Source: Patescibacteria group bacterium
GTDB taxonomy: Bacteria > Patescibacteriota > Patescibacteriia > UBA9934 > GWF2-40-263
Reading direction: 5' to 3'
Length of the DNA: 64,000 bases
Assembly (NCBI GenBank): GCA_004297215.1
Contig: SCUM01000002.1
Coordinates: forward strand, 70,270 to 134,269
Under the pieces are notes generated by a model. The model made no database searches, was not told the DNA's origin, and saw only the letters and a program-made list of their open reading frames with translations. Below are positions 1 through 64,000 of this stretch, piece after piece. Each line of letters starts with the position of its first letter. Within the stretch, counting starts at the first letter, position 1. The translations under genes and the position numbers were made by a program.

Positions 1-461
1 TTCACCCCCTCGGCGCCGCTCTTCAGCACCCGCTCGATCGCCATCTTCATGCTGCGACGGAACGGCATGCGCTTCTCGATGTCGGCGGCGATCTGCTGGC
101 CGATCAGGGAGGCGGAGAGCGACGGCTGGGCGATCTCCTTCACGTTCACCGTGAGGTTCACCTTGCGGCCGCGGAAGAACTCTCCCTTGATCTTCTTCAC
201 GAGCTCCTCGATGCCGGCGCCGCCGCGGCCGATGACGATGCCGGGCTTCCCCGCATGGACGTTGACGGCAAGGATGCCGCGGCTGCGGTCGATCACGATG
301 CGGTCGACCAGCGCGTCCTTGAGCGCCTTCTTCAGGAAGCGGCGGATGGAGACGTCCTCGCGGAGGTTCTGGCGGAACGCGTCCTTGGACGCGAACCACG
401 TGGCGTCCCAGTCCTTGGTGACGGCGAGCCGGAAGGATTTCGGATGGACTTTGTGACCCAT
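1..461 (-). CDS. rpsC: 30S ribosomal protein S3 (partial, N-terminal part; continues beyond window start)
   Basis: Minus-strand reading from the ATG at 459-461 gives MGHKVHPKSFRLAVT..., a typical S3 N-terminus. It sits directly downstream of rplV in conserved S10-operon order. Confidence 0.85.
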   Translation of the reverse strand, partial: MGHKVHPKSFRLAVTKDWDATWFASKDAFRQNLREDVSIRRFLKKALKDALVDRIVIDRSRGILAVNVHAGKPGIVIGRGGAGIEELVKKIKGEFFRGRKVNLTVNVKEIAQPSLSASLIGQQIAADIEKRMPFRRSMKMAIERVLKSGAEGV

Positions 462-462
462 A

Positions 463-909
463 TCAGGTGGTGGCCTTGGCCTTCTTCATGGCCGCCGGCT
501 TTCCGACGGAGGCGGATCCGCCTTTGGCGGGCTTGGCGGGTTTCTTTTTCGTCTCCGGCGCCTTCCCTTCCATCCCCGCGATGGGCGCGAGCGTGACGCT
601 CACGTGGCTCATGCGCTTGCGGATGGGGGCCGCGCGGCCGAAGGCGCGGGCGCGCCAGCGGTGCAGGACCGGGCCGCCGTCGGCCATGATCGACTTCACG
701 TACAGGGAAGAGGCGTCGAGGCCGAAATTGTGCTGCGCGTTGGCGGCCGCGGAGTTGATGAGCTTGATCACGGGGAGCGCCGCCGCCTTTTTCATGAAGG
801 TAAGCTGCGCGATCGCGCGGGCGACCGGCATGCCGCGCACGAGATCGATAATGAGGCGCACCTTGCGGGGCGACACGCGGACGTAGCGGGCTTTTGCGTG
901 GACTTCCAT
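463..909 (-). CDS. rplV: 50S ribosomal protein L22
   Basis: 148-aa ORF beginning MEVHAKARYVRVSPRKVRLIIDLVRG, characteristic of L22. Its operon position (S19-L22-S3) is conserved. Confidence 0.93.
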   Translation of the reverse strand: MEVHAKARYVRVSPRKVRLIIDLVRGMPVARAIAQLTFMKKAAALPVIKLINSAAANAQHNFGLDASSLYVKSIMADGGPVLHRWRARAFGRAAPIRKRMSHVSVTLAPIAGMEGKAPETKKKPAKPAKGGSASVGKPAAMKKAKATT

Positions 910-915
910 AAGCGG

Positions 916-1248
916 TTACTTCTTCGCGGCCGGGGCGGCCGCAGCGGGCTTCGGCGTGCCGCCGGCTGCGGCGGCTTCGGTGTCCTTCTGGAGCTTGCCT
1001 CCGTGGCGGACGAACTTGCGGGTCGGGGAGAATTCGCCGAGCTTGTGCCCGACCATGTTCTCGACGACGCGCACCGGGACGTGGTCGCGGCCGTTATGCA
1101 CCGCGATGGTGAATCCCACCATCTCCGGCGTGATCGAGGAGGCGCGCGCCCAGGTCTTGATCACCGTCTTGTCGCCGGCCCGAAGCTTCCCCACTTTCTT
1201 GAGGAGCTTCTGGTCGACGTACGGGCCTTTCTTGGAACTGCGAGACAT
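916..1248 (-). CDS. rpsS: 30S ribosomal protein S19
   Basis: 110-aa [22 protein letters not shown]...[13 protein letters not shown], an S19 signature, with a Lys/Ala-rich C-terminal tail. Confidence 0.93.
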
Positions 1249-1260
1249 AGGGAGTACGGC

Positions 1261-2118
1261 TTAGGCGCCCACGAACCGGCCCTTCGGGCGGCGGGAGACG
1301 ATGAACTTGTCCGAGGCCTGCTTGCGGCGGGTCTTCACGCCCAGCGCGGGCTTCCCCTGAGGGGTCTTGGGATGGACGAGGCCGATGGAGTTCTTGGCCT
1401 CGCCGCCGCCGTGCGGGTGGTCGACCGGGTTCATCACCTTGCCGCGCACGCTCGGGCGGATGCCGCGATGGCGCATGCGTCCGGCCTTGCCCCAGCGGAC
1501 GAGGCGGCGGTCCTGGTTGGACGCGCTTCCGATCGTCGCCATGCACTCGCGCGCGACGAGGCGGACCTCGCCGGACGGGAGCTTGAGGGTGGCGTACGCG
1601 CCTTCGACGGCCATGAGGGCCACGGAGGCGCCGGCGCCGCGGGCGATCTGGCCGCCCTTGCCGGGCATGATCTCCACGTCGAACACGTTGATGCCGGCCG
1701 GGATGTGCTCGAGCGAGAAGCGGTTGCCCACCTTGATCTCGCCCTTCTGCTTGGAACACACGATCGTCTCGCCCACGGGGAGGTCCGCCGGGGCCACGAT
1801 GTAACGCTTCTCGCCGTCCTGGTACTGCAGCAGCGCGAGACGCGCGCCGCGGCTCGGATCGTACTCGATGGCGATCACGCGCGCGGGCACGTCGAACTTG
1901 TCGCGAACCGCGTCGACGACGCGCAGGCGGCGCTTGGCCCCGCCGCCCTGGTGACGGACGGTGATCTTGCCGCTTGCGTTGCGGCCGGCCTTGCGGCGGC
2001 GCGCCGTGGTGAGCTTCTTCTCCGGCCCCTTCTTCCCTTTCTTCGTAAGGTCGGCAAAGGCGTCGACGCTTGAGTGGCGGCGACCGGCGGTGGTCGGGTT
2101 GTATTGTTTCACGGGCAT
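1261..2118 (-). CDS. rplB: 50S ribosomal protein L2
   Basis: 285-aa ORF containing the conserved L2 segments ...GRNASGKITVRHQGGG... and ...HPHGGGEAK... Confidence 0.96.
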   Translation of the reverse strand: MPVKQYNPTTAGRRHSSVDAFADLTKKGKKGPEKKLTTARRRKAGRNASGKITVRHQGGGAKRRLRVVDAVRDKFDVPARVIAIEYDPSRGARLALLQYQDGEKRYIVAPADLPVGETIVCSKQKGEIKVGNRFSLEHIPAGINVFDVEIMPGKGGQIARGAGASVALMAVEGAYATLKLPSGEVRLVARECMATIGSASNQDRRLVRWGKAGRMRHRGIRPSVRGKVMNPVDHPHGGGEAKNSIGLVHPKTPQGKPALGVKTRRKQASDKFIVSRRPKGRFVGA

Positions 2119-2119
2119 A

Positions 2120-2548
2120 TCAGACTCCTTCGTACACGTCGATCGTCTTGCCCTTAGGCAGGGTCACGACCGCCTTCTTCCAGGTGCTGCGCATCCCTTC
2201 CCGGCCGCCGAAGCGGACCACCTTGCCGCGCACGCGCATGATGTTGACGCTCGTCGGCGTGACGCCGTACATCGCCTTCACCGCGTTGCGGACGTCCACG
2301 CGGGTGGCGTCCATGCTTACGACGAAGGAGTACTGGCCCGCATGCGCGATCGTCGCGGCCTTCTCGGTGACGAGCGGCGCGGTAATGACGTTCACCAGAT
2401 TCTCCGGGAGCGCCTTGCTCGTGGCCTTCGGCGATACGCCCTTGGCGGACGGCTTCCCTGCGGCCTTCTCGGCCTTCTTGGGAGCCGCGGCGACGTCGCC
2501 GGCGATCTCCTGTTCCTTCTTTGATTTGAATCGGTCAAGGATTCCCAT
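2120..2548 (-). CDS. rplW: 50S ribosomal protein L23 (with N-terminal Lys/Ala-rich extension, or a later non-ATG start)
   Basis: The C-terminal ~95 aa (...ITAPLVTEKAA...VVSMDATRVDVRNAVKAMYGV...) match L23 and the operon position fits. The 45-aa N-terminal extension is unverified. Confidence 0.8.
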   Translation of the reverse strand: MGILDRFKSKKEQEIAGDVAAAPKKAEKAAGKPSAKGVSPKATSKALPENLVNVITAPLVTEKAATIAHAGQYSFVVSMDATRVDVRNAVKAMYGVTPTSVNIMRVRGKVVRFGGREGMRSTWKKAVVTLPKGKTIDVYEGV

Positions 2549-2549
2549 A

Positions 2550-3185
2550 TCAGGCGCGCTTATAAGTCTTCACGAGCGCTTCGAGCGCGGCCTTGGAGGC
2601 GACGATCGTCTCGTGGGACAACAGGTCGACGACGTTGAGGCTCCCGACGGAGATGGTGGACACGCGCGGCAGGTTCTTGGCCGCGCGGGCCACGCCCCGG
2701 TTCTCGGCCTCGACCACGATGAGGGTCTTCGAGCCTGCAAGCGGAAGCTTGGCAAGCATGAAGGCCACGCGCTTGGTCTTCGCCTCCGGAAGCGCGAGCG
2801 AATCCACCGCCACGAGCCTCTCGCCGGCCACCTTGTCGGAAAGCACCATCGCGAGCGCCTTGCGGCGGGCGGCGCGGTTCATCTTCACCGAGAAATTGCG
2901 CTCGCTGGTGGGACCGAACGTGACGCCTCCGCCCACCCAGATCGGGGAGCGGCGCGACCCGTGGCGGGCACGACCGGTGCCTTTCTGCTTCCACGGCTTC
3001 TTGCCGGTGCCGGCGACCTCGCCGCGGTCCTTGGTGTGCGCCGTGACCACGCGGGAGTTGGCGGTCTGGGCCACCACCGCCTCGTGCACGAGCGCCGGGT
3101 TCGCCTTCACCTCGAAAAGCGCCGGGTCGAGCGCGAGCTCGCCCACCTTGGCGCCTTCCTGGTTATAGAGGGTTACTTTTGCCAT
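2550..3185 (-). CDS. rplD: 50S ribosomal protein L4
   Basis: 211-aa ORF with the L4-like motif ...[34 protein letters not shown]...; its operon position (L3-L4-L23) is conserved. Confidence 0.94.
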   Translation of the reverse strand: MAKVTLYNQEGAKVGELALDPALFEVKANPALVHEAVVAQTANSRVVTAHTKDRGEVAGTGKKPWKQKGTGRARHGSRRSPIWVGGGVTFGPTSERNFSVKMNRAARRKALAMVLSDKVAGERLVAVDSLALPEAKTKRVAFMLAKLPLAGSKTLIVVEAENRGVARAAKNLPRVSTISVGSLNVVDLLSHETIVASKAALEALVKTYKRA

Positions 3186-3808
3186 ACGGTCTTCCCTTCA
3201 CGGCCGACGATCATGAGCAGCGTCCCATGGGCTCCTGGCACCGCGCCTTTGATGGCGAGCGTGCCTTTCGCCGCATCGACGGCAACCACTTCGAGGTTCT
3301 TGACGGTCACGCGCGAGGCGCCCATGTGGCCGGCCATGCGCTGGCCCTTGCTGACCGGACCCTGGCGCTGCGAGGCGATGGATCCCGGCATGCGCATCTG
3401 GTCCTTCTGGCCGTGCGTAGCCGGACCGCCGGAGAACCCGTGGCGCTTCATCACGCCCTGGAACCCCTTTCCCTTGGAAATCCCCGTCACGTCGACCATG
3501 GTGCCGGGCACGAACGCGTCGACGGTCACCGCGTCGCCCCGCTTGAGGTCGGTCGCGGAAACGCGGAATTCGCGCAGGGTGCCGACCTGCGGCAGGTCCT
3601 TAAGGTGTCCCGCTTCTGACATGGGCAGGGCCTTCTTCACGCCGGTCCCGATCTGGACGGCAGAATACCCGTCAATCTCGGTGGTCTTCACCGCCGTGAC
3701 GACGTTGGGCTGCGTGGTGACGATCGTGACAGGCACGACGGTCCCGTCCTCCCTGAAATGTTGCGTCATTTCGAGCTTGCGCCCGATGATGAATGGCATA
3801 GCGTCCAT
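3173..3808 (-). CDS. rplC: 50S ribosomal protein L3 (start may be the second ATG at 3799)
   Basis: 211-aa ORF with L3-like ...GKGFQGVMKRHGFSGGPATHGQKDQMRMPGSIASQ...; it overlaps rplD by 13 nt. Confidence 0.92.
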   Translation of the reverse strand: MDAMPFIIGRKLEMTQHFREDGTVVPVTIVTTQPNVVTAVKTTEIDGYSAVQIGTGVKKALPMSEAGHLKDLPQVGTLREFRVSATDLKRGDAVTVDAFVPGTMVDVTGISKGKGFQGVMKRHGFSGGPATHGQKDQMRMPGSIASQRQGPVSKGQRMAGHMGASRVTVKNLEVVAVDAAKGTLAIKGAVPGAHGTLLMIVGREGKTVWQK

Positions 3809-4103
3809 GTATTGGTCCGTGGATGGTCACGGACATACCCCGGCTTCCTAAGCGAAAAGCCAGAAGTCGAGAGACATCCGCACGATGCATCCCGGCTTCT
3901 GACCCTTGTTTTCCCACAGACAGGCGCGGGAAAGGCAAGGTTGTATGGGGTCGATGGTAATGAGAGGGACTCCTGAATGCAGCCGTTTGAAGCTCCGGAA
4001 GGTTTTCCAATGGATCTTTCTTCCGTGTTCTTCGAGCTGTTCGCGGGATGGACCCACGGAACGGGCCGGGTCAACGACCTAGCCACATCCGTGGATCAAT
4101 CAC

Positions 4104-4439
4104 TTAGGTCTTTATCTCTACGTCCACTCCAGCCGGCAAGTTGAGGCTCATGAGCGAATCCATGGTGCGCTCGGTCCATTCGCTGATGTCGATGAGCCGC
4201 TTATGGATGCGCATCTCATACTGCTCGCGGCTGTCCTTGTCGATGAACGTCGACCGGTTCACCGTGAACTTGCGCTTCTCCGTGGGGAGAGGCACGGGCC
4301 CCAGGATCTTCGCTCCGGACCGCTCCGCCGTCTTGATGATGGTCTGGGTGGCCTGGTCAATGATCTTGTGGTCGTACGCGCGGATCTTGATGCGGATCCT
4401 CGACTTCTCCTCCTGGTCCTTTTTTGCTGGTTGCGCCAC
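4104..4439 (-). CDS. rpsJ: 30S ribosomal protein S10
   Basis: 111-aa ORF ...[49 protein letters not shown]..., a classic S10. Confidence 0.94.
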
Positions 4440-4470
4440 AGGGGAAGGAACGGTTAACCGGAACGGTGAG

Positions 4471-5664
<1,194 letters not shown>

Positions 5665-5793
5665 ACGCGTAATGAGGTCGAGCCCAATGGGCGAAAAGAG
5701 CTCTTTAATTAGCGAATTATTGATGTAGATGAAAGATGTGGCCAAGTATAGCAGGGCCCCCTGAACTGCGCAAGTTTGCTGGGGTCCCTGCGT

Positions 5794-6264
5794 TTATTCT
5801 ACCGGTTCGAGGTAAAACTGATCCTCATCGAAGGAGTCTTTCTTGGCTGAATTAAGGTTCATTCCAGGGCTCTTGGGGGCGTCTTTCTCCTCCTCGCCCT
5901 GATAGGCCATGAACTGGCGAAGCACGTCCTCCCGTTCGCCGTCGCTCATTTTGCCTATATCCCAGGTGTCTCCGGCCTCGTTTGCCGGTTTCATGAGGTC
6001 AAAAAGGTCCGGCGGAGGCGCATCTTCGTCCTTAGGCTGCAATGGTCGGATGTCCCGATCTTGACGTAGGCTCGGACCATCCATCCTCCCCGTCCTTTCC
6101 ACCTTTTCAGTATTTTCGACCCTTTCAACCTTTCCGGGCCCCAAAAGCCCTTCATACTGGTCCAAACCCATCACCACGAAGGCGTCCTCGCCTTCCGGAT
6201 CGGTGATAATCACCCGATCTCCGGTGCGTTTCGACAGTTCCAGGATGCGGCGGATATTCTTCAT
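5794..6264 (-). CDS. Hypothetical acidic protein (156 aa)
   Basis: Intact ORF with ordinary, non-repetitive composition. No recognisable motif. A plausible TTGACA-type promoter lies upstream on the minus strand. Confidence 0.5.
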   Translation of the reverse strand: MKNIRRILELSKRTGDRVIITDPEGEDAFVVMGLDQYEGLLGPGKVERVENTEKVERTGRMDGPSLRQDRDIRPLQPKDEDAPPPDLFDLMKPANEAGDTWDIGKMSDGEREDVLRQFMAYQGEEEKDAPKSPGMNLNSAKKDSFDEDQFYLEPVE

Positions 6265-6334
6265 AATGCGAGCATCTTACCGTTCGCATCTCCCCTGTCA
6301 ACCGACCAAATATTGGCTAACCTTGGCATAAGGG

Positions 6335-6363
6335 TTGACAAAATCCCCTCGGTATGGTATTCT
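6335..6363 (+). promoter_or_regulatory. Sigma70-like promoter: TTGACA -17 nt- TATTCT
   Basis: TTGACA at 6335-6340, a 17-nt spacer, then TATTCT at 6358-6363. The same architecture lies upstream of the tRNA-Glu (61986-62014) and tRNA-Arg (36995-37023) genes. Confidence 0.4.
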
Positions 6364-6369
6364 ACCCCT

Positions 6370-6526
6370 CGTGCTGAGTTATCTCAGGTCTGAGAGATCC
6401 TCCGAATACGAAGGAATCTACACAGGACTGGAAGAAACGACAGGAAATAGAAACATTGTTTTAGCCTGACTTACGAGCTTCCCTCTTAGACAACAAACCC
6501 CCGGCCTAGGCCGGGGGTTTTGTTTT
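6370..6526 (+). ncRNA. Candidate small non-coding RNA (orphan promoter-to-terminator unit, ~150 nt, no ATG-initiated ORF)
   Basis: The promoter at 6335-6363 and the intrinsic terminator at 6498-6526 bracket a segment that contains no ATG. It has internal hairpins, e.g. CTGAGTTATCTCAG. Confidence 0.3.
6498..6526. terminator. Bidirectional intrinsic terminator (CCCCCGGCC-TAG-GCCGGGGG + T-run), also ends recQ
   Basis: Perfect 9-bp stem with a 3-nt loop, followed by TTTTGTTTT on the plus strand. On the minus strand it lies immediately after the recQ stop codon. Confidence 0.6.
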
Positions 6527-8036
6527 ACGTCCTTGCGCGCCGCGGATGTATACGTTCAGCGAGTCGGTGCGAACGTGTGTACGTCTGGATGTGCCCGAGA
6601 AACGTCTCGCCATACTGCGCGAGCTTCCGAGAACCGACGCCGAACACCTGCGCGAGCGCGCCGAGGGTCTGCGGAAGGTAGTACGCCATCTCCTGCAGCG
6701 TCCTGTCGCCGAAGATGACGAACGGCGGGACGTTCTGCGCGTCGGCCAACGTTTTCCGTTCCCGGCGGAGGATCTGGAACAGGTCTGCCTCGAACGGAAG
6801 TCCTTCGGGAGATTTCGAGGGGGCGACGACGGCATCGATCGCCTGTTTTGGCGGAGGGACGCAGACATCGCACGAATCACACGTCGCGGATTCGCCGCGT
6901 TCACCGAAATATTCAAGAAGGAACTTGCGGCGACAGGTGCGCGTCTCGCAATACGAGATGACCTGGGCAAGTTTCTGGATCGCGAGCGCCTTTTCCGGCC
7001 CGTTCTCCATCATGTTGATGAAATAATCCTGCTTGCGCTTGTCACCATACGTGTAGAACAACACGCACTCGCTCGGGAGCCCGTCGCGGCCCGCGCGGCC
7101 GGTTTCCTGATAATACGACTCGATGGTCTTCGGCAAATCCATGTGCACGACCAGACGCACGTCGGGCTTGTCGATGCCCATGCCAAACGCGATGGTGGCG
7201 ACGATGACGGGAACCTCGTCGCGGATGAACTTGTCCTGCGTCTGCGCGCGCACGTCGCGATTCAATCCGGCATGATACGGAAGCGCCTGGAACCCGGCGC
7301 GACAGAGTTGCTCGGCGACCTCTTCCGTGTTCTTGCGGGAAAAGCAATATACGATCACCGGCTTTTCCTTATATGATTCCAAAAGCCCGACGAGCTGCCC
7401 GACCGCGTTCCTTTTTGGACGGACGGCATACCGAAGGTTCGGTCGGTTGAAACTCGACAGGAACACGGATGCATCTTCCATCCGGAGTTCCTTCAGGATG
7501 TCTTCCTTGACCCTCGGCGTGGCCGTTGCCGTAAGGGCGATTACCGGCACGCCGGGAAACACCCTCCGCAGCTCCTTCATGTTGCGGTAATCCGGCCGGA
7601 AATCGTGTCCCCACTCCGAAATGCAGTGCGCTTCGTCGATCGCGATGAGGGAGACGTTCAGATGCGACAAAAATACTTGGAACGCGGGCTGGGCCAACCG
7701 TTCCGGGGCTACGTACAGCAGCTTCAGCTCGCCTGACAGCGCACGCGCCTCCACGTCGTCTGACACGTCGCCATCCAACGTACTGTTCAGGCAGGCCGCA
7801 CTGATTCCGTTTGCCGTGAGGGCATCCACCTGGTCCTTCATGAGCGCGATGAGCGGCGAAACGACGAGGGTGATCCCTGGAAACTTGAGTGCCGGCAGCT
7901 GAAAACACAGCGACTTCCCTCCACCGGTCGGCATAAGCACCAACACGTCCTGCTTCTTAAGGACGGTGTCGATGATTTCTTCCTGCAATGGCCGAAATGC
8001 GTCGTAGCCAAAATGCGTCTTAAGCAACTCCCGCAT
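6525..8036 (-). CDS. recQ: ATP-dependent DNA helicase RecQ (503 aa, zinc-binding module present, no HRDC domain)
   Basis: RecQ N-terminus ...FGYDAFRPLQEEII..., Walker A LMPTGGGKSLCFQLPAL, DEAH-like IAIDEAHCISEWGHDFR, and a Cys cluster CDSCDVC. The start was trimmed to MRELL ('cat' at 8034-8036). Confidence 0.9.
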   Translation of the reverse strand: MRELLKTHFGYDAFRPLQEEIIDTVLKKQDVLVLMPTGGGKSLCFQLPALKFPGITLVVSPLIALMKDQVDALTANGISAACLNSTLDGDVSDDVEARALSGELKLLYVAPERLAQPAFQVFLSHLNVSLIAIDEAHCISEWGHDFRPDYRNMKELRRVFPGVPVIALTATATPRVKEDILKELRMEDASVFLSSFNRPNLRYAVRPKRNAVGQLVGLLESYKEKPVIVYCFSRKNTEEVAEQLCRAGFQALPYHAGLNRDVRAQTQDKFIRDEVPVIVATIAFGMGIDKPDVRLVVHMDLPKTIESYYQETGRAGRDGLPSECVLFYTYGDKRKQDYFINMMENGPEKALAIQKLAQVISYCETRTCRRKFLLEYFGERGESATCDSCDVCVPPPKQAIDAVVAPSKSPEGLPFEADLFQILRRERKTLADAQNVPPFVIFGDRTLQEMAYYLPQTLGALAQVFGVGSRKLAQYGETFLGHIQTYTRSHRLAERIHPRRART

Positions 8037-8140
8037 AAATAAAATTACTGGCCCGGTGAGCCAGAGTGTTTGAAAGCTTGATGAGACAAGCGTACCCGTT
8101 TTTTTCGTCGTTGTCAATCGAGATGTGTGGATATCCTGTA

Positions 8141-9142
8141 TCAGCGTAGCAGCTCCGCAACCCTTTCACTGAATTCGTCGCGATGCTTGGCGAGATACGG
8201 ATACAAGCGCGACCTTCGCTCGATGTTATCACGCATCTGGAACTGACCGCTCAGGTATTCCTTCTCGGCCCAGAGCGAAAACAACCCCTTACGGAACCCG
8301 CATTCGAACGCCAGCTCGCGTTCGAGATCGGTAAGCGCTGCTTGCTTTCGGTACGCGCCGAGATACGTCTTCACGCGATCCCAATCCAATGTTCCCCGGG
8401 CCATCCGGCAATTGAACATCACGGAACGCATCACCTCGAATCCGCGCCAGCCCCATCCGGCCTTTTCCCAGTCGAGCACAGCGGCCACCTTCCGTCCGCG
8501 CACGAGCACGTTCATGATGTGATAATCATTGTGGCAGACGCGGACCGGGAGGCGACGGAACGCTTCCTTGTCCCAGCCGCCGATCGCGACCGCGTTTTCG
8601 TGCGCGTCGAGGGAACGGGCGACCGTCTCCCGGACGACCTTCGGCTTCGACCTCAGCGAGCGCCGCATGGAGACGATTTCGGACAAGAATGATTCCGGAT
8701 TCCACGAAGCCATATCCTCGAATGCGGGCTTCTGCATTCGGAATTTGAACGTCTCGAGCGTCGCGTCGATGCGTCCAAGCATTTCTCCCATGGGCCGCAT
8801 GAGCGGCGCATTCCGATACCGTGACGGATGCGTCCCTTCGACGAAGGGGTACAGGGCGACGGCATGGCCGCCCACCTCTCCGCTTGCGACCGGCAACGGG
8901 ACCGGAATGCCCTTTCCGACGGCATGCGCCATCATCCGATGCATCTCGCGCATGGCCTTCAGCGAGACTTTCGGCCGATAAGCTTTCAAGACGTACCGTT
9001 CGCTCCCGACGCGAACGACAAGGTTCTGATTAAGAAGACCGCTCAGAAGCGGACGCATCGAAACGCGCCGTGCGGGAAACACGGCTTGAACGAATTCCTT
9101 GAGATGATCATTCGGGACAAAGGCGAGCATGGAACAAAGCAT
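8141..9142 (-). CDS. Aminoglycoside phosphotransferase (APH)/choline-kinase-like family protein kinase
   Basis: 333-aa ORF with the catalytic-loop motif VCHNDYHIMNVLV and a downstream D...DWEKAGWG, the family's HxDxxxxN...D signature. It sits between fusA and recQ. Confidence 0.8.
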   Translation of the reverse strand: MLCSMLAFVPNDHLKEFVQAVFPARRVSMRPLLSGLLNQNLVVRVGSERYVLKAYRPKVSLKAMREMHRMMAHAVGKGIPVPLPVASGEVGGHAVALYPFVEGTHPSRYRNAPLMRPMGEMLGRIDATLETFKFRMQKPAFEDMASWNPESFLSEIVSMRRSLRSKPKVVRETVARSLDAHENAVAIGGWDKEAFRRLPVRVCHNDYHIMNVLVRGRKVAAVLDWEKAGWGWRGFEVMRSVMFNCRMARGTLDWDRVKTYLGAYRKQAALTDLERELAFECGFRKGLFSLWAEKEYLSGQFQMRDNIERRSRLYPYLAKHRDEFSERVAELLR

Positions 9143-9146
9143 AACA

Positions 9147-9173
9147 AAAGGCCCCGCGATCAGCGAGGCCTTT
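9147..9173 (-). terminator. Hairpin AAAGGCC...GGCCTTT downstream of fusA
   Basis: A 7-bp stem with a 13-nt loop. On the minus strand it is followed by a U-containing run. The strength of the T-tract is moderate. Confidence 0.4.
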
Positions 9174-9183
9174 CCTCTTACGA

Positions 9184-11280
9184 TCAGGCGGCGCGACGCG
9201 TCACTCCCGAACGCTCCTCGATGATCTTCTTGCTCACGTTGCCGGGCACTTCCTCGTAGTGGTCGAATTCCATGGAGTAGCTGGCGCGGCCCTGGGTGTT
9301 GGAGCGCAGCGTGGTGACGTAGCCGAACATCTCGGCAAGCGGCACGAACGCGGTGACGATCTTCGCCCCCCCGACGCGGTCGCCCATCTCCTGGATCTGG
9401 CCGCGCTTGGCGTTCAAGTCGCCCACCACGGTGCCCATGAACTCCTCGGGCATCACCACTTCCACCTTCATCATGGGTTCAAGCAGCGAGATGCCGGCCT
9501 TCTTGCAGGCGTCCTGGAACGCCATGGACCCGGCGATCTTGAACGCCGCCTCGTTGGAGTCCACGTCGTGGTAGGAACCGTCGAACACGGTCACCTTCAC
9601 GTCGATGAGCGGGAAGCCGGCGAGCACGCCGCGGTCGGCCGCCTCCTCGGCGCCCTTGGCGATCGGCTTGATGAACTCGCGGGGGATGGCGCCGCCCTTG
9701 ATCTCCTCGACGAACTCGAACCCCTTGCCAGCCTCGTTCTTTTCCACGCGCAGCCAGCAGTGGCCGTATTGGCCGCGGCCGCCGGACTGGCGGATGTACT
9801 TCCCTTCGCTCTCGGCTTCGCCCTTGATGGACTCGCGGTAGGCCACTTGCGGCTTGCCCACGTTCGCTTCCACGTTGAACTCGCGCTTCATGCGGTCCAC
9901 GATGATGTCGAGGTGGAGCTCGCCCATGCCGGAGATGATGACCTGGTTGGTCTCCTCGTCGGTGCGCACGCGGAAGGTGGGATCTTCCTCGGCGAGCTTC
10001 TGCAGCGCCACGCCCATCTTCTCCTGGTCGGCCTTGGTCTTGGGCTCGATGGCGATGGAGATGACCGGCTCCGGGAACACGATGGACTCGAGCACGATCG
10101 GACGCTCCTGGTCGCACAGCGTGTGGCCGGTGAAGGTCTCCTTGAGGCCCACGGCCGCGGCGATCTCGCCGGCGTACACCTCGTCCACGTCCTCGCGGGT
10201 GTTGGCGTGCAGGCGCACGATGCGGCCGATGCGCTCCTTTCCGCCGGTGCTCGAGTTGAGCACGTAGGAGCCGGCGGCGATCTTGCCGGAGTACACGCGG
10301 AAGAAGGCGAGCTTGCCCACGAACGGGTCGGCGGCGATCTTGAACGCGAGCGCGGCGAACGGCTCGTCATCGGAGGCCTTGCGCTCGATGAGCTCCTCCG
10401 AATCCGGGGCGTGTCCCTTGACCGGAGGGATGTCAAGCGGGCTCGGCAGGAATTCCACCACGGCGTCGAGCACCTGCTGCACCCCCTTGTTCTTGAGCGC
10501 GGAGCCGGTGAGCACCGGGAAGATGTCATTCGCGATGGTGGCCTTGCGCAGTCCGGCCTTGAGCTCCGGGACGGGAATCTCCTCCCCGGCCAGATAGCGC
10601 TCCATGAGCGATTCGTCGGTCTCGGCGATCGCCTCGACCAGTTTCTTCCGCCACTCCTCCACCGATGCCTTCATGTCCTCCGGGCAGTCGGACACCTCGA
10701 TGTCCTTTCCGAGGTCATCCTTGAAGATGTAGGCCTTCTTGTCGAACAGGTCCACGATTCCCTGGAAATTGGATTCCGACCCGATCGGGAGCTGGATGGG
10801 GTGGGCCTTCCTCGACAGGCGGGTGTGGATGGACGCGAGGTCCTTGAAATAGTCCGCGCCGGTGCGGTCGAGCTTGTTGATGAAGCACACGCGCGGCACG
10901 GCGTAGCCGTCGGCGTAGCGCCAGTTGGTCTCGGACTGCGGCTCCACGCCGGCCACGCCGTCGAACACGACGAGCGCGCCGTCGAGCACGCGAAGGGAAC
11001 GCTTCACTTCCACGGTGAAGTCCACGTGCCCGGGGGTGTCGATGAGGTTCATCCGATGTCCCTTCCAAAAACAGGTGGTGGCGGCGGCCGTGATGGTGAT
11101 GCCGCGTTCCTGCTCCTGCGCCATCCAGTCCATGGTAGCTTCGCCCTCGTGCACCTCGCCGATCTTATGCTTTTTGCCCGTATAAAACAGGATGCGTTCG
11201 CTCGTGGTGGTCTTGCCCGCATCGATGTGGGCGATGACGCCGAAGTTGCGCGTCTTTTCCAGGGAATACTCGCGTGCCAT
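9184..11280 (-). CDS. fusA: Elongation factor G
   Basis: 698-aa ORF with [17 protein letters not shown] and the full EF-G domain order. Confidence 0.97.
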
Positions 11281-11301
11281 AGGAAAAAAGGGGCGTGGGG
11301 A

Positions 11302-11769
11302 TTAACGGGCGAAGTGCGCGAAGGCGCGGTTGGCCTCGGCCATGCGCTGCACGTCCATCTTCTTCTTGACCGCGTCGCCCTCGCCCTTGGCCGCGGCGAT
11401 GAGCTCGTCGGCGAGTTTCTGGGCCATCGGGCGGCCCTTCTTTGCGTTGGTGGCCGCGAGGATCCAACGGTAGGCCAGCTGGTAGCGGCGTTCGCCGCGC
11501 ACGGGCATCGGCACCTGGTAGTTGGCGCCGCCCACGCGCTTGCTTTTCACCTCGAGGCTCGGCATGGCGTTCTTGAGCGCCTTGTCGAGGGTGTCGACCG
11601 GGTCCTGCTTGGACTTTTCCTGGATGAGCTCGAACGCCTCGTACACGACCGCCTGCGCCGTGGCCTTCTTGCCCTTGCGCATGATCATGTTGATGAGCTT
11701 GGAAACGTAAATGTTCCCGAACTTGGGGTCGGGAATCTGTTCGCGCTTTGGTGCCTGCTTGCCACGCAT
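11302..11769 (-). CDS. rpsG: 30S ribosomal protein S7
   Basis: 155-aa ORF ...KFGNIYVSKLINMIMRKGKKATAQ...GGANYQVPMPVR..., S7-like, in the str operon context. Confidence 0.94.
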   Translation of the reverse strand: MRGKQAPKREQIPDPKFGNIYVSKLINMIMRKGKKATAQAVVYEAFELIQEKSKQDPVDTLDKALKNAMPSLEVKSKRVGGANYQVPMPVRGERRYQLAYRWILAATNAKKGRPMAQKLADELIAAAKGEGDAVKKKMDVQRMAEANRAFAHFAR

Positions 11770-11871
11770 AGTGTTATTCGTTTGGGCCGGTTATAAGGCT
11801 TCCCCCTGCGTAGAGGTACTCCGGCTTGATTCATTTTCACGAGATCCTTCGGACCTGATGGTCCTCAGGAT

Positions 11872-11892
11872 AATTCGGCCTAAGGCCGAATT
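11872..11892. repeat. Perfect palindrome AATTCGGCCTAAGGCCGAATT overlapping the rpsL stop codon
   Basis: The same TTCGGCCTAAGGCCGAA core recurs at 33876-33896, overlapping the rny stop. A related CCGGCCTAGGCCGG hairpin lies at 6498-6517. Confidence 0.55.
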
Positions 11893-12316
11893 ACTTCTTT
11901 TCCTTGGGCTTCTTTTGTCCGTACAGCGAGCGGCCGCGGCGGCGATCGGCGACGCCCTGGGTGTCGTAACGCCCGCGCACCACGTGGTAGCGCACGCCCG
12001 GAAGGTCCTTCACGCGGCCTCCGCGCAGCATCACGATGGAGTGCTCCTGCAGGTTGTGGCCTTCGCCCGGGATGTACGCCGTGACCTCGATGCCGTTTGA
12101 GAGACGCACGCGGGCGATCTTGCGGATCGCCGAGTTCGGCTTCTTCGGGGTCATCGTGGTGACCTTCACGCACACCCCGCGGCGGAACGGGCTCCCCTTG
12201 GCGAGTTCGGTGCGGCGGCGGTGGAGCGAATCGAGCCCGAACTGCATGGCGGGAGACTTGCTCTTCGCCTTTTGGGAGTGACGCCCCTTGCGGATGAGTT
12301 GAGAGATGGTGGGCAT
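11891..12316 (-). CDS. rpsL: 30S ribosomal protein S12
   Basis: [12 protein letters not shown]...[12 protein letters not shown]...[14 protein letters not shown], a classic S12. The start was trimmed to MPTIS. Confidence 0.93.
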
Positions 12317-12375
12317 ATCGAAATAAAGATGCGCGAAGGTTAGCATGGCATCCCCGGAGCGTCAACCTATGCCCG

Positions 12376-13065
12376 TCACCGGGAAACGGCGCTCAACATC
12401 GCCCCAAAGAAGCCGCGGCAGTCCTCGGACAGCAGGAAATCACAGGCGGCCTGGGTGGGGATGTCCACGAAGAAGAACGGGTTGAACGGGGTGACCAGCG
12501 ACAGGACGACGAGCGCCATGAGGATCTGGGACCCGTACGTCCCCACGATCCGACGAAGCTCGAAATGCTTCGGGTGGTTGAACAGGACGAAGAACATCTT
12601 CGACCCGTCGAGCGGATGCACCGGGATGAAGTTGAAGAACGCGAGTCCCAGGTTGATGAACACGAGCAGGAACAGGAAGATGACCAGAAGGTTGAGCGAT
12701 GAGACGATCCCGCTCCAAACGAGGAGCCGGAGGACGAGCGCGGCGACCGTCGCGAGGATGAGGTTCGAGACCGGGCCCATGAGCGCGACGGCCACCTGGT
12801 CCCACTTGGCGTCCTTCAGGTTGTTGGGGTTGTACGGCACGGGCTTGGCCCAGCCGAACCCGACGAGCAGCAGCGACAGGAAGCCGATCGGGTCGATGTG
12901 GGACAACGGGTTCAGCGTGAGGCGCCCTTCCCACTCGGCCGTGCGGTCGCCGCGGAACTTGGCCATGAGCGCATGGCTGAACTCATGCACCGTGAGCGCC
13001 GCGAGGATGGCGGCGACCCACGCGAGCGCGATGGCCGGAGCGGCGGCGAGGAGGGTGAAGAGCAT
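12376..13065 (-). CDS. Site-2 protease family (peptidase M50) membrane metalloprotease
   Basis: HEFSHA (HExxH) inside a TM helix; several hydrophobic helices; and a second motif ...FNFIPVHPLDGSK... carrying the LDG of M50. Confidence 0.8.
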   Translation of the reverse strand: MLFTLLAAAPAIALAWVAAILAALTVHEFSHALMAKFRGDRTAEWEGRLTLNPLSHIDPIGFLSLLLVGFGWAKPVPYNPNNLKDAKWDQVAVALMGPVSNLILATVAALVLRLLVWSGIVSSLNLLVIFLFLLVFINLGLAFFNFIPVHPLDGSKMFFVLFNHPKHFELRRIVGTYGSQILMALVVLSLVTPFNPFFFVDIPTQAACDFLLSEDCRGFFGAMLSAVSR

Positions 13066-13077
13066 AGGAAGGCTATT

Positions 13078-14382
13078 TTACATCTTCACGCGCTCGATGC
13101 GGGCCCCGATGCCCTCGAGCTTTTCCTGAAGTCGCTCATATCCGCGGTCGAGGTGCTCGATGCCGGTGAGCGTGGAAGTGCCTTTGGCCACCAACGCGGC
13201 CACGACGAAGGCGAGACCGGCGCGGATGTCGGGGATGTCGACCGTGGCCGATACGAGCTCGCGCGGCCCCTGGATGACGGCGCTGTGGCGGTAGTTGCGC
13301 CCCTTGAACCGGCACGGGATCTCGCCCAGGCAGTTGCTGAACAAGGTGACGTCCGCGCCCATGCGCTTGAGCGCGTCGGTGTAGCCGAACCGCTCTTCCC
13401 ACACGGTCTCGTGCACGATGGACGTGCCCTTGGCCTGCGTGAGCACGGCGACGAGCGGCTGCTGCCAGTCCGTCATGAATCCAGGATGCGTGTCCGTCTC
13501 CAATTCTATCCCGCGCAGGTCCGACGTCCCGCGAAACCGTATGCCGTCATCCTGCACCTCGTATTCCCCGCCGATCTTCCGTACGGTGTTGAGGAAGGTG
13601 ATGAGATGCTCGTGCTGGGCTTCTCGCACGAAGATGTCGCCACGGGTCCCGAGCGCCATGCACGCGTAGCTTGCCGCCTCGATGCGGTCGGGCATCACCC
13701 GTTCTCGGCATCCGTGCAGCTTCTCTACCCCCACGATCTCGATGGAACGGTCGGCGCCCACCTGGATGATCGCCCCCATCTTCTGGAGCATCATGATGAG
13801 CTGCTGAACTTCGGGTTCCACCGCCGCGTTCGTGATGGTGGTGCGGCCCTTGGCGAGAACGCCGGCGAGCAAGGCGGTCTCCGTGGCGCCCACCGACGGG
13901 TACGGGAGGTCGATGCGCACGCCTCGCAACTTCCCCTTCAGGGCAGCCCGATACCCTTCGGGCGTCTGCTCGACGGTCGCACCCATCATCTCGAGCGTAT
14001 CCAGATGGAAATTGACCGGTCGCGGGCCGATCGCGTCCCCGCCGACGCGAGGGAGATACGCCTCGCCGGCACGATGCAGCAGCGGCGCGAGAGCGAGCAC
14101 GGAAATCCTATTCTTGCGCGATTGGCCCATCACGGAAGTCGATCGGATGTCCGACGTCTTCAGGCGCAACTCGTGGTCCCCCGTCCACGACGCTTCCGCG
14201 CCGATGGTCGTCACGATCTCACGCGTCAGTCCGGTCTCGTGCTGGCGCGGGACGTTTTCCAGTTCGACGGCCTCGTCCGTAAGCAAAGACGCGACCATCA
14301 GCTTGCTGGCCGCGTTCTTGGCTCCGGAGAGCGTCACTTCGCCTGTGAGCGGCACCCCGCCCTCGATACGAAAAGCGTCCAT
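13078..14382 (-). CDS. murA: UDP-N-acetylglucosamine 1-carboxyvinyltransferase
   Basis: 434-aa ORF with the MurA-like N-terminus ...GGVPLTGEVTLSGAKNAASKLM... and the EPSP-synthase-fold length. Confidence 0.93.
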   Translation of the reverse strand: MDAFRIEGGVPLTGEVTLSGAKNAASKLMVASLLTDEAVELENVPRQHETGLTREIVTTIGAEASWTGDHELRLKTSDIRSTSVMGQSRKNRISVLALAPLLHRAGEAYLPRVGGDAIGPRPVNFHLDTLEMMGATVEQTPEGYRAALKGKLRGVRIDLPYPSVGATETALLAGVLAKGRTTITNAAVEPEVQQLIMMLQKMGAIIQVGADRSIEIVGVEKLHGCRERVMPDRIEAASYACMALGTRGDIFVREAQHEHLITFLNTVRKIGGEYEVQDDGIRFRGTSDLRGIELETDTHPGFMTDWQQPLVAVLTQAKGTSIVHETVWEERFGYTDALKRMGADVTLFSNCLGEIPCRFKGRNYRHSAVIQGPRELVSATVDIPDIRAGLAFVVAALVAKGTSTLTGIEHLDRGYERLQEKLEGIGARIERVKM

Positions 14383-14474
14383 ACAATGGACGCTATCGTA
14401 CTGTTTTTTGGCGATAGGTCAAGCCTCGCGTTCGTGATCGCCGCATGCGCCCTCCCCCGCTCCTTATCCATGAA

Positions 14475-15188
14475 TCACTTCCCGTGTCGACGTTCGCGGG
14501 AGCGGTAGTCCTTGAGGGCGGCGAGGAAATCCTCTTCGCCGAAATCCGGGAACATCTTCTCCGAGAAATGGAGCTGCGCGTCGGCGATGTCCCACATCAT
14601 GAACCCGCCGCTCAAGTGCGGCTCCCCGCCCGTGCGGATCAGCAGGTCGACGGGAGGGAGGTCCTTGGTGAGCAGGTGCCGCTTGATGGTCTCGACATCA
14701 ACGCGGAGCGACGGATCCTTGCGGCCTTCTTCTACGATCTGCTCCACCGCTTGCGTCATCTCGCTGATGCCGTCGTAGCCGTCGAAAATGTTCAGCAGGT
14801 GCCGGTCGTTGGATTTCGTCTTCTCAATGACGCCCTCGATCGCCTTCACGAGGCTCGCCGGCTGGGATTCACGCCAGGACCCGAACGCCTGCACTCTCAC
14901 GCCATATTCATGCACCTCCGGCATCTCCTGGAGATCCAGAAAAAATTCCTCAAGCACCTTATACAGGAAGTCGATCTCGATTTTCGGACGGTTCGTGAGA
15001 TTCGAGACGGAGGCGACCCAGGCGGATACGCAATATACGCCCTCCTTGAAGGCGGCGTTCAGGATCGGCCGGAACCGGCGCGCGCCGGCGTCATGGCCTT
15101 CCCACGGGTTGAGGCCGTGCGCCTTGGCCCACCGGCGGTTGCCGTCGGGGATGATCGCGACATGACGCGGGGTTTGGTCGTCTGGCAT
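14475..15188 (-). CDS. uppS: Isoprenyl transferase / undecaprenyl diphosphate synthase
   Basis: HVAIIPDGNRRWA..., the conserved UPP-synthase N-terminus, and a C-terminal ...RTGGEPHLSGGFMMW... Confidence 0.9.
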   Translation of the reverse strand: MPDDQTPRHVAIIPDGNRRWAKAHGLNPWEGHDAGARRFRPILNAAFKEGVYCVSAWVASVSNLTNRPKIEIDFLYKVLEEFFLDLQEMPEVHEYGVRVQAFGSWRESQPASLVKAIEGVIEKTKSNDRHLLNIFDGYDGISEMTQAVEQIVEEGRKDPSLRVDVETIKRHLLTKDLPPVDLLIRTGGEPHLSGGFMMWDIADAQLHFSEKMFPDFGEEDFLAALKDYRSRERRHGK

Positions 15189-15236
15189 ATCAGATTCATC
15201 GCGCGACCCTCCGCGTCGTTGCTCATCGAACGTTCT

Positions 15237-15264
15237 GTCGGGCTAGCGGGACTTGAACCCGCGG
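15237..15264 (-). repeat. Duplicated 3' portion of tRNA-Pro (T-arm + acceptor 3' strand, 28 nt)
   Basis: GCCGCGGGTTCAAGTCCCGCTAGCCCGA is identical to the 3' end of the complete tRNA-Pro about 85 nt upstream. A copy of the anticodon-loop segment GCATGGGGTGCAA precedes it at 15325-15337, with a ~58-nt GC-rich palindromic insert between. Confidence 0.6.
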
Positions 15265-15346
15265 CCTCCCCCGACGCCCCTGATGGGGGTCGGGGCTCCG
15301 ACCTCCCCTCCGGGAGCGTCGGAGTTGCACCCCATGCTTCAAAATT

Positions 15347-15422
15347 TGGTCGGGCTAGCGGGACTTGAACCCGCGGCCTCTTGCACCCCATGCAAGCGCG
15401 CTACCAACTGCGCCATAGCCCG
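15347..15422 (-). tRNA. tRNA-Pro (anticodon GGG)
   Basis: Cloverleaf read by eye: acceptor CGGGCTA/TAGCCCG, D-arm GCGC-AGTTGGTA-GCGC, anticodon arm CTTGC-ATGGGGT-GCAAG, T-arm GCGGG-TTCAAGT-CCCGC, and CCA encoded. Confidence 0.85.
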
Positions 15423-15528
15423 ACCAAATTTTTAAGCATCCCGAGCGCGTACCAGGTCCGACGCGCTGATGCGGTCGGACCCCCGACCTCCCCCGACGCT
15501 CCGCTGCGGCGGAGGTCGGGGGAGCGTC

Positions 15529-15543
15529 GGGGCTGCGCCATAG
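15529..15543 (-). repeat. Duplicated 5' portion of tRNA-Pro (CGGGCTATGGCGCAG)
   Basis: An exact copy of tRNA-Pro positions 1-15, lying ~110 nt upstream of the gene in the same orientation and embedded in GC-rich palindromes. Confidence 0.5.
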
Positions 15544-15876
15544 CCCGACACAAGGTTCGATGAGTCGCGTGAACTCTAGCCGAAAACGAAAAAATGGCCA
15601 AGGCCATGGCGCCTCGCCAGTCGATCGGACCATTCGCGGAAGGATCCGATACGGCTACGGCACGTCCGGGTCACGATGATGAGAGCTTGTCGGCCCACCA
15701 TGCACGTTCCCGTACGCCGGTTTCAGTCAGGGATGCGAAGTGATTCTGGAACGCATCCGATCGACTGGGAGACTCCTACACCGTACCAGACCATCGAAGG
15801 CTGGCAAGCGTCGGAGCCGGACCATTATCCCCGAACTGTCCACGGAGTTATCCACATGGCATTTCATCGCTAAGAC

Positions 15877-15906
15877 AAAGAAAAATCCCGACAGCTAGTG
15901 TCGGGA
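15877..15906 (-). terminator. Intrinsic terminator (TCCCGACA-GCTAGT-GTCGGGA + U-run) overlapping stop of the 15895-16419 gene
   Basis: An 8-bp stem followed on the minus strand by TTTTTCTTTGTC. Confidence 0.5.
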
Positions 15907-16419
15907 AAGCGGGATGGACGACTCGCTTAAGAGCGAGGAGAACGGGACGAGCATCACCGTGAGGCGCGCGGGCAGCCGTGCCGGATGGCCTTGCACGCGC
16001 GCGTACAGGTCGTCGAGCATTTCGGCGTGCGCGAGCATGCCCGGCAGGTCCTGGTCGTCCACCACCAGGTACACCGGATGTCCCGACTCGATCGCCTCGC
16101 ACAGGACGACGAGGAACAGGTCGAGGACGTCGCGACGCAGGCCGCTCCCGGCCGGGCTGACGGACTTCACGAGCTTGGCACGGGCACCGAGATACGCGCT
16201 GCGCGTGAAGGCCTGCGCCTTGGGGTACGCCTTGCGCAGGTCCGCGAGCGCCTGCTCCGACGTGGCGTCTGGACACAACAGGCGGAGGCCGGCTTTCGCG
16301 AGCGCGCGATCCGCGAGCAGCGACGCATCCTTCGCGATCCGGAGCACGCCGCGGCCGGACGCCTGCTCGTTCGTGAGGTCGCGCAACGAACAGCGCTTGG
16401 TAAAAAGGGCGATACGCAT
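15895..16419 (-). CDS. Hypothetical protein (174 aa)
   Basis: Coherent ORF with balanced composition. The longer overlapping ORF 15848-16519 looks like an Arg/Pro-rich artefact. No confident domain call. Confidence 0.55.
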   Translation of the reverse strand: MRIALFTKRCSLRDLTNEQASGRGVLRIAKDASLLADRALAKAGLRLLCPDATSEQALADLRKAYPKAQAFTRSAYLGARAKLVKSVSPAGSGLRRDVLDLFLVVLCEAIESGHPVYLVVDDQDLPGMLAHAEMLDDLYARVQGHPARLPARLTVMLVPFSSLLSESSIPLSRH

Positions 16420-16694
16420 GTGTTTCTCCGTCTTCAGAGGTAGGTCGCGGCTTCTCCCCTGTGGAGCAGCCGCGATGGAACATCTGAAAAGCCACCGCGC
16501 GAGACGGTGGCTTTTGCATGTCAGCGTAAGAGTCCGTGGGCTCTACCTGTCATGTGCCACCGCGCTTCCCTTCCAATCAAAGGAGACGCAAACGACGCCG
16601 AGGCAAATGCCCGTCGTCATCGTCGCGTACATGTTGCTGGCGGTGGTTGCCATAACGATATCCATGCTAATCCCGCCCCAGAAGGGCGTCAAAT

Positions 16695-16724
16695 GAAAAA
16701 CGACTTGCCTTGTGGACAAGTCGT
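16695..16724 (-). terminator. Hairpin ACGACTTG...CAAGTCGT + U-run downstream of the RelA/SpoT-like gene
   Basis: An 8-bp stem with a 9-nt loop, followed on the minus strand by TTTTTCATTT. Confidence 0.45.
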
Positions 16725-16734
16725 CGTGCCGTCT

Positions 16735-17871
16735 TCAGTCGTCCCACTCTACGTGCCGGCACACGTGCCGATACATCTTGCGCCGCACGCCGCGATCCCG
16801 GGTGTCCACGCCGTAGATGGACGCGGGGAGCAGCCGTTCGATGGGCCCGCCCTCCGCCACGCCGCTCATGAACTCGTACATGAGGTGGTTCACGGTATCG
16901 GAGGCGTAGAGGCTGGAGAGGCTTCCCTCGAACGTCATGATCTGGATCTCATAGCGCCGTTTCTGCCAGCGCAGGAGCATCTTGATCATGCGGTGGTCGG
17001 GCGAAGAATGCGGGTTGCTCGCGTCCGCCGGATTGCCGCCAGCGAGGTTGTTCTCGACCTTGTCCACCGTCGCGTCGATGCGACCGGCGAACCGCTTGAG
17101 CGCCTCGCACGCCCCTTCCGCCTCCGCGACGTCCGGACAGATGAACCGGAATCCGAGGTGGTCGGTGAGGTCGAAGGGGTTGCGTCCCTTCGCGTGGCGG
17201 CTCCATTGCTTGAGCACGACGCGGAACGCCTTCTTCACGCGCGCGTCCATCGATGCCCGGAACCCGCCGACGATCCGGCACGGGAACTCGGTGCGCATGT
17301 GCATCTGGGCGATGGACGGCTCAAGCTCGCGGTCGATCGCGAGCTCCACCACGTGATGCGCCCGATGGATGCCATGCAGCGAGTCCACCACGAGGTCGAC
17401 GCTGCGTTCCTCGAACAGGAGCTCGCGCATCTTGGCGATCATCGCGCGCAGGTCCGCCTTCTTCTCCCGCAGCGGATACCGGCTCTCCTCGGCCTGCATG
17501 TCCACGCCGATGTCCGTGAGCGAGATGGCCTCGAACCGGCCTTGCCGCTGCAGCGTGCTGTGGCCGTACGTACGGGCCCACTGATAGCGCTCCCGCACGT
17601 CGTCGATGCTCTCGACCTCGGACTCGAACCCGAGCGTGCGCCAGTACTGCGACGGGAAGAAGGTCTTCACGAGCTCCTCCCGCGACTCGTACGCCTTCAC
17701 GGCGTTCGTCGCCGCGCCGTCGAGGTCCGCTTCGTCCCAATCGGCGAGCAGCGCGGTGCGCCACTCGACGGCTTCCTCGAACTGCTCCTTCGATTCGGAC
17801 AACCAGTCGCTCGATCGCTTCAACAGCTGAAGCCGTGTGGCCTCATCGACCAATTCCTGCCTCTCGCTCAT
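16735..17871 (-). CDS. RelA/SpoT-domain (alarmone-synthetase-like nucleotidyltransferase) protein with ~200-aa N-terminal domain of unknown function
   Basis: The C-terminal half carries DLTDHLGFRFICPDVAEAEG (the D-x-x-G-x-R-h-i motif of RelA/SpoT synthetase folds) and RRYEIQIMTFEGSLSSLYASDTVNHLMYE (compare EhQIRT...h..YK). The start was trimmed to MSERQ ('cat' at 17869-17871) because the long ORF overlaps ndk. Confidence 0.7.
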   Translation of the reverse strand: MSERQELVDEATRLQLLKRSSDWLSESKEQFEEAVEWRTALLADWDEADLDGAATNAVKAYESREELVKTFFPSQYWRTLGFESEVESIDDVRERYQWARTYGHSTLQRQGRFEAISLTDIGVDMQAEESRYPLREKKADLRAMIAKMRELLFEERSVDLVVDSLHGIHRAHHVVELAIDRELEPSIAQMHMRTEFPCRIVGGFRASMDARVKKAFRVVLKQWSRHAKGRNPFDLTDHLGFRFICPDVAEAEGACEALKRFAGRIDATVDKVENNLAGGNPADASNPHSSPDHRMIKMLLRWQKRRYEIQIMTFEGSLSSLYASDTVNHLMYEFMSGVAEGGPIERLLPASIYGVDTRDRGVRRKMYRHVCRHVEWDD

Positions 17872-17966
17872 GCATCCTCCGCGAAACGGGAACCTACGGG
17901 CGGCCTGACGGTAGCGGACGAAACGAAAACGCGCAAGGCATGTTTCCCGCGCGTCCCGATGTCCCT

Positions 17967-18449
17967 TTAGACCCCCTCGCCGAACACGTAACGGTCGGTG
18001 ATCTTCTCGTAGCTGAACAGCTCGTCGTCCTTGAAGAAGCGCTTCACCTCGGCCAGGGCGGCCTCCGGGGAGTCGGAGGCATGCACCAGGTTGCTCGGCA
18101 CGTTCATGGACAGGTCGGCGCGGATGGTGCCGGCGTCGGCCTCGCGCGGGTTGGTGGAACCCACGATCTTGCGCACGCTCTCGATCGCGTCGAGCCCCTC
18201 GAGGATCATGGCGCACACCGGGGTCTGCATCATGAACTTCTTGAGCCCGGGGAAGAACCCCTTCTGCGCGAGGTGCGCGTAGTGCTCGTCGAGCAAATCG
18301 TCGGTAAGGTGGATGAACTTCATCGCGACGATCTTGAGCCCCTTGCGTTCGAAGCGCTGGATCACCTCGCCCAAGAGGTCGCGCTGGAGCGCGTCGGGCT
18401 TCACGAGGACGAGGGTTTTCTGGACAGCGGCCATAGCGCGGGAGTTCAT
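17967..18449 (-). CDS. ndk: Nucleoside diphosphate kinase
   Basis: ...TLVLVKPDALQRDLLGEVIQRFERKGLKIVAMK...NLVHASDS..., an NDK signature including the catalytic His region. Confidence 0.95.
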   Translation of the reverse strand: MNSRAMAAVQKTLVLVKPDALQRDLLGEVIQRFERKGLKIVAMKFIHLTDDLLDEHYAHLAQKGFFPGLKKFMMQTPVCAMILEGLDAIESVRKIVGSTNPREADAGTIRADLSMNVPSNLVHASDSPEAALAEVKRFFKDDELFSYEKITDRYVFGEGV

Positions 18450-18473
18450 TGCGCTGAAGCTACCACCCTGCGG

Positions 18474-19379
18474 CTAAAACGGCAAGGGGGCCGGTTCGAC
18501 GATCGGCTCGCCGCCGGAGCTGCGGATGAGGATGTCGCCTTGAAGGTCGGTGCGGAACGTCCCGATGCCGAGGTCGGCGAACCGCGCGAGCACTTCCTCG
18601 TGCGGGTGGCCATACGAATTCTTCGCACCGCAGGAGATGACCGCGACTTCCGGCGAAACGGCGGACAAAAGCGCGCGCGAAGACGAGGTGCGGCTACCGT
18701 GATGACCGGCCTTCAGCACGTCCACGTCGCCGACCTGCGCGGCATAGGCCACTTCCTCCTCGACTTCCGTGTCGGCGGTGAGCAGCACGCTCGTATCCCC
18801 GTAACGGACGAGCAGCACGATGCCGACGCGGTTCGTGTCGGAAACCGTCTTCCCGTCGAGCACGCCGTCGGGCCAGAGCACGTCGAACGTGACGCCGTCG
18901 ACCTTGAACGCGTCGCCGGCCTTCACGAGACGGCGCTGTGCCCCCTCGTCGCGGATTCCCTCCGAGAGCGCCGTCGCGACCCGCGTGTCCTTGATGAGCC
19001 CGGTCTCGTACACGGCCGCCACGTCGTAACGCGCGAGCACGGAAACGAGCCCGGCGACATGGTCGGAGTCCGGGTGCGTGGGGACGATCGCGTCGAGCGT
19101 GCGATCCGTGGGCGGCATCAGCTCCCCGAGCTTCGTGAGCACGGCGTTGCCCGGTCCGCCATCGACGAGGATTTGGCGCCCGTGCGGCGTCTCGATGAAG
19201 ACGGCGTCCCCTTGTCCCACGTCGAGCACCCATATGCGCAGATCGCCCGTCGAAGCCATGATCGGACGCCTGGCATCTGACACATACAATGCAAACGCGG
19301 CAGCACATGCGACGACGAGCGCACTAAACCCCGCGAGCGGAAACCATGTTGGGATCAAACGCTTCTCAAGCGACGCCAT
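18474..19379 (-). CDS. comEC: ComEC/Rec2 C-terminal metallo-beta-lactamase domain protein (separate ORF)
   Basis: An N-terminal TM helix, then WVLDVGQGDAVFIETPHG...PTHPDSDHVAG...GHHGS, which are MBL motifs. It overlaps the upstream ComEC membrane-domain ORF by 25 nt in a different frame. Confidence 0.8.
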   Translation of the reverse strand: MASLEKRLIPTWFPLAGFSALVVACAAAFALYVSDARRPIMASTGDLRIWVLDVGQGDAVFIETPHGRQILVDGGPGNAVLTKLGELMPPTDRTLDAIVPTHPDSDHVAGLVSVLARYDVAAVYETGLIKDTRVATALSEGIRDEGAQRRLVKAGDAFKVDGVTFDVLWPDGVLDGKTVSDTNRVGIVLLVRYGDTSVLLTADTEVEEEVAYAAQVGDVDVLKAGHHGSRTSSSRALLSAVSPEVAVISCGAKNSYGHPHEEVLARFADLGIGTFRTDLQGDILIRSSGGEPIVEPAPLPF

Positions 19380-20521
19380 AGGAAGAGGAGCGGAACCGTC
19401 GAGATGAGCGCGAGGACGCGCGCGTTGGGAACTGACACGCTCGCGTGCGGCACCGCATCAAGCCAAGAGACGACGTGGAGCATGAGGGAGGAAAGGGCCC
19501 AGGCGGGGAGAGCCAGAAGGGTGATAAGGGTCGGAAGGGTTTGAAGGGTGATGGAGGCGGCGAGGGCGATGATGCCGGAAGCGATGGCGTAGGGGACAAG
19601 TGGGAGGACGACGAGGTTCGCGATCGGGGCGATGAGGGAGACGGTGCCAAAGTGCCACAAGACGATGGGCATAGTGATCGCGATCGCGGCGAGGCTCCCC
19701 GCGAGCGACTCGCGCAACCCGAACCGTTCGGGAAGGAACGCGAGGCGTTCGCCGACGGGACCGGCCCAGGCCATCATCGCGTAGGTCGCCGCGATCGAGA
19801 GCTGGAACCCGATGTCTTCGCGCAGGAGCGTGGGATCGAACGCGAGCATGAGCGTGGCGGCAAGGAGAAGCGCGTTGTGCGGGCTGGCACGGCGGCGCAT
19901 GGTCTCGCCCAGGAGCACCACGCTCCCCATGATGGCCGCGCGCACGATGGCCGCTCCGGCTCCGGCAACGAAGACGTACAAGAGGAGCAGCGCCGCGGTC
20001 ACGCGCGTCCCCCACCGGCGGCCAAGCGGGGTGGTGATGACGAAGTTGAAGAAGATGAAGGTGGTGAGCGCCACGTTGCTCCCCGACGCGGATAGGATGT
20101 GGCTCAACCCCGTGGTGCGGAACGCCTCGCGCAACCCGTCCGGGAGCGCGGAGCTGCCGCCGAAGATGAGCCCGGTGAGGAATCCGGCGTACGGCTCGGG
20201 GAGTGCCGCGGCCATGCGTTGCCCGATCCATTCCCGCAGCGCCGCGGCCTCGGGCGGCACCGGGATCGCGAGCGCCGGCGCGAACGTGCGCGCGGCGCCG
20301 AATCCGAATGCCGCTGCCATGACGCACGCGAGCAAGGCGGAGCGCGAACGGACGGACAACGCGAACGCGGCGAGCAGGATCGCGACGATCCAGGTGAATG
20401 CCGGCGACACGACGGCCAGCAGCGGCCCGAGCGCGATGCCCAAGCAAAACGCGCTGAGGACCAGCGCGAGGCTTTTCGACGGAGACGAGGCGAGGGCCTC
20501 AAGCCTGGATGCCGACCCCAT
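19355..20521 (-). CDS. comEC: ComEC/Rec2 competence-domain polytopic membrane protein (N-terminal part)
   Basis: Multiple TM helices, with motifs ...LSHILSASGSNVALTTFIF... and ...ATLMLAFDPTLL... typical of the ComEC competence domain. The start was trimmed to MGSAS ('cat' at 20519-20521). Confidence 0.78.
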   Translation of the reverse strand: MGSASRLEALASSPSKSLALVLSAFCLGIALGPLLAVVSPAFTWIVAILLAAFALSVRSRSALLACVMAAAFGFGAARTFAPALAIPVPPEAAALREWIGQRMAAALPEPYAGFLTGLIFGGSSALPDGLREAFRTTGLSHILSASGSNVALTTFIFFNFVITTPLGRRWGTRVTAALLLLYVFVAGAGAAIVRAAIMGSVVLLGETMRRRASPHNALLLAATLMLAFDPTLLREDIGFQLSIAATYAMMAWAGPVGERLAFLPERFGLRESLAGSLAAIAITMPIVLWHFGTVSLIAPIANLVVLPLVPYAIASGIIALAASITLQTLPTLITLLALPAWALSSLMLHVVSWLDAVPHASVSVPNARVLALISTVPLLFLWRRLRSV

Positions 20522-21794
20522 AATAGGTGAATCCCTTTTTTGGCAAACCGAGGTCCGCCAGGAGGTTTCTCCCGTCGAACACGCATGGCCCGAGGAGGCG
20601 CTCGCGCACGGCGTCGAACGACACGTCGCGGAACTCGGCCCAGTCCGTGAGCACGACGAGCGCCTCGGCGCCGTCGCAGGCGTCCACCGCCGTGGGCGCC
20701 ATGATGATGCCGTCAGGCAACGCGTCGGCGGCCGCGCTCGTGGCCTGCGGGTCGTACGCGACGATTTCCGCGCCGCGGCCATGCAACGCACGCACCACGT
20801 CGACGGCCGCCGACGCGCGCGCGTCGCCCGTTCCGCCCTTGAACGCGAGCCCCCACACGGCCAGGCGGCGTCCCTTGACGCCGCCTAGCGTTCGTTCGAG
20901 TCTTTCCACGAACCGCTCGCGCTGACGATTATTCACGTCGATGGCCGCCGAGAGCAGTCGGAAGTCGTACCCGTTCGCTCCGGCCATGCGATGCAACGCG
21001 CCCACGTCCTTGGGAAAACAGGACCCGCCGTAGCCGATGCCTGGACGCAAGAAGTCCGCGCCGATGCGCGGGTCGGATCCGAGCACGTCTTCCACATCGC
21101 GCACGTCGGCGCCCGTGCGCTCGCACAGGTTCGCCATCTCGTTGATGAAAGAAACCTTCGTCGCGAGGAAAGCGTTCGCCGCGTACTTTGCGAGCTCGGC
21201 GCTCTCGTGGGACATGATGAGTCGCGGCGCCTCGATGCCGGCATGGAGTGAGTCCACGAGCGCGCGCGTCTCCCCGTCGTCGCTGCCGATCACGACGCGA
21301 TCGGGCTGGAAGAAATCCTTTAGCGCCTGCCCTTCGCGCAGGAACTCCGGCACGCTCGCGAGCCGCACCAGGTCACCCTTCCCCGCCCGCTCGAACCGTT
21401 CGCGCAGCGCCGCGGCCGTCCCGCACGGCACCGTGCTCTTCACGATGAGCAGCAGCGGGTGCGACAGGTGCTTGGCGATGTCGTCCGCCGCCGCATGCAC
21501 GAAGGAAAGGTCCGGCGCGCCGTCCTCGCTCGGCGGCGTGCCCACGCACAGGAGCGCCGCCTCCGCGCCGTTGATGACGCTCCCGAGGTCGCCCGTGAAC
21601 ACGACGCGCCCGGCCTCCTGCATGGAGCGCAACAGCTCCGGCATCCCCGGCTCGAAGAACGGCATCCGCCCCACGTCGAGCTTGGCCACCTTCCCCGCGT
21701 CCGCGTCCACGCACGCCACCCGATGCCCGAGCTTGGCAAAGCCCAGGGCATTGGCGAGTCCCACGTATCCGCACCCCACGACGACGAGGTTCAT
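20499..21794 (-). CDS. ugd: UDP-glucose/GDP-mannose 6-dehydrogenase family protein
   Basis: N-terminal Rossmann MNLVVVGCGYVGLANALGFA, the catalytic region ...GGSCFPKD..., and a C-terminal UDPG_MGDP_dh domain. The start was trimmed to MNLVV ('cat' at 21792-21794). Confidence 0.9.
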   Translation of the reverse strand: MNLVVVGCGYVGLANALGFAKLGHRVACVDADAGKVAKLDVGRMPFFEPGMPELLRSMQEAGRVVFTGDLGSVINGAEAALLCVGTPPSEDGAPDLSFVHAAADDIAKHLSHPLLLIVKSTVPCGTAAALRERFERAGKGDLVRLASVPEFLREGQALKDFFQPDRVVIGSDDGETRALVDSLHAGIEAPRLIMSHESAELAKYAANAFLATKVSFINEMANLCERTGADVRDVEDVLGSDPRIGADFLRPGIGYGGSCFPKDVGALHRMAGANGYDFRLLSAAIDVNNRQRERFVERLERTLGGVKGRRLAVWGLAFKGGTGDARASAAVDVVRALHGRGAEIVAYDPQATSAAADALPDGIIMAPTAVDACDGAEALVVLTDWAEFRDVSFDAVRERLLGPCVFDGRNLLADLGLPKKGFTYYGVGIQA

Positions 21795-21945
21795 ACGCGG
21801 TGAGATTAGCAAATGCGGCCCAAACGGCAAAGCCGCCCGATTCGGGCGGCTTTGGCGGTCCGGGCCCGAGCCTTTCGGCTCGCCAGCCGAAGCTCCGCAG
21901 AGCGAAGGATGGTGGACCCGACGGGAATCGAACTGACACATCAGT

Positions 21946-21985
21946 GTCATCCTGAGCGGAGGCCCTCAGGCCGGAGCGAAGGACC
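21946..21985 (+). repeat. Copy of GTCATCCTGAG-hairpin-(A)CGAAGGA repeat element
   Basis: GTCATCCTGAGCGGAGGCCCTCAGGCCGGAGCGAAGGACC. Related copies occur at 22044-22079 and 22397-22433 (opposite orientation) and at 28801-28839. Confidence 0.55.
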
Positions 21986-22043
21986 TTGGTCTGGAGGCCA
22001 CCGGACGTTTTTCTTCGGGATGACCATCTGGGGGGTCACCGAC

Positions 22044-22079
22044 GATGATCCTTCGTCAACCATTCAGACTCAGGATGAC
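22044..22079 (-). repeat. Copy of GTCATCCTGAG-hairpin-GACGAAGGATCATC element (downstream flank of GIY-YIG gene)
   Basis: The minus strand reads GTCATCCTGAGTCTGAATGGTTGACGAAGGATCATC. It lies 20 nt past the GIY-YIG stop codon. Confidence 0.55.
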
Positions 22080-22098
22080 AATGAAAAATCGGATGATA

Positions 22099-22395
22099 TC
22101 AATACAGATTACCACTCACGTCCGCCCAGATGGGATTCATCGAATCGATAAGGGCGATCTTTTTCCTTCGGACCCATCCTTTTATTTGTTTTTCCCTAGT
22201 GATTGCCTCGTAAGCCCCGGCGGATGCTTCGAAGTAGACCAGCTTGTTCACGTTATATTTAGCCGTGAAGCCCTTCACGACCTTCTGACGATGCTCGTAT
22301 ACGCGACGGACAAGATTATTCGTGATGCCCGTATACAGCACACGGTTGGTGACATTCGTGAGGATGTAGACGAAATATTGTCGGTCGTTTGCCAT
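22099..22395 (-). CDS. GIY-YIG nuclease family protein (98 aa, YhbQ/UPF0213-like)
   Basis: YFVYILTNVTNRVLYTGITNNLVRRVYEH is a GIY-YIG motif. The gene sits in a low-GC islet and is flanked by two direct copies of a 36-nt repeat. Confidence 0.85.
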   Translation of the reverse strand: MANDRQYFVYILTNVTNRVLYTGITNNLVRRVYEHRQKVVKGFTAKYNVNKLVYFEASAGAYEAITREKQIKGWVRRKKIALIDSMNPIWADVSGNLY

Positions 22396-22396
22396 A

Positions 22397-22433
22397 GATG
22401 ATCCTTCGTCGGCTGAGGCCTCCTCAGGACGAC
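22397..22433 (-). repeat. Copy of GTCGTCCTGAG-hairpin-GACGAAGGATCATC element (upstream flank of GIY-YIG gene, 2 nt from its start codon)
   Basis: The minus strand reads GTCGTCCTGAGGAGGCCTCAGCCGACGAAGGATCATC. Confidence 0.55.
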
Positions 22434-22478
22434 ATGAGTGTCGCCTTCATGGGCCCGTTTTCCAGGCCCGGGAAAACA

Positions 22479-22507
22479 AAAAAGACCCCCTCAATTTGAG
22501 AAGGTCG
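22479..22507 (-). terminator. Intrinsic terminator downstream of leuS
   Basis: On the minus strand, the GACCTTCTCAAATTGAGGGGGTC hairpin is followed by TCTTTTTTGTTTTCC. Confidence 0.5.
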
Positions 22508-22606
22508 TTTTTGTGACACCAGAGAAGTTCCCATGGAGGAACCCTTATCTGCTTAATGGCATTTCATCATGAAATCACCTTTCTGTCAACGGATGGCTGT
22601 GGATAG

Positions 22607-25030
22607 TTACACCACGATATTGATCATCCGGCCCGGGACGTAGATGACCTTCTTCGGCTTCGCGCCGGCGAGGTACTTTTCCACGTTCTCGGTGGCGAGG
22701 GCGCGAGCGACGGCTTCTTCCTGCGGCAAGTCGGGGGCAATGTCGATGGTGGCGCGCACCTTGCCGTTCACGGACACGGCTACCTTCACGATGGCGTCCT
22801 TGATGAGCGACGCGTCGGCAACGGGCCAGGACGCCTGGAACACGGACATCTTGTGCCCGAGATCCGTCCAGAGTTCTTCTGCGAGATGCGGGGCGAACGG
22901 GGCGAGGATCGTCACGAATGTCGCGAACAGACCACGCGGGACCGCCTCGACGGCGGCGAAGGCGTTCGTGCAGATCATCAGTTGGGAGATGGCCGTGTTG
23001 AACTTGAGCTGGTCGAGGTCGTCGCTCACCTTCTTGATCGTCTTGTGGACGACGCGCGAGAGCTCCGGGTCCGTCGCGTCCGCGAGCTTCGTGCGACACG
23101 CCCAGGCCTTGTCCAAGAACCGACGCACGCCAACGAGCCCTTTCGTGTCCCATGGCTTGGCATCTTCGAGCGGACCCATGAACATCTCGTACAGGCGCAA
23201 CGCGTCGGCACCATACTCGTGCACGATGTCATCCGGATTGATGACGTTCCCTTTGGACTTGCTCATCTTCTCCCCGTCGGGCCCGAGGATGAGTCCTTGG
23301 TTTCGCAGTTTGAGGAAGGGCTCGTCGAACTCCACGTAGCCGAGATCCCTGAGCGCGTAGCAGACGAATCGCGAGTACAACAAATGCAACACCGCGTGCT
23401 CGGCGCCGCCCACGTACAGGTCGACCGGCGACCAGTAGCGCAGCTTCGCCTCGTCGGCGAACACGGCGTCGTTGTGCGGATCGCAATAGCGCAGGAAATA
23501 CCACGAGGAGTCCACGAAGGTGTCCATGGTGTCGCTCTCGCGGCGCGCGGCCTTGCCGCACTTCGGGCAGTCCACATCCTGGAACGATGCCGACCGCTTG
23601 AGTGGCGACTCCCCTGTGGGCTTGAAATCCACATCGGTCGGGAGTTCGACCGGCAGCGATTTCGGCTCCACCGGCTGCGCGCCGCAGTCGTCGCACCAGA
23701 CGATCGGGATCGGCGCGCCCCAGTAGCGCTGGCGCGAGACGAGCCAGTCGCGCAGGCGGAAGAAGGTGATGCGTTTGCCACGGCCTTTCGACTCCAGTTC
23801 CGCCGCGATCGCGCCGACCGCCTCATGGCTTGTCAGGCCATTGAAACTGCCCGAGTTCGTGAGGACTCCCTCGTCGACATAGGCCTGGTCGGCCACCCGA
23901 TCGTCTTGGTTCGGACTGGCCACGACCCACTTCACCGGCAGGTCGTACTTCTTGGCGAAGGCGTAATCGCGGTCGTCGTGCGCCGGCACGCCCATCACGG
24001 CGCCGGTGCCGTAGGAGGTGAGGACGTAGTCGGAAACGTAGAGCGGCACGTCTTCGCCGGTGAGCGGATGCTTCGCGTAGGCGCCCAGGAACACGCCGCT
24101 CTTGTCACGCTCGAGCTGCGTGCGCTCGAGCTCGCTCTTCTTGCGCGCCTGGTCGCGATAGCGCACCAGCTCCTCGCGCTTCTCCTCGATGCACAACTCG
24201 TCCACGAGCGCGTGCTCGGGCGCGAGGACGACGTACGACACGCCGAACAGCGTATCCGCGCGCGTCGTGAACACCGGAATCGAAAATTCACAGTCGCCTT
24301 GCGTGCCATGGAACTCGATTTCGACCCCTTCGCTCTTGCCGATCCAGTTGCGCTGCATCGACTTGATGCGCTCGGGCCAGTCGAGCCTGTCGAGCCCCGC
24401 AAGCAGGCGGTCGGCGTACTTGGTGATGCGGAAGAACCACTGTTCCAATTCCTTTTGCACGACGACGGTCCCGCAACGGTCGCACGTCCCGTCCACCACC
24501 TGCTCGTTGGCGAGCACGGTGTGATCGGACGGGCACCAATTCACCGGCGCCTTGGCGCGATACGCCAGGTCGTTCTTGTAAAGCAGGAGGAACAGCCACT
24601 GCGTCCACTTGTAATATTCCGGATCGGCCGTCGAGATCTCGCGCGACCAGTCGAAGGAGAGCCCGAGCGACTTCATCTGCCGTCGGAAATTCTCGATGGC
24701 CGCCTTCGTGGTCTCGGCCGGATGCACGCCGGTCTTCACCGCGTAGTTCTCGGCCGGGAGCCCGAACGCGTCGTAGCCGATCGGGAACAGCACGTTCTTC
24801 CCCTGCATGCGCGCGCGGCGCGTGAGGATGTCGAGCGCGGCGTAGCTTTCCACGTGCCCCACGTGAAGCCCGGCGCCGGACGGGTACGGGAACATCACCA
24901 GGTGATAGAGCTTATCCTTCGCTCGTGCCGGATCCTCGGGAGCTTCCCCTGCCCGCCGAAGCCTTGGCGAAGGCGGGTCCCACTTCGCCTGCCATTTCTT
25001 CTCGATCGAACGATGGTCGTAGCTCGCCAT
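22607..25030 (-). CDS. leuS: Leucine--tRNA ligase
   Basis: 807-aa ORF with the HVGHVESY class I HIGH region, KMSKS, and the CP1 editing-domain length. Confidence 0.97.
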   Translation of the reverse strand: MASYDHRSIEKKWQAKWDPPSPRLRRAGEAPEDPARAKDKLYHLVMFPYPSGAGLHVGHVESYAALDILTRRARMQGKNVLFPIGYDAFGLPAENYAVKTGVHPAETTKAAIENFRRQMKSLGLSFDWSREISTADPEYYKWTQWLFLLLYKNDLAYRAKAPVNWCPSDHTVLANEQVVDGTCDRCGTVVVQKELEQWFFRITKYADRLLAGLDRLDWPERIKSMQRNWIGKSEGVEIEFHGTQGDCEFSIPVFTTRADTLFGVSYVVLAPEHALVDELCIEEKREELVRYRDQARKKSELERTQLERDKSGVFLGAYAKHPLTGEDVPLYVSDYVLTSYGTGAVMGVPAHDDRDYAFAKKYDLPVKWVVASPNQDDRVADQAYVDEGVLTNSGSFNGLTSHEAVGAIAAELESKGRGKRITFFRLRDWLVSRQRYWGAPIPIVWCDDCGAQPVEPKSLPVELPTDVDFKPTGESPLKRSASFQDVDCPKCGKAARRESDTMDTFVDSSWYFLRYCDPHNDAVFADEAKLRYWSPVDLYVGGAEHAVLHLLYSRFVCYALRDLGYVEFDEPFLKLRNQGLILGPDGEKMSKSKGNVINPDDIVHEYGADALRLYEMFMGPLEDAKPWDTKGLVGVRRFLDKAWACRTKLADATDPELSRVVHKTIKKVSDDLDQLKFNTAISQLMICTNAFAAVEAVPRGLFATFVTILAPFAPHLAEELWTDLGHKMSVFQASWPVADASLIKDAIVKVAVSVNGKVRATIDIAPDLPQEEAVARALATENVEKYLAGAKPKKVIYVPGRMINIVV

Positions 25031-25033
25031 AGG

Positions 25034-25375
25034 TCACGACTCCTGGCCGCCCTCTATCGTGCCGCCCGCTTCCATCCAGCCCATGAACCCGCCCATGAGA
25101 CAGCGCGCGTCGGCGTACCCGGCCTTGGTGGCAATCTCGCACAGCGTCTTCACGTGCGCGTCATCCGCCTCGTGGTCGGCGTAGAGCACCAGATGCGCGT
25201 CCGTGCCGAGGGCCGCCGCGGAAAGCGAGGTACCGAAATCGTCGGTCGCCGGGGCGTTGATGGCTCCGGGCACGTGCTTTTCGGCGTATCGCGCGGGCGG
25301 ACGCACGTCCAGGACGGTCAAGCCCCCGTCCTTGGCCATGATCTCCTTGAGCTGCGCAGCGGTGATGGTCTTCAT
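25034..25375 (-). CDS. Rhodanese-like domain protein (sulfurtransferase)
   Basis: ...LTVLDVRPPARYAEKHVPGAINAP... matches a single rhodanese-domain pattern, but no active-site Cys loop was evident, so the protein may be catalytically inactive. The start was trimmed to MKTIT, which has a GGAGG RBS 5 nt upstream. Confidence 0.7.
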   Translation of the reverse strand: MKTITAAQLKEIMAKDGGLTVLDVRPPARYAEKHVPGAINAPATDDFGTSLSAAALGTDAHLVLYADHEADDAHVKTLCEIATKAGYADARCLMGGFMGWMEAGGTIEGGQES

Positions 25376-25395
25376 ACCTCCGAAGGGTATCCCTT

Positions 25396-26322
25396 CTATC
25401 CCTTGCTTGCCAGCCACCGTTCGGCCTCGAGGGCGGCGGCGCAGCCGGTGCCGGCGGCGGTGATGGCCTGGCGGTACACGTAATCGGCCACGTCGCCTGA
25501 GGCGAATACGCCGTCGACGCTCGTCTGCCGCGTCCCCGGCTTGAGGACGACGTATCCTTTCTCGTCGAGCTCGACCTGGCCCTTGAAGATTTCGGTGTTG
25601 GGCTTGTGGCCGATCGCCACGAACAGGCCGTCGGCGGACAGGTCGCCGGCCGCCTTCGTCTTGTTGCCCATCGTCTTCACGCCGGTCATCTTCTTCCCGT
25701 CGCCGACGACCTCGGTGATGCTCGTGCCGAACAGGAACGCGACCTTGGGATTTTTCATCGCCCGCTCGGACATGATCTTGCTGGCGCGCAGCTCGCTCCC
25801 GCGCACGAGCACGGTGACGGAGCTCGCGAAGCGCGTCAGGAAATCCGCCTCCTCCATGGCCGCGTCCCCGCCGCCCGCCACCAGCACCTTCTTGTCACGG
25901 AAGAAGAACCCGTCGCAGGTGGCGCACGCGCTCACGCCGCGGCCGGAATATTCCGTTTCTCCAGGAATGCCGAGCCACTTGGCCGAAGCGCCGGTCGAGA
26001 TGATGACCGATTCGGCTTTCATCTCCTGGCCTGCCGTGCGCACGATGAACGGGCGCGCCGAGAAATCGACGGACACGACGTCGTCCGCGACGAGCTTGGT
26101 GCCGAACCGTTCGGCTTGTTTTCGAAAAAGCGGCATGAGCTCCGGACCTTGGATGCCGTCCGGAAACCCCGGGAAGTTCTCCACCTCGGTCGTGAGCATG
26201 AGCTGCCCGCCGGCCTTGAGCCCCTCGAACAAGACGGGCGCGAGCATGGCGCGGGCGGCATACATCGCGGCCGTGTACCCCGACGGCCCGCTGCCGATGA
26301 TGACAAGCTTCTCAGGAATCAC
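25396..26322 (-). CDS. trxB: Thioredoxin-disulfide reductase
   Basis: GSGPSGYTAAMYAAR FAD-binding motif, the CATCDG redox-active site, and an NADPH motif GGGDAAMEEA. Confidence 0.95.
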   Translation of the reverse strand: MIPEKLVIIGSGPSGYTAAMYAARAMLAPVLFEGLKAGGQLMLTTEVENFPGFPDGIQGPELMPLFRKQAERFGTKLVADDVVSVDFSARPFIVRTAGQEMKAESVIISTGASAKWLGIPGETEYSGRGVSACATCDGFFFRDKKVLVAGGGDAAMEEADFLTRFASSVTVLVRGSELRASKIMSERAMKNPKVAFLFGTSITEVVGDGKKMTGVKTMGNKTKAAGDLSADGLFVAIGHKPNTEIFKGQVELDEKGYVVLKPGTRQTSVDGVFASGDVADYVYRQAITAAGTGCAAALEAERWLASKG

Positions 26323-26392
26323 AGGGGGTAGGGGGTAGTGCGTAGGGGGTAGGCGAAAATTACCTACGCACTACCAACTACGGACTACGCAC

Positions 26393-26713
26393 TTAAAGGT
26401 GTTTCTGCAATCTCGCCTTCAATGCCTCTTTCGCCATGGTGCCGGAAAACTGGTCCACGGGCTGGCCGCCCTTGAAGATGATGAAGGTGGGGATGGAAAG
26501 CACGTTGAACCGCTGGGCGAGCGACGGATGCTCGTCCACGTTGAGCTTGGCCACGAGCGCGTCCGGCACCTCGCCGGCGACCGTATCCACGAGCGGGCTC
26601 ATGGTCTTGCACGGGCCGCACCAAGGGGCCCAGAAATCCACGAGCACCGGCTTGCCGCCCTGCAGCACGTTCTGGTCGAAGTTCTCCGCCGTGAGGATGA
26701 GTTCGTTGGACAT
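26393..26713 (-). CDS. trxA: Thioredoxin
   Basis: 106 aa with a WCGPC active site. Confidence 0.95.
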   Translation of the reverse strand: MSNELILTAENFDQNVLQGGKPVLVDFWAPWCGPCKTMSPLVDTVAGEVPDALVAKLNVDEHPSLAQRFNVLSIPTFIIFKGGQPVDQFSGTMAKEALKARLQKHL

Positions 26714-26716
26714 AGG

Positions 26717-28738
<2,022 letters not shown>

Positions 28739-28800
28739 GGCGGGGAGGATACGGGAACGAAGGGTTTCCGTCAACGAAAATGACCCCAAAATCACCTGGG

Positions 28801-28839
28801 GTCATCCTGAGCCCCGACGTGATGTCGGGACGAAGGAAC
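28801..28839 (+). repeat. Copy of GTCATCCTGAG-hairpin-ACGAAGGA repeat element (between infB start and pilin-like gene)
   Basis: GTCATCCTGAGCCCCGACGTGATGTCGGGACGAAGGAAC. It is preceded by the hairpin GACCCCAAAATCACCTGGGGTC. Confidence 0.5.
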
Positions 28840-28868
28840 TTCCCGTTTCCGGGCCGACTCTTCGATGC

Positions 28869-29324
28869 CTAGCGTTTCACGGAAATGCTCGCGGCGAGCT
28901 CCGGATCGCAAGCGACCACCTCGACCGCGCCGGAAACCTGGAGGTTGACCGCATACCGGGTGTTGCCAGATGAGCCGGTGAGCGGATCGAACGGCAATCG
29001 CCCGAGCGCTTCGCCGAGGTCGGCGCAGGCGCTTCCGGTGACGACCGTGCCGCAGGAGCGTTCGCATCCGGACCGATCGGTGCCCAATACCTGGAACCCG
29101 GACGGATCGGCATCGAAGGCGCCCGGATACGCGCCGCCGTGCTCCTGCGCGTAGGAGACCGCGGCCATGAGCACCTCGCGCACGTCTCGGCGGCGGGCAG
29201 CGTCGCGGGCCTGGCTCAAACGCCGGGCGGGGTCGATGGCGGCCACGACGGCAATGAACAGGACGGCGACCACCCCGACGATGACCAGGACCTCCTTATT
29301 CGTGAAGCCCCGCACGTCCTTCAT
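28869..29324 (-). CDS. Type IV pilin-like / prepilin-type N-terminal domain protein
   Basis: N-terminus MKDVRG|[22 protein letters not shown]: a Gly cleavage site with Glu at +5 and a hydrophobic helix. The motif is divergent from canonical GFTLIE. Confidence 0.65.
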
Positions 29325-29716
29325 AGGGCCGCGGCGTGCGACTTGATCTTCTTCACCATCTCGGAAAGCGAATAGTCGGCCTTCACCAGGTATTCGCGCA
29401 CGCCCAGCTTCTCGATCTGGTCGATGTCCTCCTGTTGTCCGAGGTTCGAGAGGACCACCACCGCGAGCTTGGCCGTGGACGCGTTCTTGCGGATCTCGGT
29501 GAGCACCTCGAACCCGCTCTTCTTGGGGAGGATGAGGTCGAGCAGCACCAGGACGGGCTTGAGGCTCCCGACCTGGTCGATGGCCGATTGCCCGTCGGAG
29601 GCCACGGTCACGTCGAACCCTTCGTCGGACAGGCGCTGGGACAGCACCTTGTAGAGGAAGGGGTCGTCCTCCACGAGGAGGATTTTCTGTTGTTTGGAGG
29701 CTGGCACACGGGTCAC
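29321..29716 (-). CDS. Response regulator, receiver (REC) domain only
   Basis: KILLVEDDPFL...LLDLILPKKSGFEVLTEIR...LSN...K is a CheY-like fold with the phospho-acceptor Asp context. Confidence 0.85.
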   Translation of the reverse strand: MTRVPASKQQKILLVEDDPFLYKVLSQRLSDEGFDVTVASDGQSAIDQVGSLKPVLVLLDLILPKKSGFEVLTEIRKNASTAKLAVVVLSNLGQQEDIDQIEKLGVREYLVKADYSLSEMVKKIKSHAAAL

Positions 29717-30111
29717 CCTTTCAATAATTTAGCGACGGCATCATACAGCGTTTCCGGCGAGATGGTGGTCTTCACCAGGTACATGTGGGCGCCCAGCGTG
29801 AGGCCGCGGCGCTGTTCGAAATCCTGGTCGAGGCTCGAGAGGATCACCACGGGAAGCTTCTCGGTCTTCGGGTTCCTCCGGATCTCGGTGAGCACCTCGA
29901 ACCCGTCCTTCTTGGGGAGCAGCACGTCGAGCACGAGGGCCGCGGGCGCCTCATGGAACGCCATCTGGATGCCCGTGAGGCCGTTGTCGGCCGTGATCAC
30001 CTCGTATCCCTTGGCCTTGAGCCAGGTCGCGTACATCTCGCGCAACGCCTGTTCGTCCTCGACGACGAGGATGCGGGTCTTGTGGTGGGTCGTTGGTTTC
30101 TTCAAGGCCAT
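29713..30111 (-). CDS. Response regulator, receiver (REC) domain only
   Basis: RILVVEDEQALREMY...VLDVLLPKKDGFEVLTEIRRN.... The start was trimmed to MALKK ('cat' at 30109-30111), because the upstream extension is Arg/Ser-rich junk. Confidence 0.85.
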   Translation of the reverse strand: MALKKPTTHHKTRILVVEDEQALREMYATWLKAKGYEVITADNGLTGIQMAFHEAPAALVLDVLLPKKDGFEVLTEIRRNPKTEKLPVVILSSLDQDFEQRRGLTLGAHMYLVKTTISPETLYDAVAKLLKG

Positions 30112-30133
30112 ACGTCGGCAAGTATATCCCAAG

Positions 30134-31318
30134 TCAGGCCCCTTTGCGAGGCGCGCGCGGATGCCCGGCCACCGGGAGGGAGAAGCACATGGTGGTGCCG
30201 TGCCCCGGACGGCTGGTGAACCACATCTGGCCGCCATGCGTGCCCACGATCGCGCGCGCGAGCGTGAGCCCGAGCCCTTTCCCGTCGACCCACACGTCGC
30301 GGGCGCGCTCCCCACGGAAGAACGGGCGGAAGACGCTGCGCGTTTCCGCGGCCGGGATGCCCATCCCCTGGTCGGACACGGAAACGACCACGCTATCCTT
30401 CACGCCATGGGGAATCGACCATTTCTTCACGGCCTCCGGCGACACCTTGGAACCCACCGCGATGGCGCGCACCGTGACCGTGCGCTTCTCCGGGGAGTAC
30501 TTCACGGTGTTGTCGATGAGCACGCCTAGCACCTGCTCGATGCGCTTGGGGTCGCCCAGCACCAGGGGAAGGCCTCCCGCGTCGGGGTGCCAGGCGAGCT
30601 TGAGGCTCTTGCGCCGCAGATCCACGGCCCAGGCCCCGGCAGCCGCGTCCACGATCGCGCCCACGTCGCAGGGCTGGGCGCGCATGTGCAGCGGGTCCTT
30701 GCGCAGCACGATGAAGGCGTCCTGCAGCTCGTCGGCGACGCTCGCGAGCTTCACGCTGGAGTACTCGAGCTTGTCGAGGAGCTCGCGCTGCCCTTCCGTG
30801 ACCTCCCCGCTCTCCTCGTTCTTGAGCGATTCCACGGTCCAACGGATGGCGTTCACGGGGGTGCGCAGCACGTGCGCCGTGTAGTACATGAAGTCCGACA
30901 GGATGCCGCCCGTCTCCGCGGCCTTGTCCCGGCAGAGGTCCGCCTCTTCCTCGACCGAGGCGCTCAAGGTGCGGATGCGCCAGCCGTACTCGGCGAGCGC
31001 TTCGGCGAGTTCGTGGGTCTCGCGCGTACGTGCCGCGAAGGAAGGGGGCGGGACGGGCGAAGGCGGCGTGGTCGCGTTCGCGTCCACGACCGCGCGCGAG
31101 AGCACGCGGATCTCGCGCGTGATCGCGCTCGACAGGTGCCAGGCGAACCCGAACACCAGCAGGCAGATGAGCGCCAAGAACGTGATGCCGACGGCCCATC
31201 CGTCGGACACGGCCATGACGAACGCGACGAGGACGACGAGGGCCAAGCCAAAAGCAAGAAAGGCCGAAAGGATCCTCCCCCGAATGCTCGGCAGTGGTGC
31301 CCGAGGCTTCTTGTTCAT
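30134..31318 (-). CDS. Sensor histidine kinase (HisKA + HATPase_c) with N-terminal TM segments
   Basis: An H-box ...AHVLRTPVNAIRW... and ATPase motifs DQGMGIP and GKGLGLTLARAIV. Confidence 0.85.
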   Translation of the reverse strand: MNKKPRAPLPSIRGRILSAFLAFGLALVVLVAFVMAVSDGWAVGITFLALICLLVFGFAWHLSSAITREIRVLSRAVVDANATTPPSPVPPPSFAARTRETHELAEALAEYGWRIRTLSASVEEEADLCRDKAAETGGILSDFMYYTAHVLRTPVNAIRWTVESLKNEESGEVTEGQRELLDKLEYSSVKLASVADELQDAFIVLRKDPLHMRAQPCDVGAIVDAAAGAWAVDLRRKSLKLAWHPDAGGLPLVLGDPKRIEQVLGVLIDNTVKYSPEKRTVTVRAIAVGSKVSPEAVKKWSIPHGVKDSVVVSVSDQGMGIPAAETRSVFRPFFRGERARDVWVDGKGLGLTLARAIVGTHGGQMWFTSRPGHGTTMCFSLPVAGHPRAPRKGA

Positions 31319-31347
31319 ATCCTCCTGTGCGCCTAGTATAGCACGAC

Positions 31348-32073
31348 ATGGTCGGTTTCCTCCTCATCGACAAGCCCGCCGGACCAACCAGCCACGACAT
31401 CGTGGACGCGGTTCGGCGCGTCACCGGTGAAAAACGGGTGGGGCATGCCGGCACGCTTGATCCGTTCGCGACAGGGCTGCTCATCGTCGGCGTCGGACGC
31501 GAGGCCACGCGCGAATTCCCGAAATTGGTCGGGCTCGACAAGACATACGAGGCCACGATGGTGCTGGGCGCGACGAGCGACACGCAGGACCGGACGGGAC
31601 GCATCGAGCCGACAGTCTTCGACTCCGAGGTCGCTCAGACTCGAGGAGCCGTCAGCCGTCAGCCGTCAGCGGACGAGCTGCGGGACGCGTTCATGCGCTT
31701 CACGGGCACGATCCGACAGACGCCGCCGATGTATTCCGCGAAAAAGGTCGGCGGACGAAAACTCTATGAACTGGCTCGTCAGGGCATCGAGGTCGCTCGC
31801 GAGCCTGTCGACGTCATCGTCCACGCGCTCGAACTCCTCTCCCATGACCCGCCGCGCGCCACGATCCGAGTCTCCTGCTCGAGCGGAACCTATATCCGTA
31901 CGCTCGCCCATGACATAGGCCAGGCGTTGGGGTGCGGCGCGTATCTCGAGACCCTCCGACGCACGAAGATCGGCCCATTCGACCTTTCGTCATCCGTTCC
32001 CCTTGCCACGCTCACCAAAGACGCCGTCTCCGCGCATCTTCAACCCGTTTCGACCATTCTCAGCCATATTTAG
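31348..32073 (+). CDS. truB: tRNA pseudouridine(55) synthase
   Basis: GFLLIDKPAGPTSHDIV...GHAGTLDPFATGLLIV is the TruB catalytic-Asp motif. Confidence 0.93.
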   Translation: MVGFLLIDKPAGPTSHDIVDAVRRVTGEKRVGHAGTLDPFATGLLIVGVGREATREFPKLVGLDKTYEATMVLGATSDTQDRTGRIEPTVFDSEVAQTRGAVSRQPSADELRDAFMRFTGTIRQTPPMYSAKKVGGRKLYELARQGIEVAREPVDVIVHALELLSHDPPRATIRVSCSSGTYIRTLAHDIGQALGCGAYLETLRRTKIGPFDLSSSVPLATLTKDAVSAHLQPVSTILSHI

Positions 32074-32323
32074 GCCATTCGGCCCCTTCTCCCCCTTCAG
32101 CCCCTTTCCACCCTCCCCGCTCCCTGCTACATTAGGGCTGTAACTCATGTCAGCGAATCCGAGCGGCGCGATGAGCGCGAGCGACTGGGTACGATTGGTT
32201 CCGATTTTCCCTGTGACTTCATCCAAAAAGACCGTTTCACGTCTGTTGGACTAGCCACAAACCCCGCCTGCGGCGGGGGTCGTTCGAATGTCCGTCGCGT
32301 TTCTCGGAGAGAGAAACGCCTTT

Positions 32324-33877
32324 ATGGTATTCATCTACGCGATCGCGGCCGCGCTCCTCGGGGCCGCCGCCGGATACGGCGCCCGGCAGGTGCTGGGCAA
32401 GCGTACCCAGGACAGCGCCGAGGCCAAGGCAGAGAGGATCCTTTCCGAGGCGAAGTCGAAGGCCGCCGAACTCGAAAGCAAGGCGAAGCAGCAGCAGGGC
32501 GAGATCCTGCTGGAGGCCAAGAACCAGTCGCTCAAGCTGGTGGAAGACGCCAAGCGCACCGAAGCGGAGATCCGCAAGGACCTCACGGAGACGCAGCGCC
32601 GATTGGAAAAGCGCGAGACGATGTTCGACCAGAAGCTCCTCGAGCTCGAGGACAAGAAGGCCGGGCTCGAGACGCAGGAGAAGGACGTAGCCGCGGTCAA
32701 GGAAAGCGTGCTGAGGATCAAGGAGGAAGAGACCGTCCGGCTGCAGGCGATCGCCTCGCTCACCAAGGAAGAGGCGCTCGCGCGGCTCATGGGCAACGTG
32801 GAACATGACCAGAAGGAAGCGCTCATGGCGCGCATCCGCAAGCTCGAGCAGGAAGGCGAGGAGGAGCTCGAACGCAAGAGCCGCAACGTGCTCGCGCTCG
32901 CCATGTCGCGCTTCGCCTCGAGCGTCTCCGTGGACGGCACCACCAGCTCGGTGGAGATCCCGAGCGACGACATGAAGGGCCGCATCATCGGCAAGGAAGG
33001 GCGCAACATCAAGGCGATCGAGCACCTCACCGGCACGGAAATCATCGTGGACGACACCCCCAACGCCATCACCGTGAGCGGCTTCTCCCCGATCCGCCGC
33101 CAGGTGGCCAAACGCGCCATCGAGGCGCTCGTGAAGGACGGCCGCATCCAGCCGGCCCGCATCGAGGAGGCGGTGAACGAGGCCAAGAAGAACCTGGCGA
33201 GCGACCTCAAGAAGGCCGGCGAGGAGGCGCTCTACGCGCTCGGCATCCCGGTGTCGTCCATCGATCCCAAGCTGATCTCGATCCTCGGGCGCATGAAATA
33301 CCGCACGAGTTACGGCCAGAATGCGCTCCAGCACTCGATCGAGGTGGGCCAGATCTCGGCCATGATCGCCGAAGAACTGGGCGCCGACGTGTTCACGTGC
33401 AAGAAGGGCGGATTGTTCCACGACATCGGCAAGGCCGTGGACCACGACATGCAGGGCGCGCACCCGGAGATCGGGTACAACATCATGAAGAAGTTCGGGT
33501 TCACGGAGGAGCTCGCCTATCAGTCGATCGCCCACCACGAGGACCGCCCGCGCACGATCGAGGGCGCCATCGTGAAAGCCGCCGACGCCATTTCCGGCGC
33601 CCGCCCCGGCGCGCGCAAGCAAAGCATCGAGCAGTTCATCCAGCGCATGGAGCAGCTCGAAGCCACCGCCACCAACTTCGACGGGGTCGAGAAGGCCTAC
33701 GCCATCCAGGCCGGCCGCGAGGTGCGCGTGTTCATCAAGCCGGAAACCATCGACGACCTCGGCGCCTACAAGCTCGCCCGCGACATCGCCAACAAGATCG
33801 AAGCCGAGCTGTCGTATCCTGGCGAAGTGAAGGTCACGGTGATCCGCGAGACGCGCGTGATAGAATTCGCGAAATGA
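32324..33877 (+). CDS. rny: Ribonuclease Y
   Basis: An N-terminal TM helix, a coiled-coil, a KH domain (...MKGRIIGKEGRNIKAIE...) and an HD domain (...HSIEVGQ...HDIGK...). Confidence 0.9.
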   Translation: MVFIYAIAAALLGAAAGYGARQVLGKRTQDSAEAKAERILSEAKSKAAELESKAKQQQGEILLEAKNQSLKLVEDAKRTEAEIRKDLTETQRRLEKRETMFDQKLLELEDKKAGLETQEKDVAAVKESVLRIKEEETVRLQAIASLTKEEALARLMGNVEHDQKEALMARIRKLEQEGEEELERKSRNVLALAMSRFASSVSVDGTTSSVEIPSDDMKGRIIGKEGRNIKAIEHLTGTEIIVDDTPNAITVSGFSPIRRQVAKRAIEALVKDGRIQPARIEEAVNEAKKNLASDLKKAGEEALYALGIPVSSIDPKLISILGRMKYRTSYGQNALQHSIEVGQISAMIAEELGADVFTCKKGGLFHDIGKAVDHDMQGAHPEIGYNIMKKFGFTEELAYQSIAHHEDRPRTIEGAIVKAADAISGARPGARKQSIEQFIQRMEQLEATATNFDGVEKAYAIQAGREVRVFIKPETIDDLGAYKLARDIANKIEAELSYPGEVKVTVIRETRVIEFAK

Positions 33878-33896
33878 TTCGGCCTAAGGCCGAATC
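33876..33896. repeat. Perfect palindrome GATTCGGCCTAAGGCCGAATC overlapping the rny stop codon
   Basis: A second copy of the TTCGGCCTAAGGCCGAA core seen at 11872-11892. Confidence 0.55.
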
Positions 33897-33979
33897 ACCC
33901 TGAGCGCCATCAGGCGCGAAGGGTCTCGTGCAAGAACATAAAGACGGCCCGCGAGGGCCGTCTTCTTGATGCTCATGGA

Positions 33980-34276
33980 CTAGCTCCCCGGCTGGCGCTT
34001 GCCCTTCAAGGCGTCCTTGAGCGCCTTGCCGGCCTTGAACTTGGGGACGATGACCGACGGAATCTGGATCTTCTCGGTGGGCTTTTGCGGGTTGACCCCC
34101 ATGCGGCCGGCGCGTTCGCGGGCCGAGAAGGTGCCGAATCCGGCGATGGTCACTTCCCCTTTCTCGACGAGCGTCCGGGTGACGATCTCCTCGAACGAGG
34201 CGATGAAATCCTCTCCCAGCTTCTTCGCGATTCCGAGCTTATCCGCGATCCTGCCGGCCAATTCCGCTTTGTTCAT
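33980..34276 (-). CDS. hup: DNA-binding protein HU
   Basis: MNKAELAGRIADKLGI...GFGTFSARERAGRMGVNPQ... matches the HU/IHF fold. The start was trimmed to MNKAEL. Confidence 0.9.
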   Translation of the reverse strand: MNKAELAGRIADKLGIAKKLGEDFIASFEEIVTRTLVEKGEVTIAGFGTFSARERAGRMGVNPQKPTEKIQIPSVIVPKFKAGKALKDALKGKRQPGS

Positions 34277-34355
34277 AGTCAGTGGATTGATGTCTTTGCC
34301 GTAAGCATAGCCACGAAACGCCTGTCGCGCAAGCCCGGTAGCTGCCGGGCAAGCC

Positions 34356-34865
34356 CTACGGCCGATACGCGCGGAAGGTCTCAAGGATGGGCGAAAACGC
34401 CTCGCCCTGCGTGAGGAACACCGAGACGATGATCGTCTTCCCGTCCCGGTCGAAGAGATAATGCGCCTTTTCTTCCCCGGACTCGGTGGTGCTCACGACC
34501 TTGGTCATCCGGATTCCCCCGCGCTTCTCGCTCTCGCGCGACGTGACCGCGATGCCCGCGCCGCTCCCCGTAAGCGCGGCCGCGAACGCGTCATCGGTGA
34601 GCCCGGGAACGGCGTAGAACGCGGCGATGTTGAGCGGTTTGGCTTCCTTCACGGTGTCGCGCAGCGTGGCGAAGAAATCCACGTCCAGGCCGAGGTACTG
34701 CGTCTCACGTACGTCATCGGGCCTCGTGCGCACTTCCATGTCGGACGGGTAATTGAACGCGAACCCGTACTCGGCGTTCTCGTATGCGGTCCCTTCGAAG
34801 GACGGCGCGAAACATCCGGCACCGGCAAGGACGATGAGCGAGAGGATGGGAAGAAGACGTTTCAT
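34356..34865 (-). CDS. Putative lipoprotein (hypothetical)
   Basis: A signal peptide with a lipobox-like LAGAGC. No other motif recognised. Confidence 0.55.
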   Translation of the reverse strand: MKRLLPILSLIVLAGAGCFAPSFEGTAYENAEYGFAFNYPSDMEVRTRPDDVRETQYLGLDVDFFATLRDTVKEAKPLNIAAFYAVPGLTDDAFAAALTGSGAGIAVTSRESEKRGGIRMTKVVSTTESGEEKAHYLFDRDGKTIIVSVFLTQGEAFSPILETFRAYRP

Positions 34866-34866
34866 A

Positions 34867-36144
34867 TCAGGAATTCATGAACGTTCGCACGTCCTCCAAG
34901 ACGTCCTCGGACTTCACGAGTCGCGACGCGCTCTCCTGTCGCACTTTCCACTCCACGGCTCCTTCCGCGGAGGTCTTCGGCGAAAGCACGAGGCGCAGCG
35001 GGCAGCCGATGAGGTCGGCGTCCGCGAATTTTTCTCCGGCCGAGGCGTTCGTCCGATCGTCCCAAAGCACGTCCGCGCCGGCGGCCTCCAGTTCCGCGAC
35101 CAGCCCTTCGGCCGCGGCGACCAGCTTCTCCTGCTCGGCCGGATCCTTGGCCGGGAGCGACACGAGGTGCACCAGGTACGGGGCGATCTCCTTGGGCCAC
35201 AGGATCCCCTTGCCATCATTGTGCACTTCAACCGCCGCGCCCATCACGCGGCTGGGCCCGATGCCGTAGCAGCCCATGAGCACGCGCACCGGCTTCCCTT
35301 CTTCGCCCGTGACGTCAAACGCGAACGCGTCGGTAAAGCGCGTCTTGAGTTGGAAGATGTTCCCTACCTCGATCGCCTTGACCTCCCTCACCTGGCCGCC
35401 GCAGCCGGGCGGGCAGGCATCGCCGTTTTTGAGCTGGCAGATCTCCTTATTCTGCGCCCAGTCGCACTTCACGCAAGAATACACCGTGTCCTCGCCGGCC
35501 TCCGTAGGCACCTGGAACTCGTGGCTATACTTGGAAAACGCGCCGCCCGAAGCCTCAACCATGAGGGCGTCGAGCCCGCAACGCTTGAACGCGCGCTTAT
35601 ACGCCTGTGCCGCCTTGGCGTAGAACGCCTCGAGGTCCGCTTCCGTGAGGTGGAAGCTGTACAGGTCCTTCATCGAAAATTCGCGGCCGCGCAGCAGGCC
35701 GGACTTCGCGCGCGGCTCGTTCCTGAACTTGTCCTGGATCTGGAACACGGAAAGCGGGAGGTCGCGATAGCTCTTCACGTATCTCTGCACGAGCGGGGTG
35801 ACGACCTCCTCATGCGTCCAGCCGAGGCCGAACGCCTTGTCGCCGCGCCCTTCGAATTGGAACATCACCTCTTTCCCCGGATCTTCCCAGCGGCCGGTCA
35901 CCTTCCACGGTTCCGCAGGCTGAAGCGCCGGCATGAGGATCTCATTCGCCCCGAGCGCGAGCATCTCCTCCCGGATGATCCCTTTCACCTTGTCGAGCAC
36001 CCGCAAGCCGAGCGGCAGGTAGGTATAGATGCCCGAGGCGAGCTGGTCCACGAACCCGCCCTGCACGAGCAGTTTGGCGTTCGCGCTGTCCGCGTCGTGC
36101 GGGGCGTTCTTGTTGGTTTTTCCGAACAGATGTGAGTACCTCAT
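34867..36144 (-). CDS. proS: Proline--tRNA ligase (short form lacking insertion/editing domain)
   Basis: Class II aaRS motifs with a ProRS-like N-terminus ...AKLLVQGGFVDQLASGIYTYLPLG.... The start was trimmed to MRYSHL ('cat' at 36142-36144). Confidence 0.92.
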   Translation of the reverse strand: MRYSHLFGKTNKNAPHDADSANAKLLVQGGFVDQLASGIYTYLPLGLRVLDKVKGIIREEMLALGANEILMPALQPAEPWKVTGRWEDPGKEVMFQFEGRGDKAFGLGWTHEEVVTPLVQRYVKSYRDLPLSVFQIQDKFRNEPRAKSGLLRGREFSMKDLYSFHLTEADLEAFYAKAAQAYKRAFKRCGLDALMVEASGGAFSKYSHEFQVPTEAGEDTVYSCVKCDWAQNKEICQLKNGDACPPGCGGQVREVKAIEVGNIFQLKTRFTDAFAFDVTGEEGKPVRVLMGCYGIGPSRVMGAAVEVHNDGKGILWPKEIAPYLVHLVSLPAKDPAEQEKLVAAAEGLVAELEAAGADVLWDDRTNASAGEKFADADLIGCPLRLVLSPKTSAEGAVEWKVRQESASRLVKSEDVLEDVRTFMNS

Positions 36145-36193
36145 ATACGCCGCGCAATGTAGCAATAAAAGACGGCGGGAGCAACCCACCGTG

Positions 36194-36781
36194 TCATTCG
36201 CCCTCTTCTTCGGACCAACGGGCCATGTCCGTGAGGGTCGACAGCCCGCACGCCTCCTCGATGTCCGCCCGGATCATCAGTTCGAGGTCGGTCCATGCGT
36301 CGGCCGTCCGCACCTCGGGACCGAGTTCCGGCACCGGCTTGCCTTCGGCAAGATACTTCATCTGCGCGTCGAGCGCCGGACGGAACAGATAGAGGTACAA
36401 TTCGCGCTTTCGCGGCATCGCGAGGAGCACCTCGCGGCGGTCATCCACGATGTGCGTCGCGCGCAAGACCTTGCACCACCAGCGTTTGTCATGACGCGAT
36501 CCGCAGAACTTGACGTTCGACCACGGGATGCCGGTGCGTCCCTCGAAATTCCGCGCCCGTAACCATCGGGTGCGCCGCCCGGTCGCTTCCGAGCCGCCGG
36601 AAGAGAGCATGTAAATGGTGATGCCCATGTCGGCGAGCTCGCGCAGCGCCTCGAACGCATGGGTCACCTCGGGCAGCTCCGGATCGCCGCGGGAGTACCG
36701 CATTCCTCTCAAGTCGGTCGCGTACTTGTCGATGACGACGCCCCCGAGGTCAACCACGAGGACGATCTGCTTGCGCAGCAT
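36194..36781 (-). CDS. HAD-superfamily hydrolase-like protein (5'(3')-deoxyribonucleotidase-like); motif I reads DLGGV rather than DxDG
   Basis: IVLVVDLGGVVID resembles HAD motif I with the second Asp replaced. ...IVDDRREVL resembles motif IV. Confidence 0.5.
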   Translation of the reverse strand: MLRKQIVLVVDLGGVVIDKYATDLRGMRYSRGDPELPEVTHAFEALRELADMGITIYMLSSGGSEATGRRTRWLRARNFEGRTGIPWSNVKFCGSRHDKRWWCKVLRATHIVDDRREVLLAMPRKRELYLYLFRPALDAQMKYLAEGKPVPELGPEVRTADAWTDLELMIRADIEEACGLSTLTDMARWSEEEGE

Positions 36782-36888
36782 GGTTCCTCCGTGGAAACAG
36801 GTGGGGGACCCTCAAACCCTGTCGGAAAAAGCGCGACCTGTCAAGGGATGGGGACAGCGCAAAACACCCCCGGGGCGGGAGTGTTTCA

Positions 36889-36964
36889 TGGTGCATCGGG
36901 TGGGACTCGAACCCACGACCAAGGGATTAAGAGTCCCCTGCTCTACCAGCTGAGCTACCGATGC
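36889..36964 (-). tRNA. tRNA-Lys (anticodon CTT)
   Basis: GCATCGGTAGCTCAGCTGGTAGAGCAGGGGACTCTTAATCCCTTGGTCGTGGGTTCGAGTCCCACCCGATGCACCA folds as a canonical cloverleaf with CCA encoded. Confidence 0.9.
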
Positions 36965-36994
36965 AAAAAGAATGTCGGAAGTATGCCAAGACGA

Positions 36995-37023
36995 TTGACG
37001 TGAGTCAAGAAATCGGGTATATT
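36995..37023 (+). promoter_or_regulatory. Promoter TTGACG -17 nt- TATATT upstream of tRNA-Arg
   Basis: The spacing is exact and the predicted transcription start is ~6-10 nt before the tRNA 5' end. A divergent TTGACT/CATACT arrangement for tRNA-Lys overlaps it. Confidence 0.45.
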
Positions 37024-37034
37024 CCTGCCCTGAC

Positions 37035-37111
37035 GCGGGCGTAGCTCATTTGGATAGAGCGCCTGGCTTCGAACCAGGAGGCAGGGGGTTCAAATCCCTC
37101 CGCCCGCACCA
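37035..37111 (+). tRNA. tRNA-Arg (anticodon TCG)
   Basis: GCGGGCGTAGCTCATTTGGATAGAGCGCCTGGCTTCGAACCAGGAGGCAGGGGGTTCAAATCCCTCCGCCCGCACCA folds as a canonical cloverleaf. Confidence 0.9.
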
Positions 37112-37173
37112 GAAAATCCATCGCTTCGCGCGATGGTTTTTCTTTGTCCCAAGTGCTACCATCCCGGCACCAT

Positions 37174-37725
37174 ATGTCCCTCTTTTCCTTCCTGAAATCC
37201 CTCATCCGTGACCCGCGCACCGTGGGGACGCTCTCCCCTGCCTCTCCCTTCACGGCGCGTCGCGTGGCCGATGCCATTCCTGCGGGAACGAAGAGCGTGC
37301 TCGAGCTGGGAGCCGGCGACGGCGCGCTCACGCGCGAATTGCTCAAGCGGCTCCCCTCGGACGGACGCGTGTACGCGGTGGAGGTGAAACCCGAGTTCGC
37401 CCGCGCGCTCGAGGCGATCGGCGACCCGCGGCTCGTGGTGTTCGAGGGCGATGCGCTCGACGTGCGTGCGGATGCGGCCAGGCACGGGGTGACCTCCTTC
37501 GACGCGGTGGTGAGCAGCCTCCCGTTCGCCCTTTTCGCCGAAGGGGCGCGCGACCGGATCATCGCCGACGTCCATGCGATGCTCGGCAGCGGCGGGACGT
37601 TCATCGTGTGCCAGCACCTCCCCACCTTGCTGCCCGCACTCAAGAAGCACTTCTCGGTGGACACTTCCTTCGAGCCCCTCAACCTCCCGCCCTACTTCAT
37701 CATCAAGGCCACGCATCAGGACTGA
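37174..37725 (+). CDS. Class I SAM-dependent methyltransferase
   Basis: VLELGAGDGALTRELL is the SAM-binding motif I, and VYAVEV is motif II. The start could instead be the ATG at 37144. Confidence 0.7.
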   Translation: MSLFSFLKSLIRDPRTVGTLSPASPFTARRVADAIPAGTKSVLELGAGDGALTRELLKRLPSDGRVYAVEVKPEFARALEAIGDPRLVVFEGDALDVRADAARHGVTSFDAVVSSLPFALFAEGARDRIIADVHAMLGSGGTFIVCQHLPTLLPALKKHFSVDTSFEPLNLPPYFIIKATHQD

Positions 37726-37772
37726 ACGGAAACGAAGACCGCCCGGAAGGGCGGTCTTTCGGTCGCGACGGC

Positions 37773-38228
37773 TTAGCGGGTGAGGCTGATGGTCGCGGAG
37801 AGCTCCGCGCCCGGGGCCGCGATGGTGATGCGGTCAGAGGCGTCCTCCGAGATGTCGTACCCGGTGTCGTAATCGGTCTCGCTGGTCCAGTGCGCGCCCG
37901 TGGCCGACGGGTCGTACGGCATGGTGGACATGTACTCCGTGACCAGGCACGGGGCGATGTCATAGTTCCCGACGCCATTGGCCATGTTCGTGGCCGTGGC
38001 CGGAATCGCGCCGGCGGCGCAGGTGAACACGCCGTTGTTCTCGGCCATGTTCGCGCTGATGGCGTTGCTGATCACGGTGACGTGCGCATACCGGGTGGAA
38101 TTGCGGGCGTTCGCGAACTGGCGGCCCGGGTTGAGGGCGGCGAGCGCGATGCCCACGAGGATGGCGATGAGCGCCATCACGATGAGGAGTTCAAGGAGCG
38201 TGAACCCCTTCTGCGAGGAACGTGTCAT
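37773..38228 (-). CDS. pilA: Type IV pilin (PilA-like major pilin)
   Basis: MTRSSQKG|FTLLELLIVMALIAILVGIALAAL is the canonical prepilin peptidase site with Glu+5. The start was trimmed to MTRSS ('cat' at 38226-38228). Confidence 0.85.
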   Translation of the reverse strand: MTRSSQKGFTLLELLIVMALIAILVGIALAALNPGRQFANARNSTRYAHVTVISNAISANMAENNGVFTCAAGAIPATATNMANGVGNYDIAPCLVTEYMSTMPYDPSATGAHWTSETDYDTGYDISEDASDRITIAAPGAELSATISLTR

Positions 38229-38421
38229 ACGGAAATCCAATTGGTTGGATTGATGAATAATTGTCCACATGATACCGCGAACATAATCTTCAGACAACTC
38301 CGACGCTCCGGTGAGCCGGAGGTCGGAGTCCGACCCGCCAACAGGCGGCGTCGGACCTGTCAATCCACAGGCCGAACGGCTATACTGTACGCGACCGGCC
38401 GCAACGGACGGAGGATCCGTT

Positions 38422-39723
38422 ATGCCAACCAGACTGAAACGCAAGCCAACCGCCGCCGAGGGGGATTCCGACGCGTCTTTCGAGTCCGTCGTGAAGGAGT
38501 CCGTCAAGCAATCGCAGCGCCTGCCGGACCTCAAGGGCCTGGAACGTTTGGCGTCGGCCTCGGCGCGCGACCTGGTGGACGGCATGGTGGCGTACGCCTA
38601 CCGTTCCGGTACCTCCGACATCCATGTGGACCCGTCCGAGACCACCGTGGTCATCCGCTTCCGCATCGACGGGATCCTCCACGACGCGCTCGCGATCCCG
38701 AAGAAGATGCACGCCATGGTGGTGACCCGCATCAAGGTGATGTCCGAGCTGCGCACCGACGAACACCAGACCCCGCAGGACGGGCGCTTCCGCGTGATCA
38801 TGGAATCGACCCCGGTGGACCTGCGCGTGTCCATCGTCCCCACCTTCTACGGCGAGAACGTGGTGATGCGCCTCCTCGTGGGCCAAGCTCGCGCGCTCGC
38901 GCTCGAGGAGCTCGGGTTCGGCGCGGCCGACCTCCCCAAGATCGAGGACAACATGCGGAAGTCGTACGGGATGATCCTCGCCACCGGCCCGACCGGATCG
39001 GGCAAGACCACCACCTTATATTCCATCCTGCGGATGCTCAACGCCCGCGAGCGCTCCATCATCACCATCGAGGACCCCATCGAGTACGCCATTCCCGGCC
39101 TCACGCAGATCCAGGCCAACCCGCAGGCCAACCTCACCTTCGCCAACGGGCTGCGGTCCATCGTGCGCCAGGACCCCAACATCATCATGGTGGGCGAGAT
39201 CCGCGACGAGGAGACCGCCGGCATCGCCACCAACGCGGCCATGACCGGCCACCTCCTGCTCTCCACGCTGCACACCAACGACGCGGCGGTCACCCTCCCG
39301 CGCCTGCTCGACATGGGGATCGAGCCGTTCCTCATCGCTTCCACCGTGAACATCGCCATCGGGCAGCGCCTCATCCGCCGCCTGTGCCCGGGGTGCGCCA
39401 CCACGCGCAAGCTCACGGCGCTCGAGCGCCAGAGCCTCAAGGGGCTGGTGCCCGCCGACGTGCTTTCCGAGTTCAAGGAGTTCGCCGAGCCCAAGGGCTG
39501 CGAGAAATGCAACAAGACCGGGTACGCCGGCCGTATCGGCATCTACGAGGTGCTCGAGGTCACCGAGCGGGTGCGTCACGCCATCATGCGCCGCGAGAAC
39601 GCGGACGGCATCCGCAAGGTGGCCATGGACGAGGGGATGACCACCATGCTCGCCGACGGCCTGCGCAAGGCCGGCACCGGCGCCACCTCCATCGCCGAGG
39701 TGCTGCGCGTGATCCACGAATAA
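38422..39723 (+). CDS. pilB: Type IV pilus assembly ATPase PilB/GspE family (short form)
   Basis: Walker A GPTGSGKTT, the Asp box, Walker B, His box, and a tetracysteine motif CPGC...CEKC. The start was trimmed to MPTRL (atg at 38422-38424). Confidence 0.9.
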   Translation: MPTRLKRKPTAAEGDSDASFESVVKESVKQSQRLPDLKGLERLASASARDLVDGMVAYAYRSGTSDIHVDPSETTVVIRFRIDGILHDALAIPKKMHAMVVTRIKVMSELRTDEHQTPQDGRFRVIMESTPVDLRVSIVPTFYGENVVMRLLVGQARALALEELGFGAADLPKIEDNMRKSYGMILATGPTGSGKTTTLYSILRMLNARERSIITIEDPIEYAIPGLTQIQANPQANLTFANGLRSIVRQDPNIIMVGEIRDEETAGIATNAAMTGHLLLSTLHTNDAAVTLPRLLDMGIEPFLIASTVNIAIGQRLIRRLCPGCATTRKLTALERQSLKGLVPADVLSEFKEFAEPKGCEKCNKTGYAGRIGIYEVLEVTERVRHAIMRRENADGIRKVAMDEGMTTMLADGLRKAGTGATSIAEVLRVIHE

Positions 39724-39726
39724 GCT

Positions 39727-40860
39727 ATGGCCGTTGGGAGAAAAAAGCGGCTGGACGTGGACCTCAGGGAAGAGCCGGGGCATTGGAGCACCCGGATGCC
39801 GCTGTTCGCGCGGCTGTCCGTGAAGGACAAGATCTCCTTCTTCAAGTACCTGGCCGTGATGACCGAGGCCGGGATCCCGCTCGAGAAGGCGCTCATCGCC
39901 ATCCACAACCAGGCGCGCAACGTGGTGATGCACCGCGTGCTGCACATCCTGCTCAACGACGTGGCCTCCGGCGAGTTCCTGTCCATGAGCCTGCGCAAGA
40001 TGCCAAAGATCTTCGAGCCGCTGCACACCGGGCTCGTGGAGGTGGGCGAGAACTCCGGCACGCTCCCCGGCTCGCTCTACCGCATCGCCGAGCAGCTGGA
40101 AAAAAGCAACGACCTCAAGGGCAAGGTGCGTTCCGCCATGCTCTATCCGGTCATCGTCCTGTTGGTCACCGGCGCGGTGGGCGCGTACCTGGTGTTCTTC
40201 CTGCTCCCGCAGATCACCCCGCTGTTCGCCTCGCTCGACGTGGAGCTCCCCTTCGCCACGCGCGCCGTGCTGTACCTGTCCGCCTTCGCGCTGGAGAACG
40301 CCATCCTCCTCTCGGCCCTTGCCGTGGCGTTCGCCGTGGGCTGCGCGCTGCTGCTGCGCGTGCGCTCCGTGCGCCGGGCCGCGGACCGCGCGCTCTTGCT
40401 CGTGCCGGTGCTCGGGCTCCTGATCAAGCGCGTGCAGATCACCCAGTTCGCGAGCGTCACCGGCACGCTCACCAAGTCCGGCATCACCATCGTGGAGGCG
40501 TTCCGCATCGCGAGCTCCACCATGACCAACCTCACGTACCAGGACGCGCTCGCGCGCATCTCCGACGGCCTCCAGGAAGGGGCCAGCATCGGCACCTACC
40601 TCGCCAAGCACCGGGAGCTGTTCCCGCCGTTCGTGACCCAGATGATCAGCGTGGGCGAGGAGACCGGCAAGCTCGACGACAGCTTCCTGTTCATCGCGCA
40701 GTTCTCCGAGAAGGAGGTGGACGAGCAGGTGAAGGCGCTCACCACCGTGCTCGAGCCCCTGCTCATGGTGGTGATCGGCGCCGTGGTGGGGTTCATCGCC
40801 GTGGCCATCATCTCCCCCATCTACGAGATCACCAAAGGCGTGCAGCCGGGCTCGGTATAG
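39727..40860 (+). CDS. pilC: Type IV pilus platform protein PilC (GspF family)
   Basis: Two T2SSF-like repeats and three TM segments. Confidence 0.9.
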   Translation: MAVGRKKRLDVDLREEPGHWSTRMPLFARLSVKDKISFFKYLAVMTEAGIPLEKALIAIHNQARNVVMHRVLHILLNDVASGEFLSMSLRKMPKIFEPLHTGLVEVGENSGTLPGSLYRIAEQLEKSNDLKGKVRSAMLYPVIVLLVTGAVGAYLVFFLLPQITPLFASLDVELPFATRAVLYLSAFALENAILLSALAVAFAVGCALLLRVRSVRRAADRALLLVPVLGLLIKRVQITQFASVTGTLTKSGITIVEAFRIASSTMTNLTYQDALARISDGLQEGASIGTYLAKHRELFPPFVTQMISVGEETGKLDDSFLFIAQFSEKEVDEQVKALTTVLEPLLMVVIGAVVGFIAVAIISPIYEITKGVQPGSV

Positions 40861-40861
40861 T

Positions 40862-41311
40862 ATGCCGAAGGGATTCAGCCTGGTGGAGACGATGATCACG
40901 GTCGCCCTGCTGCTTGCGCTCGTGGGCGGCGGCGGGATCCTTTCCGCGCGCTATCTGCGCGGGCGGTACGTGCGCGCGAGCGCCGAGACGCTCCTCTCCG
41001 AGCTGCGCGCGGCCCAGGGCGAGGCACGCGCCCAGCTGGGCGACGCCGCGCACGGGGTGAAGGCGTTCCCGGACCGCGTGGTGCGCTTCACGGGCGACTC
41101 CTACGCCGCGCGCGCGAGCGCGAGCGATGTCACCACCGCCTTGCCTGCCGCGATCGCGATCGAAGGCGCGGACGAGGCCGTCTTCCCCAAAGGCGGCGTC
41201 GCGCCCGCCTCCCCCGCCACCTTCACCTTCTCCGACCCGCATCTGACCGTCGACGTCGCCGTTTCCGCCTATGGACTCATCACGCTCACGCCGCGGCCAA
41301 TCAGCGATTGA
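40862..41311 (+). CDS. Pseudopilin / minor pilin (prepilin-type N-terminus)
   Basis: MPKG|FSLVETMITVALLLALV has Glu at +5. Confidence 0.75.
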   Translation: MPKGFSLVETMITVALLLALVGGGGILSARYLRGRYVRASAETLLSELRAAQGEARAQLGDAAHGVKAFPDRVVRFTGDSYAARASASDVTTALPAAIAIEGADEAVFPKGGVAPASPATFTFSDPHLTVDVAVSAYGLITLTPRPISD

Positions 41312-42701
41312 GGTGTTGGTGGCCCTCGCCTTGCTGGGCATCTTCGCCACGGCGAGCGCCGTGCTGCTTTCGACCGCCGCGTTCGAGAGCCGCGTCGCGG
41401 GGATGCGCGCGCGCGCGAACGCGCTCCTGCAGGAAGGGTTCGAGGCCGCGCGCCAGGTCCGCGACCAGGATTTCGACCTGCTTGCCGACGGCCCGCACGG
41501 GCTCGCGCTTTCCATGGGGATCTGGTCGTTCGCGGGCACGGAAGACGTGACCGACGGCCGCTTCCACCGCGCCGTGACGGTCGCCGACGCCGGAGCGGGC
41601 ATGAAGGACGTCACCGTGTCCGTATCCTGGACGCCCGTCTCCGGCCGCCCTCTTTCGCTCTCCGGCGTGACGCGCCTCACGGACTGGCGGCTCGCCGACA
41701 CGCCAACGGGCAGCAACTGCTACGATACGCTCGCCACCGGCGACTGGACGCATCCGGTCTCGATCGGGAGCGCGGACCTGGGTCCGGGCAACGCCGGGAC
41801 GGACGTGGTGGTGCGCTACCCGTACGCGTTCGTGAGCGGCGTGGCGTCGAGCGCGAACAAGCCCGACCTGTTCGTCTACGACGTGTCGAACCCGGCCTCT
41901 CCCCAGCTCATCAAGTCCCTCGACATCGGCTCGGACGGGATCAACGCCCTCTCGCTCTCCGGCGATTCCCTCTACGCCGCATCCAGCAACGACGCCAAGG
42001 AGCTGATGGTGTTCGATACCGCGACGCCAGCCACGACCGCGCTCATCGCCACGCTCAACCTTTCCGGCGACGCCGACGCCATCACCGTGCACGCGGTAGG
42101 CGACCTCCTGGTCGTGGGCCGTGCCTTGAGCTCCGCCTCCGAGGTGGTGTTCTACGACGTGGCGAACCCGGCCTCCCCGTCGGGCCTCGCGTCGTTCCAG
42201 GTGGCCGACGCGGTGAACGACTTCGCCAACAGCGAACAGTACCTGTTCGCCGTGAGCGACTCCGAAACCGAGGACGTGACCGTGTTCGACATCACGGACC
42301 CGCTCGTGCCGGCCTGGGCCGCCACCTACGACCTCCCGGACGGCAGCCCGGACTTCAGCGTGGCCTACGAACCGCCCGGCACCCTGTTCATCGGCAACGC
42401 GGCGAGCCAATTCGTCACCGTGGACGCCTCCGACCCGCTCGCCATGCAGATGCTCTCGGCCACCGGCACCGGCGGCGAAGTGCGCGACATGGCCTGCCTG
42501 ACCGGGAACCTCCTGTTCATCGGCACCAACAACTCCACGCAGGAGTTCATGATCCTCGACATCGAGGACCTGGAGGCGATCGGGCAGTATTCCAACCTCA
42601 ACTTCCCGCAGGTGGCAACGGGCGTGGACATCGCCAACGGCCTCGTATACGTGGCCGTGCGCAGCAACGACGCGCTGCGCATCATCGGCCCCGGGCCCTG
42701 A
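41271..42701 (+). CDS. Minor pilin with C-terminal LVIVD-repeat (beta-propeller) domain
   Basis: N-terminus ...RRG|QSAIEVLVALALLGIF has Glu+5. This is followed by five or more repeats of the form (L/F)hVhDhsNPasP (LFVYDVSNPASP, LMVFDTATPATT, VVFYDVANPASP, VTVFDITDPLVP, FMILDIEDLEAI). The ATG start overlaps the preceding gene by 41 nt, so an alternative start is possible. Confidence 0.7.
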   Translation: MDSSRSRRGQSAIEVLVALALLGIFATASAVLLSTAAFESRVAGMRARANALLQEGFEAARQVRDQDFDLLADGPHGLALSMGIWSFAGTEDVTDGRFHRAVTVADAGAGMKDVTVSVSWTPVSGRPLSLSGVTRLTDWRLADTPTGSNCYDTLATGDWTHPVSIGSADLGPGNAGTDVVVRYPYAFVSGVASSANKPDLFVYDVSNPASPQLIKSLDIGSDGINALSLSGDSLYAASSNDAKELMVFDTATPATTALIATLNLSGDADAITVHAVGDLLVVGRALSSASEVVFYDVANPASPSGLASFQVADAVNDFANSEQYLFAVSDSETEDVTVFDITDPLVPAWAATYDLPDGSPDFSVAYEPPGTLFIGNAASQFVTVDASDPLAMQMLSATGTGGEVRDMACLTGNLLFIGTNNSTQEFMILDIEDLEAIGQYSNLNFPQVATGVDIANGLVYVAVRSNDALRIIGPGP

Positions 42702-42702
42702 T

Positions 42703-43197
42703 ATGAAGGCCTCCACGAAAAACGGGGGGTATTCCCTCATCGGCGTCCTCCTCTACGTGGCCATCGCCTCGGCTTCGCTGTTCGCGCTCGCGAGCCTGTT
42801 CCGATCCGGGCTTGAGACCAGCCAAGACGTGCGGGGCGCGCTCGACCTGCGCGAGGCCATGTCGTTCGCGCTCGACCGCGTGCAGGAACGCCTCGAAGAG
42901 GCGGGTGCCGTCACCACGCCGGGCAGCGGCACGAGCGAGACCCTTTCCATGGACGCCCCGGATCCCTCCGACGCGCCCGTGACCTTCTTCGTCTCCGCCG
43001 GGCGGCTCATGCTGCAGCTGGGCGCGCAGGAAGCGCAGCCGGTGACCCCGGAGGACGTCACGGTCACGGCGTTCACGGCCGAACGCCTGGCCGGATCGCC
43101 CGCGTCCGTACGCGTCACCCTCTCGCTCTCGCGAGGGGCAATCCCGATCCCCGCCGCGCTCACCTCTTCGGTCATCGTCACCTTGCGCTATGACTAG
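42703..43197 (+). CDS. Minor pilin-like protein (hydrophobic N-terminal helix, no Glu+5)
   Basis: KNGG|YSLIGVLLYVAIASASLF has a pilin-like helix but a non-canonical motif. Confidence 0.5.
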   Translation: MKASTKNGGYSLIGVLLYVAIASASLFALASLFRSGLETSQDVRGALDLREAMSFALDRVQERLEEAGAVTTPGSGTSETLSMDAPDPSDAPVTFFVSAGRLMLQLGAQEAQPVTPEDVTVTAFTAERLAGSPASVRVTLSLSRGAIPIPAALTSSVIVTLRYD

Positions 43198-43579
43198 GCA
43201 GGACGGCTACGTGATGCTCATGAACGTGCTCGTGGTGTCGGTCACGCTCATCACCGTGTCCGCGGCCGTGGCGCTCGCGCTCGCGCGCGGCGGCACCCGC
43301 GGCCCCGTGACCGAACGCTCGCGCGCGGCGCAACGCCTGGCCGAGGCGTGCGCCGAAGTGGCGCTCTACGAGCTCCAACAGAGCCCTTCCTACGCCGGGA
43401 ACGAGACCGTGACGATCGGCGGGCTCCCCTGCACGATCCGGCCTGTCATCGCCGGGCCGCCCTTGCGCCTGCAGGCGGAGGCGACCGCCGACCAGGAAAC
43501 CTACCGCATCGAGATCCAGGTCGACGACCCGCAGGGCGTGGGCATCGGGTCGTGGAAACGCGTCGCGACCTTCGACTGA
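43190..43579 (+). CDS. Minor pilin-like / PilX-like protein
   Basis: The N-terminal hydrophobic helix MLMNVLVVSVTLITVSAAVALALA follows a QDG|Y site. The call rests mainly on context within the pilus cluster. Confidence 0.45.
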   Translation: MTRQDGYVMLMNVLVVSVTLITVSAAVALALARGGTRGPVTERSRAAQRLAEACAEVALYELQQSPSYAGNETVTIGGLPCTIRPVIAGPPLRLQAEATADQETYRIEIQVDDPQGVGIGSWKRVATFD

Positions 43580-43619
43580 AGACTCCCGCCCTCTTGGGCG
43601 GGAGTCTTTCCCTTGGGAT

Positions 43620-44663
43620 TCAGCGCCGGCGGCGCGTCCGGTCGCCCGTCCCGAGGTACGGCGCGACGGCTTCCTCCTCCACGAGCCCCTCGTCCACGAG
43701 GTCTCCGAGCGCCTTTTCCATGGAAATCATCCCGTCCGCGCGGCCGGTCTGGATGGCCGAGGCGATCTGCTCGACCTTGTTCTCCCTGATGAGGTTGCTT
43801 ACGGCCGCATTGTTGACCAGGATCTCGCGCGCGGCCACGAGCCCGCCCTTCTTGGCCGGCAACAGCGTCTGGGCCACCACGGCGCGCAAGGAGAGCGAAA
43901 GCTGCTGGCGCACCTGTTCCTGCTGCGGGCCGGAAAAGCTGTCCACGATGCGATGGACGGCCTGCGCCGCCGACGAGGTGTGCAGCGTGGAGAAGACGAG
44001 GTGCCCGGTCTCGGCCAACGTGAGCGCCGCGGCGATCGTCTCGGGATCGCGCATCTCGCCCACCATGATCACGTCCGGATCCTGGCGTAAGGCGCGCCGG
44101 AGCGCCTCGGCGAAGCTCGCGGTGTCGGTCCCCACCTCACGCTGCTTCACGAGCCCTTTCCCCTGCGGGAAGACGTATTCGATCGGGTCCTCCAGCGTGA
44201 CGATGTGGCCCCCGCGGCGCTCGTTGATGTCCTGCAGCATGGAGGCGAGCGTGGTGGACTTGCCCGTGCCGGCCGGCCCCGTGATGATGACCAGCCCGTT
44301 GGGAAGGTCCGTGAACGCCTGGATGCTCTCGGGCAATCCCAGCTCCTCGTAGCTCGGGATCTCGTGTGGGATGAGCCGCGCGGCGAAGGCCGGACGCCCC
44401 TGCTCCACGTGCAGGTTCACGCGGAAGCGCGCCTGCGCGGTGTCAAACGCGAAATCCTCCTCGTGGGAGGCCGTGAACCGCTTCCAATGCGCCTCGCCCG
44501 CGATCTCGCGCGCGAGCGTCTCCACCGCCTTGCCCGTGAGCTCCGGAGCCTTGAGCGGCACCAATTCCCCGTCCACGCGCAACATCGGCGGGTGCCCCGC
44601 CGCAAGATGCACGTCCGACGCTTTCCGCTTGACCGCCTCCTTGAGGAGAGCCTCCATCCCCAT
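43620..44663 (-). CDS. pilT: Twitching motility ATPase PilT
   Basis: 347 aa with GPAGTGKSTTLASM Walker A and the PilT-type AIRNLIRE-like motif (AVSNLIRENK). Confidence 0.92.
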   Translation of the reverse strand: MGMEALLKEAVKRKASDVHLAAGHPPMLRVDGELVPLKAPELTGKAVETLAREIAGEAHWKRFTASHEEDFAFDTAQARFRVNLHVEQGRPAFAARLIPHEIPSYEELGLPESIQAFTDLPNGLVIITGPAGTGKSTTLASMLQDINERRGGHIVTLEDPIEYVFPQGKGLVKQREVGTDTASFAEALRRALRQDPDVIMVGEMRDPETIAAALTLAETGHLVFSTLHTSSAAQAVHRIVDSFSGPQQEQVRQQLSLSLRAVVAQTLLPAKKGGLVAAREILVNNAAVSNLIRENKVEQIASAIQTGRADGMISMEKALGDLVDEGLVEEEAVAPYLGTGDRTRRRR

Positions 44664-44675
44664 ATCGGTCCCATC

Positions 44676-45365
44676 TTACCACCCTTTCGCCTTGATGGCC
44701 GCCTCGGCCGCGGCGACTTGGGCTTCTTGCTTGCTCGTGCCCATGCCGGAGGCGATCAGGTCTTTCCCCACGAACACGCCCACCTCGAAGTTCTTGGCGT
44801 GGTCGGGTCCCGCCTCGGAAATCACCTTATAGTTGGGCGTGACGCCCAGCTTTTCCTGCGCGGCCTCCTGGAACCGGCTCTTGGGGTCGACGTACAGGCG
44901 GTGCTCCAGGATGTTGGGGAGCTCGGAAAGCACCGTCTTGGTGACGAACGTCTTGGCCGACTCCCAGCCATGGTCGAGGTAGATGGCGCCGATGAGCGCC
45001 TCGAAGGCGTTCGCCAGGATGTAGCGCCGCGCCTTGCTGCCCGCGTCCTTGCTTTCGCCGCGCGAGAGGAACAGGTGCTCCTCCACGCCCAGGCGCGCGC
45101 AAATGCCGGAAAGCATGTCGGCGTTCACGAGCGCCGCGCGCCAGTTGGTGAGCTCCCCTTCGGGGTTCTCGTAATTGGCGTACAGGTATTCCGTGACGAC
45201 CAGCTCGAGCACGGCATCGCCCAAGAACTCCAGGCGTTCGTTCTGCCCGATCGGGAAATCCGGATGCTCGTTCAGGTAACTGCGGTGAACCAGCGCTTGG
45301 CGCAACGTGTCCTTGTCCTTGAACGTCACGCCCAAGGCTCGTTCGAGCTTTTCAAGTTCAGCCAT
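44676..45365 (-). CDS. rnc: Ribonuclease III
   Basis: The ERLEFLGDAVLELVV signature and a C-terminal dsRBD. The start was trimmed to MAELEK ('cat' at 45363-45365). Confidence 0.92.
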   Translation of the reverse strand: MAELEKLERALGVTFKDKDTLRQALVHRSYLNEHPDFPIGQNERLEFLGDAVLELVVTEYLYANYENPEGELTNWRAALVNADMLSGICARLGVEEHLFLSRGESKDAGSKARRYILANAFEALIGAIYLDHGWESAKTFVTKTVLSELPNILEHRLYVDPKSRFQEAAQEKLGVTPNYKVISEAGPDHAKNFEVGVFVGKDLIASGMGTSKQEAQVAAAEAAIKAKGW

Positions 45366-45384
45366 AGTCTCATCCAGTCGTCCA

Positions 45385-45888
45385 TTACTTTTCCTGACCA
45401 CCCGCCATAGCTCCATCAGGAGCGGCGGCGGGCTTCACCGGACTCGCCTTATCCACCTCCTTGATCTCCCCTTTGGCGATCATGTCCTTGTAGATCGCTC
45501 CGAGCACCCCGTTCACGAACCGTCCCGACGCTTCGCCGCCGAACCCCTTGGCAAGCTCGATCGCCTCGTTGATCGCCACCTTGCTCGGCACCGTCTTCGA
45601 GAACTTGAGCTCGTACACGCCTATGCGCAAGACGTTGCGGTCGACCACCGTGATGGTCTCCACCGGCCACTCCGGCGCGAAGGAAGTGATGATGCCGTCG
45701 ATGTCCGCGATGCGCGCGAGCACCCCTTCCACCAGTTCCCTGATGAACCCCTCGTCCTCGAAGTTGGGCGCGAACTCCCCCTTGCAGAACGCCATGATCT
45801 CCGGCACGCGTTCCATGGGCTTGCCGTTGAAATCCCACTGGTACAGGGTCTGCATGGCGATGGTCCGCGCGAGATGGCGATTGGACAT
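45385..45888 (-). CDS. nusB: Transcription antitermination factor NusB
   Basis: ...[14 protein letters not shown]... and ...[11 protein letters not shown]..., which is NusB-like. Confidence 0.88.
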
Positions 45889-45945
45889 AGGATGAGGGGA
45901 TTGTAACAGAAAGACGCTGATCCTGTCAGACCAGCGCCCTCTCCG

Positions 45946-46227
45946 TTACGTGTGATCGTGGCCTTCGTGCTCATCCTTGGCCTCGGCCTTGGCCGTCTTC
46001 TGGGCGGCCGGGGCGGCGGCGCGGGCCTTTTTGACGAGACGCTTTGCCGCGCGCGTCTTGTCGACGACGATGCGCCCGCCATAGCTGCCGCAGCCCTTGC
46101 AGGCGCGATGCGGGGCCACGGGCGCCTTGCAATTCGCACAGGTGGCAAGGGTCACCTTCTTCATCGCGAAATGCGCGGCGCGGCGGCGCTTATGCGATGA
46201 AGTCCGACGATGTCCAGGAAGGCCCAT
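45946..46227 (-). CDS. rpmF: 50S ribosomal protein L32
   Basis: RRTSSHKRRRAAHFA... with a CxxC...CxxC zinc ribbon (CANC...CKGC). Confidence 0.9.
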   Translation of the reverse strand: MGLPGHRRTSSHKRRRAAHFAMKKVTLATCANCKAPVAPHRACKGCGSYGGRIVVDKTRAAKRLVKKARAAAPAAQKTAKAEAKDEHEGHDHT

Positions 46228-46419
46228 AGGAAGGGAAAATCAATGCGCGGATGGTAACAAAGGCGTTCCCGTACGTCAACCCATCCTTTATAAAAACTTG
46301 AAAACTTGAAAACTTGAAGGACCAAAGGTCCATGAAAAGGACGAAGGGATAAAGGATGAAATATCAACCTTCATCCTTCAACCTTTCCGTCACCCTTTGG
46401 TTCTTCAAGATTTGGTTCT

Positions 46420-47433
46420 TCAAGTTTTCGTCTCAGACGGGGCCTTCCAGACCTCCCGGCAGAACGGCACCGGGTCGCTTCCCAAGGTCTCGATGCGCCG
46501 GGCGTTGCTTTCGAACAGCTTCATGTGGGTGGTGAGCCCGTGCAGCAGGTAATGCCGCTCGAGCCAGGTGGCGTGGAAGCAGTCGATCATGAACATGCGC
46601 ATCCCGTTCACGAACTCCTCGAAGGACATCGGGTATTTCGACCGGTACGCGGCGAGGAACAGCTGCGCGTGGCGGATGTTCCGTTCCTCCAACCCGTCGT
46701 CGCAGCAGTTGATGAGCACGCTGCGCGCGAGCTCGAACGCGCGCGGGCCGAAGCTGACGCGCTCGAAGTCGAACACCTGGCTCACGCGCCCGTCCGGGGC
46801 GAGGAACACGTTCGTGTAGATGAAATCGCCGTGCAGGAGATGGTAGGGGGACAGGGGAAAGTCCTGCGGGGTGAGCGTGTTGGTCGCGACGAACGCGGCT
46901 TTGCGTTCGAGCACGTCGGCCATGCGCCGCTCCACGCTCCCGAGCGGCTTGCGCCGGTTGAGCGCGTGCATGAGCTCGGCATACTCGAGCTCGAACGCGT
47001 CGCGGTCCCACATCCATCGCACCTGGAACGTCCGGCGCGCGACGTCGCGGCCGGAAAGGTGGATCTGCGCGAGCGTCTCCCCGAGCGACACGACGGTCGC
47101 GTCGCTCATGGTGGCGGGATCCGCCTTCGCCTCCTCGACGTAGGGGAACAGGCTGTACCAGTAGTTGTCGAACCAGAACGCCGTGCGCCCGAACGCGTCC
47201 TTTATGGGGAGCACGACCGGCACCCCGTGGCTCGAGAAATACCGCTCGGCGAACTTGATGTCCGGCACCCATTGGCGCAGGTGGTTCTGGTACTGCTTCA
47301 AAAAGAAACTTCCGGCGCTCGTTCGCAGCCGGAAGTTCTGGCACGTGTATCCGCCATGGACCGGTTCGCACGCAAGGACCGGCCCCAACGAGAACAGCTC
47401 ATGGAGCCGCTCAGAGAGTCCCTCCAGGCGCAT
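46420..47433 (-). CDS. Aminoglycoside phosphotransferase (APH)/choline-kinase-like family protein (second copy in window)
   Basis: The HLLHGDFIYTNVF catalytic loop (HGD) and a DFE motif. The start was trimmed to MRLEGL. Confidence 0.75.
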   Translation of the reverse strand: MRLEGLSERLHELFSLGPVLACEPVHGGYTCQNFRLRTSAGSFFLKQYQNHLRQWVPDIKFAERYFSSHGVPVVLPIKDAFGRTAFWFDNYWYSLFPYVEEAKADPATMSDATVVSLGETLAQIHLSGRDVARRTFQVRWMWDRDAFELEYAELMHALNRRKPLGSVERRMADVLERKAAFVATNTLTPQDFPLSPYHLLHGDFIYTNVFLAPDGRVSQVFDFERVSFGPRAFELARSVLINCCDDGLEERNIRHAQLFLAAYRSKYPMSFEEFVNGMRMFMIDCFHATWLERHYLLHGLTTHMKLFESNARRIETLGSDPVPFCREVWKAPSETKT

Positions 47434-47507
47434 TGGGGTTGATCCCGGCATACAGGTCGGGCCTGATGCAGCCATTAGGCCCGGCGTGCCCCGGACGTGT
47501 CAAGGGC

Positions 47508-49991
<2,484 letters not shown>

Positions 49992-49994
49992 AGC

Positions 49995-50381
49995 TTACGG
50001 GGTCGTCGTTGCGGGTGAATCATGCGTCGGTGCCGACGCGGCTTCCGCCGGGAGCGCCAAGGAATCCTTCATGGCTTGCGCCGCTTTCTGGAGGAGCGCG
50101 TCTTCCGGCGGAGGTTCCGTCGTCGCCGGCTCTGGCGCCGGAGCCGGCTTGAACGCCTGGCGCATCGCCTCGCGATCCGCGGCCGTCTTGTCGGCGATCT
50201 CCTGCGCCGCCCTAGAGGCCTGGACGAGCCCCTCCTGCGCCGCCGCGAACCCTTCCTGCAGCGAGCGCCCGACCGTCGCGACCCATCCCACGGCGATGGC
50301 CGCCGACACGAGCACGACGCAAGCCGCAATGATGCGGCGCGTCCTGGCAGGGATGGGGCGGACGTAGACGTGGTGAGGCAT
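49995..50381 (-). CDS. Hypothetical membrane-anchored protein (Ala/Pro-rich)
   Basis: One N-terminal TM helix. Its low-complexity tail lowers confidence. Confidence 0.4.
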   Translation of the reverse strand: MPHHVYVRPIPARTRRIIAACVVLVSAAIAVGWVATVGRSLQEGFAAAQEGLVQASRAAQEIADKTAADREAMRQAFKPAPAPEPATTEPPPEDALLQKAAQAMKDSLALPAEAASAPTHDSPATTTP

Positions 50382-50383
50382 AC

Positions 50384-51007
50384 CTATCTCGTCAGGACCA
50401 CAAGCAACATGTCCTCCTGCGGGAGGTCCTTCTTGGTCACCTTATACTTGCCGGTCTCCTCCTTGCGCGCGGCGCCGAGCGCCTTCACGAAGACCGAGAG
50501 GTCGTCGAGCTTCTCCTTGAGGCCGTCCACGGCATAGGTCATGGGAATCACCACGCGCGGTTCGACGGCCGCCACCAGCTCGGCCGCCTTCTTGCCGTCG
50601 AGCACGCGCCCTGCGCCCACCGGCACCATCAGGATGTCCACCTTCTGCAATTTCTCGAGCTCCTCATTGGTGAGCTCGCGGTCAAGGCTCCCGAGATGCG
50701 CCACGACCATATCCTCGCTCTCAAGCCGCGTGATGAGCGTTGTCCCGGACTTCGTCGGAGCCGCCGTACAATACGCGAACACCCCTTTCACCTCGAACTC
50801 GCCCGGCATGTCCACCACGAACGGATGGTTGCCAAGCGACGCCGTGTTATCCGCCCCCTTCCCGCTCACGGTAACCATGTGCGCCTCCATGCTGCGGGTA
50901 CGCAAACCCGTCGATGGATCGTACGGGTCCATCACGACGGTCACTTCGCCCACGCTCGTCTTCGTGACGATCTCAAAACAGCTCAATCCATGCCAGGAAA
51001 TCTGCAT
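50384..51007 (-). CDS. Metal-dependent hydrolase, beta-lactamase-fold (UPF0173-like)
   Basis: ISWHGLSCFEI at the N-terminus, with HxHxDH-type residues degenerate. The size and pattern resemble the YtkL/UPF0173 family. Confidence 0.6.
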   Translation of the reverse strand: MQISWHGLSCFEIVTKTSVGEVTVVMDPYDPSTGLRTRSMEAHMVTVSGKGADNTASLGNHPFVVDMPGEFEVKGVFAYCTAAPTKSGTTLITRLESEDMVVAHLGSLDRELTNEELEKLQKVDILMVPVGAGRVLDGKKAAELVAAVEPRVVIPMTYAVDGLKEKLDDLSVFVKALGAARKEETGKYKVTKKDLPQEDMLLVVLTR

Positions 51008-51074
51008 ATTTCAACCGAATCGGAGGGTCATTCCAGGCAAAATCTTACCATGGGGATGGTGTGGAAACAAGGGC

Positions 51075-51100
51075 AAAAACCCTCGGACGAACCGAGGGTT
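51075..51100. terminator. Bidirectional intrinsic terminator CCCTCGG-ACGAA-CCGAGGG flanked by A-run/T-run
   Basis: On the minus strand it follows the tRNA-like RNA as ...CCCTCGGTTCGTCCGAGGGTTTTTG. Confidence 0.55.
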
Positions 51101-51142
51101 TTTGCATCCCGGGCCCGAGCATATGCTCGGCCCCCTCTCAGG

Positions 51143-51330
51143 TGGTGGATCCAGCGGGAATCGAACCCGCATCTCGGGGTGGCAAACCTCGCGAGGTTAG
51201 CCATTACCTCCATGGACCCCTGATCCAGCCCGGGATTTTTCGTACAAAAAACTCCCCGATGGCCCGTTTAAGCCGGAAGGGAGTCCCTTGTTGCCACCCC
51301 GATGGGTCCTGACTCGGACCTCGCAAGGTT
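51143..51330 (-). ncRNA. Structured ~190-nt RNA with tRNA-like 3' domain (T-arm GCGGG-TTCGATT-CCCGC, acceptor strand, encoded CCA); identity unresolved (not a canonical tRNA or tmRNA)
   Basis: Its own TTGACA-17-TTAAAT promoter (51337-51365), a 3' tRNA-like T-arm plus CCA at 51143, a downstream terminator, and long-range complementarities. No canonical anticodon arm, and no tmRNA-like tag ORF ending in AA. Confidence 0.45.
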
Positions 51331-51336
51331 GCGTGT

Positions 51337-51365
51337 ATTTAATCACGGAAACGGCTTTTTGTCAA
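51337..51365 (-). promoter_or_regulatory. Sigma70-like promoter TTGACA -17 nt- TTAAAT for the tRNA-like RNA
   Basis: The minus strand reads TTGACAaaaagccgtttccgtgaTTAAAT. Confidence 0.5.
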
Positions 51366-51394
51366 AGCCTGTTCTGTGGAAAACTAGCGGGCGG

Positions 51395-51892
51395 TCAGGC
51401 CACTGCGGACCGCATTACCCAGTCGCTCCTCAACTTGATGCAGGCGGCCACAATGATGGCAATTTCCGCCAAGAACGTCCAATGAAGCAAGAAACTCCAT
51501 ACCCAGAATGCCTGCGTAGCTGGAACCGTTACGAGAAAAGACACCTTGTCTGAAAAAGGGTATAGCCAAGCGATACCGCCTACGAATGTGTCGAGAACAA
51601 AGTGGAGCATTATGTTTGAGAACACGATGCCAACAATCACCATCGCCTTCCGATTCCTCAAGAGGAGGGCGAGCGAGGCACAGACCCCCAAAATGGCGAG
51701 CCAGACGATCGGCACATGCGTCCAATATTCATGATGGAGCGTTTGACGATGATCGATAAAATAGAAATATAAGATGTCGATGTCGGGAAAAATGCTTGCC
51801 ACTAACCCGATCCAAAGGAACGAACGAACCTTTGTCCTATCCTGGATCCAACGTGTCAGCAAATAGCCGGCAGGCAAATGCGCGATGAACAT
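51395..51892 (-). CDS. Membrane-bound metal-dependent hydrolase family (YdjM/DUF457-like) protein
   Basis: A small polytopic membrane protein with an N-terminus FIAHLPAGYLL and His-rich positions typical of the family. It lies in a low-GC islet. Confidence 0.6.
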   Translation of the reverse strand: MFIAHLPAGYLLTRWIQDRTKVRSFLWIGLVASIFPDIDILYFYFIDHRQTLHHEYWTHVPIVWLAILGVCASLALLLRNRKAMVIVGIVFSNIMLHFVLDTFVGGIAWLYPFSDKVSFLVTVPATQAFWVWSFLLHWTFLAEIAIIVAACIKLRSDWVMRSAVA

Positions 51893-51895
51893 ACT

Positions 51896-52243
51896 TCAGC
51901 TGCGTCGCTGGTCCGACCTATACATCCAATATATCATCAGGACGATTGGATAGAGTGGAAAGAAAAGTACGAGCGCATCGAGAAGCTGGTTGCGAGGACT
52001 ACTTCTATCATTGAACAGGCTTAAGCAACCAATGCACGAATCCGTGTTTACTCCCGCATCAAAATAAAAAGGAAGCGGCCACCCCCATTGTCGTTGATCC
52101 TCCTCACAAAATTCAAAACGACATGGCTTTGGATATCGATGCTGCGAATCGACGCGCTGCTCGACCACCAACGTCGCATACGTTCCGAACCAGGCCAAAA
52201 CGGCTGTCAGCCCCAAAAGCCACCCGAGTTTTTTGAGTTTCAT
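51896..52243 (-). CDS. Hypothetical small membrane/secreted protein
   Basis: An N-terminal hydrophobic segment MKLKKLGWLLGLTAVLAW. It lies in the low-GC islet. The start is uncertain (52279 or 52243). Confidence 0.4.
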   Translation of the reverse strand: MKLKKLGWLLGLTAVLAWFGTYATLVVEQRVDSQHRYPKPCRFEFCEEDQRQWGWPLPFYFDAGVNTDSCIGCLSLFNDRSSPRNQLLDALVLFFPLYPIVLMIYWMYRSDQRRS

Positions 52244-52248
52244 TTTCG

Positions 52249-52926
52249 TCACAACCCCTCCCCGAACGTGTCCTTCCAATACTCGATTTCCTTCTTCACT
52301 TCCTCCAATTCCGGATCCTGCTCGGTGACCGAAAACCCTTCGCGAAAACGCTCCACCTTTGAGAGGATCTCATCCTTCCATTTGGGGTCCTTGTCCGCGA
52401 GCGCCTCGAGCTCGTCGATCTTCGCCTTGATCTCTTCGGCATGCTCCTGCCACTTCGCCACCAGCTTCTTGTACTTCTCCGACAAAGGATCGATCGCCTT
52501 CGCCATCTCCTCGCGCACGTGGTCGGCCGCGTCGAGCAACCCGTCTTCCACCTGATAGCGCTCCGGGCCCGTGAACTCGGTCTCGAACAGGTCGCTTCGG
52601 ACGATCTCGACGAGCGGGACGCCGGCGTCCAGATGCTTCTTGAGCTTCGTACGCACGTTCTCGTCCACATGCTCGAGCACGAGCGCGAGGCGCGTATCCT
52701 CCTCGAGCTTCCCGGCCATTTCCTGGCTGGCCTTGCGATGCGGATACTCGGCCATGCCCGTTTGCGCGAGCGCGGCCTCGATTTCCTCCTGGGAGGCGTT
52801 CTCGTTGCCGAGCAGCTCGGCATGCCGCTTGAGCGCCTGCGCCTTCACCTCCGGCGGGACGGAGGGGACGATGTGGTCGATGGCGATCTGGAACTCCTTG
52901 AGGATCGAGGCGTGAGGATGGGACAT
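52249..52926 (-). CDS. Hypothetical acidic coiled-coil protein (225 aa)
   Basis: Intact ORF that is Glu/Lys-rich and predicted helical. Confidence 0.5.
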   Translation of the reverse strand: MSHPHASILKEFQIAIDHIVPSVPPEVKAQALKRHAELLGNENASQEEIEAALAQTGMAEYPHRKASQEMAGKLEEDTRLALVLEHVDENVRTKLKKHLDAGVPLVEIVRSDLFETEFTGPERYQVEDGLLDAADHVREEMAKAIDPLSEKYKKLVAKWQEHAEEIKAKIDELEALADKDPKWKDEILSKVERFREGFSVTEQDPELEEVKKEIEYWKDTFGEGL

Positions 52927-52936
52927 AACGGATTGG

Positions 52937-53062
52937 TTTGAAGGGTGGGAAGGGTTTGAAGGGAAAAACGGAGACAGGAGGATTATCCACCACCCTTACG
53001 ACCCTTACAACCCTTCAGACCCTTCCCAATGAAAAAGCCGCCCATGTTCCCATGGACGGCCA
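52937..53062. repeat. Large imperfect inverted repeat built from GAAGGG/CCCTTC units
   Basis: GGTTTGAAGGGTGGGAAGGGTTTGAAGGG ...~30 nt... CCCTTACGACCCTTACAACCCTTCAGACCCTTCCC. Confidence 0.5.
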
Positions 53063-53069
53063 GACACAC

Positions 53070-54377
53070 TCACGCGGCGACGAGCGTCGAGCGCGGCAGC
53101 GGCTTGGCACGGACCACCGTCCCCCATTTCGGACGTGCCACCGCATCACGGTCTTGGATCAGGAGGTCCCCGTCGTCGGACCTGTACATCACGACCGGCG
53201 CCGGGGCGCCGAGCAGGTCCCACGCGCGCGCCGCGCCCTTCGGGAGCAACTCCGGGAACAGCGTGGCGAGAGCCAGCCCTTCGCGGGGGAACAGGGATTC
53301 CTCCATCGGCGACAACGACTCGATCGCGACCGAAGGGTCCACTCCCAGGTAATTTCCCCCGTCGTCACAGAAGATCCAGTACGGGTCCGACCCCTTCATC
53401 GGATACCCCTCTTCCAGGTCGTCTTCCCACATGTCGCTCAGCCAGTCCGCCTTCGCGGCCACCGCCGCGTCGATAAGCGGGACGTCCGGGAGCACGAGCG
53501 CCACGTACCGATACCGCAACATCCACGACAGCGGGATGTCCGGGATCGGCGGCACCTTGGCACGCAGCGCCTCCAGGCTGCCGCGCTCTCCCTGACGCAA
53601 GGCCTGCGGCGCGCACGCCGCGAACGCCGCATGCATCCGCCTGATCAACAGGTCGGACAGCTCCTTGTCGACGTACCATTCCCCGCCGCACAAGATGCCG
53701 CGCCGCTTTGGCATGAGCATCAATGGGCGTGCGACGGGCGGCGTTCGCGTCTTCGCCCGCTTGGGAGGCTTCCCGAGCGCGCTCACGACCGTCGGGCTGG
53801 CCACGGAGGGCGGGGCGACCGTCCTCCCCGGCTCCTTCTTCGTGGGCTCCGGAACGGTCGGGAGGCGGGACGCCACGGGGGGCGCGACGCGGGGGGGAAG
53901 CACCTGACTGATCATGATCGCGGGATCGGTGGGGACGTCGTCGAACCCATCGTCCAGCGACACATCGAATCCCTCATCCAGCGCCTGCATCTCAGGATCG
54001 GTTGGAACATCCTCGAATCCCTCATCCGGCTGGGACTCGGCGTGCGCGCTCACTCCCCGCGCCGTCGTCGGCTTGGGGTCGACATGGGGCGCCGAGTCAG
54101 CGGCGATGTCCGGCTCGGGCGCCGTGAAGCGGATCTGCGACGGAACGGGAGAGGGCGGCGTCTTTTCGTCAAACCCGTCCTCTTCGATCGGCTCCGTGTC
54201 CGTGACGGGTGCCGTGAAGCGGACGGGAACGGGCGGCTTCGGGACGATCGGGAACGCCGGAGGCGCCTTCGACTCCGCCTGCCGGTATCCCGCAAGAAGA
54301 CGCAGGTTCTTTCGCACGTCCCTCCAGATGAGGAGGAGCAACGTCGTGTGCATGAGAGCGATGAAATACAGTGACAT
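53070..54377 (-). CDS. Membrane-anchored protein with Pro-rich linker and C-terminal domain of possible SMI1/KNR4 (SUKH)-like type
   Basis: An N-terminal TM helix (MSLYFIALMHTTLLLLIW) follows a GAGGAG RBS. It has a long P-rich spacer and a C-terminal ...LSDMWEDDLEEGYPMKGSDPYWIFCDDGGNYLGVDPS.... The domain call is tentative. Confidence 0.5.
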   Translation of the reverse strand: MSLYFIALMHTTLLLLIWRDVRKNLRLLAGYRQAESKAPPAFPIVPKPPVPVRFTAPVTDTEPIEEDGFDEKTPPSPVPSQIRFTAPEPDIAADSAPHVDPKPTTARGVSAHAESQPDEGFEDVPTDPEMQALDEGFDVSLDDGFDDVPTDPAIMISQVLPPRVAPPVASRLPTVPEPTKKEPGRTVAPPSVASPTVVSALGKPPKRAKTRTPPVARPLMLMPKRRGILCGGEWYVDKELSDLLIRRMHAAFAACAPQALRQGERGSLEALRAKVPPIPDIPLSWMLRYRYVALVLPDVPLIDAAVAAKADWLSDMWEDDLEEGYPMKGSDPYWIFCDDGGNYLGVDPSVAIESLSPMEESLFPREGLALATLFPELLPKGAARAWDLLGAPAPVVMYRSDDGDLLIQDRDAVARPKWGTVVRAKPLPRSTLVAA

Positions 54378-54663
54378 GCGACTCCTCGATTGTGAAGGAA
54401 TGGGATACGGGGCCGCCGTATCGGGTTTTTCACGCGAAAAACATCTTAAGCTAGCCGATTTTGAGTGCCCTGTCAAGCGAAACACCTGAAAGAGGGCTGA
54501 TTCTTGCCTAATTCCGGCCCTTCCGCTACACTCGCCTCACTTATTAACTCTTAGCACCGATGGGACCAGAGGCATGAAGGCCGCAGGCGAGAAGGCATGA
54601 GGGTATTTCCCTGAAGCCTTGTCCGCCTAAAGCCTGAGGCCTTCGCTCCTCCCGGAACACGCT

Positions 54664-55788
54664 ATGTCCACGATGCAGAACGCCGCCTCCAAGTCCCCCG
54701 AGCTCGCCAAGCTCCTCGAGGAGGGGCCGTACTTGAACATTCCCGCCACCGGTGACGTGGTGAAGGGCAAGATCGTCACCGCCAGCCGCCGCGAGGTGAA
54801 GGTGGACCTTGGCGGCATCCTCACGGGCGTCGTGCGCGGGCGCGAGCTGTTCGCCGAGTCGTCCGACTACGCGAACCTCGCCGTCGGCTCCGAGGTGGAG
54901 GCCACGGTGATCGACCTCGAGAACGAGAACGGCGAGATCGAGCTTTCCTTCCGCTTCGCCGGCCAGAAGAAGGCGTGGGAGGAGCTGAAGCGCCTGTTCA
55001 CGACCGGCGAGCCGGTGGAAGGCCGCATCCTCGAGGCCAACAAGGGCGGATTGCTCGTGAAGGTGGGCCACGTGACCGGCTTCCTGCCCGTCTCCCAGCT
55101 CTCCCCGGAGCACTACCCGCGCGTGTCCGGCGGCGACAAGAACAAGATCCTCGAGAAGCTCAAGACCTACGTGGGCAACGGGCTCGACGTGAAGGTGATC
55201 GACGTGAACGAGGCCGACGAGAAGCTGATCGTCTCCGAGAAGGCCGTGTGGGAGGAGAAGCAGAAGAACGTGCTGGCCAAGTTCAAGGTGGGCAACCGGG
55301 TGACGGGCGAAGTGACCGCGCTCGCGGACTTCGGCGCGTTCGTGCGCTTCGACGCGCTCGAGGGCCTGGTGCACATCAGCGAGATCGCCTGGCAGCGCAT
55401 CGACCACCCGCGCGACGTGCTCAAGGTGGGAGCGCTCGTGGACGCCGAGATCATCGGCATCGAGGGAAGCAAGATCTTCCTGTCCATGAAGAAGCTGATC
55501 GAGGACCCCTGGAAGAACATCGGCGCCAAGTACAAGGTGGGCGACGCCGTCGAGGGCACCGTCCTCAAGGTGAACCCGTTCGGGTTCTTCGTGGAGCTGG
55601 ATCCGGAAATCCACGGCCTCGCGCACGTGAGCGAGCTGTCCGAGACCCCGGTCGCCGACATCAACGCGCTCGGGAAGCCCGGCGACAAGATGACCTTCAA
55701 GATCGTCTCCATCGAGCCCGCCGAGCACCGCCTCGGCCTCTCCATCAAGGCCCTCACGGCAAAGCCCGAGGAGAAACCGACCGAATAA
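54664..55788 (+). CDS. rpsA: 30S ribosomal protein S1 (short, four S1 domains)
   Basis: Repeated S1-domain patterns: G.VV.G.V, GF.AFLP, GG.DGLLHISEIAW-like segments. Confidence 0.9.
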   Translation: MSTMQNAASKSPELAKLLEEGPYLNIPATGDVVKGKIVTASRREVKVDLGGILTGVVRGRELFAESSDYANLAVGSEVEATVIDLENENGEIELSFRFAGQKKAWEELKRLFTTGEPVEGRILEANKGGLLVKVGHVTGFLPVSQLSPEHYPRVSGGDKNKILEKLKTYVGNGLDVKVIDVNEADEKLIVSEKAVWEEKQKNVLAKFKVGNRVTGEVTALADFGAFVRFDALEGLVHISEIAWQRIDHPRDVLKVGALVDAEIIGIEGSKIFLSMKKLIEDPWKNIGAKYKVGDAVEGTVLKVNPFGFFVELDPEIHGLAHVSELSETPVADINALGKPGDKMTFKIVSIEPAEHRLGLSIKALTAKPEEKPTE

Positions 55789-55827
55789 TTTGATCCTTCA
55801 AGTTTTGGTTCTTCAAGTTCTCATCGC

Positions 55828-57651
<1,824 letters not shown>

Positions 57652-57678
57652 CCAACCGACGACCCATAGTGGAGGACT

Positions 57679-58659
57679 ATGGCTGCCAAGCCCACCCCGA
57701 CGTATCGCCCCTTGCTGCGCGAGGCCCTTCGCCTCACGTGGGAGCGCAAGTCGCTGTGGGTTTTCGGTCTGTTCGCGAGCCTCCTTTCTACCGGCGGGAT
57801 CGTGGACGTGGGCGCGCGTGGCCTGCGCCGGGTAGAGGACGGGAGCGACCTGTTGCTGAACGTCGTGAACGATACCTTCACCGGGGCCGACACCTTCGGC
57901 GCGTGGATCCGCCAGGTGGAGCTGCTCGAGCCCGGTCGCGTCACCCTCACGGTGACCGCCGCGTTCGTGCTGGTCCTCGCCGCGCTCGTGGCCGCGTTCC
58001 TCTCCCAGGCCGCGCTCATCCGGGGTCTCGCCTGCACGGACCCGCAGCCGTTCCATCACCACATGCGCGAGGGCCGGCCATTCTTCTGGCGCCTGGTGTG
58101 CCTCACCCTCGCCGGCAAAGCCGCCCAGGGGGTGCTCCTGCTCATGGCGTCCCTCCCGCTCGTCCTCGTCGTCGCGCGCGGCACATACGCGGACGGGCTC
58201 CTGTTCGTCGCCTGCTTCCTGATCGCCTTCCCGCTGTCCATCATCGCGAACCTCGTCACGGCGCTCGCGGTGATTGACGTCGTGCGCGACGACCGGAGCG
58301 CGGCACATGCCCTCTTGCACGCTGCGGGCCGCTTTGCCGGCCACTGGCTCGCCGCGCTTGAGCTGGGCGCCGTGGCGTACCTCGCGATCACCGGCCTTTG
58401 GGTGATAGGCGGGGCGGCCATCATCCTCGCCTCCTTGCCCTACGGCGCGCTCGTGGCGCTTGCCCTCTATCTGGGTTCGCCCGTCCTGTTCGGCCTCGTG
58501 ACCGTGGCGTTCGGCATCGTCGTGGGCGCGATCGCCTTCGCGGCCATCGGGGCGGCCACCACGCTCCAATATGCCGTTTGGCTGCGATATTCCCTTCGCG
58601 CCGAAAACAGGCGATCCCCCCTGGTCGCGAAACTCGAGAGGCTCTGGCGGAAGTGGTAG
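57679..58659 (+). CDS. Hypothetical polytopic membrane protein
   Basis: At least six hydrophobic helices and a GGAGG RBS. No motif recognised. Confidence 0.6.
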   Translation: MAAKPTPTYRPLLREALRLTWERKSLWVFGLFASLLSTGGIVDVGARGLRRVEDGSDLLLNVVNDTFTGADTFGAWIRQVELLEPGRVTLTVTAAFVLVLAALVAAFLSQAALIRGLACTDPQPFHHHMREGRPFFWRLVCLTLAGKAAQGVLLLMASLPLVLVVARGTYADGLLFVACFLIAFPLSIIANLVTALAVIDVVRDDRSAAHALLHAAGRFAGHWLAALELGAVAYLAITGLWVIGGAAIILASLPYGALVALALYLGSPVLFGLVTVAFGIVVGAIAFAAIGAATTLQYAVWLRYSLRAENRRSPLVAKLERLWRKW

Positions 58660-58755
58660 CAAAGCCATAGAATGCAAGGCATTAGGCCGCAGGCGTGAAG
58701 GCCGCAGGAAGTCCCTGAAGCCTTGTCCGCCTGAGGCCTGAAGCCTTTTGTTGTT

Positions 58756-60468
58756 ATGGAGACACAAAGCATCGAATCCCTGCTGAAGAAGACCGGGGCC
58801 GCCACGGCCGCCGGTGGCGTCGTAGAGGGGAAATTCGAGGAGAAGATGCATGAGATCCGCCTGCGGGAAAAGGAAGAGGAAACGCAGAAAACTGCGGCGG
58901 CGACCGGCATCCCCTATGTGAACCTGAAAGGGTTCCCCATCTCCCCGGAGGCGATCTCCCTGATCCCGCGCGAACAGGCCAGCGCCCTCAAGGCCATCTG
59001 CTTCCTGTATACGGGCGCCGACGTGCGCCTCGCGAGCGTCACCCCCGAGGACCCGGCCGTGAAGGAACTGCTCTATCAGCTTGAGGAACGCCTCGACGCC
59101 AAGGGCGGCCTCTATCTCATCTCCGAGGAGAGCTTCCGCATGGCCGACAAGCTCTACGACGCGCTCCCCAAGGTGCGCGCCATCGTGAAGGGGGTGAAAG
59201 TGACGGATGAGGAGCTGGCGCGGTTCCAGTCCGAGCTCAAGGGCTATGCCGACATCGCGCGCGTGCTCGGGAAGGCCTCGGTCACCGACGTGCTTACGAT
59301 CGTGATGGCCGCGGCGTTCGCGTTCGGCACGAGCGACGTGCACATCGAGGCGGAGGAGAAGGGCGTGGCCGTGCGCCTGCGCATCGACGGCGAGCTGCAG
59401 GACGTGGCCACGCTCCCGCACGAGATGTGGAAGAAGCTCATCGCGCGCGTGAAGCTGGTGAGCGGGCTCAAGATCAACGTCACCGAACGGCCCCAGGACG
59501 GACGTTTCACCATCTTCCTCAAGGGGGGCGACACGGACGTGCGCGTATCGAGCATCCCCACCAATTGGGGGGAATCGGTCGTGATGCGCCTGCTGAAGCC
59601 CACCTCCATCGCGGTCGATTTCGCCGCGCTCGGGTTCCGCGCGCCGGTGGGCGCCAAGCTCGAGCGCGAGATCGGGAAGCCGCACGGCATGGTGATCACC
59701 ACGGGCCCCACCGGAAGCGGCAAGACCACCACGCTCTACGCCATCCTGCGCAAGCTCAACACCGCGGACGTGAAGATCATCACGCTCGAGGACCCGATCG
59801 AATACAAGCTCGAGGGGATCAACCAGTCGCAGATCGACCAGTCGAAGAACTACACCTTCGCCTCGGGGCTGCGAAGCATCCTGCGCCAGGACCCCGACGT
59901 GGTGATGGTGGGCGAAATCCGCGACCTCGAGACGGCCGAGGTGGCGATCAATGCCGCGCTCACCGGCCACCTGATGCTCTCCACCCTGCACACCAACGAC
60001 GCCTCCGGCGCGCTCCCCCGTTTCATCTCCATGGGCGTGAAGCCGTTCCTCATCGCCCCGGCGCTCAACGCCATCATCGGCCAACGCTTGGTGCGCAAGA
60101 TCCACGAGGCGTGCAAGGAGCCGTTCACGCCTCCGAGCGAGCAGATCGAGACGGCCAAGAGGATCCTCGCGAACCTCCCGGCCGCTTCCGGAGAAACCGT
60201 CCCTCCACCGGAACAATGGAAATTCTTCCACGGCAAGGGGTGCGACGCGTGCAACGGCTCGGGCTTCAAAGGTCGCGTGGGCGCCTACGAAGTGCTCGTG
60301 ATGGACGACACGATCCGCGAAGCGCTCACGGAGACGCTCTCGGAATACAAGGTGCGCGAGCTCGCCAAGACGCAAGGGATGGTGACGATGCCCCAAGACG
60401 GGATGCTGAAGGCGCTCGACGGGCTCACCACCATCGAAGAGGTGCTGCGCAACGTGGGCGAAGGATAG
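58756..60468 (+). CDS. pilB: Type IV pilus assembly ATPase PilB/GspE (full-length, with N-terminal GSPII_E domain)
   Basis: An N-terminal T2SSE_N-like domain, GPTGSGKTT Walker A, and a tetracysteine motif C...C...CDAC. Confidence 0.9.
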   Translation: METQSIESLLKKTGAATAAGGVVEGKFEEKMHEIRLREKEEETQKTAAATGIPYVNLKGFPISPEAISLIPREQASALKAICFLYTGADVRLASVTPEDPAVKELLYQLEERLDAKGGLYLISEESFRMADKLYDALPKVRAIVKGVKVTDEELARFQSELKGYADIARVLGKASVTDVLTIVMAAAFAFGTSDVHIEAEEKGVAVRLRIDGELQDVATLPHEMWKKLIARVKLVSGLKINVTERPQDGRFTIFLKGGDTDVRVSSIPTNWGESVVMRLLKPTSIAVDFAALGFRAPVGAKLEREIGKPHGMVITTGPTGSGKTTTLYAILRKLNTADVKIITLEDPIEYKLEGINQSQIDQSKNYTFASGLRSILRQDPDVVMVGEIRDLETAEVAINAALTGHLMLSTLHTNDASGALPRFISMGVKPFLIAPALNAIIGQRLVRKIHEACKEPFTPPSEQIETAKRILANLPAASGETVPPPEQWKFFHGKGCDACNGSGFKGRVGAYEVLVMDDTIREALTETLSEYKVRELAKTQGMVTMPQDGMLKALDGLTTIEEVLRNVGEG

Positions 60469-60488
60469 GGAACGAAAAACGACCGCGA

Positions 60489-60935
60489 TCAGGCGGTCGT
60501 CTTTTCGACGGTGATTTCCCGCGGATCCGTCCCCGTCCCACGGATCGCCACGCGGACGACCGGCGTGCCGGGCGATACGGGCAGCGTCTCGGGCGGCCAC
60601 TCGGCGGCCACCACCGCGTCGGCGCGGCCGAGCCAGTCCTCAAGGCCGAGCGCGTGCACCTCTTCGGGCTTCGCAAGGCGATAGAAATCGAGGTGGACGA
60701 GCTGCTTCACGGACGGATGGTCCGTCGGATAGATGTTCATGACGGTGAACGTTGGCGAACGGGCGGACGTTTTCGCGCCAAGCGCCTCGGCGAGCCCCTG
60801 GACGAACGTCGTCTTGCCGGCCCCGAGCGCGCCGTCGAGCAAGACGAGTTCGCCGCCCGTGAGCGTCAACGCAAGGTCCTTCGCGACCCGCTTCGTCTCA
60901 TCGGCCGTCCGACAAATCTTTTCCATACCCTTCAA
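60489..60935 (-). CDS. tsaE: tRNA threonylcarbamoyladenosine biosynthesis protein TsaE
   Basis: P-loop LDGALGAGKTTF and a small (~145 aa) YjeE-like size. It is adjacent to tsaD. Confidence 0.85.
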   Translation of the reverse strand: MKGMEKICRTADETKRVAKDLALTLTGGELVLLDGALGAGKTTFVQGLAEALGAKTSARSPTFTVMNIYPTDHPSVKQLVHLDFYRLAKPEEVHALGLEDWLGRADAVVAAEWPPETLPVSPGTPVVRVAIRGTGTDPREITVEKTTA

Positions 60936-61954
60936 ACCCTTTTCGCTAACCGCATGTTCGGGTCCGCCGCGAGCGTGAGCGGGTCCGTGAAATCCTTGGC
61001 GAGCGCGCGGAACGACCCGGCGGCCGCGATCATCGCCGCGTTGTCGCCGGTGAACGCGAGGTCGGGAACATGATACGTCGCGTCAGGCCGCGCCGAGGCG
61101 ACGGCATCGCCAAGGCGCGCGCGCAACGACGCGTTGGCGGCCACGCCGCCGACGAGGCTGACGGACGCCGGATGATGTTTCATGACCGCCGCGACCGTCT
61201 TCGTCACAAGCGTATCCACGACCGCTTCCTGGAACGAGGCGGACACGTCAGCGACCGACGCGTCAGGGTGCTGCTCAAGATAGACGGCAACGGCCGTCTT
61301 CAATCCGGAAAAGCTGAAGTCCAGGTCCCCGCTCTCGAGCATCGGCCGCGGGAACGCGATGGTGGACGGGTCGCCTTCTTTCGCAAGCTTGGAAATCGCC
61401 GGCCCGCCCGGATACGGGAGCCCGAGCAGTTTCGCCACCTTATCAAACGCCTCGCCGGCCGCATCATCGCGCGTGGCGCCGAGCAGCTCGTACTGCCCGT
61501 GACCCGTCATCAGGATGAGTTCCGTATGTCCGCCGCTGACGAGCAGCGCAAGGCAGGGAAACGCCGGATCCATTTCAGCCCCCCCTCGAAGCCACACGCT
61601 ATACAGATGCCCTTCCAAGTGGTTCACGGCCACCAGAGGCTTTTTCCACGCCCAGGCGAGCGTCTTTGCCGCTTCGACGCCCACGCGCAGCGCCGGGACG
61701 AGCCCGGGGCCGGCCGTGACCGCAATCGCGTCAATCCCCTTCCCGTCGCGCGGCACGCCCAGCTGCTCAAGGAGCGGGAACAGGACGTCCACATGGCTGC
61801 GCGCCGCCACCTCGGGGACGACCCCGCCATACTTCACGTGGATGTCGACTTGCGAAGAGACGAGGCTTGAGACGACGCGAACCTTGCCGTCCTCGTTGTC
61901 CACGAGGGCGACCGCGGTCTCGTCGCAACTGGTCTCGATGCCGAGGATGCGCAT
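60932..61954 (-). CDS. tsaD: tRNA N6-adenosine threonylcarbamoyltransferase TsaD (Kae1/YgjD)
   Basis: MRILGIETSCDETAVAL and the VAVNHLEGH metal-binding motif. Confidence 0.95.
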   Translation of the reverse strand: MRILGIETSCDETAVALVDNEDGKVRVVSSLVSSQVDIHVKYGGVVPEVAARSHVDVLFPLLEQLGVPRDGKGIDAIAVTAGPGLVPALRVGVEAAKTLAWAWKKPLVAVNHLEGHLYSVWLRGGAEMDPAFPCLALLVSGGHTELILMTGHGQYELLGATRDDAAGEAFDKVAKLLGLPYPGGPAISKLAKEGDPSTIAFPRPMLESGDLDFSFSGLKTAVAVYLEQHPDASVADVSASFQEAVVDTLVTKTVAAVMKHHPASVSLVGGVAANASLRARLGDAVASARPDATYHVPDLAFTGDNAAMIAAAGSFRALAKDFTDPLTLAADPNMRLAKRV

Positions 61955-61985
61955 ATCGACGCGTCATCCTATGATACCAAGAGGC

Positions 61986-62014
61986 TTGACGCAAGGGTGT
62001 TTTCTTCGTATTCT
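61986..62014 (+). promoter_or_regulatory. Promoter TTGACG -17 nt- TATTCT upstream of tRNA-Glu
   Basis: Exact 17-nt spacing, with the -10 element ending 12 nt before the tRNA 5' end. Confidence 0.5.
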
Positions 62015-62026
62015 CCCCGCATTGCC

Positions 62027-62101
62027 GGCCCCATCGTCTAGCGGTTAGGACATCGCCCTTTCAAGGCGGTAATGCGGGTTCGACTCCCGCTGGGGTCACC
62101 A
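62027..62101 (+). tRNA. tRNA-Glu (anticodon TTC)
   Basis: GGCCCCATCGTCTAGCGGTTAGGACATCGCCCTTTCAAGGCGGTAATGCGGGTTCGACTCCCGCTGGGGTCACCA folds as a canonical cloverleaf with CCA encoded. Confidence 0.9.
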
Positions 62102-62102
62102 C

Positions 62103-62134
62103 CAAAAAACCGTCCTCCACGAGGACGGTTTTTT
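62103..62134. terminator. Bidirectional intrinsic terminator ACCGTCCTC-CACG-AGGACGGT + T-run
   Basis: It immediately follows the tRNA-Glu CCA. On the other strand it lies at the stop of the 62139-63944 gene. Confidence 0.65.
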
Positions 62135-62138
62135 GCCG

Positions 62139-63944
62139 TCAGGCCGTCGGCGGCTTCTTTTTCGCCTTTCGCTTTTGCACGGCGGTCTGCACGAGGCGCA
62201 CCACCTTGGGGCGGCGAACCTCGCCGCGCTCCTTGTCGCGCTCGATGCGCTGCACCTCCATCTCGAGCTCTTCCTCGTTTTCCTTGATGTCCTTCTTCAG
62301 TTCCGCCAGGGTCTCGTCGCGGCGGAGGATCTCGGCGGTGCGCTCCACGTGCGCATGGCTCACGCGGCTTTCGGTGACCAGGAGGCTCGAGAGCCACAGG
62401 AGCTTGCGCCAGATGAAGGCGAGCAGCCAGCCGGCGGTGAACAGGAGCGAGAGCAGCACCACCATGGTGACGAGCAGGCGCACGGCCATGTTGCCGATCT
62501 CCTCCACCGACGCGGCCACCACGCGCAGCGGCTTCTCCTCGGACGGGAGGGTCTGCGCGCCCAGCTCGTCCACGGCCGTCACCCAGATGCGGTAGTCGTC
62601 GCCCTTTTCCAGGTCGCGGTCGTACACGATGGTGTAGAGCCCGCGCACGTCGGCCTGGTCCTGCGCGGTGTCCATCACGCCGGACTCCCCGCGCTGCACC
62701 CACACGTTCACGCGCGCGTTGGGGAACGCCCCGCCGCGAACGATGAGCGGCTCGTCGGAGCGGATGAGCGCGGTGTAGGAATGGATGCTTGGCGCGGGCA
62801 GGGCCGTGACCGTGGCCTGCGCCTCGCGTTCGAGGGAGTTCCCGGCGAGGTCGACGGCGCGGATCGTGAGCGTGTGCGAGCCGGGCGGGAGCGGCGGCGA
62901 ACGGTACTGGTGCGTTCCCGGATCGACCCAGCGGTCGAACTCGCGCCCTTCCACGAAGATCTCGTAGTGCGAAATGCCGGACGTCGCGTCGTAGGCCGAG
63001 AGCTTGAACCGCGCGAGCGGGTCGTTGGCGCTCACGCTCGGGAGCGCGGTCGCCGTGAAGCTCGACGGGGAGGTGCCGTCCACCTGCACGCGGAAATGCG
63101 AGATGCCGCCCCAGCCGTATTGGTTCTTGGTACGCACGTGGAAATACCAGGCGCCGTCCGTGAGGACCCCCGAAACGAACGAGGATGGGGTCCCGTCGGC
63201 GGCGCTTGCCGGAGTCGAGTTCGGACGACGGTCGAGCAGGTACGCCACGGCGGTCGTCTCGGGCGGGACGTTCCAGGTGAAGGTCGCCACGCGGCCCGGA
63301 TACCACGCCGTGGGACTCGGGTGCGACGGGGAGGCGACCTGCGGCCCGCCCGGGGCGCCTGGAGTCTCTACGGGCGTGGTGGCTTCCGGGACCGGCGGGG
63401 CGACGGAAGGCGCGTTGACGGTGTACGTCCCTTTCGAGAGCCCGGTGATCACGTTCGTCCCCATGCCGTCGTTTGCCAGGATGGCGCCGGAGGAAAACGC
63501 GACGTCGGCGTTGCCGTTCCCCTTGCCGCGCAAGGTGACGGTGAACAATCGCGCGCCCGGCCCTTGATAGCCGGGGTTGAGCACGACCCCTTCGAACCTG
63601 ATGGTCCCGTTCTCGTTGGAATACTCCGGCTGCTGGAGCCACAGCGAGATGACCGAACCGTTGACGGAAACGCCGGACACTTCCAAAAGCTCGGTCGGGA
63701 ACCGGATCGTCCCGTTCACGGCGTTCACGGCCTGGTCCGGGCTCGACAGGAGGACCTCGAGCGTGATCGGGTCATTGATCTCGATTTCGCCGCTGGGCGG
63801 ATTGACGTACATGCTCGCCGCCTGCGCCGCGTGTGCCGCCGACAGGAACGCGCATGACAAGACGAGGCCGAACAGGGCGGCCATCAGCCGGATCAGCGGG
63901 AACGAGGGGTGTTCTTGGGAGGTTTCCTCCATACGAGGCGCCAA
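62139..63944 (-). CDS. Cell-surface protein with N-terminal cohesin-like domain, Ig/FN3-like middle region, TM anchor and charged C-terminal coiled-coil tail
   Basis: Signal peptide; a cohesin-like segment (YVNPPSGEIEINDPITLEVLLSS...VNAVNGTIRFPTELLEV...GTIRFEGV); beta-rich repeats; a TM helix (MAVRLLVTMVVLLSLLFTAGWLLAFIW); then a KE-rich tail. Confidence 0.6.
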   Translation of the reverse strand: MAPRMEETSQEHPSFPLIRLMAALFGLVLSCAFLSAAHAAQAASMYVNPPSGEIEINDPITLEVLLSSPDQAVNAVNGTIRFPTELLEVSGVSVNGSVISLWLQQPEYSNENGTIRFEGVVLNPGYQGPGARLFTVTLRGKGNGNADVAFSSGAILANDGMGTNVITGLSKGTYTVNAPSVAPPVPEATTPVETPGAPGGPQVASPSHPSPTAWYPGRVATFTWNVPPETTAVAYLLDRRPNSTPASAADGTPSSFVSGVLTDGAWYFHVRTKNQYGWGGISHFRVQVDGTSPSSFTATALPSVSANDPLARFKLSAYDATSGISHYEIFVEGREFDRWVDPGTHQYRSPPLPPGSHTLTIRAVDLAGNSLEREAQATVTALPAPSIHSYTALIRSDEPLIVRGGAFPNARVNVWVQRGESGVMDTAQDQADVRGLYTIVYDRDLEKGDDYRIWVTAVDELGAQTLPSEEKPLRVVAASVEEIGNMAVRLLVTMVVLLSLLFTAGWLLAFIWRKLLWLSSLLVTESRVSHAHVERTAEILRRDETLAELKKDIKENEEELEMEVQRIERDKERGEVRRPKVVRLVQTAVQKRKAKKKPPTA

Positions 63945-64000
63945 GCCAAGAGGCCGGCAATGATAAGGACAAGTATACCGTAAAGGAGAGCGGGGCGGAA

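Follow-up and report, generated by a model that had tools for sequence, protein, structure and literature searches.

A small GIY-YIG nuclease gene and its surrounding hairpin repeats, found in a 64-kb stretch of Patescibacteria DNA (the window, hereafter), are on sequence grounds a Patescibacteria member of the known Ssn nuclease/SRM-repeat system. Ssn proteins are site-specific nucleases of single-stranded DNA (ssDNA) that bind hairpin repeats (NTS/SRM) flanking their gene and dispersed through the genome, and they cleave just upstream of these (Chenal et al., Nat Commun 2025; PMC11893778). We conclude that the 98-aa ORF very probably encodes an enzyme of this family, surrounded by its cognate Ssn-related motifs (SRMs). 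The original prediction had taken the repeat-bounded gene for a unit not yet described as a defined element; that paper had in fact already described the system and had pointed out its IS-like NTS-ssnA-NTS layout and the analogy with REP/RAYT, going no further than to propose mobility. What is added here is a hairpin whose stem is interrupted by a G·A/G·A internal loop, three gene contexts for the cassette, and an empty site in Azospirillum.

The ORF lies, as predicted, in an AT-richer islet (GC 0.48–0.50 over 22000-22600, against 0.62–0.72 on either side, in a genome of 64% GC), and its product matches the Pfam GIY-YIG domain (PF01541, E=1e-16, residues 6-79), with no accessory or second domain in the Pfam search. 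Using the gonococcal ortholog in place of N. meningitidis SsnA, we found that N. gonorrhoeae SsnA (94 aa) aligns with the 98-aa protein by BLASTP at 45% identity over 88 aa without gaps (E=3e-28), and tblastn gave 2e-18, which with this reference places the protein within the published homology cut-off (E<1e-10). Y10, Y21, and E68 align with SsnA Y6, Y17, and E64, the residues mutated in PMC11893778, and these positions are invariant in 31 homologs. An AF2 model (pLDDT 92.9) has UPF0213 (PDB 1zg2; also 1ywl) and the nuclease domain of Slx1, an enzyme that cuts single-strand/duplex junctions of branched DNA, as the nearest solved structures by both sequence profile and fold. Both are distant (28% and about 20% identity, respectively), the protein being much nearer SsnA than 1zg2, which indirectly favors a place in the cd10448 (Ssn) clade of GIY-YIG proteins, and Slx1 differs further in having a RING domain and a partner, Slx4. 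We know of no repeat association for UPF0213. No HUH/Y1 (IS200-like) transposase was found at the cassette, where GIY-YIG is the sole domain and the repeat tag is GTC, not GTAG.

To locate the repeats, we scanned the window with the pattern ATCCTGAG-N(4-30)-GAAGGA, finding four sites, at 11845-11871(-), 21949-21983(+), 22049-22076(-), and 28804-28837(+), against 0.04 expected, and none of 100 shuffles reached four. The copy before the ssn start codon reads GTCGTCCTGAG, with one mismatch to the pattern, and ends GGATCATC, one base ahead of the ATG. The window holds six copies in total: the four originally listed, at coordinates that were right to 1–2 nt, and two more at 11841-11874(-) and 33895-33930(+). 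Those four comprise the upstream and downstream copies, the third in opposite orientation, and the one in the intergenic region of infB, a gene identified here by Pfam IF-2. The other neighbor of that region, earlier called a pilin, is a 151-aa ORF without a Pfam match. The copies share the anatomy (T)GTC / 5-bp stem / GA / variable hairpin / GA / stem / C. Both the 5′ GTC and the 3′ C are present in four, and the two composite copies keep the C and lack the GTC. A covariance model built solely from hairpins adjoining homologous genes in other phyla recovered five of the six, with the downstream hairpin as the best match in the window (22042-22083, E=1e-4), followed by 33895-33930 (E=0.012) and three weaker ones.

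Features of the ssn cassette and of the SRM-like repeats in the window
Feature	Position	Strand	Basis and remarks
ssn gene, 98-aa single-domain GIY-YIG nuclease, predicted Ssn family	22099..22395	-	ORF call, Pfam, SsnA alignment
Upstream SRM hairpin, oriented as ssn	22400..22434	-	T-GTC / GTCCT / GA / GGAGGCCTCAGCCGAC / GA / AGGAT / C; covariance-model match 22395-22437, E=0.11
Downstream SRM hairpin, oriented as ssn	22047..22080	-	19 nt past stop; T-GTC / ATCCT / GA / GTCTGAATGGTTGAC / GA / AGGAT / C
Inverted SRM hairpin, closes cassette	21945..21985	+	Pattern scan; covariance-model match E=0.4
Small palindrome TGACAC-ATCA-GTGTCA	21934..21949	.	Overlaps outer TGTCA of inverted copy
Block upstream of ssn, common to relatives	22435..22600	-	TTGACA box, structured stretch, intrinsic terminator (22484-22506), CCCGGG...GGAGGCGACAC; three-way alignment
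Solo SRM-like hairpin, intergenic, upstream of infB	28800..28839	+	Antisense to both flanking ORFs; fold z-score -2.6
Composite element directly after rpsL stop	11841..11893	-	Hairpin TTCGGCCTTAGGCCGAA, then G·A-type hairpin ATCCT/GA/GGACCATCAGGTCC/GA/AGGAT/C without 5′ GTC; fold z-score -3.5
Second composite element directly after rny stop	33876..33930	+	Layout as in the rpsL composite; hairpin at 33895-33930

The inverted and downstream copies form a convergent doublet with a spacer of 61 nt (58 nt counting trailing bases). Two relatives, L201 and L202, have homologous inverted copies downstream of the gene and likewise keep an upstream copy whose first pair is G·T, and the small palindrome shows compensatory changes in them (TGACAAC/GTTGTCA and TGACAGC/GCTGTCA).

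To place the locus in a wider context, we compared 80 homologous loci from many phyla. A strict scan found a hairpin within 120 nt of the gene in 69 of them, most of the other 11 show variant hairpins by eye, and essentially every ssn-homolog gene in this set is flanked by the same hairpin, a widespread repeat associated with GIY-YIG genes. The 80 loci hold 342 hairpins, as compared with 4–8 in shuffles. Their density is ~5.75 per kb up to 250 nt from the gene, and 0.27–0.34 per kb in further contigs that contain hairpins. Most often, an inward-facing inverted pair has the gene between its members (28/80); direct copies, the layout first reported and present at the window locus, occur in only 6/80 and are not the general rule, and other arrangements account for 41/80. 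Stem type goes with protein similarity (64% against 59% identity; p=0.0005 by permutation). Hairpins of the classic NTS type, laid out the same way, accompany the homologs from Neisseria, Aeromonas, Azospirillum, and Shinella, and a Neisseria homolog from the plasmid collection has a dRS3-like flanking repeat. Two Nostoc loci differ by a 430-nt indel that lies in a coding region and has nothing to do with hairpins.

The original prediction had counted randomly placed repeats without nuclease genes as evidence against it. Such repeats, solo or paired, were indeed observed, with a gene within 500 nt for just 4 of 79 and 95% having none nearby, and this is the normal state of the Ssn/SRM system rather than a refutation; the proposal that the repeats and the nuclease gene make up one functional unit with a REP/MITE-like architecture stands. 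When 459 ORFs adjoining gene-less hairpins were clustered in search of another partner gene, just two families recurred: an ABC ATPase, at 4 loci and probably by chance, and the GIY-YIG gene itself.

We then examined the hairpins for selected features. The scan imposed the 5′ GTC and left the preceding T and the 3′ C free, and among 340 hairpins these are conserved at 85% and 98%, respectively. Stem positions covary strictly: over the three unconstrained positions, 267 of 287 instances are fully Watson-Crick, with at least nine stem types, and G·U (4) is about as rare as A·C (6) among 861 cells, which argues against selection on RNA. Most loops are C-GNA-G triloops rather than tetraloops of the GNRA or UNCG kind. 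Triloops of this kind are typical of stable DNA mini-hairpins, cf. d(GCGAAGC). The G·A/G·A internal loop in addition makes the hairpin strand-specific.

The published SRM pattern, HGTCWYN(0-2)YYVSBRHN(0-5)WNVSBRGN(0-2)RNCYNB, gave nine matches in a Neisseria locus and none in the window or among the 342 hairpins of the clade, because it assumes an uninterrupted stem and the clade's stem is broken by a 2x2 G·A/G·A loop. The SRM label for the clade's repeats rests on shared flanks, layout, and gene association rather than on that pattern. A large clade spanning many phyla uses a hairpin that the published pattern misses, and published counts of SRM genomes and of gene-repeat association are therefore probably underestimates; the SRM-ssn association given in PMC11893778 is 71%.

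Compared with SsnA of N. meningitidis (NMV_0044; PMC11893778), the system described here has in common a single-domain GIY-YIG protein of ~94–98 aa with the catalytic Tyr, Tyr, and Glu, a gene flanked by oriented hairpins with a 5′ (Y)GTC and a 3′ C, many more copies dispersed in intergenic DNA, a stem sequence that covaries with the protein, and an IS-like layout. It differs in the protein, 45% identical and from a host phylum unnamed in the main text of that paper, in the 2x2 loop and the usual C-GNA-G tip, and in having one flanking copy that is direct, not inverted. Family membership and repeat anatomy are shown here on sequence grounds, and the enzymology would follow PMC11893778. By homology to the Neisseria and Wolbachia enzymes, the GTC-bearing repeat strand would fold into a hairpin once the DNA is single-stranded, and the Ssn protein would bind the stem and the C immediately 3′ and cut a few nucleotides 5′ of the GTC, acting neither on duplex DNA or RNA nor on the opposite strand. 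In the published work, the GTC and 3′ C, both kept in the clade's hairpins, were critical for cleavage and for binding, SsnA showed no interaction with RNA, and characterized family members left duplex DNA uncut. Cleavage confined to the forward strand of ssDNA would fit the strand-specific G·A loop, the strict Watson-Crick covariation, and the conserved GTC and C.

The layout at the window locus reads SRM-ssn-SRM/SRM, with the gene inside its own repeats, as in most family members, and further copies scattered over the genome. As for the biological role, we infer that the enzyme may cleave SRM-tagged ssDNA, such as strands imported by ComEC, and so shape recombination, while the cassette itself may behave as a compact insertion element. 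In Neisseria, SsnA restricts ssDNA that ComEC imports (PMC11893778), and comEC lies ~1.3 kb from ssn here; together these are suggestive of a link to transformation, and only that. For annotation, the gene is best entered as a nuclease of the Ssn family with specificity for single strands, and the repeats are best entered as its SRMs; the labels of unknown cassette and candidate RNA do not apply. The range of the family now includes a high-GC Patescibacteria genome, and any of the protein-hairpin pairs is a candidate source of new specificity for ssDNA tools.

One further reading extends this explanation rather than excluding it: SRM-ssn-SRM (~0.4–0.7 kb) would be an autonomous mobile element, now or recently, whose nuclease nicks ssDNA hairpins, with the gene-less convergent doublets as its non-autonomous derivatives. 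We give this somewhat less than an even chance. A low-GC islet within a high-GC genome speaks for it, as does a homologous block of ~690 nt that lies beside leuS/ugd here, recO in L201, and an H+-PPase gene in L202, the shared stretch upstream of ssn in the table coming after leuS, recO, and the H+-PPase gene, respectively; a synteny comparison found none of the neighbor genes of L201 or L202 within the window. In A. lipoferum 4B, ssn sits between sufB and sufC with a hairpin doublet on each side, A. oryzae (flanks 95.7% identical) has an empty site there, free of hairpins, and in more than 10 further Azospirillum records the alignment falls into two pieces, without the middle of the query. 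Gene-less copies are dominated by convergent doublets (50, versus 6, 7, and 6 in the other three orientations; 43 versus 14, 7, and 6 in viral contigs), the inward pair enclosing the gene is the commonest arrangement, and the number of units in hairpin arrays varies among related strains.

Other observations weigh against mobility. GIY-YIG enzymes hydrolyze DNA, and to our knowledge no strand-joining or strand-transfer chemistry is known for them, so host functions would be needed for movement. Across 114 doublets and three boundary offsets, we found no target-site duplications. The gene occurs on either side of the hairpins, with the other arrangements noted above in 41/80 loci, and two loci, L003 and L009, have the gene at the same syntenic position with 72% flank identity, which points to long vertical inheritance. 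The protein had no match among 50,697 phage records and occurs in just 33 plasmid records, and no ssn gene lay near hairpins at 120 loci of IMG/VR contigs, though hairpins occur there. The empty-site evidence, moreover, comes from Azospirillum and not from the window's own locus. The filled and empty Azospirillum sites and the three cassette contexts are evidence for the mobility proposed in PMC11893778, and they indicate self-mobilization of the window's cassette only indirectly. More tentatively still, and in our judgment rather unlikely, the hairpins of the G·A-loop type, together with their clade of Ssn proteins, might form an active and very compact class of mobile elements, with autonomous SRM-ssn-SRM units, non-autonomous doublets, and GIY-YIG nicking of ssDNA hairpins. 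This would be the first prokaryotic transposable-element class built on a GIY-YIG nuclease, and in Patescibacteria such an element could also act on ComEC-imported ssDNA.

Known repeat-nuclease systems offer partial parallels. REP/BIME or REPIN repeats with their RAYT (TnpA-REP) likewise place a nuclease gene between short hairpin repeats with a conserved unpaired 5′ tag, have hundreds of copies that lack a gene and typically form inverted doublets, and are mostly chromosomal, with some vertical inheritance and no target duplications; they differ in relying on an HUH/Y1 transposase with a covalent intermediate instead of a hydrolytic GIY-YIG enzyme, and on a GTAG tag instead of GTC. The proposed relation of doublet to cassette resembles that of REPINs to RAYTs and of MITEs to insertion sequences. 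IS200/IS605 elements are also very compact and have ssDNA hairpins at their ends that are recognized strand-specifically, but the cassette has neither TnpA nor TnpB. They, too, lack target-site duplications. In Neisseria, dRS3 (ATTCCC-N8-GGGAAT) is the core of NTS, and NIME arrays, in which hairpins alternate with spacers, look like the arrays near ssn genes of other phyla; the GC-rich dRS3 stem is uninterrupted, and the description of the repeat long predates the discovery of a nuclease partner.

A different explanation would make the gene a free-standing homing endonuclease that cleaves an independent host repeat wherever a copy lacks the gene and enters that copy through recombinational repair, leaving the repeats as targets and not partners. 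The GIY-YIG superfamily includes many homing enzymes, the gene is nearly always inside repeat clusters although most repeats stand without it, and where it sits with respect to the orientation of the hairpins varies across loci. We nevertheless consider homing improbable: homing enzymes join GIY-YIG to a C-terminal DNA-binding module, whereas the protein has no DNA-binding domain and scored 16 bits with the group I intron endonuclease model (TIGR01453; cut-off 56), a second, partial gene copy occurs in just 2 of 80 loci, giving no hint of high copy number, and the double-strand break that homing requires could not be made by an enzyme that, like the characterized family members (PMC11893778), leaves duplex DNA uncut.

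An RNA function for the repeats (as leader or terminator, mRNA-stabilizing hairpin, protein-binding motif, or ribozyme), with expression control as the sole reason for their place beside the gene, is very improbable, even though a stem could mask a plausible ribosome-binding site in the 3′ arm of the upstream copy, the composite copies follow rpsL and rny in sense orientation and overlap their stop codons, and solo hairpins between co-directional ORFs are sense in 17 cases and antisense in 8, since the repeats occur mostly as inverted pairs, which would leave half of them antisense, the solo copy near infB is antisense to both its neighbors, and the hairpins have no following T-run, in addition to the rarity of G·U, the triloops, and the absence of RNA binding by SsnA noted above. 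With Rfam 15, only tRNAs passed the gathering threshold, and nothing overlapped the repeats in 21800-22600 at E up to 10; together with the near absence of G·U and the published SsnA data (PMC11893778), this does not uphold the structured transcript or ribozyme that the original prediction had raised. A CUGAGGA in one copy resembled a hammerhead core, but other copies break the pattern, and the lack of a T-run rules out reading the repeats as intrinsic terminators.

The GAAGGA of the upstream hairpin's 3′ arm lies 6 nt before the ssn ATG and could be the candidate ribosome-binding site of ssn. The rpsL and rny composites lie in sense orientation after stop codons and are without the GTC that cleavage requires. 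They may serve some other purpose, perhaps as RNA, and compared with each other they show compensatory changes in both stems (ACCCT/AGGGT and GCGCC/GGCGC).

The ssn gene lies in a high-GC (64%) patescibacterial genome, at a locus where GC drops to 0.48–0.50 across ~22000–22600. Its 98-aa product, identical to the NCBI entry [quoted passage not shown] has a Pfam GIY-YIG match (E=1e-16) and no other Pfam domain. AlphaFold models the protein with confidence (pLDDT 92.9), and the nearest folds are, in order, UPF0213 1zg2, Slx1 structures (including a 5′-flap DNA complex), and the UvrC N-terminal domain; the sequence profile likewise retrieves 1zg2 and 1ywl. Homologs occur in many phyla at 53–66% identity. 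By tblastn, we found a 94-aa homolog in a Neisseria gonorrhoeae record, which aligns with the window protein over 88 aa without gaps (45% identity, E=3e-28) and is flanked by CGTCATTCCCGCGCAGGCGGGAATCTAG, which we take to be the dRS3 repeat. The system is that of Chenal et al. 2025 (PMC11893778), and the original prediction, which held the cassette to be undescribed, was mistaken on this point. N. meningitidis SsnA (94 aa, cd10448) binds its NTS repeat only as single-stranded DNA, is inactive on duplex DNA, RNA, and the reverse strand, and cuts a few nucleotides upstream of the NTS (PMC11893778). The C right after the palindrome carries most weight for binding and the three bases before the palindrome for cleavage, which is abolished by Y6A, Y17A, and E64A (PMC11893778); the alignment partners of these residues in the window protein are Y10, Y21, and E68.

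The repeats around ssn are real and far from chance expectation: the pattern ATCCTGAG-N(4-30)-GAAGGA occurs four times in the window versus 0.04 expected, a fifth copy with one mismatch to it abuts the ssn start codon, and a sixth was detected by a structure-aware scan. The repeat coordinates of the original prediction were right to within 1–2 nt. The copies share a common anatomy, (T)GTC / 5-bp stem / GA / variable hairpin / GA / complementary stem / C. The two GA dinucleotides face each other and would pair as tandem G·A, but only on the GTC strand, the opposite strand having TC/TC mismatches in their place; the repeat would therefore have one functional strand.

Features of the ssn locus and related elements (window positions)
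Feature	Position	Strand or orientation	Remarks
Composite element, rpsL	11841-11893	-	starts exactly at rpsL stop codon, sense
comEC ORF	19355-20791	-	Pfam Competence (ComEC/Rec2), E=1.6e-48
tRNA 3′-end-like fragment	21910-21934	-	just outside inverted hairpin
Inverted hairpin	21985-21945	opposite to ssn	after spacer
Spacer, downstream to inverted hairpin			61 nt (58 nt counting the copies' trailing bases)
Downstream hairpin	22080-22047	as ssn	19 nt past stop
ssn ORF	22099-22395	-	98 aa
Upstream hairpin	22434-22400	gene direction	followed by one spacer base run, then ATG
Shared block	22435-22600	-	leuS stop to upstream hairpin
Intrinsic terminator	22484-22506		within shared block
Composite element, rny	33876-33930	+	starts exactly at rny stop codon, sense
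Sixth repeat copy	33895-33930		structure-aware scan

To place this arrangement in its family, we compared 80 homologous loci, all from species-representative genomes. A strict scan, which required GTC, returned 342 hairpins versus 4–8 in shuffled sequence, clustered within 250 nt of the gene; the 11 loci lacking a strict match mostly proved on inspection to carry variant hairpins. Neither the preceding T nor the 3′ C was required by the scan, and they were present in 85% and 98% of hairpins, respectively. The framing is tight, mostly 2–37 nt from hairpin to ATG and 1–47 nt from stop to hairpin. Within 100 nt upstream of the gene, 47 hairpins share its orientation and 18 oppose it; within 100 nt downstream, the numbers are 20 and 50. 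The most frequent layout is an inward-facing inverted pair (28/80 loci), so that the direct copies that were predicted to bracket the gene, although true of the window, are a minority layout (6/80). The commonest stem pairs are ATTCT/AGAAT (82), ATTGC/GCAAT (71), ATTTC/GAAAT (59), ATCCT/AGGAT (34), and ATTCC/GGAAT (32), with additional types at lower counts, and stem type tracks protein similarity (64% versus 59% identity, p=0.0005).

Like the SRM, the window repeats are oriented hairpins with a 5′ GTC and a 3′ C that flank the gene and are dispersed elsewhere. The published degenerate SRM pattern, which finds nine sites in the Neisseria locus, matches neither the window nor any of the 342 clade hairpins (0/342), because it assumes an uninterrupted stem. 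Such stems are present in proteobacterial homologs (Azospirillum, Shinella, Aeromonas), unlike the G·A-loop hairpins of the window clade. Judged by sequence, the window locus belongs to the Ssn/SRM system, with repeats built in a way that the published search pattern does not cover. The SRM was reported near 71% of homologs and on both sides in 42% (PMC11893778); the published counts and the 71% figure are probably too low, given the hairpins that the pattern misses. The locus adds modestly to the published picture.

The repeats could in principle act as RNA, a reading for which we found no support. In metagenome and viral contigs, using a pattern with three variable stem positions unconstrained on both sides, all three positions were Watson-Crick in 267 of 287 instances (~1.6% expected by chance), spanning at least nine stem types, and just four G·T and six A·C cells were seen. 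Double changes also affect 6/7 pairs of the seed alignment, which carries lesser weight as the seed was picked by a pairing-aware scan. Tandem sheared G·A pairs arise in a Y-GA-R context, which is present in the hairpins, and the tips are mostly C-GNA-G triloops (GCGAAGC, GCGCAGC, CCGAAGG), d(GCGAAGC) being a notably stable DNA mini-hairpin. Strict complementarity with G·U nearly missing, a strand-specific G·A loop, and DNA-type triloops together point to a hairpin that acts as a folded DNA single strand rather than as RNA.

By homology, the window enzyme is expected to cleave single-stranded DNA that carries an SRM, on the GTC strand. Import of single-stranded DNA is the function of ComEC, and comEC shares the strand of ssn, ~1.3 kb and two genes further downstream. 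In Neisseria, SsnA restricts imported single-stranded DNA and reduces transformation by NTS-containing DNA (PMC11893778), and the proximity of comEC fits a possible role for ssn on imported DNA. In the upstream hairpin, the 3′ arm GAAGGA, 6 nt ahead of the start codon, might also serve as a ribosome-binding site that the stem masks. The composite elements each comprise a 10-bp-stem hairpin including the stop codon (TTCGGCCTWAGGCCGAA) and then a second hairpin of the G·A type, without the 5′ GTC and with CTCGTG at its end; the two stems differ by compensatory changes between the rpsL and rny copies. The enzyme might bind these copies without cutting them or, as both are in sense orientation, they might have an RNA-level role. 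The tRNA-like fragment, TTCGATTCCCGTCGGGTCCACCA, consists of the T-loop, the 3′ half of each of the T and acceptor stems, and CCA, with no other part of a tRNA present; ARAGORN called no tRNA there, and the fragment is reminiscent of an attachment site left behind by an integrative element.

Two close relatives, L201 and L202 (85% and 75% protein identity), have in common with the window a ~690-nt block containing, in order, the TTGACA box, terminator, upstream hairpin, gene, inverted hairpin, and a small palindrome in which the three sequences differ by compensatory changes. The block adjoins recO in L201 and an H+-PPase gene in L202, as against leuS and ugd in the window, and none of the L201 or L202 neighbor genes is present in the window. 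In place of the tRNA-like fragment, L201 retains only GTCCACCA. The stretch upstream of the hairpin (shared block in the table) is common to both relatives despite differing upstream genes, with an invariant TTGACA, a CCTCC-containing structured stretch, the terminator, and CCCGGG...GGAGGCGACAC; it had only chance-level Rfam matches and could be the cassette's own leader or a small RNA.

For the family, Azospirillum provides a clean filled-site/empty-site pair, in which the suf operon is polymorphic for the insertion. On A. lipoferum 4B plasmid AZO_p3 (L325 867-1483), ssn lies between sufB and sufC with a hairpin doublet on each side, whereas A. oryzae (L329 867-953), with 95.7% identical flanks, has an 87-nt spacer without a hairpin at that site; the middle of the query is likewise missing from more than 10 other Azospirillum records. 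The REP/MITE-like unit tied to a nuclease that was originally proposed is borne out structurally, and NTS-ssnA-NTS has been likened to an insertion sequence, in parallel with IS200/IS605 and REP/BIME/RAYT (PMC11893778). Simple mobility is nevertheless argued against by the GIY-YIG chemistry, which is not known to offer strand transfer, by the gene's absence from phage records and rarity among plasmid records, and by two loci that retain it in synteny at 72% flank identity. These loci, L003 (labeled Syntrophobacteraceae) and L009 (Binatia), are syntenic over ~4 kb at ~72% identity, including ssn and its flanking hairpins, with one additional doublet in L003, which indicates long vertical retention of ssn with repeat turnover.

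The hairpins also occur apart from the gene. Among 79 metagenome hairpins with at least 500 nt of contig on both sides, only four had a homologous gene within 500 nt. The hairpin is present in at least 120 viral or proviral IMG/VR contigs at ~0.27 per kb, often as convergent doublets, and none of the 120 loci fetched contained the nuclease. Gene-less hairpins showed no target-site duplications and no recurrent neighboring ORF family other than the homologous gene. They are mainly convergent doublets with a ~33-nt spacer (convergent 50, others 6, 7, and 6 in metagenome loci; convergent 43, others 14, 7, and 6 in viral contigs). On Planktothrix agardhii plasmid p1 (L203), where ssn is bordered by an MmeI restriction-modification gene on one side and DISARM drmA on the other, each complete hairpin is preceded by two to three tandem copies of the hairpin 5′ half plus ~11 nt (TGTCATTCTGAGT...; 2190-2250, 2820-2890, 2950-3040). 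Similar nested half-copies occur at five of the homologous loci (L001, L009, L020, L033, and L035), and they may be the footprint of repeat multiplication.
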